In this document: positions 1 to 64,000 of the stretch, piece by piece
How positions within the stretch are numbered: position 1 is the first letter of the stretch
How the letters are laid out: every line of letters begins with the position of its first letter
IMG/VR virus record: IMGVR_UViG_3300015607_004069
Coordinates: 96,001-160,000 of that record
DNA from: a virus
Taxonomy: Duplodnaviria > Caudoviricetes
DNA: 64,000 nucleotides
Direction: 5' to 3' (one strand)
The notes under the pieces: generated by a model
Seen by the model: only the letters and a program-made list of their open reading frames with translations
Database searches by the model: none
Told to the model about the DNA's origin: nothing
Position numbers and translations under genes: made by a program

Positions 1-85
1 ATGTGGTCTGTTAAAGGCAAATAAAATTAACGGTGTCATAGTTGACCATTTAAAATTAGTGGGAATGAGATATTATTATCTGACA

Positions 86-1582
86 TTATTGTATATCGTA
101 TCGTTGTCTGTAAAATTCATATAGCGCTGCGGTATTTTGATCTCTAATGATGGTCGCTGCTTCTTCTGTTTCTTCGAGTCCTGCAGCATAGGGTCTAAAT
201 AGAATGATTTCAGCTGCTTGCCAATATCCACCATACATTTCAGTTTCGTCCAGATCATTATCTGGGCCATAATAATATGATACACCAATAGTCGGTAAAT
301 TAGCCGCCGGTGCATTATTTAAATCATTAGATGCACTATTGACAACAAGGTTGCCATTCAACCACATTTTGAATTCATTATTGCGTCCACGTACTTGATA
401 GATATGCCATTGAGTCAGATCTATAGGCAATGGAAATAATTCGCGTCGGACATCAGAGCCAAAACGTTCATAAAGCACACCATTTGTTTCTGGATAATGC
501 GTATCAGTATCATTTGTCTCTGGTGGCGTTGGTTCGCCAACCAGATACCATAGACCACTATCCTGTGTATCGAGCGGCGGTATTGGATGTAATCTTCTTA
601 ATACAACCATTGCTTCATAGCCATCTTCTGGATTGCCAAAAATGTTTTGAGTAAAATCGGATGTATCTATGAATCTTAATCTGGTCCCGCCTTGGAACTC
701 GATAGCATTAAATGTAACATTTCCAGATGAAACACCAGTTCTGTAGATGGGTCTAAGCGATAAATGGTCTTGGTATATTAAACCACCATTATAGGCCCAG
801 ATACTGACTGGGTCGCCATCCAGAGCTGGATCGCCTGCATCACCGGGAGTCTGTTTAAAGACCACAGGACTTTCTGCAATGACTGGGTCTGGGTGATTAT
901 TAGCAGTGAGCATAATACCCATAATATTTGGATACAGAGGTAATGTTCTTTGTGTCACGGTACTGGTGAATTCCGATTGGCCTACGGTGGTTTTTGCTGC
1001 TACTCTAAATACGTAGGTTGTATCAGTCGCAAGGCCTGTAATATCTGCTGATGTTTGTACAACTTCACCAAATGTCGCAAACGATGGTTCTTCTGACTGA
1101 CGATATTGGACCACAAATGTGAGATTGTCAGGGTCGGAACCTTTGTCTATTGGTTCTGTCCAGAGCAAATTAACTATCTCTTGTGAATACCCATCAACAA
1201 CAAGATTGATCGGTGCGCTGGGCGGTTCTGCAACGACAGCAGCGGCATCCAATCGCATAAAGTCCCTGAATTCAGCATCGGAAATTAATTCTAGCAGTTC
1301 CTGCTGGCTGAAGCTGTCTCCATACGATGAGCCGTCTTGGTTCGCTCCGCTGATCTTTAGAATTCCGTCAGATCCCCAAATCACGACTTTATAGAATGAA
1401 ACCAACCCATCTGGTTTGTTTGTATTCACACCAAGGATTGATAAAAACTGATCGAAGGCATGTTGTATGTTCGATGGATCGTCGGTTATCTTGCGGTAGC
1501 TGGATGGGTCTTTAATGCCTTCCCATGTCACAAATGAGCCATCTGTATTAATAGCTCCGCCATATGCATGCCAATATTTCAT
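86..1582 (-). CDS. Putative virion/adhesin protein: N-terminal domain + fibronectin type III + LamG/ConA-like domain
   Basis: Fn3 signature PPSAPINL..NLLWTEP..FVVQYR..ITGLATDTTYVFRVAAKT..GQS; C-terminal WHIYQV..FKMWLNG..IG pattern typical of LamG-like domains. Confidence 0.65.
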   Translation of the reverse strand: MKYWHAYGGAINTDGSFVTWEGIKDPSSYRKITDDPSNIQHAFDQFLSILGVNTNKPDGLVSFYKVVIWGSDGILKISGANQDGSSYGDSFSQQELLELISDAEFRDFMRLDAAAVVAEPPSAPINLVVDGYSQEIVNLLWTEPIDKGSDPDNLTFVVQYRQSEEPSFATFGEVVQTSADITGLATDTTYVFRVAAKTTVGQSEFTSTVTQRTLPLYPNIMGIMLTANNHPDPVIAESPVVFKQTPGDAGDPALDGDPVSIWAYNGGLIYQDHLSLRPIYRTGVSSGNVTFNAIEFQGGTRLRFIDTSDFTQNIFGNPEDGYEAMVVLRRLHPIPPLDTQDSGLWYLVGEPTPPETNDTDTHYPETNGVLYERFGSDVRRELFPLPIDLTQWHIYQVRGRNNEFKMWLNGNLVVNSASNDLNNAPAANLPTIGVSYYYGPDNDLDETEMYGGYWQAAEIILFRPYAAGLEETEEAATIIRDQNTAALYEFYRQRYDIQ

Positions 1583-1625
1583 ATCTGTGATCTTTCGATG
1601 TTGGTTGAATGTATTTTAAATTTAC

Positions 1626-1823
1626 ATGAGACAAAATCAAGGAACTGTCATGACAATTAAAGATGTATGCCTGTTAGTTTGGATTATAACCATTCCGTCA
1701 TGCATTATCATCAACTGCCTAAAACTAGATGGGACGACCATTGCATTGTTAATTATTTTATGGCTGTTGCTGATTCAGTTCATGTTATTGGAATTCGATA
1801 TTAAATTGTGGAAGTTGAAATAA
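1626..1823 (+). CDS. Small membrane protein
   Basis: 65 aa, two hydrophobic segments. Confidence 0.45.
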   Translation: MRQNQGTVMTIKDVCLLVWIITIPSCIIINCLKLDGTTIALLIILWLLLIQFMLLEFDIKLWKLK

Positions 1824-1825
1824 TA

Positions 1826-1996
1826 TTATTGGCTGACTTCAATAGGGGCCATTAATTCGACTCCGCAATAACAGCAGTAATTTGGGAAAAAATCTGTCGA
1901 ACCTCTTTTTATAAAGAAGGTGTTTTTGCAATTAGTGCATTCGACCTCTAAATGGGTACATTCAATTGGCGGGTGTTCTGGATAAAGATTCGCCAT
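1826..1996 (-). CDS. Small zinc-ribbon protein (not in ORF track)
   Basis: Translated by hand: MANLYPEHPPIECTHLEVECTNCKNTF...NYCCYCGVELMAPIEVSQ, two CxxC pairs. Confidence 0.55.
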   Translation of the reverse strand: MANLYPEHPPIECTHLEVECTNCKNTFFIKRGSTDFFPNYCCYCGVELMAPIEVSQ

Positions 1997-2062
1997 AATT
2001 ACTCTAGATTAGAATTGCTGACATAAATTTATGTCGGAAGTGTGTTAATAGGACTTAATCTT

Positions 2063-2557
2063 ATGAAACTGTGTCAGACTATATTCATCTTTTGCGTTTC
2101 AATTTTGCTGCAAGAACCGCCGAAGAAATTAAACCTGACCCATACTACCAGTTTTGTTGTTTTTCCGGCTGATACGAATGCCAATCCTCCCATGGCCTTT
2201 GGTGGCAACCTCCTTGCCCATATGGATCGATGTGCTGCTATCACCACTAGGCGGTTTCTTTATGATTCGCCGGTAGGAGCAAAAGACTATGTAACTGTCG
2301 GATTAGACAAAGGTGTTTTTCATAAGGGAGCGAAAGTAAAAGATCTGATTTATGTGACAGGAACAGTAATAAAGGCCAAATCAAAAATCGTGGTAGTCAA
2401 AGTCATCGTAGAAAAAGAAATATCAAAGGACGTTAGGGAATTGCTGCTGGAAGCAGAATTCACTTTTTGTTCGGTGGAAATCACTAAAGACGATCAAGGG
2501 AATGACAAAGTGAAGGCCATCGAGCATAAATTGAATGTTGATAGTACTATGAAGTAG
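2063..2557 (+). CDS. Hotdog-fold acyl-CoA thioesterase (YciA-like) with hydrophobic N-terminus
   Basis: VFPADTN..AFGGNLLAHMDRCAA, VTVGLDKGVFHKGAKVKDLI, AEFTFCSV motifs. Confidence 0.8.
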   Translation: MKLCQTIFIFCVSILLQEPPKKLNLTHTTSFVVFPADTNANPPMAFGGNLLAHMDRCAAITTRRFLYDSPVGAKDYVTVGLDKGVFHKGAKVKDLIYVTGTVIKAKSKIVVVKVIVEKEISKDVRELLLEAEFTFCSVEITKDDQGNDKVKAIEHKLNVDSTMK

Positions 2558-2699
2558 CAGCTGGCTGGGTTTTAGACTTATGCCTCTTAATAGCATGTGC
2601 GAGCATCAATTTATTGCCGATTTCATATAGTTCTTCTCTAGTGTACTTTTTGGAACACTTGGGACAGATTGTATTATAATAATACTTGTGTTTGTGCAT
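2547..2699 (-). CDS. Small zinc-finger protein
   Basis: CPKC...HAIKRH; start reassigned to ATG at 2699. Confidence 0.45.
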   Translation of the reverse strand: MHKHKYYYNTICPKCSKKYTREELYEIGNKLMLAHAIKRHKSKTQPAATS

Positions 2700-2751
2700 T
2701 CTATACAGATTAATTGCAAATGATCTGGTGGCACAAACTGGTAAGGAGAAA

Positions 2752-3264
2752 ATGATGAAGATTCTGGCTCTTGACATTGATGGTGTTTTGACGACTTCTG
2801 AATCCGTCTGGAATAGTCACTTGCAGAGTCATGAATTTAATGCTGACTGTGTTAAACGTCTAAAACAAATCATTGCTGAGACGCAATGCCAGATACTTGT
2901 CACTTCATCATGGAGATTTCGTGGTGAACGCTGGATTAAGGGCTTTTTTAAGAAATCCGGCATTGATGTCCTTGATTTGACAAATGATTTGGGAAGACAA
3001 GGTAGAGGTGCAGAAATTAGGGAATGGGTAGCAAGAAATCCATCTGTCACTGCTGTGGTTGCAGTGGATGATGACTGGTTTGTTGGTGTACCTCTTGTTC
3101 AGACTTCATGGTCAGAAGGTCTAACAGATTCTGTGATGTCGGATCTGATTCGGCTCTTGAACCAGCAAAATAACATTCTTCGCAAAACCATGGACTTATC
3201 TGAACGGCATAAGGTCCGAAACCATTGTCGCAGAATTCGGCTGTCATTTTCGAATTGCAAATAG
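2752..3264 (+). CDS. HAD phosphatase, Swiss-army-knife RNA-repair type (HAD_SAK_2-like)
   Basis: LDIDGVL, VTSSWR, RGAEIREW, VAVDD, GLT motifs; AAGGAG RBS. Confidence 0.8.
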   Translation: MMKILALDIDGVLTTSESVWNSHLQSHEFNADCVKRLKQIIAETQCQILVTSSWRFRGERWIKGFFKKSGIDVLDLTNDLGRQGRGAEIREWVARNPSVTAVVAVDDDWFVGVPLVQTSWSEGLTDSVMSDLIRLLNQQNNILRKTMDLSERHKVRNHCRRIRLSFSNCK

Positions 3265-3370
3265 GACACAATTCTACTGGTTCACTAATGAAAATATCAA
3301 TTCCGCCGACCTCATTAGTAGCATACATTTTTCCATTATATGATTGCAGTTCGCCTTCTTCATAAAACAT
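3047..3370 (-). CDS. Zinc-ribbon hypothetical protein
   Basis: CPIC..EFCDNGFG..PWFCEEC; GGAG RBS. Confidence 0.55.
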   Translation of the reverse strand: MFYEEGELQSYNGKMYATNEVGGIDIFISEPVELCPICNSKMTAEFCDNGFGPYAVQISPWFCEECYFAGSRAESDPTSQNLLDLLTMKSEQEVHQQTSHHPLQPQQ

Positions 3371-3461
3371 GGTTCGCTCCCGTTACATAACAATACAATA
3401 CTAATCTCGTGTCGTTGAAAGACATACAGTATCATAACCAGACCACGGATCGAGATAAGCT

Positions 3462-3731
3462 ATGAAACATGTTAAGACGGTCACTGTACCAGCTACCACA
3501 CGTGAGTTGGTCGAAAAAGTGACATGTGATTTGTGCCAAAAGATCATTAAGAAAGGTTATCATGAAATAGATGAGGTGATTATTTCACATAGTGTTGGCT
3601 TCAATTCAGCTTCTGGTGGCAATCAGACCATAGAACTGGTTGATATGTGTGGCGAATGCTTTCAGACCAAATTCAAAGACTGGTTAAAAAGTATGGGTGT
3701 TAAGACCACCGCACAGGAATGTGATTGGTAG
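3462..3731 (+). CDS. Phage hypothetical protein (CxxC..CxxC)
   Basis: TCDLC...DMCGEC. Confidence 0.6.
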   Translation: MKHVKTVTVPATTRELVEKVTCDLCQKIIKKGYHEIDEVIISHSVGFNSASGGNQTIELVDMCGECFQTKFKDWLKSMGVKTTAQECDW

Positions 3732-3750
3732 GATCTATTCAGGAGACACT

Positions 3751-4212
3751 ATGGCTATCAGAGCGTTATTGCTAGGAGATAGAGAATGTGCACTCATTGA
3801 GCGTGTGGTCAAACACGCCTTCCGTTTTCCGGTATCACTGACCAAAGTAAAAGAAACAATAGCTGGCACTGAACCACCTGTCGGTGATAATCCTGAATTT
3901 TGCTGCATCATTCCTAACGGCTTCAGATGCGTCTTTTCCTTTGAAGAGCAGCCACACGGCTGGTGTCGTCATCTTTCGATCTCAATTCCGACCGTCGATG
4001 GTGCACCGAGTCCGATTGCTGTGGAAATGTTGATGCCAGCTTTTGGATTTACCGGTAAATTGACTGACTGTTATGTCTGGGTCACTCGTCAACCTCATTT
4101 CTGTGTTGAGGTTCTACAACTGGTCACTGATGAAGACGAAAAGGGCCAATTGGTCTGGAATATGACATATAGAACCATGAAAGAAGCAAAACGCGAACAA
4201 CCATTGATGTGA
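3751..4212 (+). CDS. Phage hypothetical protein
   Basis: GGAG RBS; CRHLSIS motif common in phage proteins. Confidence 0.6.
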   Translation: MAIRALLLGDRECALIERVVKHAFRFPVSLTKVKETIAGTEPPVGDNPEFCCIIPNGFRCVFSFEEQPHGWCRHLSISIPTVDGAPSPIAVEMLMPAFGFTGKLTDCYVWVTRQPHFCVEVLQLVTDEDEKGQLVWNMTYRTMKEAKREQPLM

Positions 4213-4565
4213 GTATCATTATGGAAAAACAGGCTTATAAATTCTATAACACGGTGTCGTCTGCTGGTCTACATGACTGGATTCGATATAAGGGAGTAAA
4301 GGAGTCGGTTGACGGTACAGTGTTGCATATTTATGATGATCTAGTGTCGGTAGACAATACGGCCAGCGATGCAGAGTGGGCAGAAATGATGCTACGTGCC
4401 AATGAAATCACTGAGGAAGATTTCATGCTGACAGTTCAAGATTTTCTGGCTGATATCAAAGGAACGTGCGATGACACCAGTCAGAAGATCGCCAATAGTT
4501 TAGAAAACTGGCCTGATGATTATTGGCAAGATAAGGAATTACTACGGATTATGAGAATCTATTAG
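4209..4565 (+). CDS. Hypothetical protein
   Basis: ORF coupled to upstream stop. Confidence 0.5.
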   Translation: MSIIMEKQAYKFYNTVSSAGLHDWIRYKGVKESVDGTVLHIYDDLVSVDNTASDAEWAEMMLRANEITEEDFMLTVQDFLADIKGTCDDTSQKIANSLENWPDDYWQDKELLRIMRIY

Positions 4566-4712
4566 TCCCACGCCATTGGATTAGAGGTACGTAGTTGTGC
4601 GGCTGATTCTTTATACCATTGAATGACTTTTTCAAAGTCGTCCGATGGTACCCCAAGTTCAGTGCATATTCTTTTAGCACCGATGATGCTGATGAACAGA
4701 ATATCGCCGCTG

Positions 4713-5048
4713 TTAGTGTTTTTGGTGAGACACTGCAGCATTGCCATCAAGACTGTTAATGATGTCTCTAAGGATGGCCGATCTGTCTGGATTGAACATG
4801 GGTGAGCAACAACCCGCTCCGAAGGCCGGAGCGAGTTCCCAATGCGGCTGTGTGATAATGTAGTCGTAGATGCCACAAGTGTACCTCTGGTGTTCATTTT
4901 GTTTCACTTCGATAGGGGTCAGATGAATACAGGAATAGTCTGTAGAACTGGTCACGCTTCCGAAAGGGCATGGTCCACGTTTACAGCAGAAGCCAGAGCC
5001 TACGCAAGGCGAGGCACCATCATATAATGGTAGTGGGGAACGGGTCAT
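4713..5048 (-). CDS. Cys-rich (YkgJ/CxxCxxCC-like) metal-cluster protein
   Basis: CVGSGFCCKRGPC..CIHL..CGIY..GCC. Confidence 0.5.
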   Translation of the reverse strand: MTRSPLPLYDGASPCVGSGFCCKRGPCPFGSVTSSTDYSCIHLTPIEVKQNEHQRYTCGIYDYIITQPHWELAPAFGAGCCSPMFNPDRSAILRDIINSLDGNAAVSHQKH

Positions 5049-5144
5049 ACTAGCCAGTGATACACATCGAATTTCCATTAATTCGGTTGGATAGAAATTA
5101 ATGAGGGATTTTATCGTATTAGTCTCCATAGGAAATGTTTTGGA

Positions 5145-5792
5145 GTGTATATGGCACGCTTAGCGGAAATCAATGGAAAAAGGAAGCACCTCGTCGTCGT
5201 TTGTGAGGGTGCTCTCAGTCGGCTTTTGAGTAAGTCTGGGCATCCTTTTGCTATCATGACTGCATACCGTGGAAATCTATCCAAGGAGCAGAATATTGCT
5301 AGAAACAGGAATCTCAGATCGTCTCTGAATGCAAATCGCATGGGTGTCCATCAGCTGATCGGACACTATCAAGAGCAGATCAATCAAAGTATTCCTTTCG
5401 AACAGTCTGATCACAGAAATCTGCGTGATGTGGTAGAACGATCATACTTTGTCAGCAAGCCGGGCGACATGCCGTTTGATGATTTTCGTTCTATTATTTT
5501 GAAACTTGCTTCTGATTTCGATCAGGATAGCGTGGTGCTGGGCGACGGCCAGCAGGTCAAACTTGTGTTCGTCAATGGCGAGGTTATCGACTTGGGCAAT
5601 CGTGTCTCTGTGAATAAGATCGGCCAAGCATATAGCCAACATATTAGAAAGATGAATGTGCCTTTTGTATTTGAAGGGATCGAGTCGCCTGTCAGCAACG
5701 CCGGTCGTTTAGGGTTTGCCAGATTGGGTCTTTTGGCCCCAGATGCTCATGAGCCTACAATCGATCTAATGGTTGAAGAGATATTAAATTAA
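5145..5792 (+). CDS. SAM lyase-like (T3 SAMase / DUF3293-like) protein
   Basis: MTAYRGNL..NIARNRNL..LIGHYQE..VERSYFV..LASDFDQDSVVL follows the motif order of T3 SAMase as recalled. Confidence 0.6.
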   Translation: MYMARLAEINGKRKHLVVVCEGALSRLLSKSGHPFAIMTAYRGNLSKEQNIARNRNLRSSLNANRMGVHQLIGHYQEQINQSIPFEQSDHRNLRDVVERSYFVSKPGDMPFDDFRSIILKLASDFDQDSVVLGDGQQVKLVFVNGEVIDLGNRVSVNKIGQAYSQHIRKMNVPFVFEGIESPVSNAGRLGFARLGLLAPDAHEPTIDLMVEEILN

Positions 5793-5829
5793 TGATGGCC
5801 GAGAGGCTACCCGCACTCTCGGCCATCAT
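5792..5829. terminator. 14-bp hairpin after SAMase-like gene
   Basis: ATGATGGCCGAGAG / CTCTCGGCCATCAT perfect inverted repeat. Confidence 0.65.
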
Positions 5830-5992
5830 ATTCGTCCTAAGGCGAATGCTAATTATTCCACTCTAATTTTGTGAGACAGTATCGAATGAATATGAGCAAA
5901 TTTGATAAATTCATTGTTCTAATGTCCAACCCATATTTTATGGGTATGTTCGGATTCATTGTTGGTGTGATTGTGCAGATGAAAGGTCCAAA

Positions 5993-6241
5993 ATGAATGA
6001 CGATCATAAGTTCCTTGCTGTAATATTGGCAGCAGGTGGCATCTGCGCATTTATGTCAGCTATTGGATATGCCGTTTTTGGCTATGAATGGTGGGTGCCA
6101 ATCGGAAGTGATAAATTAGAACGTTGGTCAGTTTTAATTGGTCTTCATTTGGTATTGTTAATATTGGGTGGGTGGTCAATCCACTTGATCATTCAAGATA
6201 TTCACGCTACCTCAGCGCGAGTATACAAGCCTAGGAGGTAG
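5993..6241 (+). CDS. Small membrane protein
   Basis: Two hydrophobic helices. Confidence 0.55.
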   Translation: MNDDHKFLAVILAAGGICAFMSAIGYAVFGYEWWVPIGSDKLERWSVLIGLHLVLLILGGWSIHLIIQDIHATSARVYKPRR

Positions 6242-6243
6242 TC

Positions 6244-6429
6244 ATGCCAGAAGAAATTCATACAGCAGAAGTCAAAGTGACATCGACATGCCCAACTTGT
6301 GGCAAGCCATATGTGAGAACTGAATACGCACTGATGGTTATGCAATATCCTAATATATGTGGCTTGACCATGTGTGATAAATGCGATGAAGATGATCTCA
6401 TTATGGTTAGATTGAATAAAACTTATTGA
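6244..6429 (+). CDS. Small zinc-ribbon protein
   Basis: CPTC..CDKC; AGGAGG RBS. Confidence 0.6.
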   Translation: MPEEIHTAEVKVTSTCPTCGKPYVRTEYALMVMQYPNICGLTMCDKCDEDDLIMVRLNKTY

Positions 6430-6500
6430 ACAAAGAGAGACAAACCATGAGCCGTATAAGGAAGCCTGTCTTGTAGGTACCAACCTACAGGAGCAGGAAA

Positions 6501-6719
6501 ATGTTCGAGTCAATGTTCAGGCACCCACGTTCTACTCAAGAACGACGGGCTGTCGGTCGTCGTGGCGTAATTCAGCATGATGAGTATAGAATTTTCATAA
6601 GAGGGAAGAGAAGGCACTCACAGTTGCCAGACTCTTATGATGACATCATCAAATCGAATTTCACAAATCTTAAAAGGTCTTGGAAATACAAGACCAAAAA
6701 TCGTCACCAATATGATTAA
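6501..6719 (+). CDS. Basic phage hypothetical protein
   Basis: RHPRSTQERR..LPDSYDD..RSWK pattern common in large phages. Confidence 0.6.
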   Translation: MFESMFRHPRSTQERRAVGRRGVIQHDEYRIFIRGKRRHSQLPDSYDDIIKSNFTNLKRSWKYKTKNRHQYD

Positions 6720-7675
6720 TTGTCGTTGGCGTATGCGATGACTTTTTCTACATAGACAAAACCTTTCGTTCTGAACCAGTCTACACCAAATTTTGTAGCC
6801 GTTTTAAAGGCTCGGTTTGCTAATGTCTGATCGATTACTAAAATACCATCTCTATATATTTTGAAATTATCACCTTTAGTAACTATTCTGACTGATATAG
6901 AGCTATAATTAGCGTTGCCGTCATTGTCTGATAATCCTAGACTACCAAGAGAGCTGGGTGTACCATTGATTATCCGAACAGGTGCCAAAAAGGGCGGAGA
7001 ATGATAAATATACCATCCATTGTTATTATCAACAGTGTTGAAATGAATGCCCATTCCAGAACCAAAATTAGGATCGATTGTTAGATCGAAAGTTATATCA
7101 ATGTCCGCATGATTAGCGTCATTTTCTATGCCGACATTGTTCGTTGTGCCATTACCCAAATCGAGTTTCCCGCCTGACAATAGATATGATGAGGGAAATA
7201 CTTCTGTCCATGGATTGCCTATATCTGGTGTGTGACTTGTTAATCCACCTGTTCCATCGAAATTATCTAAAAATATAGGAGTCGGTTCAGGCGGTCCGGG
7301 CGGTTCTGGGATAATCGGAGAAGTATCAATAAATTCGCGTATAAAATCAGAATCTGTATTAAGAATAGCGCCAATATTGGTTAATGTACTATTGGTAACT
7401 GGATCTATTAAATCGCTATCTTCGGCAATGATGACTTCAAGACCATGGACATTTGTAAAAGAGAATCGAAAGACAGTGTTGGTAATATTTTGATCGATAA
7501 TAGATGTTTTTGCCCTTAAACCGAGAGAATTTATTAAATCAACTATTAGTGGTAATGTAGAAACATCTGGGCCAGTTTTGTAAAAACCAGAACCGTCTTT
7601 ACTATAGGCCGATGATGTCCATGTGCCATCACGATAGGTTACGATAGTCGTTAAATACCAGATTGTTTTGCTCAT
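6716..7675 (-). CDS. Putative virion protein: N-terminal domain, Pro-rich linker, beta-sandwich (lectin-like) domain
   Basis: PEPPGPPEPTP linker, then FLDNFDG..LTSHTPD..W and beta-rich C-terminus. Confidence 0.55.
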   Translation of the reverse strand: MSKTIWYLTTIVTYRDGTWTSSAYSKDGSGFYKTGPDVSTLPLIVDLINSLGLRAKTSIIDQNITNTVFRFSFTNVHGLEVIIAEDSDLIDPVTNSTLTNIGAILNTDSDFIREFIDTSPIIPEPPGPPEPTPIFLDNFDGTGGLTSHTPDIGNPWTEVFPSSYLLSGGKLDLGNGTTNNVGIENDANHADIDITFDLTIDPNFGSGMGIHFNTVDNNNGWYIYHSPPFLAPVRIINGTPSSLGSLGLSDNDGNANYSSISVRIVTKGDNFKIYRDGILVIDQTLANRAFKTATKFGVDWFRTKGFVYVEKVIAYANDN

Positions 7676-7679
7676 AAAA

Positions 7680-8039
7680 CTATATTTGGTTCGTTAATTT
7701 CCAGAATCGTTCTCGTAATGCTCTATATACGCCCTTTCCTCTGTGTTTTTCGGCCACAAAAGCATTGACCGTCCACGACTCGATTTTTTGCCCTAGTGGA
7801 TCATAGGACAACCAGCCTATGATTTCACCTTCATACATAGCAAATAGAAAATAGGGATCGCGGCGATAGGTTTGAATCATCCATGCGATTCCTGACCCCT
7901 TTAGTTCGATGGTTACACCGGTTTTCTCATCGTATTCACAGTTTGCACCGAGAGTCAGATTATTTAAAATATGGCATTTTATTTTGTCAGTTAAACAACT
8001 GAATTTGATGAAATTCTTAAAGACGTATAGGTTTTCCAT
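7680..8039 (-). CDS. GNAT-family acetyltransferase
   Basis: EIIGW..FVAEKHRGKGVYRAL acetyl-CoA binding motif. Confidence 0.65.
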   Translation of the reverse strand: MENLYVFKNFIKFSCLTDKIKCHILNNLTLGANCEYDEKTGVTIELKGSGIAWMIQTYRRDPYFLFAMYEGEIIGWLSYDPLGQKIESWTVNAFVAEKHRGKGVYRALRERFWKLTNQI

Positions 8040-8433
8040 TTAAACACCCCTTCAGAATTCTCAGAACGGTAGGCTTATGATACTTGATTTCCTTAGCATT
8101 GTCATATAATACATCGACAATCGTTTTGGCGATCTGCTTAATTAGTTCTTCAGTTATTAATTTCCTTCTGATGAAAATGTTTTGTGTCGCTGGTGATTTC
8201 CAATTATAGATTTTATCTGGATGCATGGGTCTAAATAGGCCATCAAACACTTCCAATTTACCATCCTGAAAATCAACCCAGTCATCAGTTGACATCGATT
8301 CGAGCAATGTGCTAAGAGTTGATTTCTGGTTCTTTTTATCTGTCAACAGCCAGCGTGGTTTATTATGGATAACAACATAGACCACAATCTGACCGCGCAC
8401 TTTTGCTAACGCTTTAATGTCTTGTTCTGTCAT
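8017..8433 (-). CDS. Hypothetical protein
   Basis: ORF in coupled minus-strand run. Confidence 0.55.
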   Translation of the reverse strand: MTEQDIKALAKVRGQIVVYVVIHNKPRWLLTDKKNQKSTLSTLLESMSTDDWVDFQDGKLEVFDGLFRPMHPDKIYNWKSPATQNIFIRRKLITEELIKQIAKTIVDVLYDNAKEIKYHKPTVLRILKGCLNGKPIRL

Positions 8434-8924
8434 TGGTATCTCCGAGTTACTCTAGGTTGCTCTAGGTTGCTTTCTATAGCCAGTCTGTCAATGATTTTTA
8501 ATTCTTCTACTGTACGTCCGTCACGGTTTCCACCAATTAGGCTCCAGAACTTCAATTCAATATCATCTGGCCAATTAGAATTAAGAGGCTGGCCAATGTA
8601 GATCGGCTCCAGATAATGATCGACTATGGCCCACCAAATGACATCGCCGTGATCTTCATGGTATTCTGTGGCATGTTTCAGCTGATGATACTCTTTGAAC
8701 ATTTCATATAGCGTATCTATGGCGAGCTTGGCCATTGACAGCTTGATTGTCATCTGTTCTAATATGCCATCCTTGATTTTTTGATCTGACAGATAATACT
8801 TCTCATCGAGAACTTTTTCACCGGTTTTCTTGGCATGTACTATAAAATCTTCGACCATCTGGTCAAGAATGCAAGTGATTTCTGCTCCCGCTTCAAAAGC
8901 GATCTTGATTTGTTCTTCTTTCAT
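8430..8924 (-). CDS. Hypothetical protein
   Basis: ORF in coupled minus-strand run. Confidence 0.55.
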   Translation of the reverse strand: MKEEQIKIAFEAGAEITCILDQMVEDFIVHAKKTGEKVLDEKYYLSDQKIKDGILEQMTIKLSMAKLAIDTLYEMFKEYHQLKHATEYHEDHGDVIWWAIVDHYLEPIYIGQPLNSNWPDDIELKFWSLIGGNRDGRTVEELKIIDRLAIESNLEQPRVTRRYQ

Positions 8925-8936
8925 CTATTATTAATA

Positions 8937-10316
8937 CTAGCTAGACGGCAGGCCAATGGGACCACCTGTCTCATCAGACCACTTCGATTTTTTGGCTGCA
9001 TAATTTCTACCCAGAAGCCCAATAGTCTTAATCAGCGATTGATTGTGGTCAGGATGCCCATCATAAGCATGAAAATCGGCGATCTTGTCACCATGACCAA
9101 GTTCAACCAGTTCTTCCCATAGTTCAGTACCGGGGAAAGGCACACACTCTGAATTCTGATAATGGACACGATTATTATTTTTAGCACCTTCCTTAATAAG
9201 TTCCTGCAATATCGCCTTGTCTTTTTCCCATGCATCAGGAGCCGCACCGGGAAGGTTTTTCATAGTAGTGAAATGGAATTCCAGCCCACTGAATCTGGTG
9301 AGTAGGTACTTGATATTATCGTAAGTCGTTTTTGCACTGAGGCTCTTTTTTGCATTGTCCAATAGTCTCTGATCAAATGACTCAATGCCGAATCGCATAC
9401 CAACACATCCAGAATTAACCATGATATCATAGAGATCATGGGTGGATGTATCTATTCGTCCCATCATGGTCCAAGGCACACCAATGTCTTTTAATCCTTT
9501 GCAGATGTCTTTGATTCTGGCGTTGCCAATATTCCATGTATCGTCATCGAAGAAGAAAGAGCCTAGAGCACCACCTAGTCTGTTTTTGATGGTCTGGAGT
9601 TCATCTACTACCATTTCAGCGGATCGGGCACGATAGGGAGCGTTTTCAAATACTCTACTGGTAGTGCAATAAGTGCAACTGAATGGGCAGGCTCGGCTTG
9701 TATTGACTTGGACTTGCATACGAGCAGTTTCCATGCTCGGATCATAGTAGCGGTTTAGCCCTTCCCATTCCCGATGAGGCAGGAAGTTTGTCCCGTCTGG
9801 TAGCTTATCCAGCTTCTCCAGATGCATGTATTCGTAGGTGCCTTTTCCACCTGTTTCGACAATATCCAGCATTGGCCGTTCCATCTCTCCAGAGATGACG
9901 TGATCAACATGGGCTTGCGCCTTACTGTGTGCTGCATATTTTTTCATATGTGTGCCACAGAACACTATTTTGCAACCTAGTGTGTTCTTGGTCCACAAAG
10001 CCATTTCATTGGTAATGTCGTAGCATGGCGTTGATACATCGAATAAGGCGATATCTGGTTTGTAATTGTAAATGGCCGTTCGAACCTGATCAAAATTTGC
10101 ATGCCTGTCGGCTACACCATCATAAAGATCGGCTGTTATGCCGTGATTGCGAAGGTAAGCAACTGTGTAGGCTAGGCGAAAAGGATAAGGGGCATAACCA
10201 TGAAATGGCATTTCACTAGGTGCTGACCAAGGCCAGCGAGAACCAGAATTTGGGCCTGTGTATAGGACACCATTGCGAGTATGGACATTCGGCACATTGA
10301 CACAGAGAACCTTCAT
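8937..10316 (-). CDS. Cobalamin-binding radical SAM protein (HpnJ-like N-terminus)
   Basis: TSRACPFSCTYC (CxxxCxxC), FFFDDDTW, GIESFDQ, VPFPGTELW; N-terminal GSRWP..YPFRLAY. Confidence 0.9.
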   Translation of the reverse strand: MKVLCVNVPNVHTRNGVLYTGPNSGSRWPWSAPSEMPFHGYAPYPFRLAYTVAYLRNHGITADLYDGVADRHANFDQVRTAIYNYKPDIALFDVSTPCYDITNEMALWTKNTLGCKIVFCGTHMKKYAAHSKAQAHVDHVISGEMERPMLDIVETGGKGTYEYMHLEKLDKLPDGTNFLPHREWEGLNRYYDPSMETARMQVQVNTSRACPFSCTYCTTSRVFENAPYRARSAEMVVDELQTIKNRLGGALGSFFFDDDTWNIGNARIKDICKGLKDIGVPWTMMGRIDTSTHDLYDIMVNSGCVGMRFGIESFDQRLLDNAKKSLSAKTTYDNIKYLLTRFSGLEFHFTTMKNLPGAAPDAWEKDKAILQELIKEGAKNNNRVHYQNSECVPFPGTELWEELVELGHGDKIADFHAYDGHPDHNQSLIKTIGLLGRNYAAKKSKWSDETGGPIGLPSS

Positions 10317-10385
10317 TGGGATCACCTACATGATAGACAAAGTAAGTTTATCATGTAGGTGAATTTCATGTAAGTTTAGAGAAAA

Positions 10386-10715
10386 TTACAGTCTTAATCC
10401 TGTGATTTCTGATATGCTTCTGGTTCCTTCCTTCGCTGCGTTTATTATTTCAGATACTTTCGATTTCACCTCTTCCGGTCCATCAAAATCATAATCAATC
10501 TGGAGTGCGTCTGACTCTTTTGCAATGCGAGTAAATTTGAATGTTCCTGATTCAATGGCCATTTTAAGCATGACACACGTATTTCTAATGGTGTTAAACC
10601 AGCCATCATTACATTGAATACCATGATGCATGCAGGTTTTTTCTGGTTCACCATACATTTCAACGAAATAATCTGGATATTCGGCTATTAACTGTTTTTC
10701 TAGGAACTTGGTCAC
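10386..10715 (-). CDS. Phage hypothetical protein
   Basis: GIQCNDGWF motif seen in large-phage proteins; AGGAG RBS. Confidence 0.6.
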   Translation of the reverse strand: MTKFLEKQLIAEYPDYFVEMYGEPEKTCMHHGIQCNDGWFNTIRNTCVMLKMAIESGTFKFTRIAKESDALQIDYDFDGPEEVKSKVSEIINAAKEGTRSISEITGLRL

Positions 10716-10738
10716 TGTCTACTCCTAATATGACTATA

Positions 10739-11420
10739 TTAAATACCGGATTGAATTTCAGGCTCAACAATATGTTGAAATTTAGTGTAGACGTATATCT
10801 CTGCATGCAAAATATATGATTGATTGATCGCATTTAAGCAATTCATGTTAAAGTGCCAGTCTTCACCCCATTCGCGAGTAGAATTTCCCCAGCTGACGTG
10901 ATTGATCATTTCACGACGCACACTGGTTGCTCCAGCTGTTACTTTTCCGAATTTACTGCCATAAGGTTTACCGTGAATTTCTGGATCACTCGATTCTACT
11001 TTTTCCAATTTGATTTTGTCTATTTCGTATTCATCAAATGGATAATAACTAGGAATCCAAAAATGACTGATGTGCCATGCATCTGAATTCTCATAGGCAT
11101 ATCTGAGTGCCTCTACTCTTTGAGGATGCGTCAAATCGTCCGCATCTTGATAGATAAGAATATCATTATTGCTTACCATACTTGCTTTTTTGGCGGTTTT
11201 CGCCAGATCCGACATTTCGTTTAAATTCGATGAATTCGATGGGAAATCTAGTATAATTATGTAATAGTTCACTTTGCATTGTTCGATTAATATTTTGTGC
11301 GTTGCTGACACTAATAATCATGTTATCTGGCATTGCAGTGCCTTGACAATATGAATGAATCATTCGATCTAATAAATGAAAATGTTCTGCGGCACATGGT
11401 ACAATGATTGAGGTTTTCAT
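10739..11420 (-). pseudogene. GT2-family glycosyltransferase split by +1 frameshift at an A6 run
   Basis: MKTSIIVPC..GENRQK (11420 frame) joins ASMVSNNDILIYQDADD..WGED (10739 frame) if one A of the A6 run (T6 at 11186-11191) is removed. Confidence 0.75.
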
Positions 11421-11606
11421 TTGATATTTTTAATCTTAATAGCTAGACAGAATCGGCTTAGTATTTATGGAAAGAATACAGGTCAAAATCATGATTCCTA
11501 CAGAAGATGAGCAGGCACAATTTGGCTGTTTTGTCATCCTGCTCATTATAGCTGTTGTTTTATTTTCTATAGCTGTCATCTGGAAGCTGATCACAAGCTT
11601 TTGAAT

Positions 11607-11957
11607 TTATCTAGCATCCGGGTGTGGTGGAGGTGGCTTCCTCTTTTTCTTCATTCTGAAAGTGCTATATGGTTTTGGTGGTGAAGGATCGTGCTTGGTC
11701 GTATAATCTGTGATTATTGTTTCATCTGTCATCATAGGATGGGACATAACAGGTCTTTTCACAGGTGTTAATGGCTTTTGCTCTGTATCTGGTTGTCTAT
11801 TTTCTGCAATTAAATTATTGACTCGTATTCGTGTTGGCAGATCCCAACAATCACTGCAAAGGAATCTGCTTTTGAAACCATGCCATGTGCATAGTGTCTG
11901 TTTGCCACATGTACCACAAGTGTCAGCGATTGATGATTTCCTTTTCTTAGCCATCAC
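11607..11957 (-). CDS. Zinc-finger, basic hypothetical protein
   Basis: CGTC..CSDC, Lys/Pro-rich tail. Confidence 0.5.
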   Translation of the reverse strand: MMAKKRKSSIADTCGTCGKQTLCTWHGFKSRFLCSDCWDLPTRIRVNNLIAENRQPDTEQKPLTPVKRPVMSHPMMTDETIITDYTTKHDPSPPKPYSTFRMKKKRKPPPPHPDAR

Positions 11958-12865
11958 AGGCCCCTAATGAATTCGGCTAGTACTGCCACCCGATGTTCAA
12001 AGGTATCATGCTCTAATACGTATCGTTGACCGGCTGTTGCTCTGGTATCGGCTTCAATCAGGATATCGACATTCCGCAACCAGTCCATTTGTTTCTTAAG
12101 ATCTTCTCCACCATCTGTGAAGCTAACGAAATCACTGTATTTTGAAACCAGAGTATCAGAACGATCAGTAATAATAACTCCCCCGCAGGCTAGGATATTA
12201 TAGATCCTGAAATTAGGTGTGTCATGTTCTAGATGCTCTGAAATATGGAAATTCAAATTGACCAGAGACGACGAATACAGGATCGGCTCGTCCTCCAGAG
12301 GCAATTTACCCTTGCAAGCTGAGTGGTACTCCTTTGCCCAGCCGTCTATGTTGCCATAGATAGCAATCAGGTCAATGACGGGCATAATATAACGATTGTT
12401 CTCTTCTTGCGTTCTGATGCCATTGCCGACAAATGAAATAGGATGACGATAGTGAGTTACGGGATCATATCTGAAAAAGATTTCGGGATCAGTAGCAAAA
12501 GGAATGACGGCACCATCAGTCTTGCAATTTTCTTTTAATCTGTTGCTTGTGAAAATGAAATGATCGAATTTATGCTTGTGTAAATTGAATTGTCCGACAG
12601 TGCCGCCAGCCCAAGCATGAGAGGGATAAACGTTTTGTAGATAGTTGATATTCTTATGCTTGCCGGGGAATGTATCGGAAAAGAGATCAAAATAGATGAT
12701 ATAATCAGCTTGTGATGTATCGTGAACGAGTTTCAAATCGGAACGGCGTTCGATGTACTTGCGCCAGGCGCGTGCAACCAATTGATCGCCCTGCACATTT
12801 TGACCATTATTTATATGATTTAGTGATCCTTCTCCGTTAGAATGAATCAATATTTTGGGTGTCAT
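11954..12865 (-). CDS. CgeB-type (GT-B) glycosyltransferase
   Basis: PFATDPEIF, ISFVGN, LYSSSLVNLNFH, PNFRIYNILACGG, HDTFEHRV. Confidence 0.85.
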   Translation of the reverse strand: MTPKILIHSNGEGSLNHINNGQNVQGDQLVARAWRKYIERRSDLKLVHDTSQADYIIYFDLFSDTFPGKHKNINYLQNVYPSHAWAGGTVGQFNLHKHKFDHFIFTSNRLKENCKTDGAVIPFATDPEIFFRYDPVTHYRHPISFVGNGIRTQEENNRYIMPVIDLIAIYGNIDGWAKEYHSACKGKLPLEDEPILYSSSLVNLNFHISEHLEHDTPNFRIYNILACGGVIITDRSDTLVSKYSDFVSFTDGGEDLKKQMDWLRNVDILIEADTRATAGQRYVLEHDTFEHRVAVLAEFIRGL

Positions 12866-13742
12866 TTTCTACCTTCATTAGTGATTTGGCCATTCTGATG
12901 ACATCATCATGTGACCAATTGCCTTTTGCCAGATTATATATTAAAGATACTATCTGAGTATTTGTTTTTGTATATCCACGGCCTGGGATGATTTGATCAA
13001 GCGACGGTGTTAATGGTGAAAATGGCTTTGATAGATCAAATGGCAAGCCAGTTATTGCGCACTTCCCTGATTGAATAGCTTGCCCGATTTGATTTGTTGT
13101 AATAGTAAATTGATTACTTTTTCTACGGTGCTTCTTTCTTGCATCTTGCCTTAATCTGCTCGCTCTGCGATATGATAACTTCTGATCTAATTGTTGCACC
13201 GGTAAATTGTTGTTTTGCACTAGAGCTTTAGCCATCATCATGACATCATCGTGTGACCAATGGTCTTTTGCCAAATTATATGCAAAAATCACTATTTGCG
13301 AATTGTCTGTGGTGTAACCTTTTGTGCTGTCTATTCTATCTATTGATGGTATAAATGGCGATCTGATTCCTGAAAAATCAAATGGAATCTTAGTAACTTG
13401 ACACACTCCAATCTTTAAAATATCGATCGCCCAAGCTGTCGTTAAATCAAATTCTCTAATTCCTATACGTCTTTTGACATCACTGATTAATTTGGATGCC
13501 CTGCCATTTATTGTCAGCCTTGATCTTTTACGTTCGATTTTCTTTGCTGCCAAGTGGCGACTGCGATTTCTTGCTATCTAATCATTTTTAACTTGATAAA
13601 TTTTGGCTCTATTTTTGGAAGCCCATCGATTCCTCAATTTGCGCCTACATGGTGTACATTGTGAATGGATGCCACTTGGCCTATTGGAACAAGGACCAAA
13701 TGGGCCGTCGCTTTTATTGTATTTTGTGCATAATTTAACCAT
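12837..13742 (-). pseudogene. His-Me/HNH-like homing endonuclease with duplicated domain, interrupted by in-frame TAG
   Basis: Two copies of C..T.(I/L)PFD..PS(I/L)D.I...GYT..N.QIV...YNLAK..WSHDDV; ATG at 13742 in frame with TAG at 13580-13578. Confidence 0.75.
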
Positions 13743-13745
13743 GTG

Positions 13746-14690
13746 CTATATTTTTAGGGAGGAGATGAAACGGTCAGCATCATCGCTCTCTGTTGGTAAT
13801 ATGGGTAATTCACACTGATAATGATTAATTAGTTCATCAAACTGGCATGTTAATTCTGCGTATTCCTTGGTCAGCATTGACAAATTAAATGGGATGAGTT
13901 TTCCTGCATAGATGGAAGATTTCAATTCAACAGTCAGATTCAATGCTTTAATGATTTTGAGACAAAGGCTGTATCTTGTGTATGGCACGGAAGAACCAAC
14001 ATGCACTATAGCATCTTCCGTGATGTACTTTGACATTTTCAATATTGATTGAGCTAGAAATTGCGAAGAAACAGCCGAGTTCTTTACATTAGTATAGGCC
14101 TGAAATGGCTTCTTGTCCTTATGAGCTTGAATTAGGCTTTCAATGAGCGGCATCTTATAACCATAGATTCCACCGGCTCTTATGATGACTGATCTAGTCC
14201 TTAATTTTGGCATTTTCATTATCAGTGATTCTGCCATAGACTTTGTCAGCCCATAGAAGGTAGAAGGATTTAGCTTGTCATTGACTTTCCATTGATTCTG
14301 ACCAGATCCGGAAAAGACGTAATCAGTGCTAAGATGAAAGAAGTGGGACGGTATATGTTTATTCAGTTTTTCCTGCATCCATATAGCATCAAGAATCTTT
14401 TGAGCTACAAGCACATTGGCTTCAAGAGCTGCCACACGATCAGTCTCGCATTTTTCCACATTTTTATGTCCTATACAATTGACGATAATATCTGGCTTGA
14501 CCTTTTCTATACACGCTTCAAGGGATGCTTGTGAAAAATCGCACTCGGTGAACATGCTATGACTGATAATTTTATAATCATAGAAAGTGACTTTGGTTCT
14601 ATAACCTAGGTGGATTTGGTGTCCTGCCTTTGCAAAATTGTCGAGTAGATTGCTGCCAAGATAACCGCCACCAAGCACTAAAATCATCAT
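13746..14690 (-). CDS. rmlD: dTDP-4-dehydrorhamnose reductase-like SDR
   Basis: LVLGGGYLG, KPDIIVNC, HLSTDYVFSG, YGLTK. Confidence 0.85.
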   Translation of the reverse strand: MMILVLGGGYLGSNLLDNFAKAGHQIHLGYRTKVTFYDYKIISHSMFTECDFSQASLEACIEKVKPDIIVNCIGHKNVEKCETDRVAALEANVLVAQKILDAIWMQEKLNKHIPSHFFHLSTDYVFSGSGQNQWKVNDKLNPSTFYGLTKSMAESLIMKMPKLRTRSVIIRAGGIYGYKMPLIESLIQAHKDKKPFQAYTNVKNSAVSSQFLAQSILKMSKYITEDAIVHVGSSVPYTRYSLCLKIIKALNLTVELKSSIYAGKLIPFNLSMLTKEYAELTCQFDELINHYQCELPILPTESDDADRFISSLKI

Positions 14691-15430
14691 GGTTTTTGGC
14701 CTATGAAGTATTGTCGTTGTTCGTTACTGTAGTCGTGTAATACGGTAAATCGCTTTTTGAAGTTTAATATAACAGACGATTTTATTCTGACGGGATGTCC
14801 GATATCATAATGCTTGTCAGGATCATAACCAGTATCATAGGTGCGTTCACCAAAGACAATCAGACCACCAGTTTTTAAACTATCAAATAACACATCAAGG
14901 ACTTTCTGTGCCGACATCACATGTTCAATGACGTTGATACAGATCGCTGTTGATATTAGATTTTTAATAATGCAGTTTTCGGCCATGCCACCTATGAAGA
15001 CCGCTGGAAAACCACATAGCGTACCTGTGGTGCCAGATTCGGCTTTATAATTACAATGCGGATGAATCAGATATTGATGAATTAGCGGATCTTGAAGAAA
15101 AATAGTGTTTGCTGTTCTTCCCTGAAGGATAGTCGATGTCTGTGTAAATAGGCCACAGCCGATTTCAAGCATCATTCCTAGGCCATTTGGCAAGTCTTTG
15201 TAGTTATTGAATATGGTAGAATGTTCATGGTTTCTGTCGCTACATGCTCCAGCCCATTCATTAAACCAGCCGTCCCGTTCGAATTTCTGTGCCTGTTCCC
15301 AGCGTTCTTTGGATACTTCTATGGCACCTGTTTCATTGTTCCAGTATGCTTTATCATTAATCTGGCGTAGCATCTCATCGGCCTGATTGCCCTCCAAGAT
15401 GTTGGAAGGGGAATTAATCCATATTGACAT
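14687..15430 (-). CDS. Class I SAM-dependent methyltransferase
   Basis: LEIGCG, INVIEHV, LKTGG. Confidence 0.8.
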   Translation of the reverse strand: MSIWINSPSNILEGNQADEMLRQINDKAYWNNETGAIEVSKERWEQAQKFERDGWFNEWAGACSDRNHEHSTIFNNYKDLPNGLGMMLEIGCGLFTQTSTILQGRTANTIFLQDPLIHQYLIHPHCNYKAESGTTGTLCGFPAVFIGGMAENCIIKNLISTAICINVIEHVMSAQKVLDVLFDSLKTGGLIVFGERTYDTGYDPDKHYDIGHPVRIKSSVILNFKKRFTVLHDYSNEQRQYFIGQKP

Positions 15431-15480
15431 GGTATCACGTCCTGTAGTATTGTCAATTTCACAGAAGACGAGATAAATTT

Positions 15481-16248
15481 ATGCGACTTATAGCCGGTAA
15501 AACTCACGACTATTATGATTGTGTCATTGGTCAGGCGGGGCATGATGTAGATGATATTATCTACAAGAGGGTCGTAAAAGATATACCATTGACCAAAAGC
15601 CAATTTGAACAGCTAAAGATACCCATATTTGGTGCTGGTCATTACTGGACTTATAGCTATGAGAAGCCAATTCACTTCGATGTAATCACTGTCGGGTTTT
15701 GTGGTAAAATCTACCCTTGCGTCCGAGCCGTTGATAACAAATCCCGATTTGATTTCAAGCCAAAGGTTATATTATATTGTTACAACATCGACGATCTGGA
15801 TAAGGCAGTTCAAGCATACGGCGACGATGTTTTTGAAAGTTATGAAAAGCCTACTCGCAAACAACGTAACTGGAAATACGACAAATGGCACAATTGCCCT
15901 CGTTTCATTTTTGAAGAGTGGTTTAATGCTTATACCGCTGCTCCTGACCGTGCTTCCATTTTTGAAGAGCATAAAGTGCCGATCTTCCTCATTCAGGATA
16001 TAAAGTATTATTCTTTGATCCTACAACGCGATCCTACAACGTATACTTATCTCACTCTGAACGCCCCACTCAAGGATGTTCATTTCCAGAAGGTCTTCGA
16101 TCCGTTTCAGGCATATCAACAGATAAACATGTTTCTTGGGAATATGGCTTTTCCTAATCGACCTATTCCTCATGTTAGTGATGAAGATTTGCTTCTGGCG
16201 AAAGGATTTGATAAGTATTCGTTCAGGGCCGATAAGAAACGAAAATAG
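15481..16248 (+). CDS. Conserved phage hypothetical protein
   Basis: HDYYD..VGFCGKIYP..LKDVHFQKVFDPFQAYQQI..KGFDKYSFR. Confidence 0.7.
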   Translation: MRLIAGKTHDYYDCVIGQAGHDVDDIIYKRVVKDIPLTKSQFEQLKIPIFGAGHYWTYSYEKPIHFDVITVGFCGKIYPCVRAVDNKSRFDFKPKVILYCYNIDDLDKAVQAYGDDVFESYEKPTRKQRNWKYDKWHNCPRFIFEEWFNAYTAAPDRASIFEEHKVPIFLIQDIKYYSLILQRDPTTYTYLTLNAPLKDVHFQKVFDPFQAYQQINMFLGNMAFPNRPIPHVSDEDLLLAKGFDKYSFRADKKRK

Positions 16249-16277
16249 AACTAGGCACCTTTTTGTGGAGTTCAATC

Positions 16278-16427
16278 ATGGTCCTAGTTGATGGCAGCAG
16301 CACGTGCGTTCCTGAAGAGAAGCAGTCGGAAATCGATCAGGCTGATCACAATCAGGGCGATCAGCGTCCGATGCTTGCCGAGTTTATTTGCTCGGACAAG
16401 CTCGAAGGTAAATTAATTCGAGATTAA
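16278..16427 (+). CDS. Possible 49-aa ORF overlapping a multi-hairpin region
   Basis: GGAG RBS then MVLVDGSSTCVPEEKQ...KLIRD. Confidence 0.3.
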   Translation: MVLVDGSSTCVPEEKQSEIDQADHNQGDQRPMLAEFICSDKLEGKLIRD

Positions 16428-16455
16428 AAAATAAGGTACCTCTATAAGGTGCCTT

Positions 16456-17043
16456 ATGAAGATCAAGCAATCTATTGTCCCACTAGTCATCGCTGCGGTT
16501 CTAATCGGAGCCGCAGTAGGTATATTGGCCTTGCTGACTGGTTTTGGACCATTGAAGCTAAAAATACTACTCACTGATGCAGTAATCGCCGTTGGTAGTA
16601 TTTGTTTTCTGATTTGTATCAGCACCATTCACACGAACAATCGTAAGCCTTTAATCGGTGTTGGTGTGATAGGTGCAGCCACTACCGTTTTCTGTTCCGT
16701 GTGCTTTTTGAAATTTATCTGGTTTGAATCTACTGGCGAACTGCTTATGAAAATGGCTGTTACTAATCTGATTGTTTCTATCGGCATGGTTTATATAACT
16801 GTGCTCTGCTGGTTCAATTCGATCAATGCTTCAGCATTGTCTATACTCAATTTGACATGCGTAGCCGCCTGTTCTATGGTCATGGCGTTAATAGTTATGT
16901 TTCTCATGATGATCTGGATTGGCATCGATATCATATCATGGAAATTGATTGGAACTTTAGGAATATTATTGGCGGCATGTACTATTCTCATGCCGATCTT
17001 ATATAAGTCATTCAGCATACAGCGTGAGAAAATAGATCTGTGA
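16456..17043 (+). CDS. Multi-pass membrane protein
   Basis: About six hydrophobic segments. Confidence 0.7.
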   Translation: MKIKQSIVPLVIAAVLIGAAVGILALLTGFGPLKLKILLTDAVIAVGSICFLICISTIHTNNRKPLIGVGVIGAATTVFCSVCFLKFIWFESTGELLMKMAVTNLIVSIGMVYITVLCWFNSINASALSILNLTCVAACSMVMALIVMFLMMIWIGIDIISWKLIGTLGILLAACTILMPILYKSFSIQREKIDL

Positions 17044-17618
17044 ATGTCGTTTCAGGCAATCTCAATAGTAACATTGTTGTGGGGGTTGATTTTATACGCG
17101 ATCAGTCTTGTGCTGATCTTGTTCTTCGGGCATTGACTAATCATCATATTTCATGTGTTCAAATATCTGATCAGACTCACCTAAATATCGTGAGCGATGA
17201 GAAGCTAGTTCAATCAAAAACAATAGTGATTAATGACAAAAGGCCAAAATCGGGTATCTGGTGTCGTCGCTCTGCCCTGTCGGCCAGTCGGACGTTGCCC
17301 GATGAATTTCTGAAAGCCAGCTACTATCATATAGCTGACCAAATTGGTTTATTTGCCGCTTGCCATGATTTGTCGAGATTTATTGATAGGGAGCCAAAGG
17401 AAATAGGGCTGGTTAGACTGATGAACTGGGGCTATCACTCCATTGCTGACATCAAATTCATTGATAGCAAGTTGCGGATAAGTGAGTTTAAATATGGTCT
17501 GGTTCTGCGATCAAATGATTCTTCCTACGATTTTGGTAACAAGTTTCATTGCCGAGATATTTATGTTGATCGCTGCAAACTTACGTCGTTTGCTTTTGTA
17601 ATTGGGGCTATTCAGTAA
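17040..17618 (+). CDS. Hypothetical protein
   Basis: GTG start overlapping upstream stop. Confidence 0.55.
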   Translation: MNVVSGNLNSNIVVGVDFIRDQSCADLVLRALTNHHISCVQISDQTHLNIVSDEKLVQSKTIVINDKRPKSGIWCRRSALSASRTLPDEFLKASYYHIADQIGLFAACHDLSRFIDREPKEIGLVRLMNWGYHSIADIKFIDSKLRISEFKYGLVLRSNDSSYDFGNKFHCRDIYVDRCKLTSFAFVIGAIQ

Positions 17619-17635
17619 CCATGTAAATCTATCAT

Positions 17636-18121
17636 ATGGATATTCTAAAACAGACTACAGTTACGGCGATAGATGTCTCTGCTACGGAGACGACTGTTTT
17701 TACTCATACTATGAGTGATAACAGCATGATAATGTTGCAAGTGGTTCTTTCTAATATAGTCGGGGCTGGCAATCAATATTTTGTCAGATTTCATATTGAT
17801 GGTATTTTGGTGATTCCGAGTCAGGATTTCATTTTCGATTCTACTAGTGGTATTGTCCATAGTGGTGCTATGGTTGGACTGGCCGGATCTGTTGTGACTG
17901 TTACTGTGCTCGGTGTGAATGGTGATAATGCTATCAATGTCACCACTACTTTAATGGATGCCAGCCCGGTTTCTATTACTGAGATCACTGAAATATTGGA
18001 GCCTCAGATTCAAGAGATAATAGCAGGATCATTCAGTTCTGCCACTATTAGGCCAACTACTACTGTACTCAGTCCGCTTAGATTGAAGACGAAAAAGAAA
18101 TGTAAGAAATCATGTCCTTAA
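17636..18121 (+). CDS. Beta-sandwich putative virion protein (paralog of 25802-26272)
   Basis: Thr/Val-rich; DASPV..IRPTTTVLSP. Confidence 0.6.
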   Translation: MDILKQTTVTAIDVSATETTVFTHTMSDNSMIMLQVVLSNIVGAGNQYFVRFHIDGILVIPSQDFIFDSTSGIVHSGAMVGLAGSVVTVTVLGVNGDNAINVTTTLMDASPVSITEITEILEPQIQEIIAGSFSSATIRPTTTVLSPLRLKTKKKCKKSCP

Positions 18122-18142
18122 TGATCTGAAGACAGTTATTAA

Positions 18143-18772
18143 TTAGCTATCTCGACTTAGTGGCTGGTACCAAGTCCTTGTACTACCATCGATCGTAGCT
18201 TCTACTTTTGCGATATAGGCAACCCCATTGACTATTCTATTAGTCCCTTCTGAATATCTGTATAATCCAGTTGCTGCTATTTGTGTCATTGCGGTGGATG
18301 CCACCAAGTCTGTCCCATCTGCCACTTTGATCACTTGAATTGTCGGGCTGGTTATTCCAGTGGTCAGTGGTTCACCATTTTTATGCCATATGGTTATGTA
18401 GCGATCCGTGGCACCGCCATTATCATCGACAATCCAAACCTTTGCTTGATAAGCATTTAGATTCCTTAATGCAAACCTACCAGCAATTTCACCAACGACT
18501 GAGTTATCCTCAACAGTACCACTAGTGAATACAAGTTCGAAAGAACTATTCTCAGAATAAAAAGCTGGATCAGTGCTGGTGTCAATGGTGACGTGATTTA
18601 ATCCAGTTACACCGTCAAAATCGACAGTGAGAGATATTCCTGAGGTATCTTGAGTGGTGTCATTGTCTTTATATGCCGTCAATGCAGGGCTACCAGTCAA
18701 GGCTGCTGGCCCGGTGGCACCACGTGTAGTGAATTTGAAATAAATTGTGTCGCCCGGATTGTAATCATTCAT
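18143..18772 (-). CDS. Putative virion protein with two Ig-like repeats
   Basis: Internal duplication LTGSPALTAYK..TGLNHV / LTTGITSPTIQVIK..TGLYRY. Confidence 0.55.
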   Translation of the reverse strand: MNDYNPGDTIYFKFTTRGATGPAALTGSPALTAYKDNDTTQDTSGISLTVDFDGVTGLNHVTIDTSTDPAFYSENSSFELVFTSGTVEDNSVVGEIAGRFALRNLNAYQAKVWIVDDNGGATDRYITIWHKNGEPLTTGITSPTIQVIKVADGTDLVASTAMTQIAATGLYRYSEGTNRIVNGVAYIAKVEATIDGSTRTWYQPLSRDS

Positions 18773-19968
18773 TAAAATGCTCCATTCAGGGTGCTACCAA
18801 CTCTCTTGATATTTGCATCTACTGGCGTGATGTGTTTGATTAAGAGATCACACCAGTATGCACAGAATGGCGTGGCATTATTTACTACTACGGCCAGTCC
18901 CTCGCCGGGATTTAGTGTTAATGGATTGATACCATTTCCGCTTCTAAAGTCAATTCCATGTTGCACATCATTGACCATGAATTCTGACCAAAAACTGCTG
19001 GCCAGACCGGGAGCCATAATTGAAAATAAGTGCGTCAGGCTTTGACGTACAATTCCAATTCTTCTGAAAACAGCGGTGTTCTGTTCCGGATAAAGCAATT
19101 CTCCCTCTCCTAATCCATTTAAATCAGTTATCAGTCTGATTTGCATTGGATTATAGAATCGATTTCTGACGACTTTAATCGCTGCCGGAGTTGGCACAGA
19201 GGTATCACGTTGGACTAATTCGACCTCCTCACCTCCAATATATCTTGCTATTTTGATGAATCGAACATATGGAGAATCGATCAATGGTGATGTAATAGTC
19301 GTTGGACCCATATAAGTCACGTTCATATCGACTATTTGAATAATTTGTCCGGAACCAGTCCCATTATATAAAGCAAATGAAGCACTACCAGCAGTGGCAT
19401 AAATTGCGTTATAAGTATAATAAGTTTCTGAACCTATTTGAAGAGTGGCTGTCCAATACCATGCTGCATTAGACGGGAGATTGACTTGGTCGTTCGGTAC
19501 TAGTGCAATTCCCTCGCCTTCTCTTAGTACGATTCTTTGGCAACTGCTATTTATATATCCACAATCGAACAGGCTCCCAGTATCAGACCTTGGTGTATTG
19601 CCTGCGTAGTTTCTTCCAACACCCATGAGACTCAGCCCTTGAGTGCTAATAGGTAATATTAAATGCGAGCGATATTCTTCACCTGATAATACAACATCAG
19701 CATTTGTTTTTAATAATATTTCAGGAGCTATACTGGCATTGGCCTCAGATGCTTTTATTATTGGTATATCTGAGCCACCAGATAAACCTGTTATTTTGGC
19801 TAGGGCAAAAGCGCCGGGAGTGGTAGTGGTTGATGAAAATGGTTGGACATCGAGCTTGATTACTTGGATTTTTCTAGTGGCTCTTGTTGTTTCATTATTA
19901 TAGACGACCAATAGCGGCTGGTCGCGTGTCGCTATAGCTCTGCCAGCATAATGATAAGTTTCTGCCAT
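18772..19968 (-). CDS. Putative virion protein, two copies of domain shared with 19972-20496
   Basis: VYNNETT..IVLREGEGIALV and LYNGTGS..LTLNPGEGLAVV. Confidence 0.6.
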   Translation of the reverse strand: MAETYHYAGRAIATRDQPLLVVYNNETTRATRKIQVIKLDVQPFSSTTTTPGAFALAKITGLSGGSDIPIIKASEANASIAPEILLKTNADVVLSGEEYRSHLILPISTQGLSLMGVGRNYAGNTPRSDTGSLFDCGYINSSCQRIVLREGEGIALVPNDQVNLPSNAAWYWTATLQIGSETYYTYNAIYATAGSASFALYNGTGSGQIIQIVDMNVTYMGPTTITSPLIDSPYVRFIKIARYIGGEEVELVQRDTSVPTPAAIKVVRNRFYNPMQIRLITDLNGLGEGELLYPEQNTAVFRRIGIVRQSLTHLFSIMAPGLASSFWSEFMVNDVQHGIDFRSGNGINPLTLNPGEGLAVVVNNATPFCAYWCDLLIKHITPVDANIKRVGSTLNGAF

Positions 19969-19971
19969 GGT

Positions 19972-20496
19972 TTATGAAGCCGCATCAGTGAATAGAATCT
20001 CAAAGTCGCCAGAACCAACAGTTTGAGTGATTGATTGGATACTAAATCCACGACCCTCTGACGATCTACATGTGACTGGTTGGATATTTGAATCGCCGTA
20101 TCCAGAGTTCCAGATTTCTGCAAACGGAACCAATGTTCCAAGGGCATCCCAATCCAGAGTTGTTACTGTTGGTTCATCAGGAGAGTGTAAAATTTGTCTA
20201 ATAATATTACCGACTGTTATAGTCCTATTTTGTCCGGCTGTAGTATTGGCATTCAATGCACTATTGCTTGTATCCATTGTGACAGGTGTTACTGCAGTAC
20301 CGGCAGATGCTGCGGTGGTTATATTGCACCGAGCAGTATTTAGAACACCAGCAACAGCTGCCGTTCCATTATTAAACAGGTATGCTCTATAGATTCTGAT
20401 AAATCTGGTAGAACTTGAACTATTGAATACATCAAGCATATGCTTACTAGCAGCATATGCAACGCCCTGAGCTGATGCCTGCCATGTATTGGCCAT
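19972..20496 (-). CDS. Putative virion protein (single-domain paralog)
   Basis: VFNSSSS..VTCRSSEGRGFSI; Ala/Thr/Ser-rich. Confidence 0.6.
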   Translation of the reverse strand: MANTWQASAQGVAYAASKHMLDVFNSSSSTRFIRIYRAYLFNNGTAAVAGVLNTARCNITTAASAGTAVTPVTMDTSNSALNANTTAGQNRTITVGNIIRQILHSPDEPTVTTLDWDALGTLVPFAEIWNSGYGDSNIQPVTCRSSEGRGFSIQSITQTVGSGDFEILFTDAAS

Positions 20497-20499
20497 TCT

Positions 20500-20934
20500 C
20501 TACATCTCCACTATAGTTTGTCCGATGATTGCCTTATTAGTTTTAACACGATCATGTGTTAGGAGTTGTTCTGCTTCGTATTCAATGCCGTCTACAACGC
20601 ATTTTATTCGTATTCCCTCTGCGACTAATCCGATACCATCACCTTTTACAATGTCGAATTTTGACCCGATATTTCTTGATTGTCCAGTGGATACAGGGAG
20701 AGTAGGATTTTTAGTGGACATGACAGTGTTTTGGTCTTTAGCGACATCATATTGAACACCATTCTCCGCACATACCCATAATTTCCAGCTATTATCCTTT
20801 TGAAGAGCAAGATAATCAGTTACTGTTTTGTGGCAGACTATGCACGGCAGTCTTCTAGTCTTTTCATCCTTCGACCAGCCGACTCTTGTCAATGCTTCAC
20901 AACTTGGACAACGAAAAACTTCTAAATATGTCAT
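20500..20934 (-). CDS. Zinc-finger hypothetical protein
   Basis: CPSC..CIVC. Confidence 0.55.
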   Translation of the reverse strand: MTYLEVFRCPSCEALTRVGWSKDEKTRRLPCIVCHKTVTDYLALQKDNSWKLWVCAENGVQYDVAKDQNTVMSTKNPTLPVSTGQSRNIGSKFDIVKGDGIGLVAEGIRIKCVVDGIEYEAEQLLTHDRVKTNKAIIGQTIVEM

Positions 20935-21230
20935 GAGTCCACTCCTGCTGGTATGAAGATTGTTCGGTCAGGATGCATCTTTTCTGTCGATTGAAAGATG
21001 ACCTGATCGCCCTTTTCAACTACAATTTGAACAATTCTGCCTTCTTGTAGCGCTTTAAGAGCCTTACCAATAAATTCACGCTTATCCCCTGACGAACTGA
21101 GCCACCTATCGTGATTGATTTTAAAGATGTATTCAGATGCTGATCGCACTGCAGAATCTGGTAGACCAAACGGCACAGTTAGGAGCCATCTGTCGTTATC
21201 AAGATCATACTTGGCTGGTAATGGCTTCAT
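20931..21230 (-). CDS. Hypothetical protein
   Basis: GGAG RBS, coupled ORF. Confidence 0.55.
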   Translation of the reverse strand: MKPLPAKYDLDNDRWLLTVPFGLPDSAVRSASEYIFKINHDRWLSSSGDKREFIGKALKALQEGRIVQIVVEKGDQVIFQSTEKMHPDRTIFIPAGVDS

Positions 21231-21320
21231 CGAATAGCTCCATGGTCATTAATATTTTCGTTATGAATGCAATAGCAGGCTATGAATATACTATAATTGC
21301 AAACATAGAGATTGATTTAA

Positions 21321-22001
21321 ATGCAGATACCGACTATGAGGTCAGTTATTGACACCTTTGGCGGATGCTCACCAGCATTGGCATGGGCATCCGATATGGA
21401 TGTACAACAGGGTTGGGAGGTCTGTACAGAACCCGGCTGGCTTATGCTACTAGCATTTCAAATACAAAATAGGCCAAATGCAGTCGGGTTTACGAAAGCA
21501 GCCCTATGCGCCTATGAGTGCATAAAGCCAGCTATGAGCCTAACTACTGATCCTCTTCTACATGACATATTAAATCGCTCATTCAATTATAGTCAAGATC
21601 TAGCAACATTCAAAATACCGAATATGGAAGCTAATCGCTCCTACATGGTAAAATCGACAAAGGCTAGAATAGCTGAAATGAAACAAGAGGCTGCTGATAG
21701 TGGCCATATCTCTAAGCAGTCCATTATCGAATACGCTATCTGTGGTGCTGTTAATGCCTATACTACTGCCATGATAAGAAAGGATGAATTAAAAATATCG
21801 GCAAGACTGGTAAATTCGGCGATTGACTCATCAGTCAGCGCATACGTCGCCACCATTTATCCCGATTTTATCTATGAAGCATTTAATTTAAAGATGGTGA
21901 GTGCAAAAGAGCAAGTCGATGCTTGCGAACTGGCTCGTAACATAGAAATATGTCAGATATTGCGTTCTATTATTCCGCAACCATTCATTAAATATGAGTA
22001 A
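21321..22001 (+). CDS. Helical hypothetical protein
   Basis: CSPALAW..WEVCTEPGWL, Ala-rich. Confidence 0.55.
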   Translation: MQIPTMRSVIDTFGGCSPALAWASDMDVQQGWEVCTEPGWLMLLAFQIQNRPNAVGFTKAALCAYECIKPAMSLTTDPLLHDILNRSFNYSQDLATFKIPNMEANRSYMVKSTKARIAEMKQEAADSGHISKQSIIEYAICGAVNAYTTAMIRKDELKISARLVNSAIDSSVSAYVATIYPDFIYEAFNLKMVSAKEQVDACELARNIEICQILRSIIPQPFIKYE

Positions 22002-22003
22002 TT

Positions 22004-25000
22004 ATGCCAACAGACGTATACAATTCATCTACAACATGGGTCTGTCCAACCGGTGTAACATCTGTTGATGTAGAATGCTGGGGCGGTGGTGGTGCTGCTG
22101 GTGCTCCTACTACTAAAGGCACTACTGGTGCCGGTGGTGGTGGAGCCTACAGTAAGAAGCTAGCTATTTCGGTGACACCCGGAAATAGCTACACAGTCAC
22201 AGTTGGGGTTGGGGGTGATGGCGATACATTTACGCCCGGTGGTGACAGCTGGTTCAGCACCAGCGGCACGGTCCTAGCTAAAGGTGGAACAAACGGTGAT
22301 GATACTGGCACAACATTATTAGGAGGTGCTGGTGGTCTTGCCTCAGGTGGTGTCGGTGATACTAAATATTCTGGTGGTAATGGTGGCAATGGAAGTAATG
22401 ATAAAGACATAGGCGGTCCCGGTGGAGGAAGCTCTGCTGGCACCGGTGCCAATGGAAATAATGGTGCAAACGGCGCTGCTGCTGGCGTTATTGGTTCAGG
22501 CGGTGCCGCTCCGACCGGTGGTGGCAAGGGTGGCGACGGTGGTCGATCTGATGCTTCAATAATCGCGGAAAATGGATCAGCGCCTGGCGGTGGCGGTGGT
22601 GGCGGCGACGGCGGAGTCTCGAACAATGGCAGTGGAGCTAATGGTCGAGTTTCTATCACTTATATTGCGGCACCACAGGTAACAGTTAGTGATTCCATTG
22701 GTTCTCAAACAGCAACCTCTAGATTGTCGAATGCTTTTCGATCTATCGCAGAATTATTAATATCATCTGATTTTGCTAATGGTGGCATCCAAGCAATCAT
22801 AAATTATCGATTCAATTATCGCGGAGACATTCGTAGATTATGGAATATTTCGTTCTTATTAATAGATGACGATTATATGATGCCCACGGCAGGTGGGGCA
22901 TCAGGAGGTGTTTTCAATGTCAATACATCAGATAGTCTAGCCTTCACTGACAATTTTTCCAGATTAGTTCTTCTTTACAGAGTATTTATCGATAATTTGG
23001 CTTTTGTCGATAATATTTCTAGGTTAACTGTTAGCTATAGAACATTCGCTGACAATCTTGCATTGGCTGAATCGGTAAAGACTACCACCAATTATTTCAG
23101 ATCTGCTTTTGATAACTTGGGCCATACGGAAACAGTTCGCAAATTAGCCAACGTCTCTCGGTCTATTCTTGACAATATAGCTCTTTCTGATCGCGATCTG
23201 TTGTCTCAAGGTATGCTTGGCAACATGCTGGGCGAGATGCTTGGCGACATGCTAGGTGGCACCTCCTATGCCCCTAGTGTATTTATAAAGACTAGCTATT
23301 TTAGGTCATTAACTGATTCATTAGGCGAACAAGATTCTGTCAGCAGGCTGATTGCCGTTTACCGCTTTATAGCCGAATCAATAGCCTTGATTGATCAAGT
23401 ATCAAGAAGTCAGCAATTTGCTACAACAATTTCTGACAATTTAGGTGAGCAAGACGCAGTCAGCAGAATTGTTTCTTATCTTAGATCTATCATTGATAAT
23501 TTGGGGTTGTCTGATTTTGCTACAGCCGTTATTCAATTTAGTAGTACAACCTATAATGTTTCAGTTATTGATTCATTAGCATTTAGTGATCTAATTGTCA
23601 GGATGGTGACTGCCTTCAGATTTACTTCTGATTTGCTGGTTCAAATCGACACTACAGGCAGGCTCGTTAATGCTTTCAGGTCTGTCTCTGACGTATTGGC
23701 TGAAATCGATGCGACCAACAGATTTGTCAATACCTTTAGATCAGTATTTGATAATATTAATGCTCAAGATGCAACTGCTAGAATACTAAATGCCTTAAGA
23801 TCTGTATCTGATAGCATTGGCATTCAGGATACGACCAGCAAGCTATTAACAGCCTTCAGAACTTTATCTGATAATATTAGATTTCAAGATGCGTCTAGTC
23901 GATTAGCCAATGCTTTTAGGTCGATTGCTGATGATATAGATGTGCAGGATATCACTAGTCGTTTAGCTAATACTCTCAGACGATTTGCCGATAATCTTGG
24001 TATTCAAGATGCTACCAATGCTGGCGTTGCCAGATTATATAATATTCTGACTTCCGACAATTTAGGTGAACAGGATGCATTTTATCGTCTGGCAAATGCA
24101 GCTAGAACCATCGCCGATGGTTTAGTGTCAACCGATCAGGCATCAAGGCTGGTAGCATCGGCGCGGCTTTTGTTAGATTTATTGGCTGAATCTGATTCTA
24201 CACAGACTTTGACGAACTCCTTTAGATCGCTGGTTGACAATTTAAATGTCATTGATAATGTGTTTCGAAAGTCAGACGCTCTTAGGTTATCATCGTCGAA
24301 TCTCGGATCTGCCGATCTAGTAACGCGATCTACTTCTGTCTTCAGATCTATTACTGATTCGATAATCATATCTGATTTGGCATTGGTAAAATCGACCTTA
24401 TCCAGATTAGTGTCTGATAATGTAGCTGAGCAGGACTCTACTTCTAGAATCGTTCTGGTTGAAAGAAGGTTAAGCGATCTTATAGTAGAGACTGATGCTG
24501 CGACACGTCAAGCCAATACAGCTCGTTCTACTTCTGATTTCATAGCAGAAACCGATACTATAACACGTAAATCTGATGCTGCTCGATTGGCTTCAGACTT
24601 CCTAGTAGAAACTGACGCTGCTTCGCGTAAAGCTGACGCTTTCAGATCTGTTTCTGATGTTTTGGGTATTCGTGATAGTGTTGATAGATTATCTAATGCT
24701 TTAAGATCTATTTCTGATCTTCTTCGTATTATTGATATAGCTACGCCTTTAGGCACTTTTACATTATCTATTTCAGTACAGGAATCTCTCGGTTTAACCG
24801 ACAGCGTTTCCAGAAGGGTTAATGCTCTAAGATTGCTCTCTGATAGCATCGGTGTGGCTGATACCACTAAGACGATTTCTGCTATTTTTAGACTCACTTC
24901 TGATATTATCGGTTTGACTGATTCATTGAGTCGTGTAGCCACTAGTTTCAGAGCTGTCAGTGATTCGATTCGTATCACCGATTCTGCCAATACATCTGTT

Positions 25001-25792
25001 GTTTATTCAAGATTAATCAATGAACAAATTGGTCTGTTTAATGCGTTTAGTAGACTCGTCCAATCATTTAGATCGGTATCTGACAATTTTGCGTTGACTG
25101 ATGTACTTAATAGGCAGCTGGCACTCAGAATTTCACTTAGCGAAATTCTAGGCGTAGCCGATAATATTCTGAATAAGACGCTGCTCTTTAGGCTGATGTC
25201 CGATCTCATAGCGGAAAGCGACTCAGTTTCGAAGAGAATAGATGCTCGAAGATCGGTTCAAGACAATCTAGCGTTGTCTACTAATACATCTAGAATAGCC
25301 AACGCATTTAGAGCTATAAGCGATCAATTGTCAGAAACTGATGCGGTATCAAAAGCAGTCAGTTACAACAAATTGATTTCAGAACTGATAAAAGCTGCTG
25401 ACAATATACTGATTCAAACTAATACCAGACGATCAGTATCTGACTCAGTTTCTATGGTTGATCTGACTGGGATTTTCTTATCTGTCAGAAGAGCAATTGT
25501 AGAGTCGATTGGTGTTTCTGATTCGACGTTTAGAGTTTCAAACGCTATCAGATCCATATTTGATACTATTAACATCACCGATAGTGTTAGTAAGTCAATT
25601 CATATTGGCAGATTGGCTGTCGATAATATTGGTCTGTTGACAGAGGTCTATAAAACTGCAGAATACCATCGCTTGATGAGCAGTATGATAGGGATTGAAG
25701 ATGAAATGTTTACGGAAGTGATAAATCTGTCATTAGCAGTTGGCGTGTTTTATATTCTTGACACCCCTGATGCTTGGGGAGGTCTTTTCTAA
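22004..25792 (+). CDS. Tail-fibre-like protein: Gly-rich head + long 20-aa repeat shaft
   Basis: WVCPTGVTSVDVECWGGGG glycine-rich domain; repeats such as DNLAFVDNISRLTVSYRTFA over ~900 aa. Confidence 0.7.
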   Translation: MPTDVYNSSTTWVCPTGVTSVDVECWGGGGAAGAPTTKGTTGAGGGGAYSKKLAISVTPGNSYTVTVGVGGDGDTFTPGGDSWFSTSGTVLAKGGTNGDDTGTTLLGGAGGLASGGVGDTKYSGGNGGNGSNDKDIGGPGGGSSAGTGANGNNGANGAAAGVIGSGGAAPTGGGKGGDGGRSDASIIAENGSAPGGGGGGGDGGVSNNGSGANGRVSITYIAAPQVTVSDSIGSQTATSRLSNAFRSIAELLISSDFANGGIQAIINYRFNYRGDIRRLWNISFLLIDDDYMMPTAGGASGGVFNVNTSDSLAFTDNFSRLVLLYRVFIDNLAFVDNISRLTVSYRTFADNLALAESVKTTTNYFRSAFDNLGHTETVRKLANVSRSILDNIALSDRDLLSQGMLGNMLGEMLGDMLGGTSYAPSVFIKTSYFRSLTDSLGEQDSVSRLIAVYRFIAESIALIDQVSRSQQFATTISDNLGEQDAVSRIVSYLRSIIDNLGLSDFATAVIQFSSTTYNVSVIDSLAFSDLIVRMVTAFRFTSDLLVQIDTTGRLVNAFRSVSDVLAEIDATNRFVNTFRSVFDNINAQDATARILNALRSVSDSIGIQDTTSKLLTAFRTLSDNIRFQDASSRLANAFRSIADDIDVQDITSRLANTLRRFADNLGIQDATNAGVARLYNILTSDNLGEQDAFYRLANAARTIADGLVSTDQASRLVASARLLLDLLAESDSTQTLTNSFRSLVDNLNVIDNVFRKSDALRLSSSNLGSADLVTRSTSVFRSITDSIIISDLALVKSTLSRLVSDNVAEQDSTSRIVLVERRLSDLIVETDAATRQANTARSTSDFIAETDTITRKSDAARLASDFLVETDAASRKADAFRSVSDVLGIRDSVDRLSNALRSISDLLRIIDIATPLGTFTLSISVQESLGLTDSVSRRVNALRLLSDSIGVADTTKTISAIFRLTSDIIGLTDSLSRVATSFRAVSDSIRITDSANTSVVYSRLINEQIGLFNAFSRLVQSFRSVSDNFALTDVLNRQLALRISLSEILGVADNILNKTLLFRLMSDLIAESDSVSKRIDARRSVQDNLALSTNTSRIANAFRAISDQLSETDAVSKAVSYNKLISELIKAADNILIQTNTRRSVSDSVSMVDLTGIFLSVRRAIVESIGVSDSTFRVSNAIRSIFDTINITDSVSKSIHIGRLAVDNIGLLTEVYKTAEYHRLMSSMIGIEDEMFTEVINLSLAVGVFYILDTPDAWGGLF

Positions 25793-25801
25793 AAATAATT
25801 T

Positions 25802-26272
25802 ATGAAGATCATAAATTCACAAAGTCTGTCGAATGTCAATATATCGTCACTGGCAACAGTGTATAGTTATACTATTACAGAGACACTGTTGGTGGTGATT
25901 GATATTATCTTGGATGGTGTGTCGGCCAATGCCGATTATGATTTTCAATTTTTCAGCGACAATGCCATGATATTGCCTTCTAGAAATATACCCATACCAG
26001 CCGGAGTCACTAAAGCCAATATTCAAAGTAGAAGCTTAATGGTCAGAGCTAATACTGCTTTGACCTTAAAAATTAGTGGTGCACCATCGGATACTAGTGT
26101 AAATATCCTAGTTAATCTTATTAATGCCAGCCCAATTGAAGCAGATGATGTTGTGACCACCATAGAACCCGGTGTCACCGATGCTATTACAGAAGGTCTG
26201 GCACAGACCGAAATCAGGCCGACTAGGACTATACTCGGACCATGTAGAGCCGAAGATTGCGAGGATGAATAA
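25802..26272 (+). CDS. Beta-sandwich putative virion protein (paralog of 17636-18121)
   Basis: NASPI..IRPTRTILGPC. Confidence 0.6.
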   Translation: MKIINSQSLSNVNISSLATVYSYTITETLLVVIDIILDGVSANADYDFQFFSDNAMILPSRNIPIPAGVTKANIQSRSLMVRANTALTLKISGAPSDTSVNILVNLINASPIEADDVVTTIEPGVTDAITEGLAQTEIRPTRTILGPCRAEDCEDE

Positions 26273-26502
26273 TGAATTTGATGGAAATGCTGCTGGATGC
26301 CATCAAATCTTGGCACGTAGACCCAAAGGCTACAGCTAAAAAGTTACGTGGCGTAGCAGAGAAGATCATTTCTATTTCGGAAAAGTTAGAAATGCAGGGT
26401 CAAGAAAATCCATGGATGTCAGATGGCGGATTAGGAGACAAAGTCCTAATCAATGTTGTTGGTCCAGATGGCTCTACTAAACAGACTGTTACACAGGGGT
26501 AA
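26272..26502 (+). CDS. Hypothetical protein
   Basis: Coupled ORF; VVGPDG motif shared with next gene. Confidence 0.55.
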   Translation: MNLMEMLLDAIKSWHVDPKATAKKLRGVAEKIISISEKLEMQGQENPWMSDGGLGDKVLINVVGPDGSTKQTVTQG

Positions 26503-26508
26503 GGAACA

Positions 26509-27060
26509 ATGAGTGATCTTCTCAGAGGCATAACCAGAGCAGGTCATGCTGATTTCAAAAATCCGCAACCACATGCTGCACCCGGTTTTCGAAACCGAGT
26601 AAGATTACAAGTTGTCGGTCCAGATGGTAAAGTCAAGAAGACTACACCATGGGTCGAGAACATCATGTGCACATTCGGCTTGGCCAGTCTTGCATCTATG
26701 GTCGGCTCTGGTGCTGGTGTCAATGCCTCCACTCTAATTTCTGCTTGCAAGATTGGTACTGGTAACACCGGTGCCACCTCGAATGATACCTCACTGGCCA
26801 ATTCCACAGGCTCCGTGGTCATCACAGCCGCATCTATGACCAAGACTAATCTTGGCAACAGAACAGTTGAATATCAGCATACTTTCGCTTCCAACAATCC
26901 AGCCGGTGCTGCTCAAATTCAAGAAGTGGGCCTTTTCTGTAATAGCACAGCAGACAGCCAGCTCGCCGCACGAACAGTGCTTACAGGAGCAAATAGCGTC
27001 AATAAGGGAGCGAGCGACGTAATCAACCTTTCGTACCAAATCATTTTTACCACAGGCTAA
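26509..27060 (+). CDS. Tail/baseplate-associated structural protein
   Basis: ENIMCTFGL..IGTG..DTSL..IQEVGLF..LAAR..VNK..INLSYQI pattern typical of phage tail-fibre N-terminal-like domains. Confidence 0.65.
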   Translation: MSDLLRGITRAGHADFKNPQPHAAPGFRNRVRLQVVGPDGKVKKTTPWVENIMCTFGLASLASMVGSGAGVNASTLISACKIGTGNTGATSNDTSLANSTGSVVITAASMTKTNLGNRTVEYQHTFASNNPAGAAQIQEVGLFCNSTADSQLAARTVLTGANSVNKGASDVINLSYQIIFTTG

Positions 27061-27082
27061 TCCTAATAATTAAAACCAAAAT

Positions 27083-27115
27083 GCGATAGCCGAGAATAAT
27101 TCTCTCGGCTATCGC
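27083..27115 (+). terminator. 13-bp hairpin ending structural operon
   Basis: GCGATAGCCGAGA / TCTCGGCTATCGC. Confidence 0.65.
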
Positions 27116-27309
27116 TGTATATGGTATTAACCAGAATGAGTGAATTAGCGGCGTTGGACACTGACACGCAAGCAGTTGGGGAAGAAAGCTCACCGATAAG
27201 ACCATGCTGACCAAGTGGAGAGCGATAGGTCTAGCAGGTGGAATTCCTGCCTAATTCACTTTTGGAGTTCATCGTGATTCGCCGCTACTTCTCGGTTATC
27301 GCTGTATAT
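27103..27309. repeat. 20-bp direct repeats (27103-27122, 27290-27309), degenerate third copy at 27614-27631
   Basis: TCTCGGCTATCGCTGTATAT vs TCTCGGTTATCGCTGTATAT (19/20); CCTCGGCCATCATTATAT (13/18). Confidence 0.8.
27138..27261 (+). ncRNA. tRNA-like structured RNA candidate (no canonical anticodon arm)
   Basis: 11-bp terminal stem GAGTGAATTAG/CTAATTCACTT, D-like arm GCGT/ACGC with GG loop, T-like arm GCAGG-TGGAATT-CCTGC. Confidence 0.6.
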
Positions 27310-27579
27310 TTACCCTACTCGCATCAGTTGCTTTAAATTTAGTTTATCAGAAGTGAGGTCTGGATTGCTCAATACCAATTTAAGCTCCTCATAACCAGAT
27401 ATCATCTCTATCTGCAGCTCCATATCAAGTATTTTCACGACTCTGGGAAACTCTGCACTGTTTATTACAATCTTCTCGTTGTTTATAGCAATGTATGGAA
27501 ATTTGTTTTTATCTAATTTGATGCGGCAATATTCACACTTGTTATCATGTGTTACCTTCAAGATCGTATTTGTCTTCAT
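27310..27579 (-). CDS. Hypothetical protein
   Basis: 89-aa ORF between repeat copies 2 and 3. Confidence 0.5.
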   Translation of the reverse strand: MKTNTILKVTHDNKCEYCRIKLDKNKFPYIAINNEKIVINSAEFPRVVKILDMELQIEMISGYEELKLVLSNPDLTSDKLNLKQLMRVG

Positions 27580-27671
27580 GATCTTATCTCTACAAGCATA
27601 GGTTGATAATAATCCTCGGCCATCATTATATTTAGTATTAATGAAGCGTGCATTTTGTATTAGGAATTACT

Positions 27672-27896
27672 ATGAGCAATATCGGTCGGCTGTTGTTTAA
27701 TGATGGTAATTCAAATACCAATAGCAATTATCGAACTTGGCGTATTGAAGCAGAAGGCTATGACTGGTTGATTATTCGAAGATCTGGCGATTTCAATTAT
27801 CTGCCTGAATTGATCACGTTTAATGATTCCGACTCATTACATCGCCAAGAAATTATAGATAAATGGGCCATTCCACCGTCTACAAATTTGATTTGA
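27672..27896 (+). CDS. Hypothetical protein
   Basis: AGGA RBS; RIEAEGYDWLIIR. Confidence 0.5.
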   Translation: MSNIGRLLFNDGNSNTNSNYRTWRIEAEGYDWLIIRRSGDFNYLPELITFNDSDSLHRQEIIDKWAIPPSTNLI

Positions 27897-27971
27897 TACT
27901 ATTTTCGAGCCTTTCCTTTTGATTTTTCTGGGTTCAGAAGCCTTTAAAAGGCCTATGTGATTTTCTGTCGC

Positions 27972-28373
27972 CTATAACTTAAGTCTGAAAACTTGGCCAT
28001 GTTCGTCATTGTATAATTCAGCGCCGATCTTTTTCCAGATCTTACTAGTCTGTTCTTTTCTGTTAGTGTCAGATCTTAATTCTTTAAGATTCAAATTTCT
28101 TGCTATATCTATTAACTTTTTGTATAGTGTAGATGCAAACCCTTTACCTTGATATTGACTTGCAGTTTTCAGGTCTGATGTGTAACCAATTCCATTCAAT
28201 GTAGTCAATGTGGTTGATGAAATAGTTCGTTCATTATATTTCAAGCTTACTTCATAAGTATTGATCGTTCCGGGGCCACAATCGTATTTTGCAGCATCAC
28301 AAGTGTTAGTTAACTTGACATCTATGGTCAAATCAGACAATATATTATCAGCATTGATATCTGATAAACGCAT
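27972..28373 (-). CDS. GNAT-family acetyltransferase
   Basis: YQGKGFASTLY..SKIWKKIG; MRLSDI N-terminus common in large-phage proteins. Confidence 0.7.
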   Translation of the reverse strand: MRLSDINADNILSDLTIDVKLTNTCDAAKYDCGPGTINTYEVSLKYNERTISSTTLTTLNGIGYTSDLKTASQYQGKGFASTLYKKLIDIARNLNLKELRSDTNRKEQTSKIWKKIGAELYNDEHGQVFRLKL

Positions 28374-28451
28374 ATGTCATTCTCTCCGATTCTGATAAAT
28401 ATTTATCGAAAGACAACAGCCCATATTAGATTCATGCTGCGGAGCACCGTC

Positions 28452-28754
28452 ATGGTTACAGTCAAGGAAGAGTCATATGGTTATCGAATAAAATGCAAAC
28501 CCTGTGGCTATCATTATATTCCAAAAATAGGTAAGCCCGGTGCTAGCTGGTCATTTAATAAAAACTTTGAAAAACCAACTTTCACACCATCAGTCAATGA
28601 ATCGCAGACCTATGAGAATAAAGTCATAAAAAGATGCCATTATGTTTTAACTGATGGTATTATGCATTATTGCTCAGATTGCATGCATGAATTAGCTGGG
28701 AGGTCTGTGGCTTTAGAACCGTACACTGAAGAAGAATTAAATAGGCCAGAATAA
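28452..28754 (+). CDS. DUF6527-like Cys/His protein
   Basis: CKPCGYH..WSFNKNFEKPTFTPSV..CHYVLTDG..CSDCMHELAG. Confidence 0.7.
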   Translation: MVTVKEESYGYRIKCKPCGYHYIPKIGKPGASWSFNKNFEKPTFTPSVNESQTYENKVIKRCHYVLTDGIMHYCSDCMHELAGRSVALEPYTEEELNRPE

Positions 28755-28817
28755 TTTCTGCTAACATTTCTTTCCAACAGTATTTCAAATCAGTCACCTA
28801 CCACAGGAACTTCTGAT

Positions 28818-29111
28818 ATGGTTATCGCAAGCAAGGTCAGTGAGCAATTGACTACTCTTTTTATTGGCTTGAACGCCGAAGACATCAGAAAGCTTCAAGG
28901 CAATACGCCTGTCATGCTCTATCCTGATTCATATTCTGGCTTGCCCAAACAGCTGGCTGTGGCTATGGTTGGTGGATTAAGTGATCAGGCCATTGTTGAC
29001 AGTATGATAAAAGCTGGCCTAATTGATCAATCCACTAACATCGACAGAGTGAAAGACAAGCCTCATGAATCTCAAAATCAAGATGCCAACAGTCAAACTG
29101 ATAGAATATAA
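28818..29111 (+). CDS. Hypothetical protein
   Basis: AGGA RBS; IGLNAEDIRKL. Confidence 0.55.
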   Translation: MVIASKVSEQLTTLFIGLNAEDIRKLQGNTPVMLYPDSYSGLPKQLAVAMVGGLSDQAIVDSMIKAGLIDQSTNIDRVKDKPHESQNQDANSQTDRI

Positions 29112-30726
29112 GAATTTGCAGGAGTTTGATAAAAGAGGAATCAACATCGGTGTAAGAGACGATAAATATTTCACCATTGAATTGGATCAGTTAGACGAAG
29201 ATCAGTTAAATAGACTTCAAAAAGTATTAGAAAAGCATGCTAAGGACCCTAAAGTTGTTCCTGTATTGCGTGATTTCAAGCTTTATTTGAATATTGACAA
29301 ACTGTGCGGCAGTGCCAAATCCACAACTGTCAGCCAATTCTGTGATCTGTTAACGGCTACATTACTCAACTTGCCCGGTCACAGGATTTATGAAAGAGAT
29401 AAAAACACTGGAATGTGGTCCGCCTACTTTGTGCAGTCAGTGAGATATGATGATGGCGAATCCTTTCGTCAGAAATCCCAGCCGACTACAGAAGTCAAAC
29501 TGGTCTATCGTGAATTCGGCATGGATTGTACCACGTCTATAACATTCGATTCCAAGGAATGCTGTTATATGACCATCAGCGAGGCTCTGAATAAGGCCGG
29601 TTATTACCTTGAAACGCCAGAATTACGAAAAGAGTACCTTGAATTTAAAAGCAAATTTGAGGTCATAGCAGAAGATATTGGTGCCCCATATTTGGCCGAT
29701 GGGTACGGCTGCACTTTAGACAACTGGCGACATTCCTATATTCCTTTCGCTATGGAAGGTCAGAAATCGAAAGTCATCTTAGATGTCTTCTTTGAAGTAC
29801 CACCTACCAAGGAACCTAAGAAATACCAAATAGATTTCTGGTGGAATAAGAAGACTAAGAGTGAACAGGTCGAGCCAAGTCGAGAGTATAGAGATTCCAT
29901 TGAAATTCCAACCCATTTCAATGTGATTGTGTTTGATCTAGCCCGATCTGATCGGTTTAAAACACACATCAATAATCTGACAAAATACAAATTCGATTCG
30001 AAGGCTTCAAAGAGGTTGGTGTTACCAGCAGAACAACGGAAATTAATCGACCTGTTGATTTCCAAAGACACGAACGCCTTCAAGGATATCGTTTCTGGCA
30101 AGTCGGGCGGGACAGTGATGGCCTTGTGTGGCGATGCCGGATTGGGCAAAACATTGACTTGTGAGGTAGTTGCTGAATCAGTCCAGAGAGTCTTATACAG
30201 TGTTCAATGCTCGCAATTGGGTGTTGAACCGGAGGATCTGGAAAAGAATCTGAGGCTCGTCTTTGATCGTGCCCACCGCTGGAATGCTATCATACTACTT
30301 GATGAAGCTGATGTCTACGTTCAAAAACGTGGTGACAGCCTCAATCTGAATGCTATTGTTGGTGTATTCCTGAGACTATTAGAATATCATTCTGGCATCA
30401 TGTTTCTCACTACAAACAGGGCCAGTGATATTGATGATGCCGTTCTTAGTCGATGCGTGGCTAGAATTGATTATCGCATGCCACAGGCTCAGGAACGTCA
30501 TGATATCTGGATGTCTCTAATAGGGTCCAATAAGCTGACCATTTCACCAGATGACCTAGCCAAGCTAGTTGAACTGTCTGATGGAATGAGCGGACGTGAC
30601 ATCAAGAACGTCCTAAGACTAGCACTTTTGTTTAACCCAAAACTCACACCAGAAAGCGTAGAATATGTCAAGCAATTCAAACCAACGATCACCAAGAGAA
30701 CGAATAAAGATCGCTTGCATGTCTGA
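29065..30726 (+). CDS. AAA+ ATPase
   Basis: Walker A GDAGLGKT, Walker B LLDEAD, LTTNR..DDAVLSR, SGRDIKN. Confidence 0.9.
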   Translation: MNLKIKMPTVKLIEYKNLQEFDKRGINIGVRDDKYFTIELDQLDEDQLNRLQKVLEKHAKDPKVVPVLRDFKLYLNIDKLCGSAKSTTVSQFCDLLTATLLNLPGHRIYERDKNTGMWSAYFVQSVRYDDGESFRQKSQPTTEVKLVYREFGMDCTTSITFDSKECCYMTISEALNKAGYYLETPELRKEYLEFKSKFEVIAEDIGAPYLADGYGCTLDNWRHSYIPFAMEGQKSKVILDVFFEVPPTKEPKKYQIDFWWNKKTKSEQVEPSREYRDSIEIPTHFNVIVFDLARSDRFKTHINNLTKYKFDSKASKRLVLPAEQRKLIDLLISKDTNAFKDIVSGKSGGTVMALCGDAGLGKTLTCEVVAESVQRVLYSVQCSQLGVEPEDLEKNLRLVFDRAHRWNAIILLDEADVYVQKRGDSLNLNAIVGVFLRLLEYHSGIMFLTTNRASDIDDAVLSRCVARIDYRMPQAQERHDIWMSLIGSNKLTISPDDLAKLVELSDGMSGRDIKNVLRLALLFNPKLTPESVEYVKQFKPTITKRTNKDRLHV

Positions 30727-31366
30727 TCTCCATGGGTATCTGATTGAGCATGATCTTATTCCAGATTGTGACCTACTTATTCTAGCAGGCGATCTGTGCT
30801 ATCACCATGACGATTATGGTTGGTATATTCGTGATTTTGGAAGATGGCTTGAGAAGCTATCCAGACGAATGAAAATCATAGGAGTAGCAGGCAATCATGA
30901 TTTCATGTTTCAGAATATCAATGAATGTGACCCTGAATATGTTGATCTTGTAAAGGCATTGCCATGGACCTACTTGCAGGACGGTGGTACCACCTTTAAA
31001 GGATGGAATATCTATGGCACACCATGGCAACCGACATTCTATTCGTGGGCTTTTAATGCTGAAGAAGACGAATTGGCTAAGAAATGGGCTAAAATTCCTG
31101 AAGAAACTAGTATTTTAGTCCTGCATGGACCGCCTTTTGGATTTGGCGATATTAATCCGAAAGGTGAGCATGTCGGCTCGCGAACTTTGGAACATAAGAT
31201 AGCTCAATTACATCGTCATTTGAAGCTGGCTGTTTTTGGCCATATCCACTCCGGACACGGCACATACAGGCATTCATCGGGTACACTGCTAATAAACGCC
31301 TCTTTGGTCGATGAAAAATATCGTTTGGTCAACGGTCCGACTGTTGTTGAGTTGTCAGGGGAATAA
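30665..31366 (+). CDS. Calcineurin-like metallophosphoesterase
   Basis: SDLHG, AGD, GNHD, HGPP, GHIH. Confidence 0.9.
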   Translation: MSSNSNQRSPRERIKIACMSDLHGYLIEHDLIPDCDLLILAGDLCYHHDDYGWYIRDFGRWLEKLSRRMKIIGVAGNHDFMFQNINECDPEYVDLVKALPWTYLQDGGTTFKGWNIYGTPWQPTFYSWAFNAEEDELAKKWAKIPEETSILVLHGPPFGFGDINPKGEHVGSRTLEHKIAQLHRHLKLAVFGHIHSGHGTYRHSSGTLLINASLVDEKYRLVNGPTVVELSGE

Positions 31367-31591
31367 AATGGGGCCTATTATCGTTAACGCATCCGGACAA
31401 GCTGATGTTCGTTGTGCCTACTGTAAGAAGCCAATCACTAAAAGGCAGTGGATTGGCTTTATTGATAGTTCCAGACAGTGCAGCCGCCTGTGGTGCAGGC
31501 TCTGGTCTGGTCATTGGCTCTGGATGAACTTCAGAAGACGAATCGTATGGGAAAAGAAGACATTTTCGATTAATTATCCGACTATCAGACG

Positions 31592-32296
31592 TTAGTGGAT
31601 CAGCTGATAGGCCAATGGACGAAGCTGATTAAATATGGTCTTGTCTCTTACGAAATTCATAAATTCGATATATTTTATAATAGTGAAGGGAGGAATAGGT
31701 ATAATATTTTCTATCAAATCATCAAAGCCATCAAATTCGAATTTCTGTGCTAGTACGTCCATGGTTTGCTTAGCTGCCTTCACTTCCTTTTGAGTAGCAC
31801 TGCTATTATAGACTCGAAGAAATAATTCCGCTATGCCGTCTGACATCTTTTTGCCCGTCTTCTGATTGCGATAGGAGCCAATATAGGGATAAATTCCTGC
31901 GTTCAACTTGTATACCACTGGATCATAAATTTTATGAATGCCGCTCCATATATAATCGATTATATCATCACGTCTATACCAGTCAGGCGAACCCGGCTCT
32001 ATGAAGACAATGGTGTCTTTTAGACCGTACTCGTTATCATAAATAAAGCATCGATCTGGCTGGTGATTTGGTTTGGTTTTGATTAGTTCTTTGAGATTCC
32101 ACTTGAACAAGTTGAACATGATTTTGTCAGTAGGATCTAATAGCTCTTGATCTTGCTCGCAGAATTCAATGAATTGATCCCATGTCTTGGCTTCATTCTT
32201 ATGATAATCGAAAATAGCATCCCAATTGATAGCTGGATCATCCTCCTGTAAATCCGTGAAACCATAGCCGATAACTTTAGTAAGCCTATTTCCCAT
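31592..32296 (-). CDS. Hypothetical protein
   Basis: 234-aa ORF. Confidence 0.6.
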   Translation of the reverse strand: MGNRLTKVIGYGFTDLQEDDPAINWDAIFDYHKNEAKTWDQFIEFCEQDQELLDPTDKIMFNLFKWNLKELIKTKPNHQPDRCFIYDNEYGLKDTIVFIEPGSPDWYRRDDIIDYIWSGIHKIYDPVVYKLNAGIYPYIGSYRNQKTGKKMSDGIAELFLRVYNSSATQKEVKAAKQTMDVLAQKFEFDGFDDLIENIIPIPPFTIIKYIEFMNFVRDKTIFNQLRPLAYQLIH

Positions 32297-32349
32297 TTAG
32301 CATTTTCCCGATGTGCTGTGGTATTACAATACTATTCATAGGAGATCAT

Positions 32350-33351
32350 ATGAAATATAACGAATTCGAATGTACCTACCATTTCGTCAACAGGTACTGC
32401 AAGGCCACAGGGGTGAAACAGCATGAGAAACCATTGGAATTTTATAATAGGCATCTATTGGATATCGCCCAGAATCTGAAGGAATTTGGCGATGATGGCG
32501 AGATCATTTTCAATCAGGCATCGTTCGAACAGATATGGTGGAAAATCGGCAGGCCGTATTACCGCTTTCATCCGGCAGCGGCTAAGCTTTTCGCAAATAC
32601 ACGCCTAGATGTACCAGTAAAATATCTGAAGTTCCCTAGTCGCGTCTTCGTGATCAATTTCAGCGAAAACGATCCCAGCATGAAATTGGATGACAAGCAT
32701 TATGTCAAATCAGTTCTGGTTTATCGTGGTCTGTCTACCAACATTCAAAAGAATACCAGTACTGAAGCCTTCACTATTTATCTCGATATCGGTGAAATCT
32801 ATTCTGCTGAAATCAATGGAGTCACTGTTACCTTACCATTGCTGACCTTCAGACAGTTGTTTTGGACTCTTGAAACAGAAGACCAGACACTAGAAGAAAT
32901 CATGTGTAAACTGCCAGTCCATCCTTCTGCTTTGCAGGGTGTCATTATTTCCGAAGAGATGCTTATAAAATGCTATCGGCTTATTGTTTCTATGGCCTTT
33001 CTCAAGCAGGATGAAAATCCTATCATCATACCGCATGTTCTGAGCAAGGACTCGGATGAATGGCATAGGGCTGATAAGACAAGGAAGGAACAACTAGAAA
33101 AGAAAGCTATCAGAGTCAGAGAAAGCGAAGGTTGGCTGGTCGGGCATGATGAAATGTTTGAAATGGGTAAGATCGGCAAAGCGATGCCGGGCCAGCCTTC
33201 AGAATGCACAGGACGCGAGCATATGTTTGCTCGTTTTGTGACAGGCCATTGGAAGCTGGTTCGATATGGTCCACAGAGGGAATTCGGCAGGGTTCGCTGG
33301 ATTATGCCTTATATCTCTGGAGAGGGCAAGCCATTTAAACATGATGATTAA
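32350..33351 (+). CDS. Phage hypothetical protein
   Basis: GGAG RBS; C-terminal VTGHWK..YGP..WIMPY..G motif. Confidence 0.65.
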   Translation: MKYNEFECTYHFVNRYCKATGVKQHEKPLEFYNRHLLDIAQNLKEFGDDGEIIFNQASFEQIWWKIGRPYYRFHPAAAKLFANTRLDVPVKYLKFPSRVFVINFSENDPSMKLDDKHYVKSVLVYRGLSTNIQKNTSTEAFTIYLDIGEIYSAEINGVTVTLPLLTFRQLFWTLETEDQTLEEIMCKLPVHPSALQGVIISEEMLIKCYRLIVSMAFLKQDENPIIIPHVLSKDSDEWHRADKTRKEQLEKKAIRVRESEGWLVGHDEMFEMGKIGKAMPGQPSECTGREHMFARFVTGHWKLVRYGPQREFGRVRWIMPYISGEGKPFKHDD

Positions 33352-33356
33352 TTATC

Positions 33357-33675
33357 TGGCTGGTAACGAGATAACGTATTGTCTCGTCATGGGCACTCAG
33401 ACATGAGCATCCAAATCATATGGGCTTCTGATACAATCGAAGCATCCATGGGAGTCACCACAATTCCCCAAACCCAAAGCGAGAGCAAAATTGTGGCCTT
33501 TCTGCCGTTGTAGGAACAGCGGCGCGGTCCATTGTCAGTTGAGCCGTATGATTCAACTGGACGTTGTAGGCACTGACGAATAGTGCCTCGTCGCCGGTCT
33601 TCCAGACGTACCAAGACCCGTGTTGTCTCAGCGCATCAGACACGCTTATGGTTTTGAGCGAATCAAAACTGGCCA
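33357..33675 (+). ncRNA. Large multi-hairpin structured RNA candidate (~320 nt)
   Basis: Ten consecutive stem-loops closed by TGGCTGG/CTGGCCA, intergenic, followed by terminator. Confidence 0.6.
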
Positions 33676-33676
33676 T

Positions 33677-33716
33677 TGATGACCAGACACCATTACGGAT
33701 GTCTGGTCATCATTTT
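33677..33716 (+). terminator. Intrinsic terminator
   Basis: TGATGACCAGACA / TGTCTGGTCATCA then TTTT. Confidence 0.7.
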
Positions 33717-33735
33717 ATCCATTAAGGAATGACAT

Positions 33736-33966
33736 ATGAGATATACAAAGAACCAACTGGAATTCATGATCCAAAAGGCGGTGGCACAACGAGTTCGCAA
33801 CCGTCGATTCCGCAGCTGCCTGTTGTTCACTTCATGCGTGACAGCAGCATTGTTATTCGGGACTTACTATCCGGACAATGTTAAGTCAGGCATTGCAAAA
33901 GCTGGCGAATACGCTAACCTAGGCTGGTTACAGACCAAGACGTTTCTGGCGAGCCTGTTCTCATAA
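33736..33966 (+). CDS. Small membrane-anchored protein
   Basis: AAGGA RBS; one hydrophobic segment. Confidence 0.5.
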   Translation: MRYTKNQLEFMIQKAVAQRVRNRRFRSCLLFTSCVTAALLFGTYYPDNVKSGIAKAGEYANLGWLQTKTFLASLFS

Positions 33967-33983
33967 CGAAAGTGATGTGATCT

Positions 33984-34484
33984 GTGGAAGTCTTTGAAAT
34001 TCATATTACCGGTGATGAATCCATACTGAAGAACGGCATGCAATTGGGTGTTAAGACCATTGCTGTCGATCTTCTTAAACCAGATAAGAGCATCCTTCGA
34101 TCAGAATATATGACTTCACATATTGCGAAGTTTAATAACTTCCAAGACTGTGTAAAATTCGTCGATGGTTTATCGCACCAGTTAGAACAGATGGGAACCA
34201 AGATCATTCGAAAGAAAATCGAGTGCCCACCTTATCAGCACTACCTCAATTCTAGTCTTTATATGGAAAGCCACTTTAAATTATCTCTTGATGCCACACC
34301 TAATTTTCCTATTAGTAGGAATCAAAATAAGGACTATCTACTTGGGACTGACCGTACTTATGACAAATCTGATTATAAGCGTTTTCATGATGCCCATCAG
34401 GATGATGAACTGGAATTGTGCTTGTATGATTCCTTCATAGATGAAGACCTAGACTGGTTATCACTTCCTCGGCATTCATTATAA
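33984..34484 (+). CDS. Hypothetical protein
   Basis: 166-aa ORF. Confidence 0.6.
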   Translation: MEVFEIHITGDESILKNGMQLGVKTIAVDLLKPDKSILRSEYMTSHIAKFNNFQDCVKFVDGLSHQLEQMGTKIIRKKIECPPYQHYLNSSLYMESHFKLSLDATPNFPISRNQNKDYLLGTDRTYDKSDYKRFHDAHQDDELELCLYDSFIDEDLDWLSLPRHSL

Positions 34485-34496
34485 AGGCGATATTCG

Positions 34497-34820
34497 ATGG
34501 CTAATGAAAAAGATCAGGAACTCACTCCGTTAACTGAAGCTGAATTTGAATTAGTAAAGGAAGAATTTAGAAGACTTGATCGTCTGCGTATAGAGAACAG
34601 ACCTCCGCCACAGGGAGAGTACCAATGGGATGGCGGATTAAGTTTCAATGGTGGTTTCGGATCATATCAAGCGTTATATTATAATGGTAAGAAAATAGGT
34701 GGCTTGTTTACTGATAAACCATATACTGGTGAATATAGACCATTTAGTGAAGACGGTGGCGTATGTAAACCATGTGATCCGCCTGTTACACACACTCCAT
34801 TTGCTGGAATGACCATATGA
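34497..34820 (+). CDS. Hypothetical protein
   Basis: 107-aa ORF. Confidence 0.5.
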   Translation: MANEKDQELTPLTEAEFELVKEEFRRLDRLRIENRPPPQGEYQWDGGLSFNGGFGSYQALYYNGKKIGGLFTDKPYTGEYRPFSEDGGVCKPCDPPVTHTPFAGMTI

Positions 34821-35242
34821 ACGTTTATATTGCAGCTCAAGATAAAGAACAAGCATTAGATATTCGAGCAATGCTTTTTGATAATGCTAAAGATGTTGAA
34901 TTTTCATGCCGCTGGCTCGATCAGGATTTCAAACGCACATTGACCTACACTGAAGAAGAACGAAACGTCATCGCCACCCAATGTTATGAGGACATAGATA
35001 AGTGTGATGTTCTTATCCTGCTTGCCTCTGATAACAAGATGAAGTGCTCTGGAGGTAAGTTCGTAGAGGCAGGGTATGCTCTCGGTCAAAATAAGGATGT
35101 TATCATTCTAGGTCAGCCGGAAAACATGCTCTTGTGGGCGAGAAAGAATATTAAAGCAGTTCAAACAATATCACAATTATTATCAAATATCAATGCACTC
35201 AGTGAATCTCATAGAATCCGGAATGCTGAGCTTAACGCGTAG
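34817..35242 (+). CDS. Nucleoside 2-deoxyribosyltransferase/hydrolase-like protein
   Basis: VYIAA..EDIDKCDVLIL..GKFVEAGYALG. Confidence 0.75.
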   Translation: MNVYIAAQDKEQALDIRAMLFDNAKDVEFSCRWLDQDFKRTLTYTEEERNVIATQCYEDIDKCDVLILLASDNKMKCSGGKFVEAGYALGQNKDVIILGQPENMLLWARKNIKAVQTISQLLSNINALSESHRIRNAELNA

Positions 35243-35435
35243 AATCTGACGATTGGTTTTTATCTGACTGGATACATAAGTTAATAAATATCGCAACAAT
35301 GCCAATTCCTAATAACGCACCGGAAGCGACGAGGTTATTTCCGTGAATGCCCTCAAACAAGGTGTTGATATAGATAGTCAATAGAAAGAAAGCTGCCCAG
35401 ACAACACAGACCAAATTGATAGCTGATTTAGCCAT
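35232..35435 (-). CDS. Small membrane protein
   Basis: Two hydrophobic segments. Confidence 0.5.
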   Translation of the reverse strand: MAKSAINLVCVVWAAFFLLTIYINTLFEGIHGNNLVASGALLGIGIVAIFINLCIQSDKNQSSDSTR

Positions 35436-35514
35436 ATTATTTTCCTAATGGTTGGAATTAGATAATACATTATCTGCTAGTACATACTTTAAACCATGTC
35501 CTACAGGATGAACT

Positions 35515-37116
35515 ATGAATACTATGTTTCATAATGCCAGAGTTTCTTTTGCTATCTGCACACCCATGGCGAAAGTGACCAATCCTCATGGCGTGTTGAT
35601 GTTCGACACATTGACACCGGAATGGCATAGAGCACGAGCCAGTCTAGCCATGCCTACCAACATCAATCTGGTAGAACTTTTAGCCGATGGTATGGAAGTC
35701 GGCGATGCCCGTTCAAAGATCGCCAAACTGTGTCTGGAAAGCAAACCAATACCAGAATTCTTATTCTTCTTAGATTCTGACGTTATCGTCCCATCAGATG
35801 CCTTGACCAAACTATTTTACAATGCCAGATGTTATCCAGACTACGATGTCTATGCTGGCGTTTATTGCTCTAAGACCAATCCACCAGAACCATTGATCTA
35901 TGGAGACAATGGCACAGGAGCCATCTGGGATTGGGCAGTAGGCGATCTGCTCATGGACGGCAGAGTGAAAAGCGTCCATATGGGTCTGACACTGATTAGA
36001 ACCAGTGCCTTCCGGAAGCTTCTGGATTCTGGCCTTGTCCATGGTACAGGGGATGACCAAGAAGACGAGCCGTTCTTCAAAACAGTCAATGAGACTGAAT
36101 TTGTCAATGGCAATAACCTGCTCAAGCGAGGAACAGAGGACATTTACTTCTGTGATAAGCTTATAAAGGCTGGCGGCAAAATATTCGTCAATACCGGAGT
36201 GTTAGCCGCCCATCACTGTCGGACCACAGGCATAATGTATGGTCTTCCGGTCGATAAGACCAATAACCCATTTAGACGCGCCAAATGGATGAAGGATGGC
36301 GACAAGACTCAGGATGTTCAGGAAGCCGAGAATCTGATCTACGAAGGGCCTTGTGAATGTGTCAAATATCTGACTAATGAAACGGAATTTCCAGAACAAT
36401 ATAAGCAGCTGGACAATTCAACGCTTTGCCTTGAAAATTGCGTTGACTGTAAAGGCACTGGCCATGTCAAAAGGCCATATAAGATAGCTATCGATATTGG
36501 AGCCGGTGATACGCGCAGAGAATGGCCGGGTTATAAGACTTACACTACTGATATTCGTAGCGATTCCAAGCCTGATTATGTTCAGGATTCACGTGCTCTA
36601 ACGCTGCCAAATAACCATTTTGATCTAGTGGCAAGCTCACACCATCTAGAGCATATTGGCCGATGGGATCAGGAAAAAGTCTGGAAGGAAATGTTTAAAA
36701 TCTGCAAGCCCGGTGGCAGAATTGAGCATGTCGTTCCTAATATACAATGGGCCGCTGCCTCCATTATGGAGAACAACATAGACGAGCACGTCATGAATGT
36801 CATTTATGGAGCACAGGAGGCTCATGGATATGCTCGTGAATTCAATACTCATTTCTTCGGCTATACCCCTGAGTTAGCTAAGGCACTGGCAAGATCAGTC
36901 GGATTCGTTGATGTAGAAACTGGAGACTGGCGACAGAATCCCAAGTTAGGTTATAACCTCCTGATAAAAGGTCGTAAGCCTTATCCCGATGAAGTAGTCA
37001 AAGACACAGTAGTCATGAAAGCCAGAAAACAGGAAGAAAAGGATAAAAAGAAAGAAAAAGAGCCAGAAAAAACAGATCAGAAACCAAGCCGGTCCAGAAG
37101 ATCAGCAGCAAAATAA
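35515..37116 (+). CDS. GT2-like glycosyltransferase fused to class I methyltransferase
   Basis: FFLDSDV, MGLTLI, TEDIYFC (GT-A); DIGAG, SHHLEH, CKPGG (MTase). Confidence 0.85.
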   Translation: MNTMFHNARVSFAICTPMAKVTNPHGVLMFDTLTPEWHRARASLAMPTNINLVELLADGMEVGDARSKIAKLCLESKPIPEFLFFLDSDVIVPSDALTKLFYNARCYPDYDVYAGVYCSKTNPPEPLIYGDNGTGAIWDWAVGDLLMDGRVKSVHMGLTLIRTSAFRKLLDSGLVHGTGDDQEDEPFFKTVNETEFVNGNNLLKRGTEDIYFCDKLIKAGGKIFVNTGVLAAHHCRTTGIMYGLPVDKTNNPFRRAKWMKDGDKTQDVQEAENLIYEGPCECVKYLTNETEFPEQYKQLDNSTLCLENCVDCKGTGHVKRPYKIAIDIGAGDTRREWPGYKTYTTDIRSDSKPDYVQDSRALTLPNNHFDLVASSHHLEHIGRWDQEKVWKEMFKICKPGGRIEHVVPNIQWAAASIMENNIDEHVMNVIYGAQEAHGYAREFNTHFFGYTPELAKALARSVGFVDVETGDWRQNPKLGYNLLIKGRKPYPDEVVKDTVVMKARKQEEKDKKKEKEPEKTDQKPSRSRRSAAK

Positions 37117-37133
37117 GGCCTGATTTGACACTA

Positions 37134-37171
37134 AAAGAGGTGTCTTTCATTATAACGAAAGACACCTCTTT
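37134..37171. terminator. Bidirectional terminator between convergent genes
   Basis: AAAGAGGTGTCTTTC / GAAAGACACCTCTTT. Confidence 0.75.
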
Positions 37172-37188
37172 CCATATAGGATTTGAAA

Positions 37189-37635
37189 CTATTTGATATA
37201 ATGCGAGATCAGAATACCATTCAGGTGGTCCATCTCATGGTTGAAAATGCGGCTTCGAAGACCAGCCAACTGAGTTTTCTTAACCTTCCCGTCCTTCATG
37301 CAATAGTATGAGAAGGCTGTGTTGACAGGACGCGATATACTAGCCGTCATACCCGGAAGAGACAAACAAGCTTCATTGCCCATAGTCTGTTTGTAGGATG
37401 TGCTCGTTATTTCTGGATTGATGAAGATAGAAATGCTATTGTCAGCCATCATAACGCCCAATATACGCTGATCTATGCCAATCTGGTTGGCCGCTAGACC
37501 ATAGGCCTTGTGTTCTCTGATAGTCTCAATAATGTCAGAGATAAGTGGATTTAAATGGTCTGGAGAGAAATCAGTGACTGGATCTATCATCTTAACCAGT
37601 AACGGATTTGGATGGATAATAATATCACGTGGCAT
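37189..37635 (-). CDS. def: Peptide deformylase
   Basis: GLAANQIG, EACLS, HEMDHLNG. Confidence 0.92.
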   Translation of the reverse strand: MPRDIIIHPNPLLVKMIDPVTDFSPDHLNPLISDIIETIREHKAYGLAANQIGIDQRILGVMMADNSISIFINPEITSTSYKQTMGNEACLSLPGMTASISRPVNTAFSYYCMKDGKVKKTQLAGLRSRIFNHEMDHLNGILISHYIK

Positions 37636-37696
37636 CTATCGTTTCCTCATGGTGTTATATGATACATAAGTTACAAACCTGAACAACGAGGTATTT

Positions 37697-38029
37697 ATGA
37701 CTGATTTGAAAAAATTCGCTGACTATCTTATTGAAATAGCAGAAGCACAGCCAGAAGCGACATTAGGCCAGATGCAGCTTATATTAAACAGGTTTGAACC
37801 GGCTGTGTCTGCTTCGGCATTTAAAGTATTGGTTCCAAGCGTCTGTGCATGGCAAGCAGTCTGGGATAAATGCGTCCAACTGGGTCTGAATTCAACAGAC
37901 AAGACTGATTCTGGTAAATTAGTATGCGACTTCATTGACAAGCTACACTCTGCTGCAAAGAGTCAAGTCGGCCAGTGTGAAAACGCAAATCAGATTAAAT
38001 CGAATTTGGAGCGAGAAAATGCGGCATAA
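37697..38029 (+). CDS. Hypothetical protein
   Basis: GAGG RBS. Confidence 0.55.
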   Translation: MTDLKKFADYLIEIAEAQPEATLGQMQLILNRFEPAVSASAFKVLVPSVCAWQAVWDKCVQLGLNSTDKTDSGKLVCDFIDKLHSAAKSQVGQCENANQIKSNLERENAA

Positions 38030-38771
38030 ACTTCTCATCATGGCCGCTGTTCATCAGGGAGATATAAAATTCATCCACACGAAATTGAATAATATAGCTC
38101 GTCAGAAAGACATCGAACTAGCTCATGTCGTCTATTTAAACAATATGAATTATGATAATATTGGCGATATCATCACAAAACACATTGAATGTATCGACTA
38201 TTCAAATAGTCATGTCATTTTCACAAAGAACATGCGTCTTTATGAAACATGGAACTACGCCATCAAGCAATATGACTCTGAGTATATTGTCAATGCCAAT
38301 GCTGATGATTTGTGGTCTGAAGATTATATTAGCAAATGCATCAAAATATTAGATGAACAGCCAGATATCAATATAGTCACATCAAATTACTACATAACCG
38401 ATGTGCCAAATCAAAGCAATAGACCATGGAAGAACATCATTGGCGATATAATGCCGCAATATCCAGATGGAACCTTGGGACCATCCCCGATGTTCAGAAG
38501 AAGTCTGATCGACCGCTTCGGACCATATCGATCAGATCTGACAGTAGCTGGCGACGCTGAAATATGGGAACGATGGAGACAGCAGCATGCCTGTGTTTAT
38601 TATCGAATACCAGAGCATGACATATTGTACTTAGCCAGAGGCGATAGTCTGGAAAGAAGAAGAGATGATAAAGGGTCGCTTTACAGTGATATTGATTCCT
38701 CTCTGATAAATGGGCCTCCTAGGGCCAAGACCATCAGAGTGGCGAGAGGCAATATTAAAAGATCATATTGA
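38019..38771 (+). CDS. GT2-family glycosyltransferase
   Basis: LYETWNYAI, NANADD, GPSPMFRRSL, AGDAEIW. Confidence 0.85.
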   Translation: MRHKLLIMAAVHQGDIKFIHTKLNNIARQKDIELAHVVYLNNMNYDNIGDIITKHIECIDYSNSHVIFTKNMRLYETWNYAIKQYDSEYIVNANADDLWSEDYISKCIKILDEQPDINIVTSNYYITDVPNQSNRPWKNIIGDIMPQYPDGTLGPSPMFRRSLIDRFGPYRSDLTVAGDAEIWERWRQQHACVYYRIPEHDILYLARGDSLERRRDDKGSLYSDIDSSLINGPPRAKTIRVARGNIKRSY

Positions 38772-38778
38772 TAAATCT

Positions 38779-39348
38779 TTAGATTTTATGAATCTTGACC
38801 TTCTTTTCAATGGGGTCCCACTTTAATCTTTTTGAATCGATCATCCCTGCTATGATCATTTTGCTGGCCTTCACATATAACAAATTGGAAAAATTGCGGC
38901 AGGCAGGGTGTGGAACTGCTAATATTGGTCCTTCATAGACTTGTTTAATGGCATTTAAAGCCAATACGCCACAAGCAACGACTATGGAAGGCTGAATAAG
39001 CCTAATCATACTTTCCATGTGTTCGAAATCAGGCGGCACCACTGAACTCGGCGTATCCCCGACAACAGGGGTTGTATTATCAAACCAGATATCTATACCA
39101 GCTGCTTCAACTAGATCACGAATAATACGAAGACGTTTGCCTGATCGTGATTTTTCTAACGCTTTCAACCATAATTCTCTTGGCCATTGGTCACCATAAT
39201 ATAACGGCGACCAAGCATTTTGCAATAAAATAATGATTTTAGCACGGTTTGAACTGTCCGGTATATCGGACGTTGACTCTGTAGCCACAATAGTCTTTCT
39301 GGTCATAGGTGTCTTTGAACAATTTGGCGGCATTTCTGTTAAGGACAT
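38779..39348 (-). CDS. Uracil-DNA-glycosylase-superfamily-like protein (start uncertain)
   Basis: LLQNAW, SRSGKRL, PSIVVACG..A, VPHPA. Confidence 0.5.
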   Translation of the reverse strand: MSLTEMPPNCSKTPMTRKTIVATESTSDIPDSSNRAKIIILLQNAWSPLYYGDQWPRELWLKALEKSRSGKRLRIIRDLVEAAGIDIWFDNTTPVVGDTPSSVVPPDFEHMESMIRLIQPSIVVACGVLALNAIKQVYEGPILAVPHPACRNFSNLLYVKASKMIIAGMIDSKRLKWDPIEKKVKIHKI

Positions 39349-39475
39349 AAATATATAACTCCTCTATCTGATTGCTCTTAGGGCCAGTTCTGGACATACC
39401 GATAGTGACTGTGCCTGTTTCGAACATCTCATTGATGTCTGCAAGCAATGCGTCCGCTGCCTTTTCGATAGTCAT
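39239..39475 (-). CDS. Hypothetical protein
   Basis: 78-aa ORF. Confidence 0.5.
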   Translation of the reverse strand: MTIEKAADALLADINEMFETGTVTIGMSRTGPKSNQIEELYIYVLNRNAAKLFKDTYDQKDYCGYRVNVRYTGQFKPC

Positions 39476-39572
39476 TTTTCACCAATAGTGGTCGACATAG
39501 ACTGAGTAGGTAGCTAACCCAGCTTCGGTCAAAGGAAGGCCATTTCTGGCATAGGTTGTTGATACGTTATGA

Positions 39573-40394
39573 TCAGATCGCCTTCAATATACCCATCAGC
39601 CGCTCATTATTGTCGAGCCAAGTTATATCAACCCACTTCAATTCACTTAATCTGTCCTGATAACGGTATAAGCTATCAATCCAAAGAGAAATATTATGCT
39701 TTGGCTGTAGTTCCGATGGTAATGACAATGATGCACAGAAAAAACCACTCCCCACATTAAAGAAGTATTCGGCTGTAGTCAGAGCACCAATGCACTGCCG
39801 TCTGGTCCACCTCTTCATATCGTCGAAACCTACAGCCCCAGCTGGCAATTTGGGCAAGGGCGTTTCTGGACTGAGCATCATTATCCTGTGAGTCAAAGCG
39901 AATTTATCGACTATCATCTGAAAGCTTTCAGCATTTGCCCAGCTCTGGCCTGATTTGAAATGCGATTCAATGGCAATGCTGCGAATACCATCGTTATATG
40001 TCCTCCGCATCCCATGTAGTTCATCATCAGTCAGATATAACTTGGGACGCTGGTTGGTGACTGTTATCCCGAATTGTTCGCCGATTTCCTTGGATGTATC
40101 AATCAGGCTGTGATTGGGGTTTGCACTCTTCAAGTGTGGAAAGTAGGAATTGGGTGTTATTTGTCTGTACTCTTTGTAGCCATGGGCCTTGGCAGCGGCA
40201 CGTCCGCCGTCTAAGCCACCGATAGGAACAATGTCATTTATGAATGGGACGTTTTGAAAGGCATCAATGCAGTGTGGCATGGTGGCGATGCCGACTGGAC
40301 ATCCGATTCGTTTGGAGAATTCTTCTATCAATGGCAGGCCCATGACGCAATCGCCAAAACCATAGGCCAGTTCAATTAACAAAGTTTTGCGCAT
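39573..40394 (-). CDS. GT9 (heptosyltransferase-like) glycosyltransferase
   Basis: GFGDCVMGLPLI, NVPFINDI, PKLYLT, NVGSG. Confidence 0.75.
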   Translation of the reverse strand: MRKTLLIELAYGFGDCVMGLPLIEEFSKRIGCPVGIATMPHCIDAFQNVPFINDIVPIGGLDGGRAAAKAHGYKEYRQITPNSYFPHLKSANPNHSLIDTSKEIGEQFGITVTNQRPKLYLTDDELHGMRRTYNDGIRSIAIESHFKSGQSWANAESFQMIVDKFALTHRIMMLSPETPLPKLPAGAVGFDDMKRWTRRQCIGALTTAEYFFNVGSGFFCASLSLPSELQPKHNISLWIDSLYRYQDRLSELKWVDITWLDNNERLMGILKAI

Positions 40395-40448
40395 GAAAGT
40401 ATCCGATTAGATTGGGCAGAGGCGTATTAAATACGATCAGGAGGAACT

Positions 40449-40646
40449 ATGATAGATCACAATGGACCATTCGCCAAAGCTATGCATGATATAATCTGCA
40501 GCAAGCTCTTTCACAACAGGGGCGACAATTCAAAAGATTCGTTTAGTTTACTTCCAGAAAGCATGCGTAAAAAGTACGCAGAAATAATCAACGAATATGA
40601 AAATCAACGAAAAGCAATAATGGAAACAATAGTCAAGAAGATTTAG
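40449..40646 (+). CDS. Hypothetical protein
   Basis: AGGAGG RBS. Confidence 0.5.
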   Translation: MIDHNGPFAKAMHDIICSKLFHNRGDNSKDSFSLLPESMRKKYAEIINEYENQRKAIMETIVKKI

Positions 40647-40852
40647 GACTTCTTCTTTTTGACAATAGGAGTCTGCTTAGTTGGCTTGATGATCTTCATG
40701 CCCAGCATAGTAGTCTTGCTACCATTGCCAGCTTTGTTGCTGGCAATATTGCTATAATTTTTGCTGCTTTTCTTGCTTTTGCTGCCTGCAGCCCCCAATG
40801 GCTTGAAAGAGCCGAAACCAAGTGTGCCGCCAAAACAACCAGTCGTAGTCAT
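40643..40852 (-). CDS. Small Lys/Gly/Ser-rich basic protein
   Basis: GGAG RBS; highly basic. Confidence 0.45.
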   Translation of the reverse strand: MTTTGCFGGTLGFGSFKPLGAAGSKSKKSSKNYSNIASNKAGNGSKTTMLGMKIIKPTKQTPIVKKKKS

Positions 40853-40873
40853 GAACTTGCTCCAATATCGATG

Positions 40874-43800
40874 TTATAACTTTGGCACCGCACCAATGTT
40901 GAGCATGTTCGGAATACTCCCGTCCATCCTCCATGGAGATCCGAACACTTCCGAAAATGGCGCAACTGTTTCCAGAGTCGCAGACTCACCACCATACTCA
41001 TCAGCTTCTACAGAACAATTCATGCGGATGGAGTAAGGCCTGCGACTAGCTGTGCCATTGTACCAAGTTCCATCAGTCCCATCATGGTTCGCCACATAAA
41101 TAGCAGAACCCATAGTAAATAAGACATTAAAAGTCCCGGCGAATATGGGCATGCCCAGAGCCGACATTATCTCTGATTTTTCGCTAGTACCAGATGCCAC
41201 AAAGCTGAATTCGCCTACATCACTTGGATAACCATCGATAACATCAGTAAACAAGCCGGTAGAACTGTCATACACAGCAGTATCAAATAGCGGGCGATCT
41301 GTCACGATTGTTTCTGACTCAGTATAAGTAGTAGTCGGATTGTCATATGGTCTTGGGCTATTGTTAGAATAAACTGCATGCCAAATGTTACTGTCGTCAG
41401 AAACAGTAGATGAACTGCTGCCGGACATATTGTCAATATCTGGCGGCAGACCATTCCCTAATACGGTAAACGGCTCGGTATCGAACACCAGTTGTTCATC
41501 TTCCCCGTTCTGAATCAATCTTGCATTGAGGAAATTAGCAGATGAATTGCATCCACCCTGATCCCAAGGCCGCTTACTATAAATGGGACTTACGAAATCA
41601 GTCAGTAGGTTCCTCATCATGACAAGCCTGCAATTCTGAAACTGCAGACTCGGAATAGTAATGTTGAGTGAATTGGGAGTAAGAGCCAGATTGCTTTCTG
41701 GACGAATGTCATCAAGACCGGGCCGATTGCTGAAACACAATATAACCGATTTATTCATGCTGGCGATAATTCTGCCGAGCCAGCTTTTTGGCTTACCGTT
41801 ATTATTAAAGTCAGGCAGAAGGTTCTGATTAAAGCCTAGTTTACCACCGCTGAATGTCAGGTTGCGCTTGACAGTATTGTCAACATTGACCATAAGATTC
41901 ATACCAGTCTTGCTATATAAATTGCTTGGACTGACATAATACCAGTATGAACCACTGCCTAAGGTGGCTGTACGACAAGAAATGACTCCGAGATCATATT
42001 GCTCTTCTAAAGGCACTCGATGAGTCGTTGACAGTTCGTCCTCTACTCGGCCTTTGAAACACCAGTCAGATGTAACTGATGGTGCACAGACAAATCCATA
42101 ACCACTGTAATATTTCATGGCTTCAGCGACAATATGCTTGTCCAAAGCATCGACTTTGCCGACTACTGTAGTGTTTATATGATCGTCGTCATTGGGTGGA
42201 ACCAGATTGGCTGGTGACTGCCCGACCTGCAGTGAATTCGCTCCTATTCCGGGAATGACATCCAAGGCATCTTCTTCAGTCCTCGAATCCTTTATGATGA
42301 TGCTCTGACCATACTTCATATAGCCACAGGCATCAGGGGATGATGTCGGCAGATTGATGATGATGGAATGAGTGAAATCCCTTTCTGACAATAGCTGATA
42401 TGCTTCGTATTCTGCAGTCGCACCATTGATGACATGGGTTCGATAGGCATAGTCTTCTGATTTGAATCCGCTCAATTCCAATGGGCTGTCAATGCAAGAT
42501 CCGCTAGGAAAATAGGGGATTACAGCGGGTGGCACTTGCTGCACACCAGCATCAACATCAAATCGCTGTGTGACATCATATCCAACGCACCAGTCACCGA
42601 CCATATATGTCTCTTCAAAGACACTCAAATATCGGAATGCTCTAAGAAGACTATGGGCAGCTTTCACTCTGTAAATGAAGTCGAGTAGGAACCCAAGAAT
42701 GCTAGCGTCAGTAGGTAAAAGATTATCGATCTTAGATAGAATCTGAACATCGAAATAATTCGACCGTCTGTTTTCCAAGGCGGCTGGTAGATTTATCTTG
42801 ATGCGTTCATAGACTGCAACGCTATAAACTACACTCGTGCCATCGAATTCAACATACCTGTCATAGCTCAATGAAATCAGGTTCTTTTCTATATCCATAG
42901 TAGCGTTGACAGTACTTATTGGACCGCCATCGCCCACTATCATGGAGCTAGCTACTATGCCATTGGCCATTCTCATCAGGCTGTAGTTGATCAGGCCTTC
43001 TGCTCTGGTCAGCTGTTCTATTTCAACAAGATCATCAGTGGTAGCGAACCCAGAAGAATCTACACTGTTTACAGACCCTGTTAATGGCCCAATGGACCCA
43101 TTGGTTGTCAAATAGTCTCTGATTCGATTTTCAGCGACGCTGTCTTTAGCTACCAGAAAGGAGTGGATGGTAACTGAGCCGCTGTCTTTATTGGATTTGA
43201 ACGGATCAACGCCATCTAGGCTCTGTGGTCGATATACCAGAGGAATAATAGATTGGCCGAAACCATCGACCTCAGTGGCTACTAGAAGCGGATCGACTAC
43301 ACCATCGGTTTCTAATGTGAAGTCCGGGTATTCATCAGGCCCGATAGTGTCATTTTTTGTATAGGTGGTAGCGCCTGGAATGAAATAAAGATTATTGACT
43401 AATACAGTAAAGCCGAATAAATTGAAAAGTCTATTGATGGCAGTGATGCTACCTCTTGTCTTTTGAATCTCGGCCAGTGACAGCAGCACTGCTTTTCTTA
43501 GATCATCTGCCGATTTTGGAAAGAACGGAATGTCCCAGCCTAAGGTTGGCACCAGATAGGGGACAAGCGGAAATTGGATGTCTCTTACCCAATTTATGGA
43601 TTGTAAGAATCCCTGCTCATCGAATATGTCCTGCAATGAGTCCAAAACAGGCCGAAAGAGGTCGATGGTTGGTTCTTTATCGAGGGTTGCACCGCTGAAG
43701 TCAATAGGGACTAAACCGTTGACGAAATCAGCCAGCACGTCGCCCGGATGGTTGAAAGGAATTCTGCATGAACTGGGGACAATATTATCAGTCACACAGA

Positions 43801-44398
43801 CAATATTGTTGCCGTCTCGTGTCAGTATTCTCTGGTTGTAGTTGAGCGAATATTCCAGTGAATAATAGCCATTTGGCAGGCCGACTGTTTCAAACAGAAT
43901 ATTGCTTAGATCAAAGTAATCAACATCTTGAAACCATACAATCTTGTCAAATACGCCCGATGCCAGTGTCAGATACATCCGATCACCGTCTTTGACGTTT
44001 TCTGCGACAATCAGATTGTTATTGGAATCATAGAAATCTTGTATGCTGGTATCGATCTGAAGCGATAATAGTTCTACGGCATCGATAGTCTTGATGTATA
44101 CGATTTCTTCTGGGAACCTTTCGCCTACATGGTCATGGCCGTTTACAAAGGGGCGATCTGGTGCTCCTAACACCCTGATGGTGAGGCTTTCTGGTAGAGT
44201 TCCAGCTACTTCAAGACCTTCTTTTGTTCTACGACCGGGGATGGTCAGGACTACAGGGTATCCAAATGGCTTCCATGCAGTTCTGTCATTGTTATTTGGA
44301 AAAAGGGTGTAACTAGGTAGTACACGAGAGGCTAGGCTGCTGGTTCCAGACCATGTTAATAGACCGTAGTTGTTTAGTGGTTTATCTTGGCTTGCCAT
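40874..44398 (-). CDS. Baseplate wedge / tail protein (P2 gpI-like domain)
   Basis: LVPYLVPTLGW..LRKAVL..QKTRGSITAINRLFNLFG; later VKAAHS. Confidence 0.7.
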   Translation of the reverse strand: MASQDKPLNNYGLLTWSGTSSLASRVLPSYTLFPNNNDRTAWKPFGYPVVLTIPGRRTKEGLEVAGTLPESLTIRVLGAPDRPFVNGHDHVGERFPEEIVYIKTIDAVELLSLQIDTSIQDFYDSNNNLIVAENVKDGDRMYLTLASGVFDKIVWFQDVDYFDLSNILFETVGLPNGYYSLEYSLNYNQRILTRDGNNIVCVTDNIVPSSCRIPFNHPGDVLADFVNGLVPIDFSGATLDKEPTIDLFRPVLDSLQDIFDEQGFLQSINWVRDIQFPLVPYLVPTLGWDIPFFPKSADDLRKAVLLSLAEIQKTRGSITAINRLFNLFGFTVLVNNLYFIPGATTYTKNDTIGPDEYPDFTLETDGVVDPLLVATEVDGFGQSIIPLVYRPQSLDGVDPFKSNKDSGSVTIHSFLVAKDSVAENRIRDYLTTNGSIGPLTGSVNSVDSSGFATTDDLVEIEQLTRAEGLINYSLMRMANGIVASSMIVGDGGPISTVNATMDIEKNLISLSYDRYVEFDGTSVVYSVAVYERIKINLPAALENRRSNYFDVQILSKIDNLLPTDASILGFLLDFIYRVKAAHSLLRAFRYLSVFEETYMVGDWCVGYDVTQRFDVDAGVQQVPPAVIPYFPSGSCIDSPLELSGFKSEDYAYRTHVINGATAEYEAYQLLSERDFTHSIIINLPTSSPDACGYMKYGQSIIIKDSRTEEDALDVIPGIGANSLQVGQSPANLVPPNDDDHINTTVVGKVDALDKHIVAEAMKYYSGYGFVCAPSVTSDWCFKGRVEDELSTTHRVPLEEQYDLGVISCRTATLGSGSYWYYVSPSNLYSKTGMNLMVNVDNTVKRNLTFSGGKLGFNQNLLPDFNNNGKPKSWLGRIIASMNKSVILCFSNRPGLDDIRPESNLALTPNSLNITIPSLQFQNCRLVMMRNLLTDFVSPIYSKRPWDQGGCNSSANFLNARLIQNGEDEQLVFDTEPFTVLGNGLPPDIDNMSGSSSSTVSDDSNIWHAVYSNNSPRPYDNPTTTYTESETIVTDRPLFDTAVYDSSTGLFTDVIDGYPSDVGEFSFVASGTSEKSEIMSALGMPIFAGTFNVLFTMGSAIYVANHDGTDGTWYNGTASRRPYSIRMNCSVEADEYGGESATLETVAPFSEVFGSPWRMDGSIPNMLNIGAVPKL

Positions 44399-44443
44399 AT
44401 AGAAGTACCGAGGGTATCAATACTCTATATTACCAGCGAACCA

Positions 44444-45085
44444 TCAAAGAATGATTTTTCTAGTCTTTGGTTGTTCTTGCTTGCGGAAATTCTTGATTGA
44501 CTCTAACTTACGGGTGCGCTCTAAGGATTCGACCATAATGTTGATCTTACTCATTTCTGAATCATTTAAACCTTCACATTTTACCATGATGCCCGGTATG
44601 TTATGATTATAGACCCAGAAGGCTATTTTGGTATTGTCCATGATTTTGTTGGCCAGCTGTTTATTGCCTTGACCTTTGAAATACCCAGCCGCTTCTATAA
44701 GATCGAAAGGCCGTCTGGACCATTTGATTAGCGTATCAAACGAAATTGAAACTTTATCAATGTCCTTTTCGGATGGTGCCGGAGGCAGAACAAAATCAGT
44801 GTTAACTACTAGCTTATTGATTTCTAGCCTCTCATGCAGTTCGCCTGAGAAGAACATTTTGAATTGTTTCTTGTCATCAATATAGACTTTGACAGTGTTG
44901 ACAAGGTTAGCTACCTTGTCTATGATCTCTTGTTTGTCGCTGGCAAATAGATGTCTGATAGCCGTAAAGAATTCGCCAATGGGAACAAATGCGAATTGAA
45001 AATCGGCCAGAGCCATGATCTGATTTTCGTCGGGCTTGACTTCATCTATTTCTTTGACTGTTTCGATTTTGCTCGGCGATGTCAT
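44444..45085 (-). CDS. Hypothetical protein
   Basis: 213-aa ORF. Confidence 0.6.
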   Translation of the reverse strand: MTSPSKIETVKEIDEVKPDENQIMALADFQFAFVPIGEFFTAIRHLFASDKQEIIDKVANLVNTVKVYIDDKKQFKMFFSGELHERLEINKLVVNTDFVLPPAPSEKDIDKVSISFDTLIKWSRRPFDLIEAAGYFKGQGNKQLANKIMDNTKIAFWVYNHNIPGIMVKCEGLNDSEMSKINIMVESLERTRKLESIKNFRKQEQPKTRKIIL

Positions 45086-45108
45086 ATTGCAATCCTAGAG
45101 TTGTCACT

Positions 45109-45633
45109 CTAGATACAATCGAGAGTAATAAGAGTCTTATTGCTGTCCGTATCCGACCATACTATGTGTTTTACGATGATGGTTCTGCCGGTTATATTAT
45201 TAGGCATTCCGATATAGTTTTTGGCCTTTCCCTTGTTGAGATAGGATAAGGTAGCATGCGGACGAAATTCGTCATATTTATAATCATTTGGGAATATGGT
45301 TTTAATGGATTCGTGAATTTGGTGTAATGTCGGGCAATCTACAATATCGAATTTTAAGACATCGTGCTTGGGGCTGGTTTCGAATGAAGTAATGTCACCA
45401 AATTGCATGGCGAACGGTCTTATGGCTTTCAAGGCTCGTAGAACCAGATTTTTGTATCGGTCATCAAGTCCATAGAGCACTGTCACATGATGGTGGTCTT
45501 CTAGTCCGTCATTGGCTTCTTCTACAAACAGGTCTTTCTGGTCGATCTTCTTTTGAACTTCATATATGGCTTTAGAAGTCACAGGAGGGATGTTTATCAA
45601 AATACAGGCATATTTTCTAGGTCGGTCGGACAT
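45109..45633 (-). CDS. 2H phosphoesterase, Acb1/T4 gp57B-like
   Basis: Two HxT motifs: HVTVLYGL and PHATLSY. Confidence 0.8.
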   Translation of the reverse strand: MSDRPRKYACILINIPPVTSKAIYEVQKKIDQKDLFVEEANDGLEDHHHVTVLYGLDDRYKNLVLRALKAIRPFAMQFGDITSFETSPKHDVLKFDIVDCPTLHQIHESIKTIFPNDYKYDEFRPHATLSYLNKGKAKNYIGMPNNITGRTIIVKHIVWSDTDSNKTLITLDCI

Positions 45634-45697
45634 TACTTAAAATGCCTCCAGCCAAACTTTTAGTACACACTATCTATCTTTATCAAGGGAAGACGTT

Positions 45698-46675
45698 ATG
45701 CCAAGATTAGTTTTCGTGTACGCAGGGTCACCAGATGAACAGAGGCGACAGTCACCCTATAGCATAACCCGCAATCTCTATTCTTTTTTCAAAAATAAAG
45801 GCCTTGATGTAGTTTATAAAAACTGGACTGATAGCGGCGTTGGTTTTCAAGTCGATAAGAACGATATTGTTCTAGGGCATCCGGCATACGATCAGTCTTC
45901 CATAATTCAACATATATTCAGATCAGGTCAGAAATGCAAGGCCAAGATACTAATTCATCCCTTGCATCTGAATTTCGTCGAAGACAACTTACCTTTTGAT
46001 GATCTATGGAAGTCTTGCGATGCCGGTATTGCCATCACTGGCAAATACTGGTATGATATGCTAGAGAAATCAAAATTCGCACACTGGAAGCCAAAAATGA
46101 CACGCATCGACATGGCTGTCGATCATGAGATATACAAATGGTATAAAAAGGATATCGGTTTCAGAGTCGAAGGCACAAGAGAACTGGTATACATTGGCAG
46201 CAGCACACATAATAAGAACCTCTGGTATCTGACCAACATCATGCGTGCTATGCCGACCGTCAAATTGAACTGGTTCGGTGGTTCTTCTGATCATTCTCTT
46301 GCCAAATTACCTAATGTCACAACCACTGGCTGGCAGGAATTGAATGATGACGTATTGAAGCAAATATGTGGTAGCAGTGATATTTTCGTCAACGTCAGTA
46401 TTAGCGATGCCAATCCGACAAGCTTAATAGAAGCGGCTTCTATTGGATTGGTTATTGCCTGCACTAAGGAAAGTGGTTACTATAATGATCCGATGGTTAC
46501 TAATTTACCACTTGACGATGTTGACGGGGCCGTATCTAAGATTACTGAACTGCTATTATTGCCAATCTCGGAAATGGAAAAACGAAGCACTTATAATCGT
46601 CAAGAAATTGAAAAGAAGTATAATTGGAATGTCTTCTGTAATATGGTTTGGTCAGTGGTCAATAAATTTATATAA
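45698..46675 (+). CDS. GT4-like (GT-B) glycosyltransferase
   Basis: YIGS..HNKNL, DIFVNVSISDANPTSLIEAASIG, KYNW. Confidence 0.8.
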   Translation: MPRLVFVYAGSPDEQRRQSPYSITRNLYSFFKNKGLDVVYKNWTDSGVGFQVDKNDIVLGHPAYDQSSIIQHIFRSGQKCKAKILIHPLHLNFVEDNLPFDDLWKSCDAGIAITGKYWYDMLEKSKFAHWKPKMTRIDMAVDHEIYKWYKKDIGFRVEGTRELVYIGSSTHNKNLWYLTNIMRAMPTVKLNWFGGSSDHSLAKLPNVTTTGWQELNDDVLKQICGSSDIFVNVSISDANPTSLIEAASIGLVIACTKESGYYNDPMVTNLPLDDVDGAVSKITELLLLPISEMEKRSTYNRQEIEKKYNWNVFCNMVWSVVNKFI

Positions 46676-46696
46676 TCATTCTGCTAGGAGATCGAC

Positions 46697-48496
46697 ATGG
46701 CCGATCTCCTAGCAGAGTTTGTTGAAAAAGCAAAACGAATTCATGGCGACAAGTTTGACTATTCTAAAGCTATATATACTAATAATAAGGCTAGAATAGA
46801 GATAGTCTGCCCTATGCATGGTTCTTTTTGGCAAACTCCATCCAGACATCTTAGCAGTCGTGGATGCGAAAAATGTAGAAAATTGTCATTTTCAAGTTTA
46901 GACGCTTTTATTAAAAAAGCTAATCTCGTGCACTCTAATAAGTATGATTATTCCAAAGCCAACTATATAGATAACGATACTGAGTTGGAAATTATTTGTC
47001 CAGAACATGGGTCATTCTTTAGAAGACCACGGACTCATTGCTGTGAGGCTGGGTGTCCGACATGTGACAATCTTAAACGATCTAAATCGACAAAATTTGG
47101 CAGGCTAGAAAAAGCCAGAAGAAAATTTGGCGACAGATTCAGATATGTTCTAGTTAAAACCAGTCAATACGAGATATATTGTGCTGAGCATGGTTTAATT
47201 GACATGACACTGTCCGCCCATTTGCATTCTAAATTTGGATGCGCATTATGTTATGAAAAATCGAGACGGCATAGTGTTGATACGTTTATTGACAATGCTA
47301 AGAAAATTCATGGCGATATTTATGATTATAGCAAAGTCACTTTTTCTAATACATCAGATAAAGTAGAAATCATATGTTATAAACATGGCTCTTTCTTTCA
47401 GAAAGTCGGCCCGCATATTTATGAAGGCAAAGGATGTAAAAAGTGTGCAGATAGGACCATAGGAAAAGAAGAGTTTATTAGGCGTTCTAAATTGATTCAC
47501 GGTGAAAGATATGACTACTCTAAAGTCATATATCGTAGCGTCAATCATCATGTTATTATTGGTTGCCCAGAGCATGGCAATTTTCGACAGCGCGCTATAT
47601 ATCATTTATCCGGTAATATCGGATGTCCAAAATGCAATTCGTCTAGTATACAAGAGAAAGTGCGAACCTATATCAGTTCGATTTATGCTGGTGAAGTAAT
47701 CGAAACTAGTCGTTCGATCATTCCACCATTTGAATTAGATTTCTATCTGCCAGAAAAGAATTTCGCAATTGAGGTCAATGGTAATTTCTTTCATTCATTT
47801 AATAACTTGGAAACATTAAAACAGAAGTTTAGGCATCATCGAAAAGCGACGCTATGCCATGAAAAGAACATAACGCTATTTCAGATGACAGAGCATGAAA
47901 TTAGTGAAAAATGGGATATATTAAAATCGATGATTAATCATCACCTTGGTATGTCCAAGAGAATTGGAGCTAGAAAATGCAGGATTAAAGAAATATTGGC
48001 ACACGATTGCAGGGCATTCCTGCAAAGAACTCATATAGCCGGTTTTAATGGTGCGACTAAATATTATGGCTTATTTCTCGATAATCAATTGATACTAGTG
48101 TGTTCATTTATCAAGAGAGACAACAAATGGGAAATAATGAGATTAGCTACCGAATTGGGTTATAGCATAGCCGGTGGATTTGGAAAAATATTAAAATACT
48201 TCATTAAACACGAGAAACCAACTTTGATTTATACATATGCAGATAGGCGATGGTCTAAAAATGCCGGCGCTTATCAGACACAAGGTTTTAAATTGATCAA
48301 AATCACCAAACCGGGATATGTTTATTTAGATAAATCAGGAAAGTTTGCCGGTTCACGTCAGAGATTTCAAAAACATAAGCTGCCCGAAATTCTTAATAAC
48401 TATGATAAATCATTAACTGAAGCAGAGAATATGTTTAATCACGGTTATAGGAGGCTGTGGGATGCTGGGCATTTTAAATTAGAGCTGAGATTATAG
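46697..48496 (+). mobile_element. Hef-like homing endonuclease: DUF723/CapR zinc repeats + PD-(D/E)xK nuclease + GNAT-like C-domain
   Basis: Repeated HGDxYDYSK..IICPEHGxF..H..GCPxC; ELDFYLPEKNFAIEVNG; IGARKC..FL..H..YADRRW..WDAG. Confidence 0.8.
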
Positions 48497-48534
48497 TATT
48501 GCCGCTGCATTCCCTACTATGGAGTGCAGCGGCA

Positions 48535-49116
48535 ATGTATTTAGATCATCGTGAATGCAATCGAACATCTTGGAAATACGAGTACCTAGGGTCTGAACTT
48601 CTTGAGTCGGTTAAAAAACTACATGCCAAGCTTTCGGAAAAAGAAATAAAATTACGCCAAGAAATGTCCAAATGCATGTCCGATCTATCATCGACCGTAA
48701 CCGGCAAGGCCATAGACGAACTGAAAAAGAATCTGGAACGGACAGCTATGACGGTAGAAGAGTGCCTTGTCTGGATGCATGAATTCGAACAGCGTCCGAA
48801 TACCACCTACCTGTTAACTCAAAGTGACGTTGTCTTCTTTGGTTATCCAAAAAAGGCACCAGTGCCAAAGCCGCCTGTGCCAAAAGCAATAGGTGAATAT
48901 ATGCCTCCTTTTAATAAGTCGCTTACGGTGCTGGAGAATCAGATAATCCAATTCATGGCAGACAATGTGGCACGAGACACTTTTTCAATTATAAAACATA
49001 TTGAGGGTATTCATGGTAATCTGTACTCCCATCATGAAATATTCAATATGATCTTTAAACTGATTGGTAATGGCTATCTTATTACTACAGTGGATAGTCG
49101 CGTTCAACATCGTTAA
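48535..49116 (+). CDS. Hypothetical protein
   Basis: GGAG RBS (inside a hairpin). Confidence 0.6.
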   Translation: MYLDHRECNRTSWKYEYLGSELLESVKKLHAKLSEKEIKLRQEMSKCMSDLSSTVTGKAIDELKKNLERTAMTVEECLVWMHEFEQRPNTTYLLTQSDVVFFGYPKKAPVPKPPVPKAIGEYMPPFNKSLTVLENQIIQFMADNVARDTFSIIKHIEGIHGNLYSHHEIFNMIFKLIGNGYLITTVDSRVQHR

Positions 49117-49784
49117 CGTCTATTGAACTCATCCCAGAACATATTCCAAGGTAACATCTTAGTGTGCCTGATGCGTCTATGACCACCGGGCACATATAAT
49201 AATAAGGTCTGATTAGGTTGTTCTTCTATGGCTAGCCTGACTTTATCTATCGATTTTTCTAACTGATGGACGAACTGTCTTTTGAATGGATCTGGATGAT
49301 CGATCAGCATATAATATGAATACCCAAAGTCCAGCATGTACGGCAGAACCAGATCTAGATTAGTTGACTGCACTGTAATAAGCACTATTGGCATACAGGT
49401 ACAGATCACATTTTTCAGGGTCTGTAATGCTTCTGGTTCATTGTCAATTCTGATCAAATCGACCATCCTATTCGTATCATTTAACTGTGATACTGTCTCT
49501 TTGACGATTTGTGCTTTCGCCAGATGATCTGAATATTCTTCACTCTCACAGGCCACAACGATTCTGTTGGCGGCATATTTGTAAGACTGAGAATATATGC
49601 CGTCTTTTCCTCCAATATCATAGATGTAGTGTGATTCTAGAGGCTGTGGGATGGCGCTCAGCATTTCAAGAGTGGTCTGGATTTCCAAATCATTGTAATA
49701 TCCGCCTGCCATCATTGCCGCCTGATAGGTAGGTGACCTGTGGCTGGATTCTACCAGCGTTACTCCGCTATGTAATTGAAGCAT
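49113..49784 (-). CDS. FkbM-like methyltransferase (divergent)
   Basis: YDIGGKDGIYS, VVACE, VDLIRIDNE. Confidence 0.6.
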   Translation of the reverse strand: MLQLHSGVTLVESSHRSPTYQAAMMAGGYYNDLEIQTTLEMLSAIPQPLESHYIYDIGGKDGIYSQSYKYAANRIVVACESEEYSDHLAKAQIVKETVSQLNDTNRMVDLIRIDNEPEALQTLKNVICTCMPIVLITVQSTNLDLVLPYMLDFGYSYYMLIDHPDPFKRQFVHQLEKSIDKVRLAIEEQPNQTLLLYVPGGHRRIRHTKMLPWNMFWDEFNRR

Positions 49785-49787
49785 GTT

Positions 49788-50345
49788 CTAGATTCTCTTG
49801 AAAAATGCCAGACCAACACTGGCCGGTGGGGTGATGATGTTATAAAGCATCCATTTATCGCTTTTACCGATGACGTTCTTTAATTTCGAAACCTTCACAG
49901 ATTCTTCATTAAGCCAGTCATGAGCAGCGAAAACACTTCCTGGTGCCATAAGTGATTCAATCATTTTGAAATCCTGAACTGCCAAATCAGGATCTTCAGG
50001 GCCGTCCGCAAAAAAGAAATCAACTTTGATTTTCTTACTGATTAAATCTTTGATGAGTTCTGTTGATGTTTTCTTGTGTAATGTGAGTCTGGGAAGAAAT
50101 TGTTGGCCTGTAGTTGCATAGTATTCTGCTGCGATCTTGTGCATCGCGCTGTCAGGTTCACAGGTGTGCAAGAAGCCCTTTTGATTGATGTCCAGTGCAC
50201 TGACAATTTGCAGGGTACTGCCTGCTCCTTTCCATGTTCCTACTTCGACACAGATTTCTGGTTTCATCTGAAGTATTGTCTGATGAAGAGCGGTACGTTC
50301 TGCTGGCAAAAGCTGACCAATCTCTGAATTAAATTGACCGTACAT
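49788..50345 (-). CDS. Class I SAM methyltransferase (Methyltransf_24-like)
   Basis: VEVGTWKGAGST, DFFFADG, PGSVFAAHD. Confidence 0.85.
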   Translation of the reverse strand: MYGQFNSEIGQLLPAERTALHQTILQMKPEICVEVGTWKGAGSTLQIVSALDINQKGFLHTCEPDSAMHKIAAEYYATTGQQFLPRLTLHKKTSTELIKDLISKKIKVDFFFADGPEDPDLAVQDFKMIESLMAPGSVFAAHDWLNEESVKVSKLKNVIGKSDKWMLYNIITPPASVGLAFFKRI

Positions 50346-50354
50346 TACCGCTCC

Positions 50355-50891
50355 TTATAAACCGTGTGTTATCTTGAAATTATCTAGCGATTCGAGCAGA
50401 AATTCTTCAATACAATGGATCTTATCACTATTCTTATTATATGGTGCTGGAACTAATACCCCATGACCACCAGCGGCTGTAAAGCTGTCAATGTTATAAT
50501 CATTATCGTCAATCAGTAAGACACCGGGATGAGCTAGTTCTGCCTTTTCTAGACAGCAAATGACCTTTTTGGCAAATACTGGTGATAATTTGGTGACCCA
50601 TTCCGTCTTTCCTTCCCATCCGAAAGTGTATTTTATTGGCTTCGACAGAAAGGAAATATTGTCTATACCAAATACTTCGATGGTTTTATTGATGAGTAGG
50701 TCACACCATGGTGTCTTTTCGAGATTGGACCAAAACAAATCATTGATCTTGAAGGCCTGAGTGAAGCTCATTCCCCACTCTTCATAGAAATCATAGTCAT
50801 ACTTGCCGGTAGGTAAAGGCTGGCGGTGGTACTCGCACAGTCCTTTAACCAAATTGCCCAATACGCCATCAAGATCTAGGAAGCATTTCAT
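50355..50891 (-). CDS. 5'(3')-deoxyribonucleotidase-like HAD phosphatase
   Basis: LDLDGVL, GKTEW, LLIDD..N..F..AGG. Confidence 0.8.
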   Translation of the reverse strand: MKCFLDLDGVLGNLVKGLCEYHRQPLPTGKYDYDFYEEWGMSFTQAFKINDLFWSNLEKTPWCDLLINKTIEVFGIDNISFLSKPIKYTFGWEGKTEWVTKLSPVFAKKVICCLEKAELAHPGVLLIDDNDYNIDSFTAAGGHGVLVPAPYNKNSDKIHCIEEFLLESLDNFKITHGL

Positions 50892-51007
50892 TGACTTTGA
50901 CCTAAGCCTAGATAAAGCATTTTTGACTCTGTATTTAAACTGGCTTATCACCAGTTTATAGATCAATAGTATTTATAAATATCAAATACAACACATGAAG
51001 GCCAAAT

Positions 51008-51292
51008 ATGAAAAAGCTCAAAAAAGCCAAGCCGGGCATGCCCAGAGACTGGATAAAGATAGAAAGAACAGCCAGAAGATTATCATCTATATCATCAGTA
51101 TACGTTAACGACATTAATGGAAAAGTAGCAGCCATTATAAAATCAGGAGCCACAAAAGAAGCTATCAAAAGCGAATTCAATAAGTCCATGCCACCAGAGA
51201 GCCTTATTATATTAAATAAGGTCACCGACACATTGAAGGAAATCGGCTGGAGAAAATTATGGCCAAGATCAAATAAGAACCGCGTTGCATAA
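51008..51292 (+). CDS. Hypothetical protein
   Basis: 94-aa basic ORF downstream of GTATT motif. Confidence 0.45.
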   Translation: MKKLKKAKPGMPRDWIKIERTARRLSSISSVYVNDINGKVAAIIKSGATKEAIKSEFNKSMPPESLIILNKVTDTLKEIGWRKLWPRSNKNRVA

Positions 51293-52066
51293 CATGTTAT
51301 ACAGCATGCCGGGCTGAACATTCTGCAAGCCGCTTGAATTGGCATCGTTGACTTCAACGACAATGAACCTCTGATCGATTGTTCTGGCTACATCGATAGC
51401 AAAGAAATCAATATGATTGGATAATAACCTAGCCGATTCATCTGCCAGATTGAGTGCTTCCTGTGGAATCTGATTGTCCGTTTCAGCCCAATAGGACCCA
51501 CCGGCTAGTCTGACAGTTTTATAATAGAATATTCTCCATTCATCAGCCATAGGAATTCCAGTGATGGTAAAACCGTTAGACTGTAGCTGAACTAGCTCTC
51601 TGGCATATTTTGAAAAATGGCTGTGCCAAGTATCACGACACAGCATCAAATAATTGGCCATCAATTCGTCTTGATTATGTGCGACTATGAACTTCCAGTT
51701 CAGATGTTTTAGTGTTCCATAATCACTTCTGAGGACAACTGGATAACCCGGATATTTTACATCATCAGTGATATCAATGGTCTTGGGAGTGCGGTTGCCA
51801 AGCAGATCTGTCCAGTTCTTCAGATTTAGTATCCATGTCCGTTGTTCTATGGTATTGATAACATTGCAATGCTTCAGTGCTAAATCGTAAGCTATTTGCT
51901 TAAATGGGTAAGTATGATACCTTATAACTACTGTAGCCCCGTTAGGAATGGTGTTGACCGACTTATGAGTCCTGAGCCTGAATGAGTTCAGGCCATTCAG
52001 GGTCACGGTTTCATCAAATTCAATCTTCGGGTTCTGGTTGACCAGAATGTGCAATATGTTATTCAT
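51269..52066 (-). CDS. ATP-grasp domain protein (R2K-like)
   Basis: DEWRIFYY, FFAIDVART..FIVVEVNDANSSGL. Confidence 0.75.
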   Translation of the reverse strand: MNNILHILVNQNPKIEFDETVTLNGLNSFRLRTHKSVNTIPNGATVVIRYHTYPFKQIAYDLALKHCNVINTIEQRTWILNLKNWTDLLGNRTPKTIDITDDVKYPGYPVVLRSDYGTLKHLNWKFIVAHNQDELMANYLMLCRDTWHSHFSKYARELVQLQSNGFTITGIPMADEWRIFYYKTVRLAGGSYWAETDNQIPQEALNLADESARLLSNHIDFFAIDVARTIDQRFIVVEVNDANSSGLQNVQPGMLYNMLCNAVLI

Positions 52067-52091
52067 ATAGTATCTTAATCTGAACGGCTAC

Positions 52092-53153
52092 TTATGCTCT
52101 AGTGGCCTGTAATTTGCTGAAGCTCTCATGAGTGAAGAAATGGCTATCTTTCGCTAACTGCAGAGAATGCATTATCTGATGATCTTTATCGATATTGGAA
52201 AAGTTCTCGAATTTATCATGAAATGTCAATGATCCGGTAGCGCTCATTTGAGCGAAGTTCACCTGTGAACTGAGCATATCGATCGTGTGTACGAGTGCAG
52301 CCTCTGCACTGCAAGGACTGCATGGGCTACCCCATTCCCTTGTGCCATGATGAGATAGAATGATATGCTCAATATGATGAATAAGCGGATTATTATTGAA
52401 GCATCCATCAAATTCGACTGATTCATAAGCTTGGATGAATAACTTATACCCAATGGCGATATGTCCAAAAGACATATCGAGAAACGTTCTTTTAGGTGAA
52501 TTTTCCGCATAATTGGAGGAATAAGTCAAAAGCTTACCAATATCATGGCAGATAATGCCGCCGATTACAACATCACGGTTCAGGTTGCGGTACCTTTCTA
52601 ACCTCAATAGGGCATCGGCGGCATCAAGCATTTCACAGACATGATCAAGAAAGCCGCCACGATAACAATGGTGCTTGGTAGTAGAGCCGGGTGCATTTCT
52701 TATTGTCTTTTGAAGATCGTCGGCAGACCAGTCGCCTGTGTTATAATTGACCGCTGCTTTTTGAGCGTTAAGCACAGCGCACTGTATTATGCGTTTTGTT
52801 TGCTTGTCGCTGATAGTGTCGATATAATTCTTAAATTTCTCATGAAGATCATCGATCTGTTGATCGGTCAGATAATTGCTGTGATTTAATAAGGAAGTTT
52901 CCTCTAGCTTCACGCATCCAATCGGATCGATATGCAACGATACGTCGTCTTTATATTCTTTTAATTGGCCTACCAGCGTCCATTTCTCGCCTGCCTTGAA
53001 TTCAAGACCACAGGTGTCATAGTTCCATACAATTGCACTGTCGAAATCATCCACATTATTGGTCTTCAAGATAGCGAATTTCTTCTGCTGCTTTGTGTAG
53101 GCAAAATGGACACTCAAAATCTGATAGTCATTCTGAAATATTGGATTAGACAT
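52092..53153 (-). CDS. OB-fold + HD-domain nuclease (YhaM/Cbf1-like)
   Basis: APGSTTKHHCYRGGFLDH, HDIGK, GHI, HIILSHHG..EWGSP, EAALVHTID. Confidence 0.85.
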   Translation of the reverse strand: MSNPIFQNDYQILSVHFAYTKQQKKFAILKTNNVDDFDSAIVWNYDTCGLEFKAGEKWTLVGQLKEYKDDVSLHIDPIGCVKLEETSLLNHSNYLTDQQIDDLHEKFKNYIDTISDKQTKRIIQCAVLNAQKAAVNYNTGDWSADDLQKTIRNAPGSTTKHHCYRGGFLDHVCEMLDAADALLRLERYRNLNRDVVIGGIICHDIGKLLTYSSNYAENSPKRTFLDMSFGHIAIGYKLFIQAYESVEFDGCFNNNPLIHHIEHIILSHHGTREWGSPCSPCSAEAALVHTIDMLSSQVNFAQMSATGSLTFHDKFENFSNIDKDHQIMHSLQLAKDSHFFTHESFSKLQATRA

Positions 53154-53201
53154 CGTACGCTCCGTGATAGTATGTATGTATTGATACAAGGAGACTGGCT
53201 T

Positions 53202-53615
53202 ATGACATACAACTATAAAACATTGAAATCGCCTCGTCTGGCCGAAATAATACAATCTATTGTAATGAAATATATCAACGGCGTACGCGACATCATGGCG
53301 ATGGGAATGCCAGATGATTCCAAGATCGTCTCAATTTCTACTGATATTAAAAATGATGTCTATAACAACATGAGTTCATGTATTTGCATTATCGAAGATC
53401 AGAGGAAGTTCAAGTATTATGCCAATTTCAAATATCACCACGACACAGGCGATGTCTTGATTACTTTGACTCATTATTCTAAGCAATTTTACGCGACCAC
53501 TTTCACTATAGACACCATCAATGATTGGGCCGCTGCGGTCGTCAATGATCTCATGAAAGCTACTATAACTATGTATATCGAATCAGCGTTTACTGTCTTG
53601 GTGACTGGTGGATAA
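53202..53615 (+). CDS. Hypothetical protein
   Basis: AAGGAG RBS. Confidence 0.55.
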   Translation: MTYNYKTLKSPRLAEIIQSIVMKYINGVRDIMAMGMPDDSKIVSISTDIKNDVYNNMSSCICIIEDQRKFKYYANFKYHHDTGDVLITLTHYSKQFYATTFTIDTINDWAAAVVNDLMKATITMYIESAFTVLVTGG

Positions 53616-53814
53616 AATGGCTCAGAAATCTACTTTCAAAATCAGGGTGAGCAGAGATATCGTCATAAAACAATATGGCGAAATCTCGGTCCAAGCCAAG
53701 GACATAGATGAAGCCGTTGATATGCTTCAAAGAGGCGCAGTGTCCGATCAGGAGGTCGAATGGCATGAAATTGAAATACCATCCGACTATCAGACCATAA
53801 AATCTTACCTGTAG
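53608..53814 (+). CDS. Hypothetical protein
   Basis: VQAKDIDEA motif common in small phage proteins. Confidence 0.5.
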   Translation: MDKMAQKSTFKIRVSRDIVIKQYGEISVQAKDIDEAVDMLQRGAVSDQEVEWHEIEIPSDYQTIKSYL

Positions 53815-54143
53815 TAATTCTGAATAAAGCTACACGCATCGGCAAAGAGTCGATTGTGCGAGTCGTCATCTAATACGATGAATTGCTTTATGCCTGTGTC
53901 GAATTCGACCACGCCAGCCAGTTTGGCAGCGATGATGTCAGTTAGCTCGGATTTGGAACCATCGTTGGTATGGTCGATGATCGTCTGAATGTATCGCCAC
54001 AATGACTCTGGGATCTGATTTCTGTTCTGGCAAAGACAAGCGATTGCTTTTCTGACTGGTATCTTAACATGATTGTTTTTTCTTCTTTTTCTTCTATGGC
54101 CATGATTAGTGTTTTTGAAACCGGCTGGGTATCTATGGCTCAT
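53805..54143 (-). CDS. Hypothetical protein
   Basis: 112-aa ORF. Confidence 0.5.
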   Translation of the reverse strand: MSHRYPAGFKNTNHGHRRKRRKNNHVKIPVRKAIACLCQNRNQIPESLWRYIQTIIDHTNDGSKSELTDIIAAKLAGVVEFDTGIKQFIVLDDDSHNRLFADACSFIQNYYR

Positions 54144-54191
54144 CTTGATTTCGATCCCTCTATGAGTTTCATCTTAAATAATTTTTAGTGT

Positions 54192-54923
54192 CTACTTTAA
54201 CATTCTAAACGCAAAATCGTCATATTCGATGCAAACATTGTTGAAGGAGAAGAACGTCTCATACTTCAAAACAGCACTGCCATCACCTCTTGGCCTGTTC
54301 ACTTTGGCCGTCCACTCTTCTAGACTCTTGGTCCAATAATGATTAAGTTGAATAATATCATATTCTGGTTCGCTTAGATAAGCACCAGCTACTTTGGTAC
54401 CGGAAAAGCTATGACAGCCAGTATATGTCAGACTGAATTGATGTGGATTTATAACATTCAAAGTGTACTCTGGCTGCACAAGGCATTTAACATGTCTGGC
54501 TTCTGTAATCTTGGCCCATGCTGTATATGATTCAACTACCCTGCCGGGTGGTTTTTTGATCCAGCCGCTATTACCAAACATCTTCCATGACATGGCCAAA
54601 GCACTGCTATTGTGTCGATATTTTAAAAGCTGCTTGAGGGGACTTTTTGGCACAATGAATTCATCTATATCGATAAATCCAAGCCACTGCGTGGAAGATC
54701 CATATCGCATCAGGCAATGGTCATAAGCTGCAAGCTGACTATGCAGGCCTACAAAGGATTCAACTGTTACATCTGGCGATGCGGGATAACCACATCCAAG
54801 ATTGTCATAAATGAAAAAGTGATCTACGCCAATCATGCGGTGCCAGTCTAACCATTCTGGCACATACTCTGGTTCATTGGTGAAGAGACAAAGACTGAGA
54901 TTGAATTTCATTTTAGCTCGCAC
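54192..54923 (-). CDS. GT92/GT2-like glycosyltransferase
   Basis: NEPEYVPEWLDWH..GVDHFFIYDN, QLAAYDHC, FIDIDEF, LNHYWTKS. Confidence 0.85.
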   Translation of the reverse strand: MRAKMKFNLSLCLFTNEPEYVPEWLDWHRMIGVDHFFIYDNLGCGYPASPDVTVESFVGLHSQLAAYDHCLMRYGSSTQWLGFIDIDEFIVPKSPLKQLLKYRHNSSALAMSWKMFGNSGWIKKPPGRVVESYTAWAKITEARHVKCLVQPEYTLNVINPHQFSLTYTGCHSFSGTKVAGAYLSEPEYDIIQLNHYWTKSLEEWTAKVNRPRGDGSAVLKYETFFSFNNVCIEYDDFAFRMLK

Positions 54924-55898
54924 TTACCATCTGTTTACATTAAGAATGTCACCAGTCCACATGCTATGGATTATCAGTCCGATGCCGTAAATCACAGCAC
55001 AAGCGGACTTTAAAAGATAGAGAGAACCTATAAAACAGAGAGCGGCGAGGCTAGCAAACGTCGCCATATAAAGCGGACAAATAAATAGATAGATCACTGA
55101 CGCTTTGAGCATTTCCCGTTCTCCTTGTATTCCGACTGTAAAAGTGAGAAGGCACGACATTGAATGCATTTGCAGTCCTTGCGTGGCATTCCATTGCTGT
55201 TGATTTTGCAGGATTCGTATCTATCAACGTCTTCTGCAAGAAATTCCTGTATCAATTGTTCCAATGCAGCATTACGAATACGAAGTTGTTTTGCTTTGTT
55301 GGTGTCACCACATGACTCACAAATAGCAGTGTCGCCTATCCATTTGATAGTAGTTCTCTCAACGCAATGGCATGTCCAGAACTTTATTGCTATATTGCTA
55401 AAAACTTTATCTATATCCATTTTACTTTCCCACCTTTGTCGTATTCATCTCCAACTTATCCAAGATGCGAATAGCCTTTTCTAACCTAGCCTTCAACATA
55501 TCATCCACACACTTGGTATAAGGATCGCTGTTAAACAGTCGGATAAGTCGATTTACCAGTATTCGCTTTTTGATTTCATTCTTGCTCATGCGACACACTG
55601 AACACATAGCTTCTTCGGGCATATCGCTGGGACCGAAATCATGTGGTCCACCATCATTACATCTTACTTGCCACATGATGATTGCCCCATGGTTCTAGTT
55701 ACCGGGGAATACGACGTATTCGATAGTAGGCTTATCTGGCCGAGCATCAGCTACCCATCCATCAAGTCGTGGTTCACACAACTTGAGTATACGAATTTCT
55801 TTAGGCTCCATCAGATCATACTCACTACAACACCTGTAACATACGAGTAATTTAGGATCGAATGTCTTGAGTAGATCGATTAGTTCCTGAACAGTCAT
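54924..55898 (-). other. Run of four small hypothetical ORFs (54924-55169, 55094-55420, 55422-55676, 55695-55898)
   Basis: Tightly packed co-oriented ORFs, several Cys-rich; MTVQELIDLL start typical of phage. Confidence 0.55.
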
Positions 55899-55926
55899 TT
55901 CTCACCCTTCCTTTCGCTTCTGATGG

Positions 55927-56358
55927 TTACTCTTTGGTTAGTGTTCCATCCGGCCATACGATTACAATTGGCTTGCCGGATTTGCGAGCATAACGAATCG
56001 TCGCCCATGTGCCTGAACGCTGCTCCTCTTGCATATCTGCTGGACATGCCAATAAGGTATTACAGTAGTCCACGATAGTTCGGTTGCGTTTCAATGGCGG
56101 TTCGGCTTCGTACACGCTATCACTTATCTTAATAGCATCGTGAGAAGTCTGATCGCTTATATTACAGGGATAGGCGTATAATGGGATATAGCGGTCTTGA
56201 TTACGAATGAGTTTAGCCATCCACGCATCGGCACCAATCGCACAACCATGAAGAAATCCAGTAAACGTATCGCCGGTAGAATTGAACCATTTGACCACAG
56301 CTTCCATCTGTGGTGGTGTCAAACCTTTTCGTGTACCAGTAAAGCCTAGATAACTCAT
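55927..56358 (-). CDS. SLOG (DprA/Smf-like) nucleotide-binding protein
   Basis: GFTGTRKG, HGCAIGAD, RNRTIVD, SGTWATIRYA. Confidence 0.8.
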   Translation of the reverse strand: MSYLGFTGTRKGLTPPQMEAVVKWFNSTGDTFTGFLHGCAIGADAWMAKLIRNQDRYIPLYAYPCNISDQTSHDAIKISDSVYEAEPPLKRNRTIVDYCNTLLACPADMQEEQRSGTWATIRYARKSGKPIVIVWPDGTLTKE

Positions 56359-56387
56359 TCCTGCCCCTTAGAAACCTGCTTCAGGCA

Positions 56388-56956
56388 CTAACTGACCGCT
56401 GTGATTGATTGCTTCTTGGTTTGTTTAAAGTCCTTAATATTTGGCCCTCGATAAGATGCCGGAAATCCACAGCATTTGCAATACATTGAACCTTCGATCA
56501 GACCTGCCCCACACCAACCGCATGGAATAAATACCATCATTGCTAAACCATCAAGGAAAGCGTCTATTCGTAATCTATTCGCATATGTGATTTCTTCACT
56601 CATCTTTTTGCCTCCGATGATAATAATTGTTTTTCCAACGCAGCGATGCGAGCACGTAATTTGACTATAACTTCTATTAAATCCGGTGGTGGTTCATACT
56701 TTACCTGTGCGTTCTGTGACTCAAAAGTCGAGGCAGCTTGATCACATATATCCAAGAATGGCCTAGTGAGACTTGGCGGTGCTTGCGGCACCATATCACA
56801 GCCTTTTGACATGAACTTGTATATTATTCTCCACAAAGCCGCATTCTTTTTCTGCTCTTCGACTAACTGCTTTTCCAATGCAACAATGCGAGATTGCGCA
56901 GCTATAGTACCACACTCTGGACATTCATCTATCAAATTATCATGTTTACATATCAT
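56388..56956 (-). other. Two small hypothetical ORFs (56388-56603, 56600-56956)
   Basis: Coupled ORFs with CxxC motifs and coiled coil. Confidence 0.55.
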
Positions 56957-56995
56957 ATGCTACTTTATGCCCTTTCTGGTTAATCATATTAAGAA

Positions 56996-57093
56996 GTAAG
57001 ATGCCAGACTGCCCACCTTTAGTAAGGATGGCATGGAGAGGTTAGCGCAAATCCCCTCACTGACCACGCACTAATATGGTCCCGGCATCTTAC
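56996..57093 (-). ncRNA. Four-way-junction RNA with loop-loop pseudoknot (candidate)
   Basis: P1 GTAAGATGCC/GGCATCTTAC, three internal hairpins, loops TTAGTGCG and TGCGCTAA complementary on minus strand. Confidence 0.65.
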
Positions 57094-57131
57094 CGTTCAT
57101 AAAATACGATTAGAAGTTTCTTCCTTGGAAA

Positions 57132-57785
57132 CTATAGCATACAAGCATCACTTCCTAATGAATCTAACCACTTATTAGACTTGTCTGCAATAATCTTCTC
57201 CAATTTAGTGATAGCAGTTCTTCTGTCCACGTCATTCTTAGCCATTACAGCAAAATATAAACCGATGGCAGCGACGGCAACATCAATCGCTTCTTCCTCT
57301 ACGCTACTATTGTGTCTTTTACCAGTCAATGCAGATTCGGCTAGAAATTCATTGGTCAATTCGCCTAGTTCTGATATAACATGGTTGAATAAAGTCGAAA
57401 TAGACTTGCCACGCTTCACTTCCGCATTAGCTATCCAATGTAATTTGTTGAATTGTGAAAGCTTATAAGCTAAAGTCTGTGGAACAGTTATTGAGAGATC
57501 ATCAGGAAAATCAGTTCGGATCAAAAAAGATGGCACTGAATAACAATCACTGAAGCTCAATAAGAATTGGCATCTGCGGCTCTGTTTCTTTTTGGCCACT
57601 GTCCAATCATGGCCCGGCGTTGCATGTGATACAGCAAGACGTATGAGTACATCCTGATTACGTTCGTATTTCAAAGATGTCACCATGCCACTAAAATGTT
57701 CAGAGTGGACATGAGTGCCGATGGTAAGCAGACCATCGCTTATCAATTCAAAGACATTATCGCTTGTCAGGGACTGAAAATTCAT
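57132..57785 (-). CDS. Protein with C-terminal MazG-like nucleotide pyrophosphatase domain
   Basis: ISELGELTNE..VEEEAIDVAVAA..K.NKW. Confidence 0.6.
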   Translation of the reverse strand: MNFQSLTSDNVFELISDGLLTIGTHVHSEHFSGMVTSLKYERNQDVLIRLAVSHATPGHDWTVAKKKQSRRCQFLLSFSDCYSVPSFLIRTDFPDDLSITVPQTLAYKLSQFNKLHWIANAEVKRGKSISTLFNHVISELGELTNEFLAESALTGKRHNSSVEEEAIDVAVAAIGLYFAVMAKNDVDRRTAITKLEKIIADKSNKWLDSLGSDACML

Positions 57786-57839
57786 AATTATATCCGGTAG
57801 GCCTCGTATCACCCATAATACGGACAAGGAGGTCCACAC

Positions 57840-57989
57840 ATGAAAAGTCTGATTTTGATCGTTGCGTTGCTTTTCGTCGGTTGTACTACCATAAAGGTAG
57901 AAGTGTCACACAAGGAATTACGAAAGGCCGGTCTGGATAGCGTCAATGTTACTTATGATGGCCATGCTTTCGTAATAGGCTTGAAATGA
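57840..57989 (+). CDS. Small lipoprotein (not in ORF track)
   Basis: AAGGAGG RBS; MKSLILIVALLFVGC lipobox. Confidence 0.65.
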   Translation: MKSLILIVALLFVGCTTIKVEVSHKELRKAGLDSVNVTYDGHAFVIGLK

Positions 57990-58258
57990 AATCAGTTATC
58001 ACCTGCTACGCCGAATTAGCGCAAGACATTAGAATAGCCTCCCGCAAGGACAGGCAGTATGGTCTGGATGAATTTATCCGGACTGAACTGGATAAGATGA
58101 AACAGCATGAGTCAGAACTCTATGCCTTAACAGCAGAAGTTCTGGCTCATGTCGCTGCCGATCAGCCGCCGATTATTTCACGCGAAGTCGGCGCTAATTA
58201 TGTCTCCATGCTTGGTATTTTAGCCCACCGGATGGGCTTCAAATTAGTCAAAGAATAG
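57986..58258 (+). CDS. Hypothetical protein
   Basis: Coupled ORF. Confidence 0.55.
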   Translation: MKSVITCYAELAQDIRIASRKDRQYGLDEFIRTELDKMKQHESELYALTAEVLAHVAADQPPIISREVGANYVSMLGILAHRMGFKLVKE

Positions 58259-58273
58259 TTTCCAAACCAGAAA

Positions 58274-58912
58274 CTATCCCACTAGTCGAGCGACAATCTG
58301 TTTCTTCATATCGTCACTCAAGGTAAAATGAAACTGATTCACGACACCTCTACTGCTGGTGGCGGTATCCTGTGGATGGTTGATTGAACCAGACCTCCAG
58401 TCGCTGATAGTTATCGCCACTCTTGGCTCGACCTCATGAACTCTGCTGGCACTAAAACTATGCCCTATGACCACATCATATTTCATCTTGGGAATGTCGC
58501 TAGTCATCCCTAAAACAACTGTTGCATATCCTTGAGAATGCAATAAGTCCTCTAAATCACTATAGAACTTATTGGCTAATTGAGCAAACTCATCAAGCCT
58601 CCTGCCACGAATAATCAAGGCCACTTTACAGCCAGTCTTAGGAATTGGCAGTAATGAAGTGTAGAATTTCCCATCGGCACTGCTATATGCCCTATCAACG
58701 CTATGCATAACATTAGTCGCACTGTAGCCAGTACAGGGAATGGGGATGGCATAGACCGGCTGTCCATCCTGCGTATAATCTGTCTTTATGCCTCCGAATT
58801 TACCGACTTGACAGATTTTCCCAAATCTCAGGTAATTCTGATCAGCACCATATGCGTATGGCTGGGGAAGCGATACCACGGTCTTGCTGACTCTGCGGGT
58901 TGTAATGGCCAT
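58274..58912 (-). CDS. Alpha/beta-hydrolase-like protein
   Basis: VIGHSFS nucleophile-elbow-like motif. Confidence 0.45.
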   Translation of the reverse strand: MAITTRRVSKTVVSLPQPYAYGADQNYLRFGKICQVGKFGGIKTDYTQDGQPVYAIPIPCTGYSATNVMHSVDRAYSSADGKFYTSLLPIPKTGCKVALIIRGRRLDEFAQLANKFYSDLEDLLHSQGYATVVLGMTSDIPKMKYDVVIGHSFSASRVHEVEPRVAITISDWRSGSINHPQDTATSSRGVVNQFHFTLSDDMKKQIVARLVG

Positions 58913-58920
58913 AGCGGCAT

Positions 58921-59163
58921 TTAGTCCTGAGTGGTATGGTATGGCGATTCTTTCCATTCTAGGATCGTTTCGCCTGTTTCTGATTGTTCGCTGGTCCATT
59001 GGATGACATGAACCAACTTGTATTGCTTGGATCGTTTGGCGTTTTCAAAGACTTGTCTGGCTTCGTCCAGACTACTATAGTAGAATTCTGGTGCTACTGG
59101 CTCTAATGTGTGGTCGCCGTAGTTTCCGTGTCTCTGACCAGAAACAGTGTAGATCATTATCAT
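58921..59163 (-). CDS. Hypothetical protein
   Basis: AAGGA RBS. Confidence 0.5.
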   Translation of the reverse strand: MIMIYTVSGQRHGNYGDHTLEPVAPEFYYSSLDEARQVFENAKRSKQYKLVHVIQWTSEQSETGETILEWKESPYHTTQD

Positions 59164-59226
59164 CGTTCCTTAGAGGATTTACTTGGACGAAGGATAGTGA
59201 TCCTAGGGGTCTTTCCATAAATACGG

Positions 59227-59254
59227 TCAGACCCGACATTTCTGCCGGGTCTGA
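59227..59254 (-). terminator. Hairpin with GAAA tetraloop after AT-hook gene
   Basis: Minus strand TCAGACCCGGCA-GAAA-TGTCGGGTCTGA. Confidence 0.65.
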
Positions 59255-59274
59255 TTCGTTCCGTCGATCAATAC

Positions 59275-59700
59275 TTAGGACTTTTCGCTCTTGGTCTTTG
59301 ATCGGCGTTTCTGGCGTTCTGCTTCCGTGCATTCGCGACAGTATTTGACTTGGAAGAGGTCAGAAGTGGCCACTTGGCGGGTGCTTTCGCAGCCATGACT
59401 GGCACAATCGATTGTGACTGTGATCTTGCCAGCGTAAGTACCGGATGTGTGACGTTTGATGCTACCTTCGACGATGTGCTTGTACTTCTTGCGAAGTTGA
59501 GCTTCGCGTTCAGCGAGCACTTCGGCTGGCGATTTCGTCTCGACCTTGTTTGGCTTGCCAGCCAAGGTGCGTTTGTTGACCGCCTTGCTTGCCTGAATGT
59601 TAGTGGCCTTGCGAGGGCGACCACGACGGCGAGCCGGTGTCTCGACTTCGTTCGGTGTGGTCGTGGTTTCGGTGACGGTGGTTTCTTGTGTTGCTGACAT
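59275..59700 (-). CDS. Basic DNA-binding protein with AT-hook and zinc ribbon
   Basis: RRRGRPRK; CASHGC..CREC; GGAG RBS. Confidence 0.65.
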   Translation of the reverse strand: MSATQETTVTETTTTPNEVETPARRRGRPRKATNIQASKAVNKRTLAGKPNKVETKSPAEVLAEREAQLRKKYKHIVEGSIKRHTSGTYAGKITVTIDCASHGCESTRQVATSDLFQVKYCRECTEAERQKRRSKTKSEKS

Positions 59701-59907
59701 GTCTGGCTCCGTTGGAAAAATTGTGTTTACTGTCTGTCTGAGTCGGGTATAACACCAAAGTCGATGGCGTTAATTTCAATTGATTGCAAAGCACTCCGTT
59801 ACTCTCGCGTATCCTAAATGTCACTTTTCATAATTGATCCTCTGGACGATTCTTGGTTGTCTCAACGTTATGATGTATCACGAAATGACAAAGGTTTAAT
59901 ACTGCTT

Positions 59908-59922
59908 ACTTTGGTGTATAAT
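59908..59922 (+). promoter_or_regulatory. Putative promoter -10 (TATAAT) with ACTTTGGTGT motif
   Basis: ACTTTGGTGTATAAT; inverted copy of the 10-mer at 59752-59761. Confidence 0.45.
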
Positions 59923-59987
59923 AGGAGTATCCCTACTGAATTCTTATTAGACCTCAAACCATAAGGCCATAACAACAGAGGATAAAA

Positions 59988-60710
59988 GTGAATACGTTCG
60001 TTACTGCCGATCCGCACTACCACCACAGGAACATCATCAGATACTGCAATCGGCCTTTCCTGTCAGATGTCGATGCAGAGGAACTGCAGAGACGTGGCGG
60101 CAAATGGCACGATGGCGACTGGCGTAGCAATCCATGGAAGATAAGCGACGAATCTCTCGAAATGATGAATAGAGCCTTAGTAAAGGAAACAAACAGGCTC
60201 GTCAAACGGGATGACACCTTGATCATCGTTGGCGATTATAGCCTGAAGCCTAATAAGGAAAAGGACTTGAAGGAATACTATAGGAAATGCAGAGAAATCC
60301 GTGATCTGATCCACTGCCAGAATGTACACCTGATAAAAGGCAACCATGATCACGATTGCATCGCCGACCTGTTCTCTTCTTATTCTGTCGTACTAGAGGG
60401 CGAGTACTATGGCTCCCATGTCGTCTTCTCTCATCATGCTTTCTTGGCATGGAATAAAGCACATCGAGCCGCTATCCACTTATATGGGCATTCGCATTCC
60501 GAAATAGAGGAATGGTGTGACCTGTTCATGCCGGGTCGTAGAAGCATAGATGTAGGAGTAGATAATGCCGCTAAAATCTTGAAGGTGTATAGGCCATTCA
60601 ACCTACAAACAGAGATCGTCAACGTCTTGAGTCAACGATCTGGCTTTTCTATGAATAAACACATTCCAACCAATAGCACTTCACCAAATGAAGCCGATCA
60701 TGTCGATTGA
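59988..60710 (+). CDS. Calcineurin-like metallophosphoesterase
   Basis: ADPHYHHRNII, VGD, GNHD, HLYGHSH, DVGVD. Confidence 0.9.
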   Translation: MNTFVTADPHYHHRNIIRYCNRPFLSDVDAEELQRRGGKWHDGDWRSNPWKISDESLEMMNRALVKETNRLVKRDDTLIIVGDYSLKPNKEKDLKEYYRKCREIRDLIHCQNVHLIKGNHDHDCIADLFSSYSVVLEGEYYGSHVVFSHHAFLAWNKAHRAAIHLYGHSHSEIEEWCDLFMPGRRSIDVGVDNAAKILKVYRPFNLQTEIVNVLSQRSGFSMNKHIPTNSTSPNEADHVD

Positions 60711-62804
60711 TAACGACGCATTACCAGTTTGGCCACAGCCATATTGATAGCTTCAAGACCTGCCGAAATGACTGGTTCTTGTTCTGATGAAGGCTTTTGT
60801 TCTACCTTTTGAACATCATTGCCAAAAGGCCAGTCAGGCACTTCGACAATAGTATCAAATTCGAGTCCATGATGGATACCTCCGCACATACGAAACTCCT
60901 TAGATGTGGGCGATTACTTCTTGAATGCTGCTTTAGCAGCTTTTCTTGCAGTGTTGTTCTTGAAAGCCTTCTGGAAGACAGTTTCAAGTCGTCGTGGCGA
61001 TGCCTTTTCTGGTTCGTTGACATCCCACTTATTTGGCACTTCAGCGCCGGGAATGAGCAACCACTTCAATACGATATTGGCCAATAGACCAGTATCAATA
61101 GGAGCCTCATTGGCATCAAAGCAATCTAGATTCAGGAAACGCCGAAAATTGTCATTGTCCTTGACGGGCTGGAAGACAATACCCGGCCACATATCCGGAT
61201 TCTTCGTATATTGGCAATATGACAAATCGATTCCTGATTTAGTGCCAAACCAGAGATGCAAGTTGTCACAGAACGGCTTCTGAAATACGAATACGGTCAG
61301 ATCCATATCATATTCGGTGCCTAGGTCCCATCCGAGGTTGATGAGCTTGTTTACCACACGCTCTTTGACCGATTTGATTTGGAAGTTTTCCATGTGTTAT
61401 GCCTGCTCTTGTTTCTTACGGGGTGCAAAGAATTTGTTCAATTGGCCGACACGATTCTTGGCGACCAGATCGACCTTAGGCTTTCTTTGCTTCACGGTAA
61501 TAAGTGCTACCCCATGGAATTCGCATAATTCCGAAATATTCCTAGTCCATTCGGCTATATCTTTATATTCTTTGCCCGAATTAAATTCGGCTTTATTACT
61601 GAATTGGGCAATATTGTTATATGAACCTTTCAATCGCCATTCGTTAATTCGTGCTGAAATCATGATGGCTAGAAGATTCTTAGCTAATATCTTTTTGTTT
61701 TTGATCGATTTCAGGTTTTCAATACAGGTGTAAGAGTTCGCATGGCCTATGTTGTAATTGATGGGGAATAGGCAGTCAGTGAGTTTACAACATCGCTCGC
61801 AGATTTTCTGGCCTTCTGGTACTGTCGCTTCCTCATCCCGCACAAAAGTGCTAGTGTTGCGATTGCGACAAGCCGAACACACATAAAGTGTCGAGTTCTG
61901 TTTTTCGAAATCAGTCAGATTTCTCATCCTCACCTCCATGATTGGTTTATTCGCTTGATTTGCTCGATGCCCAGCCTCTATGCGGATCGATAAATTCGTT
62001 CTTTTGGTTTAGTTTCATGACTGAGGCGGCGTATCGGAAAAAGGCATTGTCAACAGCCAAGTGCCGTTGCGTATCTTGGACGATTTCATTGACCTTTTCC
62101 ACGCTATCGGCTTTTTCCAGAGCATCCATAGCGGAAACGACTTGCCATTCATTGGCTCTTCTATCACATTTGAATAGTACCTTAGCAATCAGTTTATGAT
62201 TGGCAAGTAGCGTCTTATTCATGCACTCAAGCATAAGTGCATGAGCCTGCACCAGATCGGCATAAGTACAATTCTGCATGCTGTCTACGATTGATGATGT
62301 ATTAATCATTGCGGTGTCTCATAGGCTTTCGATTGGGTAGCCGACCTTAGCAACGATGTCGCCTTCAGTGGTACGGCCACAGAATAACCTGCCATTCACA
62401 TCCCACACCTGAATCGTTCCACAAGGAAACTCACCAAATGCGCCATAAGGACCATCGACAATCTTATAGATATTGACTACCTTACCATCGGCTGTTCGGT
62501 AGTCTCCAGTTCGGTCAATAATCGTCTGCATTTATTGCCCTCTCTTGACAATACTGACATCTATATTATCAATGAGAATAGCGTCCTCTGTATTGGACAT
62601 GCTCTTCTTGGCATTTACAGGCCATGCATAGAATCCGTCGTTTGGCTGATTACTAGCATAAGCTAAATACACTTTCTGACCCTGCTCTAGACTTTTATAG
62701 GGCCAAGTCCCAAGGATAGTCACTCCATTGACCATGACCCCACGTAAGTCTTTTGTTAGTTGTTGTTTGCCGGGTCTTCGTTCGAGCAGCACAGGTGTCT
62801 CCAT
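60698..62804 (-). other. Run of small hypothetical ORFs (60698-60889, 60914-61393, 61397-61939, 61947-62309, 62319-62531, 62532-62804)
   Basis: Tightly packed co-oriented ORFs downstream of ligase. Confidence 0.6.
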
Positions 62805-62806
62805 TC

Positions 62807-64000
62807 TTACATGTCGCTGTGGTCGCGAAAAGCCTTGGCGACGGGAAAGCGAGGAAGGTCATGGATAGTAAAACCAAAGTGCTTGACGGTTAATTTCCTG
62901 CCGATGTATTTCGCACCATCAACCAGATATCGCTTCTTCTGTTCGTGTGTGCCAGGCGCGGTAACATCGAAAACGTCTTTTGGGCCAGTGCAGCCAACAT
63001 GCCTGCAGATGAAAACGCAATGTTCTTTGGCCTTGCCCTTGTCACCGGGTCTGAAGTCAATCACTTCATACTCATTTTCGTCGAAGTTCTTGACCTTCAA
63101 CAGTGATTTGCTGCGTTCACCAGCATCATAGGGACTATTCGACCGAATCATGCCACCTTCAAATCCCATCCTGACCCAGCGTTCCACATGGATCAGCATT
63201 TCTTCCTCGGAGAAGACTTGTACTGTTTCCACAGGACGAAGAGCAGAAGCGGTATGCTGAGAATAGAATTCGGCCAATAAATCATGGCGTTCCTTGAACG
63301 GCATGTCAGGACAGTCAAGAAGAAGAGCATCGTAGGTATGATAATCGATCAGCTTGGCGTGTTCATGGCCACCTTCGGTAGAGATAGCAGCACCGATGTC
63401 TTCAAAGGATATCTTAGTGGTGTACAGTTCACCATCAGCTAAGATACCTCTCTCCGAAGAAATCAGGCCTTTCTTGGTGAAGAACTCCTGCATATGTCTT
63501 AGTTCTTCCGTGATGTGAGACATAGTCTGGATCAATTCGCCGCTTCGGCTATACTGCTCGATCCGATCAGTATAGAGGTGTGACATGCATCGTCGCCCAT
63601 CTGACTTTGGTTGGATGAACATGCCGTCTGTCCAATTGACTATTGGCTTTTTGATGGATCTGATGCCGGTCTTCTTGTCTACAACAGCCTTGTAGAAATC
63701 CTGTGCAAGCATGGGAGCCAATGCTCGCTTTTCTGACGATTCTGTCCCTGCACTATCCTGACCATAATGTTCCCGATTGACCTTGCGTTCCCATTTACTC
63801 TGTGCCTCGGACAGGGCTTGCTCCCATGGGGTGGTGGCATTGGCTCGACCGACATTCTTGCCCGATTTAATGGGATTGGTGGCTTCTTGGAACTTGCCGC
63901 CTACCAGACCGAATCGAGTGACCACGGTTGGCACACCATCCATCAGTTGGACTCTGATATCACACTGTTGAACAGCACCAGTAGCGGTCTTCTTGTACAG
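62807..64000 (-). CDS. lig: ATP-dependent DNA ligase (5' end beyond window)
   Basis: APMLA, QPKSDGRR (KxDG), DGELY, EGGMIR, LLKVK, PRFP; frame open to window edge (LYKKTATG..). Confidence 0.93.
   Translation of the reverse strand: MYKKTATGAVQQCDIRVQLMDGVPTVVTRFGLVGGKFQEATNPIKSGKNVGRANATTPWEQALSEAQSKWERKVNREHYGQDSAGTESSEKRALAPMLAQDFYKAVVDKKTGIRSIKKPIVNWTDGMFIQPKSDGRRCMSHLYTDRIEQYSRSGELIQTMSHITEELRHMQEFFTKKGLISSERGILADGELYTTKISFEDIGAAISTEGGHEHAKLIDYHTYDALLLDCPDMPFKERHDLLAEFYSQHTASALRPVETVQVFSEEEMLIHVERWVRMGFEGGMIRSNSPYDAGERSKSLLKVKNFDENEYEVIDFRPGDKGKAKEHCVFICRHVGCTGPKDVFDVTAPGTHEQKKRYLVDGAKYIGRKLTVKHFGFTIHDLPRFPVAKAFRDHSDM

Follow-up and report, generated by a model that had tools for sequence, protein, structure and literature searches.

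A hairpin-rich gap lies between an AcrVA2-like gene and a gene for a 76-aa protein in the phage DNA analyzed here, and the question is whether this gap encodes an RNA and what such an RNA could do. The window, i.e., the whole stretch of 64,000 nt that was analyzed, corresponds to bases 96001-160000 of the 181,658-bp IMG/VR virus record IMGVR_UViG_3300015607_004069, and since this record is only 51% complete according to CheckV, its source is regarded as a huge phage. An initial annotation, based on the letters of the DNA, had read the gap as one noncoding RNA of ~320 nt with ten hairpins, closed by a long-range stem ending in CCA and followed by its own terminator. The RNA element is genuine, previously uncatalogued, modular and narrowly distributed, and its role is probably regulatory. 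The features of the locus are given below in window positions, with related contigs designated L056, L057, and so on.

32350-33351, + strand: AcrVA2-like gene (precomputed Pfam match PF26125)
33357-33387, + strand: 5' strand of the closing stem (33357-63) and hairpin 1 (33366-87), non-conserved
33375-33381, + strand: promoter-like word CGTATTG, from the alignment of homologues and 6-mer enrichment
33389-33413, + strand: hairpin A, flanks AUGGGC and GCAUCCA around a distal stem-loop, from the homologue alignment
33420-33448, + strand: hairpin B, AUGGGCUUC-UGAUACAAUC-GAAGCAUCCA, the best-conserved block
33452-33462, + strand: conserved GAGUCACCACA after the twin hairpins, from the nhmmer alignment (GAGCCACCACA in L057 and L072)
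33458-33559, + strand: hairpins 4-6 (33458-96, 33504-23 and 33537-59), from folding, stable in the window phage
33560-33669, + strand: hairpins 7-10 (33560-92, 33596-618, 33619-44 and 33651-69), conserved in L056
33677-33716, + strand: intrinsic terminator, a 15-bp stem with one bulged A, loop AUUAC, then UUUU
33736-33966, + strand: gene for a 76-aa single-pass membrane protein, from gene tables and the comparison of relatives
33984-34484, + strand: gene for a 166-aa protein, with 77 homologues found

All ten stems originally listed are in the sequence, and so are the three internal repeats and the 7-bp long-range stem, in which 33357-63 pairs with 33670-76. The terminator is also present; its stem, which spans 33677-33712 and precedes UUUU, is 15 bp long with one bulged A. 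When the gap was folded, the + strand gave a minimum free energy (MFE) of -136 kcal/mol with a z-score of -5.67, and 0 of 100 shuffled sequences were as stable; the likely transcript, 33387-33716, gave a z-score of -5.09. The minus strand was nearly as stable (-133.9 kcal/mol, z -4.60), and the statement that most wobbles are G-U on the + strand failed, because the MFE structures contained 15 G-U pairs on the minus strand versus 10 on the plus strand; thus, the wobble argument does not assign the strand. The RNA is on the + strand, where the terminator U-run and the promoter-like word are found, and where alone two U-A to U-G changes observed in L056 remain paired. Within the RNA, repeats of 8-15 nt are dispersed only, and no tandem repeat was detected by TRF at a score of at least 30. 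The loops of hairpins 7, 9 and 10 share RCGMAU (ACGAAU, GCGCAU and GCGAAU, respectively). Among the gaps tested, roughly half of those in the genome, this one had the most extreme z-score. A second strongly structured gap was observed at window positions 5793-5992 (z -4.7 on the + strand and -4.4 on the - strand), and a third one outside the window, at 74003-74208 of the record (z -4.5).

The comparison with known RNA families, the first check proposed for this element, gave no matches in the window at the gathering score of Rfam 15, whose families include GOLLD, ROOL, tmRNA, RNase P, 6S, SRP, introns, ToxI and riboswitches, and the same was true for L056, L057, L059, L061 and L072. At E<=10, only noise matches to miRNA and snoRNA families were obtained, all of them at the terminator hairpin. 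ARAGORN found no tmRNA or tRNA at default or -ps80 settings. With -ps70 and -ps50 it called a "tmRNA" at exactly 33357-33676, and with these settings the genome gave 399-829 calls and its shuffled versions 450-1073; therefore, the relaxed call is worthless, and a tmRNA or tRNA-like reading was discarded. Other candidates were rejected as well: a CsrB-like sponge, since 4-5 GGA motifs were counted by eye versus ~6 expected, with no enrichment, and a base-pairing sRNA, since complementarity in the 181-kb record did not exceed chance (7 found against ~7 expected) and no antisense target was longer than 12 nt. With regard to an RNA anti-CRISPR, which is a solitary mimic of a CRISPR repeat, the segment CUGCCGUUGUAGG presumably bears a partial resemblance to type I-F CRISPR repeats, with a different predicted pairing.

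Relatives were reached through the 77 homologues of the 166-aa protein, which led to related contigs. The search with nhmmer and other tools for RNA homologues, also suggested at the outset, was productive, and these were found in four other lineages (L057/L058, L072, L059-61 and L056), so the RNA is confined to the window phage and its closest uncultivated huge-phage relatives, 4-5 lineages in all. Four RNA queries used with nhmmer detected no RNA in ~50 loci of more distant relatives, which were chosen by a 36-58% identical 166-aa protein, and in P0011, P0013 and P0014 the gap itself is absent. A specific hairpin-B pattern gave 0 matches in IMG/VR, JGI metagenomes and GTDB genomes, a loose pattern of the twin flanks hit 51 viral contigs, all of them chance matches, and blastn and tblastn against GenBank phages returned no match for the RNA or the upstream protein. 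The initial proposal of a new class of large phage RNAs, in the manner of GOLLD and ROOL, is therefore not borne out, as the family belongs to a handful of closely related phages. Positions 1 to ~47 of the ENA contig L059 resemble an Illumina adapter joined to phage DNA, probably an assembly artifact.

The homologues also changed the picture of the fold. The whole fold is common to no relative; relatives share modules only, and the middle is unique to the window phage, which does not agree with a single ten-hairpin structure closed by a CCA-ending stem. With the window, L057, L072 and L061 share only the 5' ~100 nt, and from the twin hairpins to the terminator, a distance of ~230-350 nt, the window type and the L057 type bear no relation to each other. 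For hairpins 4-6, no homologue was detected in other lineages. Neither hairpin 1 nor the closing stem is conserved in any relative. Hairpin 1 wraps the promoter-like word, and the closing stem has its 5' strand upstream of this word, so both elements are probably not part of the RNA.

The shared modules, in turn, are 78-91% identical between relatives versus 57-70% for the flanking genes. The identity of hairpin B was 91% to L057; to L061 it was 82%, and there a C-G pair is replaced by U-A, a compensatory change. GAGYCACCACA, located 3' of this hairpin, is conserved. In hairpin A, the flanks AUGGGC and GCAUCCA are fixed, and the distal stem covaries freely, its sequence and length differing in every lineage (CUCA/UGAG in the window, AUUUCAA/UUGAAAU in L057, and others in L072 and L061). 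Conservation includes loops, such as that of hairpin B and the GCGAA loop of hairpin 10. The RNAs of L057, L072 and L061 showed compensatory changes at 19 of 115 predicted pairs, a figure from three sequences only and from a structure derived from the same three sequences; shuffled controls gave 6.6 ± 2.1, with 0 of 500 reaching 19, and slid controls gave 1-3. As only 4-5 lineages are available, the covariation statistics are weak. In L056, hairpins 7-10 are 78-83% identical to the window, versus 65-70% for the flanking genes, and within hairpins 8-10 the four stem substitutions all keep pairing: one is a compensatory U-A to C-G change in hairpin 10, and two are U-A to U-G wobbles possible on the + strand only. 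In L056, the register proposed for hairpin 9 (CGUGU/ACACG) is disrupted and another one, CG..UGUCU/AGACA..CG, is retained. An antisense ORF of 73 aa, whose conservation at the codon level had been named as a refutation of the noncoding status, is interrupted by stops in L056, and this status therefore stands. The antisense ORFs of 73 and 75 aa had no family match and were rejected as genes, and no ORF is common to the homologues.

These data bear on two simpler explanations. The gap could be a hairpin-rich spacer or 3' UTR with no specific fold, located at a hot spot of recombination in which accessory genes are exchanged, and this is consistent with its mosaic composition, the lineage-specific gene content upstream, the loss of two thirds of the element tolerated by L056, and the strong structure of other gaps in the genome. 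Moreover, the z-score of the RNA in L057 and L061 is only about -1.1 over the whole gap, and the twin-hairpin segments alone gave values of -1.3 to +1.0 and are not thermodynamically exceptional. A mere spacer, however, would not be expected to exceed its coding flanks in conservation, loops of hairpins B and 10 included, to keep a fixed distance to the promoter-like word, or to accumulate compensatory changes, and we consider this explanation improbable. The second is that the inverted repeats work as DNA, i.e., as an origin, a packaging site or a recombination site, in line with the two strands folding equally well. Against it, hairpin A has flanks that are fixed and a distal stem of variable length, substitutions are tolerated as G-U on the + strand only, the terminator has a U-run and one orientation relative to the genes, and the element is single-copy, with no iterons found; hence, a function at the DNA level is given very little credence.

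The 5' boundary of the RNA was approached through the words preceding the genes. In the 80 nt upstream of ORF starts, the top enriched 6-mers of the whole genome were GTATTA (5-fold), TAGTAT (4.4-fold) and AGTATT (3.6-fold), and these cluster 14-17 nt before start codons. Genes of L056 and L057 also have this word, or its variant CGTATT, ahead of them. TAGTATT(A/G) is often placed 14-17 nt before a start codon that has no Shine-Dalgarno sequence, for example at window positions 27634-27640 and 8932-8938 (- strand), and this suggests a phage promoter that would produce nearly leaderless mRNAs. At the gap, the window has CGTATTG, a weaker variant of the word; the relatives have CAGTATTG/CAGTATTT, with (C)AGTATTG as the shared form. 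In the four promoter-bearing homologues (window, L057, L072 and L061), GTATTG lies exactly 14 nt before the first AUGGGC. From the word enrichment, we infer a phage promoter at 33375-81 and a transcript start at ~33388. The 3' end would be set by the terminator at 33677-33716, and every homologue has a terminator hairpin at the same place with a different sequence.

The position of this first AUG, 14 nt after the word, is that of the start codons of the apparently leaderless genes, and AUG GGC UUY UGA is kept in all four homologues with one change, which is synonymous. A leaderless mini-ORF of 5-20 codons (AUG GGC ...) could thus be considered, its translation being the function, as in control by a leader peptide. 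Nevertheless, the encoded peptides differ (MGTQT in the window versus MGLSLV in L072), a common frame for the two AUGs is seen in no more than two of four lineages, as expected by chance, a conserved stem encloses the second AUG, and the lone synonymous change could just as well be a compensatory pair. Translation of such an ORF is, in our opinion, a most unlikely basis for the conservation observed.

One lineage carries a natural deletion of the element. Of the element, L056 retains only hairpins 7-10 and the terminator, along with the small gene; it has lost the twin hairpins and the promoter-like word. The deletion, at L056:7540-7590, joined the 3' arm of hairpin 6 to an AAA gene, which is cut after ...LLFNP. 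It removed the last ~28 codons of AAA, a metallophosphatase gene, neighboring genes and two thirds of the RNA, and the final 12 residues of the L056 AAA protein are now read from former RNA sequence. The idea that the RNA is the remnant of an AAA pseudogene was therefore rejected, as the reverse occurred, with the deletion joining the AAA gene to the middle of the RNA. The arrangement in L056 suggests either that read-through is independent of the twin hairpins or that the 3' hairpins have their own function, and hairpins 7-10 may act on their own.

The neighboring genes indicated to which of them the RNA belongs. The gene 3' of the RNA always encodes a 69-76-aa single-pass membrane protein, with the terminator ~20 nt ahead, and this gene is present in five of five RNA-bearing lineages and in none of ~50 other relatives. 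In the window, its ribosome-binding site AAGGA (33724) is located 8 nt past the terminator U-run, and the start codon is at 33736. The upstream neighbor differs per lineage, being AcrVA2-like in the window, two ~80-aa genes in L057, a 114-aa gene in L061 and AAA in L056, and because of this variation the RNA is linked to the downstream gene. A link to the AcrVA2-like gene was discarded, as the RNA-bearing relatives carry other upstream genes and a 38%-identical homologue in L004 has no RNA, the next ORF starting 50 nt past its stop. Despite its precomputed PF26125 assignment, the AcrVA2-like protein had no match in the Pfam copy used; an exhaustive HMMER search recovered 420 representatives at E<=0.001, with few close homologues.

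Farther downstream, the 166-aa protein is present in many huge-phage contigs, including LR756511.1 (595 kb). Neither this protein nor the 76-aa one had a match in Pfam, PHROGs or NCBIfam; PADLOC returned only AbiEi models for the former (E 2.9e-10) and no match for the latter. The AlphaFold2 model of the 166-aa protein (pLDDT 96.5) showed a tandem ferredoxin/ACT-like fold, with no Foldseek match at E<=0.001 and a best VIA-align Z of 6.4, to ACT/ferredoxin-like domains. It could represent a phage version of an antitoxin-like protein, and its analysis revealed no connection to the RNA. In the more distant relatives L081, L083-L085, L087 and L097, another small membrane-protein gene, on the opposite strand and without the RNA, occupies this site ~270-290 nt before the 166-aa gene, and the word TGTATTTA precedes the latter. 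The near-identical strains L103, L105 and L106 differ from window positions 31484-36990 by SNPs that are clustered in blocks, for example 8 within the 76-aa gene and 0 in the preceding 2.3 kb, a pattern more like recombination mosaics than an even divergence. The RNA is identical between strains that are 99.1% identical overall, but so is the entire 31484-33779 block, which makes this comparison uninformative.

The strict co-occurrence of the RNA and the small gene, together with one putative promoter and a terminator between both in all homologues, recalls type III toxin-antitoxin loci, which have the order promoter-RNA-terminator-gene and a terminator that sets the RNA:protein ratio (PMC3401426). 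In a pair of this kind, the RNA would neutralize or accompany the small protein or the 166-aa protein. A tandem repeat array is absent, though, the downstream proteins are not similar to ToxN, CptN or TenpN according to the PADLOC results for both, and the 76-aa product is a membrane protein and not an RNase, so a toxin-antitoxin-like pair is very unlikely.

The coupling to a terminator and to one small gene argues for a cis-acting leader more than for a sponge or an anti-defense RNA. We tentatively favor, with somewhat less than even confidence, a leader that gates read-through to the small gene, either by antitermination similar to that of put and canT or as an attenuator; the order of promoter, two stem-loops, further hairpins, terminator and genes matches the logic of put and canT. 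The proposed cassette would be clade-specific and consist, on the + strand, of the promoter-like word (33375-81), a structured RNA of ~330 nt (~33388-33716), the terminator and the small gene. The terminator would halt transcripts arriving from the upstream accessory genes, here the AcrVA2-like gene, and would also cap most of those begun at the cassette's own promoter. Hairpins A and B, proximal to the promoter, would set the read-through of RNA polymerase into the small gene and the co-directional genes, in the way of HK022 put or Tn916 canT, or else in that of an attenuator, and the variable downstream hairpins would be folding, stability or pause elements. Of this model, the conservation, the compensatory changes, the layout and the joint occurrence with the small gene are observed, and the promoter, both transcript ends and the influence on read-through are inferred. 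In agreement with this, only the word at the fixed distance of 14 nt and the two stem-loops are common to all promoter-bearing homologues. No further GTATT word was found on the + strand from 33376 to 37500, and therefore the co-directional genes at 33736-37116 need read-through.

The main alternative is a stand-alone structured RNA acting in trans, as a protein scaffold, a sponge or an anti-defense decoy, with its own promoter and terminator and with repeated motifs (two UGGGC..GCAUCCA stems and three RCGMAU loops) as multiple binding sites. The promoter-like word and strong terminator, the absence of a conserved ORF, the recurrence of loop and stem motifs, the conservation of hairpins 7-10 in L056 without the 5' part, and candidate anti-defense neighbors, AcrVA2-like upstream and AbiEi-like downstream, would all be compatible with it. 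Nonetheless, the homologues have no common fold, with ~230-350 nt unrelated between the window and L057 types, there is no room for a separate promoter of the downstream genes, the co-occurrence with one small gene is strict, and an antisense target longer than 12 nt is lacking in the 181-kb record; an action in trans is thus considered somewhat less likely than the leader. A particular form of it was given a small chance, in which an anti-defense or host-takeover RNA would be a multi-site decoy made in excess over the co-transcribed small membrane protein, with the stoichiometry set by the terminator, as part of an anti-defense island beside the AcrVA2-like and AbiEi-like genes.

Almost all that is known of huge phages comes from metagenomes, and hardly any of their regulatory RNAs have been charted. 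The results add an RNA element that has defined bounds and is backed by comparisons among relatives, a candidate for a phage promoter word (TAGTATT(A/G), frequently located 14-17 nt ahead of start codons), and a testable design composed of promoter, twin hairpins, terminator and small membrane protein. If the twin hairpins are put/canT-like, RNA-only processive antitermination extends to a very different phage group, and if the RNA acts in trans, it is a new phage RNA effector. The general impact is moderate because the family is narrow, with 4-5 lineages.

When compared with known systems, the element is, like GOLLD, ROOL and tmRNA, a long multi-hairpin noncoding RNA in a phage genome, but it is much smaller than GOLLD and ROOL and has neither a conserved global architecture nor an Rfam match. 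To tmRNA it is superficially similar in its tRNA-like closure, a 7-bp stem adjoining a hairpin with a CGAAU loop; however, the acceptor-like stem has G3-C70 where tmRNA has G3-U70, the loop is AGCGAAU, and this stem is not conserved. ToxIN, CptIN and TenpIN also combine a promoter, a noncoding RNA, a terminator and a protein gene, with RNA and gene co-inherited (PMC3401426), whereas here no tandem array or ToxN-like endoribonuclease is found and a 76-aa membrane protein adjoins. As in riboswitches and attenuators, a structured leader ends in a terminator just before a ribosome-binding site, and, as in attenuators, CUGGCCA located 5' of the terminator can pair in the window and L056 with either the upstream strand or UGACCAG, which is the 5' arm of the terminator, this predicted alternative pairing having only 5-6 bp. 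In contrast to riboswitches, Rfam gave no match, and even close relatives differ in the putative 'aptamer'; a riboswitch was rejected, as a conserved core for all members is absent and only ~100 nt at the 5' end are common to the window and L057 types.

The closest counterparts are the cis-acting antiterminator RNAs. The put RNA of HK022, of ~70 nt, forms two stem-loops just downstream of PL and acts in cis on RNA polymerase (PMC9378689), and Tn916 combines an insulator terminator with the cis antiterminator RNA canT, an established design in mobile elements (PMC11658703). The present element differs in having 230-400 nt with more hairpins between the stem-loops and the terminator, and in a relative, L056, which lacks the stem-loops yet keeps the terminator and the genes; the likeness to put and canT is one of layout. 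This layout comprises, in the genome of a virus or mobile element, two adjacent stem-loops of ~60-85 nt directly downstream of a promoter or promoter-like site and, after them, an intrinsic terminator, through which transcription must pass to reach the downstream genes and which insulates these genes from upstream transcription (PMC9378689, PMC11658703).

Follow-up and report, generated by a model that had tools for sequence, protein, structure and literature searches.

To our knowledge, jumbo phages have so far yielded few structured RNAs. The pRNA of the phi29 family (RF00044) is a phage RNA of ~120 nt, encoded near one end of the genome in small podoviruses, in which a three-way junction carries two mutually complementary loops with covariation among related phages; these loops pair between molecules, through four nucleotides, to form a ring that docks on the portal. 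Phage T4 encodes two small stable RNAs, species 1 and 2 (rnaC/rnaD), which are structured, measure ~100–140 nt and have paired ends; they lie in the T4 tRNA cluster, are processed along with the tRNAs and have no assigned function. At the heads of mRNAs, the 5′ stabilisers of the ompA leader and the T4 gene 32 leader are simple hairpins, whose pairing at the 5′ end stabilises the message independently of the gene that follows. The 5′ cloverleaf (oriL) of the enteroviruses, ~90 nt at the start of the viral RNA and with a conserved internal loop in its last arm, serves as a protein platform and shields the RNA from decay. The aptamer of the purine riboswitches (the ‘tuning fork’, RF00167) is a three-way junction with invariant junction nucleotides, closed by a short, switching P1 and carrying two hairpins of equal length that touch through two Watson–Crick pairs between their loops. 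The ROOL, GOLLD and OLE RNAs, finally, have recently been described as self-assembling.

The element analysed here is best classed as a phage structured leader or small RNA, and as an RNA it belongs to no described family. It lies at positions 56995–57094 (minus strand) of a 64,000-nt stretch of viral DNA (the window), where it forms a four-way junction of ~100 nt; the minus-strand genes on either side of it are 175 nt apart. An IMG/VR virus record of 181,658 bp, estimated to be ~51% complete, contains the window, which thus comes from a jumbo phage; a search of the 181.7-kb record found the element in a single copy. The element is a real RNA element, which keeps its base pairs through matching paired mutations in a second, distantly related phage, represented by the 128.9-kb Logan contig L122. 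Very probably it is also a functional, conserved and strand-specific structured RNA whose family is absent from Rfam. As to the phage itself, a metallophosphatase encoded at 59988–60710 is 87% identical in L122 and has 40–50% identical homologues on many contigs of 360–650 kb, some of them labelled provirus, which places the phage among huge-phage lineages. Samples from the studies behind SRR14932535-42, ERZ27283041 and DRR438477 contain the phage.

A first-pass annotation of the window had proposed a compact four-way-junction RNA on the minus strand at this locus, and both the architecture and the orientation held up. The minus-strand sequence of 56995–57094 folds as a four-way junction with a minimum free energy (MFE) of −44.5 kcal/mol; of 200 dinucleotide shuffles, not one folds as stably (z −4.27). 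The plus strand folds less well (−33.7 kcal/mol), and with a covariance model the minus strand scores 130 bits and the reverse 15 bits. Folded independently, the window and L122 sequences arrive at one and the same junction (z −3.9 and −4.4). Strong folding recurs in several other non-coding regions of the phage: a coarse scan of intergenic sequence also found folds beyond those of shuffles at 59145–59254 (minus strand, z −5.9), at 33610–33719 (both strands, z −5.4) and at G000 36399–36508 (z −7.7).

The junction, whose features are all given here for the minus strand, is closed by P1, in which a 13-nt 5′ strand (57082–57094) pairs with 56995–57007. The annotated helix, GUAAGAUGCCGG/CUGGCAUCUUAC, was found at its coordinates with 12 bp, to which an added G57094–U56995 pair gives a thirteenth. 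The P2 hairpin (57062–57081) follows directly, with a 6-bp stem (57081–57076 with 57067–57062) and an 8-nt loop, L2 (57075–57068). Its five annotated pairs, GACCA/UGGUC, are correct but incomplete, as RNAalifold adds a sixth, U57076–G57067, which is C–G in L122. A three-nucleotide linker, J2/3 (AGU, 57059–57061), which is invariant in the alignment, leads to the P3 hairpin (57036–57058). Here the annotated register, GAGG/CCTC, had to be abandoned, since two of the four pairs it contains are broken in L122; the 6-bp helix GAGGGG/CCUCUC (57058–57053 with 57041–57036) fits instead and encloses an 11-nt loop, L3 (57052–57042). P4 (57010–57033) is a two-part hairpin, just as annotated, with a conserved base (GCC-RU-CCU/AGG-UG-GGC) that contains a 2 × 2 internal loop, and a variable tip. 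The four junction linkers (none, AGU, CA and GU; 0, 3, 2 and 2 nt) are invariant throughout. We also considered a pairing of GGUAAG in the P1 5′ strand with CUUAC in the P4 loop; this is possible in the window but not conserved in L122, and was set aside as chance.

L122 supplies the one distant homologue (L122:10700–10821), which scores 76–94 bits, the lower figure being that obtained with a single-sequence model made from the window only. The element lies there directly after the orthologue of the gene that precedes it in the window, a MazG-like gene, in a gap of equal length. The MazG-like proteins of the two phages are 59% identical, and the phages are collinear across 20 kb with protein identities of 44–87%. 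Within the core of the element 80 of 98 positions are identical (~82%), against 68% across 1.9 kb of flanking sequence, the MazG-like gene included.

The structure test used an alignment of three sequences (the window, a strain variant and L122), on which we scored a structure made up of the junction with the 6-bp P3 plus a helix between L2 and L3, using as controls the same structure slid by 1–3 columns. In the alignment 98.3% of cells are paired, compared with 33–47% in the slid controls, and five pairs show a double change (two in P1 and one each in P2, P3 and the loop–loop helix), compared with none or one in the controls. Between the window and L122, P1 has two double compensatory pairs and two one-sided changes, with all of its cells paired. 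One P2 pair goes from C–G to U–A by a double change and another from U–G to C–G. In P3, a G–C pair is replaced by A–U in compensatory fashion and a G–U pair becomes A–U, with every pair of the 6-bp register kept. The sequence of the P4 base does not vary at all, and the tip has 27 nt in L122 against 6 in the window and there contains a 7-bp hairpin. Compensatory substitutions of the kind that mark a conserved structured RNA are thus seen across independent lineages, two in number. With two lineages only, and with 5 of 500 shuffles reaching the observed values, the covariation falls short of statistical significance, and the support that the alignment lends to the structure is best described as good but not statistically decisive. 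The strain variant, G57065A, appears in three runs and introduces a C–A mismatch into P2; it says little about selection, however, as SNP density in the element equals the ~1% of the surrounding sequence.

The first-pass annotation had further described an 8-nt complementarity between the P2 and P3 loops that includes two G–U pairs, and had looked to a homologue for covariation of these pairs. The complementarity is present, between the L2 segment UUAGUGCG (57074–57067) and the L3 segment UGCGCUAA (57049–57042), although the firm pairs number seven: G57067 is likelier to be engaged in the sixth pair of P2, which competes with the terminal G–U pair. In L122 the segments read UUAGUACG and UGUACUAA, and all eight pairs are retained, with G57069–C57047 replaced by A–U in a double change, U57070–G57046 replaced by U–A and the other six the same. 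The energy of the L2/L3 duplex is −8.6 kcal/mol in the window and −7.0 kcal/mol in L122; when L2 of the window is combined with L3 of L122, the prediction is asymmetric (−7.0 against −2.6 kcal/mol). At least eight contiguous pairs arise in 1.4% of trials with shuffled loops of the same composition. Both loops have no spare nucleotides on the 3′ side of the paired segment and one to three on the 5′ side, a layout that is that of coaxially stacked kissing complexes.

The loop pairs therefore covary, as the annotated kissing loop would have it, but a kiss is only one of several ways in which they could form. Read from the alignment, the covariation indicates that the L2 and L3 segments pair, and three topologies are compatible with this. 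In one, the loops kiss within a single molecule. Argued from established helix geometry, a full kiss of 7–8 bp in cis is sterically doubtful, since P2, kiss and P3 in line amount to 19 bp, or ~53 Å, and the two ends of this rod are tied together by the 3 nt of J2/3; a partial kiss of 2–4 pairs in the style of the purine riboswitch is possible. In another, two copies kiss reciprocally, an arrangement that should close naturally given that the composite helices are of equal length. In the last, P2 and P3 are melted and the L2 and L3 segments form a helix nested within a three-way junction. This alternative is possible on the energy models, which place it above the four-way fold by 5.4 kcal/mol in the window and by 3.0 kcal/mol in L122, and it is the predicted MFE structure of the natural variant G57065A.

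Upstream of the element lies the conserved gene mentioned above (57132–57839, minus strand), whose product combines a beta-rich N-terminal domain with a C-terminal domain that resembles the MazG pyrophosphatases (PHROG 1247, E 1.4e-5), a weak assignment. The N-terminal domain (~120 aa) matches no family. The AlphaFold model of the protein is poor (pLDDT 39), and the structural neighbours of the N-terminal domain in the Atlas are weak SH3/KOW-like barrels (TM 0.4–0.5) that give no firm hint of RNA binding. Over the stop codon of the gene sits a small conserved hairpin, GUUUC...GAAAC (57116–57132, minus strand; longer, with 7 bp, in L122), which may act as a terminator or stabiliser. In both phages, AC(C)UUCU follows this hairpin and follows P1 also (56990–56996), and could be a common signal for processing or termination. 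Between the two phages a single conserved block opens where the MazG-like gene ends and extends as far as ACUUCU, 5 nt beyond the 3′ strand of P1; past this point the phages can no longer be aligned.

What follows is a variable island of genes (54192–56956, minus strand). In the window this is ~2.8 kb long and holds eight small genes, encoding proteins of 118, 71, 143, 67, 84, 108 and 81 aa and then a GT92-like glycosyltransferase of 243 aa; the first of these genes (56600–56956, minus strand) matches no family. The element had been said to head an operon of small genes that includes a SLOG gene. The position is right, in that the ATG at 56956 lies 39 nt past the element and a run of small minus-strand genes follows, but the gene in question (143 aa) is only weakly DprA/SLOG-like. 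In L122 the island is ~1 kb long (10838–11830) and has two unrelated genes, for proteins of 209 aa and 119 aa (DUF3307), so that the first genes downstream of the element in the two phages (118 aa and 209 aa) are unrelated to one another. The 209-aa protein has a weak Anti-TRAP-like zinc motif. Homology resumes ~40 nt before a conserved gene for a 112-aa protein, at the conserved sequence AAATTATTTAAGATGAAAYTCATAGAGGGAT. Strains L123 and L125, which are 99% identical to the window, cleanly lack 55941–56388 together with the 143-aa gene, and the island thus varies even inside one phage species. No metabolic domains were found in the island genes.

The distance from the element to the next gene is not conserved either. 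In L122 a Shine–Dalgarno sequence (GGAG) starts 8 nt and an ATG 16 nt after P1, which leaves no room for a separate promoter and means that the next gene must be transcribed through the element. In the window the corresponding distances are more than 20 nt and 39 nt. On the other side of the element, the GTATT noted in the first pass does start 14 nt before P1 as then drawn. It forms part of GTATTTT (57101–57107, minus strand), which ends 7 nt before P1 and is invariant in L122 amid a diverged spacer. Across the genome GTATT is not enriched; in upstream gaps it occurs ~2-fold over expectation with no fixed distance, and no extended motif around it recurs. No sigma-70-like promoter was found before the element, nor any intrinsic terminator after it. 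The one feature that would mark GTATTTT as a candidate promoter is its conservation in the two sequences.

The proposal that the element matches no known family was borne out by the searches. A scan of the whole window with Rfam 15 at gathering thresholds gave no matches, and a permissive scan of both homologues (E ≤10) gave chance matches of snoRNA and lncRNA type at 11–19 bits, none of which spans the element. ARAGORN calls no tRNA or tmRNA in the window. The only tRNA gene of the 181.7-kb record, tRNA-Arg(TCT) (G000 180235–180309, minus strand), lies outside the window and ~27 kb from the element. Nor is the element tRNA-like. The acceptor stem of a tRNA has 7 bp, and its other arms are the anticodon arm and the D and T arms, the last two with conserved loops; here ARAGORN makes no call, P1 is 13 bp long and it is the first two arms that make contact. 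Nothing matching was found in the literature.

Further relatives were sought by several routes. The MazG-like protein, searched against 5.8 billion proteins, returned two clusters, one comprising near-identical strains (contigs L123–L127) and the other the L122 protein; a profile of the MazG-like protein run against 1.84 billion cluster representatives in search of a third lineage found distant MazG domains only. Orthologues were found in only two lineages among 15 billion proteins, and the 112-aa protein, used as an anchor, is found in the same two only. Scans for the locus with single flanking proteins gave nothing. Among viral contigs, the exact loop pattern has at least 119 matches, all chance or coding, and the junction pattern CAGTGA..TCCA..AGGTGGGCAGTC has none; the latter has 13 matches in metagenome contigs, all in unrelated GC-rich DNA. 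A pattern for P3 and its loop gave 9 matches in viral contigs and 24 in genome contigs, none of which fits the model. A blastn comparison of 1.1 kb with GenBank phages found no match, and a model built from the two lineages (R2) found none in the 30 jumbo-phage records examined, all of which also encode the metallophosphatase, and none at locus L141.

What might such an element do? Our tentative preference is for a constitutively folded leader module that heads the variable gene island. Transcribed together with whichever genes fill the island, at the front of their mRNA, and indifferent to their identity, it would have its 5′ end buried in the 13-bp P1 and locked by the interaction of P2 with P3. 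A 5′ end buried in this way might be protected from 5′-end-dependent decay or might offer a defined point for processing, and the same stable 5′ end would then serve for the expression of any inserted cassette. The complementarity of the loops could serve as a clamp on the fold, as a joint between two copies or as the means to a second fold. Closure of both ends by a helix as long as the 13-bp P1 is what stable RNAs typically show; riboswitches usually switch through helices of 4–8 bp. Of the functions suggested in the first pass, that of a nuclease-resistant type of RNA would fit such a leader. Several observations count against the leader module: the spacing to the next start codon differs between the phages (39 nt and 16 nt), the link of the element to the MazG-like gene before it is as consistent as its link to the island, and one natural variant carries the uncompensated C–A mismatch in P2, at a neutral SNP rate of ~1%.

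Known bacterial 5′ stabilisers make do with simple hairpins, and the elaborate junction and covarying loops of the element suggest a specific partner. Together with the invariance of P4, this keeps a trans-acting or self-assembling RNA close behind the leader. Such an RNA, cut from the polycistronic transcript as a stable, stand-alone molecule and acting as a homodimer or oligomer that kisses through L2 and L3, or bound to a phage or host protein, is a less probable reading. The closure of both ends by P1 recalls processed stable RNAs, conservation ends with P1 and there is no tie to any family of downstream genes; P2 and P3 are of equal length, with complementary loops in the coaxial-kissing layout, and two molecules could close the 19 bp of P2, kiss and P3 as two parallel composite helices. 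The invariant base of P4, with its conserved 2 × 2 internal loop, resembles a recognition site. Weighing against a stand-alone RNA are the want of a promoter or terminator of its own, the start of the next gene in L122 within 16 nt and the single copy of the element, with no partner RNA found in the record. That the loops join two or more copies hand in hand, with P1-P2-kiss-P3′-P4′ composite helices making up an RNA-only assembly, is somewhat less probable again and, on balance, unlikely. In another reading the element would form the 3′ end of the MazG-like mRNA, where it might block 3′ exonucleases, or a site in the DNA itself (a single-stranded fold or recombination boundary) at the edge of the island. 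The element always follows the MazG-like gene in one uninterrupted conserved block and sits exactly where conserved sequence gives way to variable, but the stop codon already has a hairpin of its own, the element is repeated neither at the other edge of the island nor elsewhere, and a non-exhaustive look saw no recombinase adjoining it. The complex junction and the covarying pairs of tertiary type indicate a function in RNA, which leaves a 3′-end or DNA-level role with slim prospects.

The two alternative folds raise the question of a switch, whether riboswitch, thermosensor or protein-operated device, in which the four-way fold would give way to the three-way fold and expose the pyrimidine-rich 3′ strand of P3. 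The modest cost of the alternative in both phages, its standing as the MFE structure of G57065A, the fact that both sets of pairs stay paired in L122 and the invariant junction linkers all speak for such a device. P1, however, is very stable and unchanged in both folds, the 5′-to-3′ order of folding favours P2 and P3, and we found neither a conserved expression platform or terminator downstream nor a conserved pairing of the exposed strand with the Shine–Dalgarno sequence of the next gene. The unrelated downstream genes share no metabolic theme, and a two-state switch is accordingly improbable. For the riboswitch that the first pass had proposed, the same features tell in the same direction: a P1 of 13 bp is too long and stable to switch, no terminator or conserved anti-Shine–Dalgarno pairing makes up an expression platform sharing a P1 strand, and the downstream genes, in a sample of two lineages, show no recurrent association with one pathway. 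Whatever their identity, small genes on the same strand follow the element in a long run, and such a position would suit a leader that modifies RNA polymerase or promotes processive antitermination, like HK022 put or the Bacillus EAR, and reads through downstream intergenic hairpins; several strongly structured intergenic regions do lie further along the phage. Rfam scans revealed no likeness to put or EAR in sequence or structure and no terminators are predicted nearby, and we give such a mechanism little credence. Least probable of all is a new class of self-cleaving ribozyme, also floated in the first pass. All that speaks for it is a general resemblance to the four-way-junction ribozymes whose arms dock (hairpin, twister-sister). 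No ribozyme family matches it at E ≤10 (hairpin, twister-sister and hammerhead models among them), nor does any conserved internal-loop pattern in it match a known active site.

Leader or small RNA, this is a compact element with support from paired mutations in every helix and in its loop pairing, placed at the boundary between conserved sequence and fast-changing accessory genes. If it is indeed a gene-independent leader, it would show how a phage can achieve reliable expression of newly acquired genes, and would offer a natural insulator part. [quoted passage not shown] A possible likeness to the enterovirus oriL, another cloverleaf of similar size at the start of a viral RNA and with a conserved internal loop in its last arm, is tempered by the differences: oriL belongs to eukaryotic plus-strand RNA viruses, shows no homology to the element and has no loop–loop helix. 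With T4 species 1 and 2 the element shares its phage origin, its size and its paired ends, but those RNAs are part of a tRNA cluster, whereas the element is far from the single tRNA gene of its record.

In architecture the purine-riboswitch aptamer is a close parallel, with its P1-closed junction, its two hairpins of equal length in contact through their loops and its invariant junction nucleotides. The element differs in having four arms, 7–8 possible loop pairs and a 13-bp P1, and, unlike the purine riboswitch, it lacks an expression platform and purine-related genes, and cmscan gives no match. The phi29-family pRNA is the parallel among phages, as an RNA of comparable length in which two complementary loops covary from phage to phage. 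There the junction is three-way and the loops pair between molecules; in the element, which has a four-way junction, comes from a tailed jumbo phage and is not matched by the RF00044 model, intermolecular pairing is a candidate only. Should its loops nonetheless prove to join copies, the element would rank among the smallest natural self-assembling RNAs, and its assembly would be a miniature jumbo-phage counterpart of the phi29 pRNA rings or of the self-assembling ROOL, GOLLD and OLE RNAs.
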